This document shows, piece after piece, positions 1-1,053 of a DNA stretch of 1,053 nucleotides. The position numbers were made by a program, and so were the translations under genes. The notes beneath the pieces were generated by a model. That model made no database searches and was not told the DNA's origin. It worked only from the letters and a program-made list of their open reading frames with translations. Every line of letters begins with the position of its first letter. The stretch's first letter is position 1. This stretch comes from Escherichia coli. GTDB taxonomy: Bacteria > Pseudomonadota > Gammaproteobacteria > Enterobacterales > Enterobacteriaceae. The stretch lies in the NCBI RefSeq assembly GCF_003334385.1, contig NZ_QOWN01000131.1; one strand, 5' to 3'.

Positions 1-96
1 AAATCGCGTCAGTACAGTAAACGCGCTGGTGGCGGTGAATACCTGTCTTTCAGCTTGCTGGCTTTTTCGACAAGAGTTATTGGTGTGTCACGTTAA
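1..96 (+). CDS. Possible 3' end of an upstream CDS (partial, function unknown)
   Basis: Frame 1 is open from the window edge to TAA at 94-96 and reads KSRQYSKRAGGGEYLSFSLLAFSTRVIGVSR*. The first ~18 codons use typical enterobacterial preferred codons (cgt, cgc, ggt, ggc, gaa, ctg). A stop at 96 leaves a 19-nt gap containing the SD for the next gene, which fits tight phage-style packing. The alternative is frame 3, which stops at TAA 18-20. The fragment is too short to discriminate or to assign a function. Confidence 0.3.
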   Translation, partial: KSRQYSKRAGGGEYLSFSLLAFSTRVIGVSR

Positions 97-102
97 CCGG
101 AA

Positions 103-108
103 AAGGGA
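103..108 (+). promoter_or_regulatory. Shine-Dalgarno-like ribosome binding site for the 116-313 ORF
   Basis: AAGGGA lies at 103-108. Its GGGA core ends 7 nt upstream of ATG 116, which is near-optimal spacing. Confidence 0.55.
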
Positions 109-115
109 AAAAGAC

Positions 116-313
116 ATGCTGAAACAGCAGGATATGACCGAAACCGCCAGAGTGGTGTTTAATGAATTAAGTGCCACCGAACCGGCGACAGTCGGGGAGA
201 TTGCGCAGAATACTTACCTTTCACGTGAACGCTGCCAGTTAATACTGACCCAGCTTGTTATGGCGGGGCTGGCAGACTATCAGTTCGGTTGTTACAGACG
301 CCTTCAGTCCTGA
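116..313 (+). CDS. Small hypothetical protein (65 aa), winged-helix/HTH-like putative DNA-binding protein
   Basis: ATG 116 is preceded by AAGGGA with 7-nt spacing, and the stop is TGA 311-313. Translation: MLKQQDMTETARVVFNELSATEPATVGEIAQNTYLSRERCQLILTQLVMAGLADYQFGCYRRLQS. The pattern is helix (ARVVFNELS), then TVGEIAQNT, a turn, and an amphipathic helix (SRERCQLILTQLVMAGL). That is typical of small stand-alone winged-helix proteins. The track's GTG 29 start would add a Cys/Trp-rich, non-protein-like 29 aa with no SD. This frame is stop-free back to the window edge, so an upstream start cannot be formally excluded. A terminator follows immediately downstream. Confidence 0.7.
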   Translation: MLKQQDMTETARVVFNELSATEPATVGEIAQNTYLSRERCQLILTQLVMAGLADYQFGCYRRLQS

Positions 314-327
314 AGGCTTTTTTATTT
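300..327 (+). terminator. Rho-independent (intrinsic) terminator overlapping the stop codon of the 116-313 ORF
   Basis: GCCTTCA (300-306) pairs perfectly with TGAAGGC (311-317), giving a 7-bp stem around the 4-nt loop GTCC (307-310). It is followed directly by TTTTTTATTT (318-327). There is no matching A-tract upstream, so it is unidirectional for + strand transcription. Confidence 0.85.
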
Positions 328-340
328 GTGGTAAATGGGC

Positions 341-371
341 GGCTGGTGGGTGTTAGGGGCACTCACCAGCC
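341..371 (+). repeat. Strong inverted repeat / stem-loop in the intergenic leader (function unknown)
   Basis: GGCTGGTGGGTG (341-352) pairs with CACTCACCAGCC (360-371). That gives 12 bp (11 Watson-Crick plus one G-U at 349/363) around the 7-nt loop TTAGGGG (353-359). No U-tract follows on the + strand (ATCTGCTCATG), so it is not a canonical intrinsic terminator. Confidence 0.6.
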
Positions 372-412
372 ATCTGCTCATGCGTCCGGATCACAAGCAA
401 ACCTCAGGCCCA

Positions 413-431
413 CTGCTTTGCGCAAAAGCAG
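413..431. promoter_or_regulatory. Near-perfect palindrome; candidate operator or RNA hairpin upstream of the methyltransferase start
   Basis: The sequence is CTGCTTTGCGCAAAAGCAG. The core TTTGCGCAAA (417-426) is a perfect 10-bp palindrome, and the outer arms CTGC/GCAG match with one extra A. As RNA it forms a 7-bp stem (413-419 with 425-431) and the 5-nt loop GCGCA. It lies 33 nt upstream of ATG 464. Its regulatory role is inferred only. Confidence 0.35.
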
Positions 432-463
432 AATGAGCCTATCAGAGACAGGCTTAATGATCC

Positions 464-1053
464 ATGCTTAGTACTGTAAAAATATCCAGTTGTGAGTTAA
501 TCAACGCCGACTGCCTGGAATTTATCCGGTCGTTACCCGAAAATTCTGTTGACCTGATAGTCACGGACCCGCCGTACTTTAAAGTGAAGCCTGAGGGCTG
601 GGATAACCAGTGGAAGGGCGACGATGATTACCTGAAGTGGCTGGACCAGTGTCTTGCGCAGTTCTGGCGGGTGCTGAAACCTGCCGGAAGTCTTTACCTG
701 TTCTGTGGCCATCGCCTGGCGTCTGACATTGAAATCATGATGCGTGAACGCTTCAATGTGCTGAACCATATTATCTGGGCGAAGCCGTCCGGACGCTGGA
801 ACGGGTGCAACAAGGAAAGCCTGAGGGCATATTTCCCCGCCACAGAGCGCATTCTGTTCGCGGAACATTATCAGGGGCCGTATCGCCCGAAAGATGCCGG
901 GTATGAGGCGAAGGGCAGGGCACTGAAACAGCATGTGATGGCCCCGCTGATTTCTTACTTTCGTGATGCGCGTGCTGCCCTGGGGATAACGGCAAAACAG
1001 ATTGCTGATGCCACAGGAAAGAAAAACATGGTGTCGCACTGGTTCAGTGCCAG
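464..1053 (+). CDS. DNA methyltransferase, beta-class N6-adenine/N4-cytosine type (N6_N4_Mtase/PF01555-like), 5' partial; continues beyond the window
   Basis: I translated this by hand. ATG 464 is the first possible start because in-frame TGA sits at 458-460. The frame then stays stop-free for 196 codons to the window edge. Translation: MLSTVKISSCELINADCLEFIRSLPENSVDLIVTDPPYFKVKPEGWDNQWKGDDDYLKWLDQCLAQFWRVLKPAGSLYLFCGHRLASDIEIMMRERFNVLNHIIWAKPSGRWNGCNKESLRAYFPATERILFAEHYQGPYRPKDAGYEAKGRALKQHVMAPLISYFRDARAALGITAKQIADATGKKNMVSHWFSA. It has the N-terminal signature xDCLEfixsLPxNSVDLIvTDPPY, with catalytic motif IV DPPY at nt 566-577 (residues 35-38). That is followed by W..W....L..VLKPxGSLyxF, the canonical layout of beta-class amino-methyltransferases. 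Codon usage is typical of enterobacteria (ctg, ccg, gcg, cgc). The AdoMet motif (FxGxG) is expected downstream, outside the window. The SD is weak (CAGG 449-452, 11 nt from the ATG). Confidence 0.92.
   Translation, partial: MLSTVKISSCELINADCLEFIRSLPENSVDLIVTDPPYFKVKPEGWDNQWKGDDDYLKWLDQCLAQFWRVLKPAGSLYLFCGHRLASDIEIMMRERFNVLNHIIWAKPSGRWNGCNKESLRAYFPATERILFAEHYQGPYRPKDAGYEAKGRALKQHVMAPLISYFRDARAALGITAKQIADATGKKNMVSHWFSA

Follow-up and report, generated by a model that had tools for sequence, protein, structure and literature searches.

A terminator and a conserved leader RNA with two competing predicted folds precede an M.EcoGII-type methylase gene in lambdoid prophages

Introduction

Enzymes of the M.EcoGII type methylate every adenine. 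How the gene for such an enzyme is kept silent in a prophage, and how it is switched on, is the question raised by the locus described here. It has been reported that M.EcoGII is silent in lysogens and that its constitutive expression is deleterious (PMC5778455); homologues of the methylase are also inactive in O111 lysogens (PMC6602927). In the stretch of Escherichia coli DNA analysed here (the window; 1,053 nucleotides of contig NZ_QOWN01000131.1, assembly GCF_003334385.1), the 5' part of a methylase gene is preceded by a small open reading frame (ORF), an intrinsic terminator and a spacer. An earlier note on this DNA, made from its letters alone, had suggested that expression of the methylase depends on antitermination and/or on RNA structure in the spacer, or alternatively that the spacer encodes a small RNA.

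On balance, and with modest confidence, we consider it probable that positions 300–463 control a harmful late-phage gene at two levels, by the terminator and by a cis-acting leader RNA of ~130 nt (approximately 333–466) with two alternative folds. Such a two-layer lock, made of tandem terminators and a start-occluding leader, would provide a concrete and testable mechanism for the silencing and switch-on of M.EcoGII-type genes.

Genomic setting of the window

Sequence comparison identifies the window as a lambdoid prophage segment; the gene for the antiterminator Q and tR', the first terminator of the late region, are located just 5' of it. The gene order is Q, a small ORF for a winged-helix-like protein, the terminator, the leader, the M.EcoGII-type methylase, tRNAs, and stx or lysis genes (the features of the window are listed in Table 1). 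The stop codon of Q (PF03589, same orientation) is located ~110 nt 5' of window position 1 in locus L001 and in L098, an E. coli genome which is 100% identical to the window in positions 290–480, the only stretch compared. Stx2a phages, which are 96–97% identical to the window across its whole length, likewise have the Q stop ~110 nt before the window start. A strong tR'-like terminator lies just 5' of the window, as seen at positions 5970–5987 of L001, where it is followed by U7. The order Q (PF03589 or PF06530), tR', small ORF, leader, methylase and then tRNAs/stx or lysis genes is found in Stx2a phages, phiP27 (where Q is of the PF06530 type), SfV, mEp460, phiNP, Morganella and Providencia phages, and in L098. 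Downstream of the methylase are holin and endolysin genes in SfV, mEp460, phiNP and the prophages at L013–L015, while Stx2 phages have stx2AB and then lysis genes at this place.

Table 1. Features of the window, with 5' to 3' coordinates
Feature	Position	Strand	Remarks
Chi number 1, GCTGGTGG	25–32	+	in conserved block at module start; also in L001 and L002
Small ORF, 65 aa	116–313	+	phrog_331, a family without assigned function; weakly winged-helix-like
Intrinsic terminator (by sequence)	300–327	+	stem 300–306/311–317, loop 307–310, tail T6AT3 318–327
AUGGGC	335–340	+	336–340, 5' strand of P1 (junction fold); 335–340, 5' strand of H1 extension (occluded fold)
H1 (hairpin 1)	341–371	+	12 bp including one G-U, 7-nt loop; Chi number 2 in 5' arm
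Chi number 2, GCTGGTGG	342–349	+	within 5' arm of H1
P3 hairpin	373–401	+	373–382/392–401, tandem C-A/A-C mismatches; junction fold
P3, alternative partners			376–381 with 335–340; 388–398 with the bases directly ahead of the methylase AUG
GGCCCA	407–412	+	408–412, 3' strand of P1; 407–412 pairs with 434–439 in occluded fold
P4 (hairpin 2)	413–431	+	7 bp, 5-nt loop; common to both folds
Third stem	434–456	+	434–440 with 450–456, 7 bp including one G-U
Pre-AUG segment	452–463	+	pairs with 388–398 in occluded fold; no conserved Shine-Dalgarno; conserved GATC 459–462
Methylase, 5' part	464–1053	+	beta-class N6-adenine DNA methyltransferase (PF01555, E 9e-44), M.EcoGII family

From its sequence, the methylase is assigned to the M.EcoGII-type non-specific adenine enzymes. 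This kinship was placed via phage 1720a-02, which is the best phage match to the window (97% identity) and whose methylase is very similar to M.EcoGII (PMC5778455). A sequence search of the PDB for a structure of M.EcoGII returned distant beta-class methylases only. A restriction endonuclease gene is absent beside the methylase in all annotated loci, and the locus does not have the make-up of a restriction-modification controller (C-protein) unit, in which a small HTH regulator accompanies a cognate endonuclease.

The product of the small ORF is TrmB/MarR-like at E 1e-3, a similarity below the Pfam cutoff; it has no zinc ribbon, and a search of NCBIfam gave no match. In 55 of 77 genome loci and, among the matches listed, in 105 of 114 IMG/VR loci, the ORF precedes the leader, and its homologues are also present in the Vibrio loci. 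It is missing 5' of 17–22 of the 77 intact leaders (~20%), which rules it out as an obligatory partner.

The earlier note had seen no convincing sigma70 promoter in the spacer. This agrees with our promoter scan, in which no sigma-70-like promoter was called on either strand of the window, against 0.7 expected. The scan also called no late promoter after Q; the sequence TTGATT-16 nt-TGgTAAATT, 3' of Q, is a candidate picked by eye only.

A second terminator in the late transcript

The terminator described earlier at 300–327 is present and canonical. Its stem has seven perfect pairs (four of them G-C) and a 4-nt loop, the predicted free energy of the hairpin is -9.1 kcal/mol, and the terminator scan called it. 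As expected of intrinsic terminators from sequence, the G+C-rich stem-loop is followed by U6AU3 on the transcribed strand. The TGA stop codon of the small ORF (311–313) sits within the 3' arm of the stem. The methylase ATG (464–466) begins 137 nt after the last base of the terminator (327), in agreement with the spacing given in the earlier note. By these sequence features, 300–327 would be the late transcript's second strong terminator, the first being the tR' located upstream of the window.

The locus resembles the lambda-type Q/pR'/tR' control (6S RNA; StxS in Stx phages) in that Q and a short terminated leader come directly before it, and that the genes which follow (methylase, tRNAs, stx and lysis) are co-oriented with it (PMC7547250). 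By analogy with that system, polymerase modified by Q would also override additional intrinsic terminators. However, the terminator at 300–327 is distinct from tR', being a second one located ~330 nt further on and overlapping the small-ORF stop, and terminators of this type are strong in only some clades. The proposed dependence on antitermination fits this context, with Q and tR' upstream, but the factor would be Q acting at the late promoter and not N acting in the nin region. We infer that unmodified RNA polymerase would mostly stop at tR' and again at 300–327, and that only Q-modified polymerase, in lytic growth, would pass the terminator.

A hairpin at the position of the terminator is common in Enterobacteriaceae, with a strong U-tract in only some clades and a weak one in most, and no hairpin is present at this position in Providencia, Proteus and Morganella. 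Because the hairpin or its U-tract is missing or weak in many homologues, the terminator hairpin is ruled out as a component shared by all members of the RNA family. Termination at this point is therefore not family-wide.

A conserved leader RNA ahead of the methylase

The spacer had been described as structured and not random, and folding of the RNA bears this out. The minimum free energy (MFE) of positions 295–475 is -74 kcal/mol, against -55.1 ± 4.4 kcal/mol for 200 dinucleotide shuffles (z = -4.34), none of which was as good. The minus strand of the same stretch also folds better than its shuffles (z = -3.57). In the helices of the family, G-U pairs far outnumber A-C pairs, which indicates that the RNA is the plus strand.

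The leader (at least 80% of positions 290–480) is carried by 2,136 of the 5,426 complete E. coli genomes. It is also present in many Enterobacterales and, in a diverged form, in Vibrio and Gilliamella; a covariance model recovers 77 leaders in 98 sources, including those of Vibrio (E 1e-4 to 1e-7) and Gilliamella (E 0.008). Among the IMG/VR matches listed, the methylase follows the leader in 118 of 118 cases, and the distance from P1 to the methylase ATG is 52–58 nt. When the window was searched against Rfam 15 at E up to 10, the best match was P26 on the minus strand (16.6 bits against a threshold of 36, E 1.3), and at the gathering threshold none of the 4,227 Rfam families matched any of seven related loci. 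In the literature consulted on StxS, on sRNAs of prophages, on Pas sRNAs, on the Stx-phage pR' region and on M.EcoGII, the leader is not described. It is apparently a widely conserved and undescribed leader RNA.

The alternative raised in the earlier note, that the spacer encodes a small RNA of its own (an independent sRNA or an antisense RNA), would suit the finding that both strands fold better than shuffles, the weak terminator-like site on the minus strand (454–436) and the known presence of sRNAs in prophage late regions (PMC4104026). However, the scan found no promoter on either strand and, on the plus strand, no terminator from 328 up to the methylase gene, all 118 loci among the matches listed keep the spacing to the methylase ATG, complementarity to the start region is conserved, and Rfam offers no match. 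We regard this alternative as extremely unlikely, and favour a leader that acts in cis on the methylase.

Two mutually exclusive folds

The three hairpins noted earlier in the spacer can all be formed at the positions given for them. However, they are not three independent hairpins in the MFE fold, in which a long-range helix pairs 382–398 with 452–467 and encloses hairpin 2. Hairpins 1 and 2 (H1 and P4) are conserved and show covariation. In H1, 8 of the 12 pairs have changes on both sides, and compensatory arms are found in Providencia, Proteus, Serratia, Vibrio and Gilliamella. In P4, each of the 7 pairs has a two-sided change somewhere in the family, and its U-G wobble is consistent with the plus strand.

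Covariation in the aligned sequences speaks for two folds that exclude each other, a three-way junction and an occluded fold. The junction fold is composed of P1 (336–340/408–412), H1 and P3. In a sequence-only alignment, 13 of its pairs changed on both sides, against 4–7 in slid controls. In the model alignment, which is fitted to the junction fold, 25 of 34 pairs did so, with 156 two-sided cells against at most 43 in slid controls. The shuffle statistics are inflated by related sequences. Support for the junction fold comes mainly from lower P3, where the pair 375–399 is found as CG (24), UA (21), AU (10) and UG (5), a pattern unexplained by any helix of the occluded fold. Two compensatory events in P1 (in L025 and L083) are also explicable by helices of the occluded fold.

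The occluded fold contains a helix (388–393/458–463 and 395–398/452–455) which covers the start region. This occluding helix is 89.3% paired, where slid controls reach 44% at most, and has 37 two-sided cells (at most 17 in the controls) and a covariation score of 0.242 (at most 0.065). The two other helices specific to this fold, the H1 extension and the inner helix 407–412/434–439, are 94.7% and 93% paired, against at most 52% and 49%, respectively, in slid controls. The consensus MFE structure from RNAalifold is the occluded fold, even on the alignment that was fitted to its rival. Of the 77 leaders, 51 are more stable in the occluded fold, and in the window its predicted energy is -63.5 kcal/mol against -51.2 kcal/mol for the junction fold. 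In many homologues, the energies of the two folds lie within ~3 kcal/mol of each other.

It had also been proposed that the third stem sequesters the Shine-Dalgarno-like CAGG at 449–452. The stem exists, and the CAGG is at this position, but the motif is not conserved (alignment A2). The stem itself is weakly conserved, with 74.5% of cells paired (slid controls reach no more than 48%) and with little covariation, which makes it a poor candidate for the sequestering element. Its inner GAGC/GCUU part (435–438/452–455) is the sole reasonably conserved portion, and rivals the occluding helix for 452–455. The conserved occlusion of the start region lies elsewhere, in the occluding helix.

Chi sites overlaid on the leader

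The Chi sequence GCTGGTGG occurs twice in the window, against 0.06 expected, both times on the sense strand of the late operon. According to the orientation rule for Chi, the late sense strand is the active orientation (PMC12315714). Both sites thus have the sequence and the orientation of active Chi, as far as sequence can tell, and in phiP27 cos is located ~5.7 kb downstream. The window is in this respect similar to Rec-less lambdoid phages of the LLS class, where GCTGGTGG is also on the late sense strand, in the active orientation and a few kb from cos. Phage LLS itself, in which Chi sites are clustered at the right end (PMC12315714), has the leader.

These observations could mean that the region works at the level of DNA, with Chi serving RecBCD protection or recombination, the palindrome at 413–431 acting as a winged-helix operator, and the RNA folds being incidental. 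The Chi-bearing 5' arm of H1 is invariant in Enterobacteriaceae while the 3' arm drifts, and the product of the neighbouring gene is HTH-like, both of which would suit such a reading. However, Chi is kept in only 57 of the 77 leaders, and in the 20 that have lost it the hairpin is retained by compensatory changes. Covariation in the long-range helices is inexplicable by a DNA-binding site, and so is hard to reconcile with this reading, as is the excess of G-U over A-C pairs. A purely DNA-level role is therefore very improbable, and Chi is probably an overlaid second function rather than the main explanation. In contrast to the Chi clusters of the LLS class, the Chi in H1 doubles as an arm of a conserved RNA hairpin and is dispensable for the RNA family. 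It would represent one natural sequence serving both an RNA helix and a Chi recombination signal.

Proposed control of methylase translation

In the stable fold, AUGGGC (335–340) would pair with GCUCAU (376–381) and lengthen H1, GGCCCA (407–412) would pair with UGAGCC (434–439), and 388–398 would pair with the last 12 nt ahead of the AUG (452–463). The AUG itself would also be covered in this window. Because a start site devoid of a Shine-Dalgarno would be hidden by this pairing, translation would be off by default. The alternative three-way junction may tie up the occluding segment and free the start site. The trigger could be a protein, for example the winged-helix-like product of the small ORF, a small ligand, or the loading of ribosomes at AUG335. 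When prefixes of the window were folded, the junction fold was never reached and no co-transcriptional route to the open fold emerged; therefore, switching in the window would need an additional factor.

It is conceivable, instead, that the leader stays mostly in the occluded fold and merely keeps translation or mRNA stability constitutively low, all on/off control coming from Q antitermination, with the alternative fold as a folding intermediate devoid of regulatory role. The occluded fold is the consensus MFE structure and, in the window, both the thermodynamic and the predicted co-transcriptional outcome; no trigger was found; and the lack of a conserved Shine-Dalgarno would suit a gene needed in catalytic amounts only. 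We nevertheless consider constant damping rather unlikely, because the P3-specific covariation (375–399, with three Watson-Crick types) points to selection for a helix that cannot coexist with the occluded fold, and because the closeness of the two folds in energy in many homologues is typical of switches.

AUG335 is nearly invariant and lies at the heart of both alternative helices. An upstream ORF (uORF) starting there runs to 436 in the window, the small-ORF stop is 22 nt 5' of it, and a reading by eye of the phiNP sequence suggests that the uORF there overlaps the methylase ATG as ATGA. It is thus imaginable that ribosomes starting or re-initiating at AUG335 melt the H1 extension, so that P3 forms and the methylase start opens. 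However, the uORF has no Shine-Dalgarno, its AUG is paired in both folds, base pairing fully accounts for the invariance of the AUG, and the length of the uORF ranges from 3 to 58 codons (most often 7) with no conservation of the peptide. The latter observation rules out ORF 335–436 as a functional small peptide, and coupling through a leader peptide is on the whole improbable.

Regulated switching between the two folds, which we prefer, is reminiscent of translational riboswitches and other two-state leaders. The leader shares with them a covarying three-way junction and a mutually exclusive helix predicted to hide the translation start, and in many homologues also the closeness of the fold energies; a conserved covarying structure is thus combined with a mutually exclusive expression platform, as in riboswitch-type domains. 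It differs from them in lying within a long polycistronic late transcript and not at the 5' end, and in having no match among the 4,227 Rfam families. More tentatively, the P1–H1–P3 junction may be the sensor of a new ligand- or protein-responsive RNA switch, which would act as a post-transcriptional lock on top of Q antitermination and in which H1 would be dual-coded as an active Chi; we hold this to be possible, though doubtful. If true, the methylase, a promiscuous DNA/RNA adenine enzyme, would be translated only in a particular state of lytic growth. Moreover, an unrecognised riboregulator, a few hundred bases 5' of stx2, would be present in ~40% of complete E. coli genomes as well as in many Stx2 phages. 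In many Stx2 phages, the leader lies in the late transcript that also bears stx2.

Relation to the com-mom system

The com-mom operon of phage Mu shares with the window the late expression of a host-harmful DNA-modification enzyme and the presence of a small gene immediately upstream (PMC3299994). The non-specific adenine methylases Hia5, Hin1523 and Nma1821 are likewise preceded by com-like genes (PMC3299994). A further likeness is a start site locked in RNA secondary structure, which in the window would be the predicted helix 388–398/452–463. However, the window has no Com protein: the ORF upstream is winged-helix-like, and PF10122 is present in the Vibrio homologues only. The leader of the window is also a much larger, two-state RNA of ~130 nt.

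The Vibrio homologues of the window methylase have a Com-like zinc-ribbon gene (PF10122) between the leader and the methylase. The leader there lies 5' of the com-like gene and is not the target site of Com. The P3 segment of the Vibrio leader, GUCAUAAG, is complementary to CUUAUGAC, which spans the AUG of the Com-like gene.

Genomic setting and terminators

Identity to the window is 96–97% for Stx2a-converting phages and phage 1720a-02, 89% for phiP27 and, from base 333 onward (megablast), about 87% for Stx2c phages; an E. coli EC2 prophage is 100% identical over window 290–480. The records of these phages and of the EC2 prophage give the gene order rusA, Q antiterminator, small 65-aa ORF, methylase, tRNAs, stx2AB or other cargo, and lysis genes, which is the late operon of lambdoid prophages. 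The Q domain is PF03589 in the EC2 prophage and SfV and PF06530 in phiP27. A comparable layout is present in SfV, mEp460, Citrobacter phiNP and phages of Morganella and Providencia. In L001, a comparison locus with a PF03589 Q gene, the Q stop codon lies about 110 nt ahead of the window start. This interval holds a promoter-like TTGATT-16 nt-TGgTAAATT, which is visible by eye but was not called by the scan, and a strong terminator, ACCCGTCGCCAGGCGGGT, then T7. A pR'/tR' arrangement is expected at such a place (PMC7547250), and by its sequence the interval appears to be that arrangement. Given a tR'-like terminator ahead of the window, the one at 300–327 would therefore be the second strong terminator of the late transcript. 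In SfV, the record annotates a further rho-independent terminator between methylase and holin gene (L004 3692–3723), and thus the methylase is bracketed by terminators within the late operon. The non-coding stretch 5' of the small ORF (window 1–115, CAGTACAGTAAACGCGCTGGTGG ... CTTGCTGGCTTTTTCGACAAGAGTTATTGGTGTGTCACG), which yields no promoter in the scan, shows high conservation between the Stx2a and Stx2c types of module despite divergence of the small ORF.

All of the elements listed in the earlier note, namely the terminator, both hairpins, the third stem, the ATG and the CAGG, are present (table), and its view that the spacer lacks a convincing promoter agrees with the scan, which finds no sigma-70-like promoter anywhere in the window. 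The terminator hairpin has a dG of −9.1 kcal/mol. Its U-tract is strong in the Stx-type clade of E. coli and in certain other clades; most Enterobacteriaceae have a weaker one (3–6 T of 9), and Morganellaceae have none. The TGA stop of the small ORF (311–313) sits within the 3' arm of this hairpin, and a ribosome ending the small ORF could disturb hairpin formation, modulating termination.

Features of the window, with Vibrio leader loci in locus coordinates
Feature	Position	Strand	Description
Chi GCTGGTGG	25–32	+	
Terminator	300–306/311–317; 318–327	+	perfect 7-bp stem, 4-nt loop; T6AT3; terminator scan
Chi GCTGGTGG	342–349	+	5' arm of H1
Hairpin 1 (H1)	341–371	+	12 bp, including 1 G-U
Hairpin 2 (P4)	413–431	+	7 bp
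Third stem	434–440/450–456	+	7 bp, including 1 G-U
CAGG	449–452	+	
Methylase ATG	464–466	+	
P1 (fold A)	336–340/408–412	+	UGGGC/GCCCA
P3 (fold A)	373–382/392–401	+	tandem C-A/A-C mismatches
Fold A	P1, H1 (341–371), P3, P4 (413–431)	+	three-way junction
H1 extension (fold B)	335–340/376–381	+	AUGGGC/GCUCAU; 94.7% paired vs ≤52% slid
Inner helix (fold B)	407–412/434–439	+	GGCCCA/UGAGCC; 93% vs ≤49% slid; one covarying pair
Occluding helix (fold B)	388–393/458–463 and 395–398/452–455	+	89.3% paired vs ≤44% slid
Vibrio leader loci	L078 1196–1500; L081 1210–1460; L082; L094		

The leader and its methylase

The ORF starting at 464 encodes a beta-class N6_N4 methylase (PF01555, E 9e-44). The best phage match to the window is phage 1720a-02, whose methylase closely resembles M.EcoGII; this non-specific adenine methylase goes unexpressed in the lysogen and is deleterious under constitutive expression (Murray et al., PMC5778455). 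Homologues are also inactive in O111 lysogens (PMC6602927). A harmful enzyme that is silent in lysogens gives a reason for tight control.

Window 290–480 matches 2,884 of 5,426 complete E. coli genomes, with coverage of at least 80% in 2,136. A methylase-based scan of species-representative genomes gave 80 loci, and a stretch of roughly 150 nt before the ATG is common to most Enterobacterales among them. We aligned 66 distinct leaders by sequence only with MAFFT (A2) and built a covariance model (R1) on the result. Across 98 sources this model recovered 77 leaders, four of them at Vibrio loci (E 1e-4 to 1e-7) and one at a Gilliamella locus (E 0.008). A pattern scan of IMG/VR matched at least 120 contigs; among the matches listed, the methylase is downstream in all 118 with enough sequence, its ATG lying 52–58 nt past the GCCCA motif (118/118). 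For the separate small RNA suggested earlier, neither promoter nor terminator is found, and such an RNA does not account for this fixed spacing to the ATG. In Stx2c phages, whose match begins at 333, the small ORF is divergent and has no clear terminator behind it, so leader and methylase travel together. A search of Rfam, proposed earlier, gave no match, so that the leader belongs to none of its families, and we did not find it described in the papers surveyed on the Stx-phage late region, prophage sRNAs or M.EcoGII.

Two predicted alternative folds of the leader RNA

RNA 295–475 folds at −74 kcal/mol compared with −55.1 ± 4.4 in shuffles (z = −4.34, 0/200 as good), which bears out the structured leader proposed earlier; the minus strand gives z = −3.57. 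Instead of three separate hairpins, the MFE fold contains a long-range helix pairing about 382–398 with 452–467. Covariation among homologues, another check proposed, reveals compensatory pairs in the helices of two folds, A and B, which are mutually exclusive as modelled.

RNAalifold on A2 recovers P1 and H1 of fold A, and on this alignment 13 fold A pairs are changed on both sides (4–7 in slid controls). On an alignment fitted to R1, such changes affect 25 of 34 pairs and 156 cells; slid controls give no more than 11 pairs and 43 cells, and none of 500 shuffles reaches the covariation count. Both hairpin 1 and hairpin 2 are genuine conserved helices, and the H1 arms are fully compensated in Providencia, Proteus, Serratia, Vibrio and Gilliamella. 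Pair 375–399 (CG 24, UA 21, AU 10, UG 5) has a pattern that no fold B helix explains.

In fold B, the occluding helix spans the 12 nt 5' of the AUG, a region with no conserved Shine-Dalgarno in A2; 37 of its cells are changed on both sides (at most 17 in controls), with a covariation score of 0.242 (≤0.065). The third stem, proposed earlier to sequester an SD-like CAGG, shows weak conservation (74.5% paired, little covariation), and the CAGG is not conserved; the 3' half of the stem is the GCUU that pairs with 395–398 in fold B. In the fold B helices, G-U cells far exceed A-C cells (72/16, 69/10 and 14/5), and therefore the RNA is the + strand. Directly 5' of the methylase start codon, the GATC at 459–462 hardly varies across Enterobacterales, a conservation explained by its pairing with G(G/A)UCA at 389–393.

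The RNAalifold consensus MFE is fold B even on the fold-A-fitted alignment. By predicted energies, fold B is stabler in 51 of 77 leaders (−63.5 vs −51.2 kcal/mol in the window), and for many leaders of the Enterobacter and Citrobacter types the gap between the two is no more than about 3 kcal/mol. The tandem mismatches of P3 fall on, or directly adjoin, bases paired in fold B, which is what a dual constraint would produce.

Proposed mechanism

By context and the established lambda model, we infer that transcription from the late promoter would halt at tR' and then at 300–327 unless the polymerase bears Q. The dependence on antitermination suggested earlier thus fits the context, but the factor would be Q at the late promoter and not N in the nin region. 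Predicted energies and conservation suggest that the read-through transcript would adopt fold B by default, hiding the methylase start site, and that translation would require fold A. Since fold A does not arise at any step when the window is folded prefix by prefix, switching probably needs a factor. One candidate is the neighbouring small protein, whose ORF is upstream in 55 of 77 genome loci and in 105 of 114 among the IMG/VR matches listed, with homologues detectable 5' of the Vibrio leaders. Another would be a small ligand binding at the junction. A third candidate, ribosomes at AUG335, is disfavoured since the uORF from this AUG varies from 3 to 58 codons across leaders, so that no peptide is conserved. 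Our confidence is high for the conserved RNA structure and moderate for start-site occlusion by the leader, which may act like a two-state translational leader stacked on lambda-type Q control. The com-mom system of Mu serves the same end, as it too controls a modification enzyme that is harmful (PMC3299994); the window lacks Com.

Chi sites

The window holds two Chi octamers (0.06 expected), both on the late sense strand and, judging from sequence, in the orientation active for RecBCD arriving from the cos right end. In Enterobacteriaceae, the Chi-bearing 5' arm of H1 is invariant whereas the 3' arm drifts via G-U pairs, which suggests an added DNA-level constraint; Chi is missing from 20 of 77 leaders with the hairpin retained. 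As the second site is the 5' arm of H1, one sequence appears to serve as both RNA helix and RecBCD signal. The leader is also carried by phage LLS, which typifies the lambdoid phages whose Chi sites cluster at the right end (PMC12315714). In some E. coli prophages (L016 and L017, both 2535–2700), the leader is broken just after or within H1; an IS3-family element follows in L017, and an HTH-domain gene replaces the methylase in L016. Recombination or insertion may thus repeatedly break the module at the Chi-bearing hairpin.

Vibrio and related loci

In Vibrio, a Com-like zinc-ribbon gene (PF10122, E 1.7e-5) stands between the leader and the methylase. Across the AUG of this Com-like gene lies CUUAUGAC, or the shorter UAUGAC, to which the P3 segment GUCAUAAG is complementary; the logic of pairing the P3 segment with the start of the next gene is therefore kept despite differing sequence. 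The com-methylase junction (GAGUGCCAAGAGUGCC...GGAGGCGCAUUUG) resembles a second hairpin at a start site, as in Mu. Another conserved element, GCCUUGAGUACCUGAGACC ... GGAGAGGAAGC, which has no match in Rfam, lies ahead of methylase homologues in Vibrio, Psychromonas and Aliivibrio, and in most loci a terminator-like hairpin and GUAUUCAAGGCUCU follow it. It is present in L079, L084–L089, L092 and L095 (about 1290–1500), in L078, L081 and L094 (about 1140–1195) and, in diverged form, in L082. A LexA-box-like CTGT-N8-ACAG often lies 5' of it.

Follow-up and report, generated by a model that had tools for sequence, protein, structure and literature searches.

The window, a stretch of 1,053 nucleotides of Escherichia coli DNA (contig NZ_QOWN01000131.1), carries in its right half the first 196 codons of a plus-strand gene for a beta-class N6-adenine DNA methyltransferase of the M.EcoGII family. 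With high probability this is an intact, prophage-borne, SAM-dependent enzyme of the M.EcoGII/M.EcoGI family, for which we propose a late role in anti-restriction. The gene itself is an ordinary finding, since it is already known, has a RefSeq annotation and comes from a family that includes a commercial enzyme. Unlike the gene, the conserved leader which directly precedes its start codon may be new. The features of the window are as follows (coordinates, strand, description and, in brackets, basis).

116-313, plus strand: 65-aa winged-helix-like ORF, WP_000917743.1 (RefSeq CDS; PHROG 331, E = 1.8e-37).
300-327, plus strand: GC-rich hairpin with a T-run, terminator-like, over the stop codon of the 65-aa ORF (terminator scan, fold).
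326-463, plus strand: conserved, apparently structured non-coding leader of about 138 nt, directly 5' of the methyltransferase ATG (alignments, identity, covariation, MFE).
464-1053, plus strand: beta-class N6-adenine DNA methyltransferase, M.EcoGII family, codons 1-196 of 352 (translation, PF01555, PHROG 6025, PADLOC MTase_II, RefSeq CDS, third-position bias).
566-577, plus strand: catalytic motif IV, DPPY, methyltransferase residues 35-38 (direct reading; invariant in seven homologues).
962-1048, plus strand: segment resembling a helix-turn-helix, residues 167-195, where the target recognition domain begins.
533-1039, minus strand: 168-aa antisense ORF with a GTG start, in codon register with the methyltransferase; a shadow (no family, non-synonymous changes, stops in homologues).
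771-995, minus strand: 74-aa antisense ORF in another register; a shadow (no Pfam match, counterpart in the Stx2c-phage homologue only).

Translation from the ATG at 464-466 gives MLSTVKISSCELINADCLEFIRSLPENSVDLIVTDPPYF..., and an in-frame TGA at 458-460 rules out any start further upstream. The frame remains open for 196 codons up to the window edge, ie for the 5' 56% of the gene, and encodes LINADCLEFIRSLPENSVDLIVTDPPYF and the DPPY motif, as claimed in a preliminary description of this DNA made from the letters and a list of ORFs. That description had also expected a match to the N6_N4_Mtase profile PF01555, and the window fragment gives one at E = 1e-17 (65.3 bits, where 26.7 is the cut-off), rising to E = 9.5e-44 (150.4 bits, same cut-off) for the full 352-aa protein. 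PHROG 6025, 'DNA methyltransferase', matches the fragment at E = 1e-103, while the adenine methyltransferase models of NCBIfam matched it only below threshold. The PADLOC model MTase_II, for Type II methyltransferases, matches the full protein at E = 4e-163 and labels it solely as a methyltransferase.

The rest of the gene was read from the identical DNA of E. coli SCU-104, where the ORF runs to 352 codons and ends in a stop codon. The AdoMet motif DFFMGSGST, of the kind predicted for the region beyond the window, occupies residues 308-316, and the gene is therefore not a pseudogene. The motif order, DPPY (IV), target recognition domain, FxGxG (I), is that of the beta class and is the order stated for M.EcoGII (PMC5778455). 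Profile score, an N-terminal (D/S)PP(Y/F) and a C-terminal FxGxG following the target recognition domain all place the protein in PF01555 and the beta class. Assignment to Dam, the alpha-class GATC enzyme, was considered and rejected, as Pfam gave no hit to PF02086, the Dam family, at E up to 0.1 and FxGxG lies after DPPY, the reverse of the Dam order. A sequence search of the PDB did not find a close relative with a solved structure, only distant beta-class catalytic cores (8urk/9c3u, M.RsrI 1eg2, CcrM 6pbd and M.MboIIA 1g60; E from 1e-25 to 1e-14). These share the catalytic and AdoMet-binding cores, and only those two segments align; in the same search the central target recognition domain of about 170 residues had no solved relative detectable by sequence.

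The genomic setting is that of a lambdoid prophage. Its DNA recurs with 100% identity over the window in the chromosomes of several E. coli strains, including a lambdoid prophage in SCU-104, and 2206 of 5426 complete E. coli genomes (about 40%) give matches to the window. Stx2-converting phages and phage 1720a-02 match it at 95-97% identity, 1720a-02 being the best phage match at 97%. In SCU-104 (locus L001) the methyltransferase is the RefSeq CDS WP_016232051.1, 'DNA-methyltransferase', 352 aa, at L001:6464-7522, and the gene order is RusA, Q antiterminator (PF03589), the 65-aa ORF, methyltransferase, tRNA-Ile, tRNA-Arg, more genes, holin and lysozyme, with a gene for replication protein P also nearby. 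The order of Q, small ORF, methyltransferase and then tRNAs/stx or holin is kept in six phages; in phiP27 tRNAs and stx come after the methyltransferase, and in SfV, Eeyore, phiNP and a Morganella phage lysis genes do. The methyltransferase genes of lambdoid phages, Stx-converting ones among them (1720a-02, phiP27 L24, SfV orf48, Stx2a/2c), show 82-97% DNA identity and likewise sit between Q on one side and tRNA/stx or lysis genes on the other. The SCU-104 prophage differs in having no stx downstream, the tRNAs being followed by genes for a TolA-like protein and a SASA esterase. The tRNA-Ile and tRNA-Arg genes themselves, at L001 7563-7724, lie downstream of the window and are placed as in Stx phages before stx.

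A restriction endonuclease gene was not found beside the methyltransferase, either among the SCU-104 neighbours or in the other phages, where holin or stx is found instead. The immediate neighbours are the 65-aa winged-helix-like ORF and tRNA-Ile/tRNA-Arg, which is not the arrangement of a Type II restriction-modification system. As no restriction enzyme gene is present next door, the methyltransferase is an orphan, and it is a late-operon enzyme gene, the first large one after Q.

The closest characterised enzyme is M.EcoGII, which shares full-length similarity, the same DPPY, target recognition domain and FxGxG order, and the same prophage setting. At 349 aa it is in the same length class as the 352-aa protein described here, and 328 of 349 aligned residues are identical (94%, E = 0). 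The reference sequence was machine-read from the text of a PDF (PMC11551740, Table S1), apparently with errors; one probable misread is NHHIW, where all seven aligned natural homologues have NHIIW. The true identity is likely to be a little above 94%, and the two proteins differ by sixteen to twenty-one substitutions and by a slightly different C-terminal tail. M.EcoGII, from E. coli O104:H4 C227-11, is prophage-borne, methylates adenine in any context, goes unexpressed in the lysogen and is harmful once expressed (PMC5778455). M.EcoGI, which is equally non-specific, is identical to M.EcoGII at 333 of 349 positions, and phage 1720a-02 is named in the same report as the carrier of an enzyme very similar to M.EcoGII (PMC5778455).

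On the strength of the approximately 94% identity to M.EcoGII, this allele would be expected to methylate adenine in essentially any sequence context. The alternative is an orphan methyltransferase specific for GATC, as Dam is, or for another motif. Homologues are labelled 'DNA adenine methylase' or 'dam' in several phage records, and most members of PF01555 with solved structures (M.RsrI, CcrM, M.MboIIA) are sequence-specific. However, the names in phage records are automatic labels and not tests, and the Dam profile is unmatched. The identity to M.EcoGII extends over the full length, and its paralogue M.EcoGI, 95% identical to it, is also non-specific, so that the property tolerates divergence of this order. 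We consider sequence specificity to be unlikely.

Taking the enzyme as non-specific, the following role is proposed. The methyltransferase would be made only once Q turns on late transcription after induction; the replicating phage DNA would then receive blanket m6A, and the progeny would thereby be shielded from adenine-methylation-sensitive restriction in new hosts. A conserved structured leader at 326-463 would add translational control. Expression confined to induction, and protection of the DNA, are suggested by the position in the operon together with the published silence and toxicity of M.EcoGII. An anti-restriction role for the M.EcoGII family is assumed here by analogy. Protection of progeny DNA by m6A would follow the logic of Mu mom and of its replacements, the non-specific methyltransferases which take the place of mom in Mu-like prophages (PMC3299994).

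The com-mom system of Mu and the non-specific alpha-class methyltransferases of Mu-like prophages offer a parallel in control as well. There too a harmful, broad-range DNA modification is expressed late (PMC3299994), and in com-mom an mRNA structure close to the start codon governs translation; the leader described here may be likened to it. A layout resembling com-mom is seen in relatives in Vibrio, which have a Com-like zinc-ribbon ORF between leader and methyltransferase. In contrast, the enzyme in the window is of the beta class, not alpha-class or Mom, and the operon is lambdoid and Q-dependent, not that of Mu. A com gene was not found in the window, the upstream 65-aa ORF being winged-helix-like and not a zinc ribbon (Pfam). 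With a Com-like ORF seen in the Vibrio relatives only, the window does not belong to the Mu com-mom type of control.

It is very improbable that the gene is a decaying prophage remnant without function in the strain. M.EcoGII is silent in its own host, and damaged copies do occur elsewhere: two viral contigs have an intact leader followed by a methyltransferase that is frameshifted (L100, 1694-2751) or has an internal deletion (L115, 2137-2455). PHROGs, moreover, keeps the N-terminal and C-terminal halves as separate families (6025 and 6952), which suggests either recurrent pseudogenisation or split annotation. Against this, the ORF in the identical genome is full length with all motifs, the gene is under strong purifying selection across the Enterobacterales, and the lysis and antitermination genes around it are intact.

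For this region a listing of ORFs of at least 60 aa gave just 533-1039(-) and 771-995(-), as had the list that accompanied the DNA. The preliminary description had attributed the absence of the plus frame to its lack of a stop before the edge, and frames running off the source do indeed go unlisted. It had further called both minus-strand ORFs shadows of the methyltransferase gene, and on this point, as in every other detail, its observations were accurate and its interpretation is supported. The 168-aa ORF is in codon register with the ATG at 464, the CAC at 1037-1039 reading as GTG on the minus strand, and it ends at the sense TTA of 533-535, again in register. Codon-aligned stops on the minus strand need a sense TTA, CTA or TCA; since these are rare in the methyltransferase gene, occurring at 497 and 533 only among the 196 codons, the antisense frame stays open. 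An open run of this length is mildly unusual when synonymous codons are resampled (P about 0.03 for the part in the window, 0.08-0.10 for the whole gene). The product was described as rich in Arg, Pro and His, which is roughly right (Arg 11.9%, Pro 7.7%, His 9 of 168 residues), and as having no recognisable fold; Pfam, NCBIfam and PHROGs all gave no family match for it. The product of 771-995(-) had no match in Pfam.

The coding strand was tested with codon alignments against six homologues of 62-88% protein identity. Within the part of the gene in the window, the numbers of differences at plus-strand codon positions 1/2/3 were 10/10/56 for phiP27, 17/12/80 for SfV, 23/18/104 for Eeyore, 31/17/107 for phiNP, 12/6/56 for the Stx2c phage and 56/44/98 for the Morganella phage. 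In phiP27, then, 56 of 76 differences fall at the third position, and in phiNP 107 of 155. Five of the six comparisons had 66-75% of their changed codons synonymous in the plus frame. For the codon-aligned antisense frame only 4-8 of the 63-128 changed codons were synonymous and 59-121 non-synonymous; selection is thus seen on the plus frame only. The 168-aa ORF is also cut by stops, at differing codons, in five of the six homologues (phiP27, Eeyore, phiNP, the Stx2c phage and the Morganella phage). On this substitution pattern and poor conservation the minus ORFs are rejected as genes, and both are by-products of the plus reading frame. That 533-1039(-) is a real gene overlapping the methyltransferase in antisense is hardly credible: it has a GTG start and a length somewhat above the resampling expectation in the window, but it matches no family in the three collections searched, 94-95% of its changed codons are non-synonymous against every homologue, its stops fall at different places in five of the six, and it is unannotated in all records examined. 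What is corrected here is an artefact of the ORF list, by which a real gene running off the edge was hidden and two antisense shadows were displayed instead. In practice, any ORF list that omits frames truncated by an edge will bring codon-aligned antisense shadows to the fore.

Across the Enterobacterales the sequence immediately upstream of the methyltransferase is as well conserved as the first codon positions of the gene, and one-base indels in the alignments exclude a coding function. Between the window and 58 other loci the mean identity of the 129 nt before the ATG was 81%, compared with 80% at first and 47% at third codon positions of the gene, and the leader exceeded the third positions at all 58 loci. 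Its minimum free energy has a z-score of -3.96. A search with an nhmmer profile and a covariance model placed the element directly 5' of a methyltransferase ATG in 62 of the 80 loci returned from species-representative genomes of the Enterobacterales, and the same models found it in 50 IMG/VR contigs. Of the 80 loci given by a DNA pattern scan of IMG/VR, 26 proved to be chance matches that had neither a covariance-model match nor a methyltransferase.

RNAalifold on a MAFFT alignment yielded a poor, partial structure, so the helices were put together manually and checked by counting pairs. Counting on the model alignment supports the hairpins P2 and P5 as well as P4, a long-range helix in which GRUCA-AAGC is paired to GCUU-UGAUC and which stops 4 nt short of the AUG. 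For the P2/P5/P4 structure 94% of cells were paired and 22 of 29 pairs showed two-sided changes, values reached in 0 of 500 shuffles, with slid controls paired at 45% or less; these figures lean towards the structure, since the alignment was fitted to it, and many of the leader sequences are closely related. An alternative helix, P3 (UUCGCU:AGCGAA), covaries too, one of its pairs occurring as C-G, U-A and A-U. P3 and P4 share the AAGC segment and are mutually exclusive, which suggests a switch. A further helix, UGGGC:GCCCA, is invariant but for one double compensatory change. The 5' pairing AUGGGCG:CGCUCAU stays paired through one-sided changes and is inseparable from it. A Shine-Dalgarno 4-mer at -16 to -5 was absent from 49 of the 62 leaders, the remaining 13 having AAGG alone, about 12 nt upstream.

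The leader is possibly a translational control element, judged from conservation and predicted pairing. We tentatively suggest that it is an undescribed cis-acting RNA switch which heads late operons of lambdoid-type prophages and keeps the methyltransferase untranslated until a late signal, a proposal held with a good deal less assurance than the identity of the gene. The switch would have a core of about 100 nt, made up of the UGGGC:GCCCA closing helix, hairpins P2 and P3, and then P5. Its 3' strand would pair with part of the core to form P4, to the exclusion of P3, and so bury the 12 nt before an AUG that has no Shine-Dalgarno sequence. The harmful, context-free adenine methyltransferase would then stay untranslated until the late signal came. 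Alternatively, the conserved 5' edge (resembling TGTGAAAAT) could be a signal at the DNA level, such as an extended -10 element. If the leader is a translational switch, it would help to explain how a toxic non-specific methyltransferase is carried silently in prophages, and it would represent a new RNA family tied to anti-restriction functions.

Rfam gave no match on the window at E up to 1; in a more permissive search of 285-490 its best match, at 16.6 bits, fell short of the gathering score of 36. A scan for sigma-70 promoters found no site in the window, which leaves a promoter for the leader unsupported, although the TGTGAAAAT box may still be an extended -10 element. ARAGORN found no tRNA or tmRNA there, and a full-text search did not find a published account of the leader sequence.

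Weak matches to the 5' core of the leader (36-41 bits) are also found away from any gene of the M.EcoGII type. In one locus (L117, 2192-2352) the core precedes a holin gene and a Q antiterminator (PF03589) lies upstream. In another (L103, 6099-6259(-)) it stands before a similar small ORF and lysis-like ORFs, and in a third (L091, 3300-3446) before a Dcm-type cytosine methyltransferase; in both of these a Q-like ORF was recognised upstream by eye. Four Vibrio loci (L069, L070, L071 and L083) have a Com-like CxxC...CxxC ORF between leader and methyltransferase, approximately 150-300 nt upstream of the methyltransferase match, with its AUG within the 3' strand of P4. This ORF matches PF10122 at E = 0.0023, below the cut-off. 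Trabulsiella odontotermitis has, some 850 nt upstream of the full element, a second and partial copy of the leader's first half (L011, 524-611; 29 bits).

The 65-aa ORF upstream of the leader is syntenic with the methyltransferase in most relatives (phiP27, SfV, phiNP and the Morganella phage), and phage Eeyore has an intact leader without an annotated counterpart of this ORF. Its matches to TrmB, MarR and HTH_24 in Pfam are weak and below the cut-off; a regulatory role is possible. The hairpin and T-run at 300-327 resemble a terminator. Other loci keep a hairpin at this place, with a different sequence and often without the T-run, and for that reason it may belong to the leader and not be a terminator.
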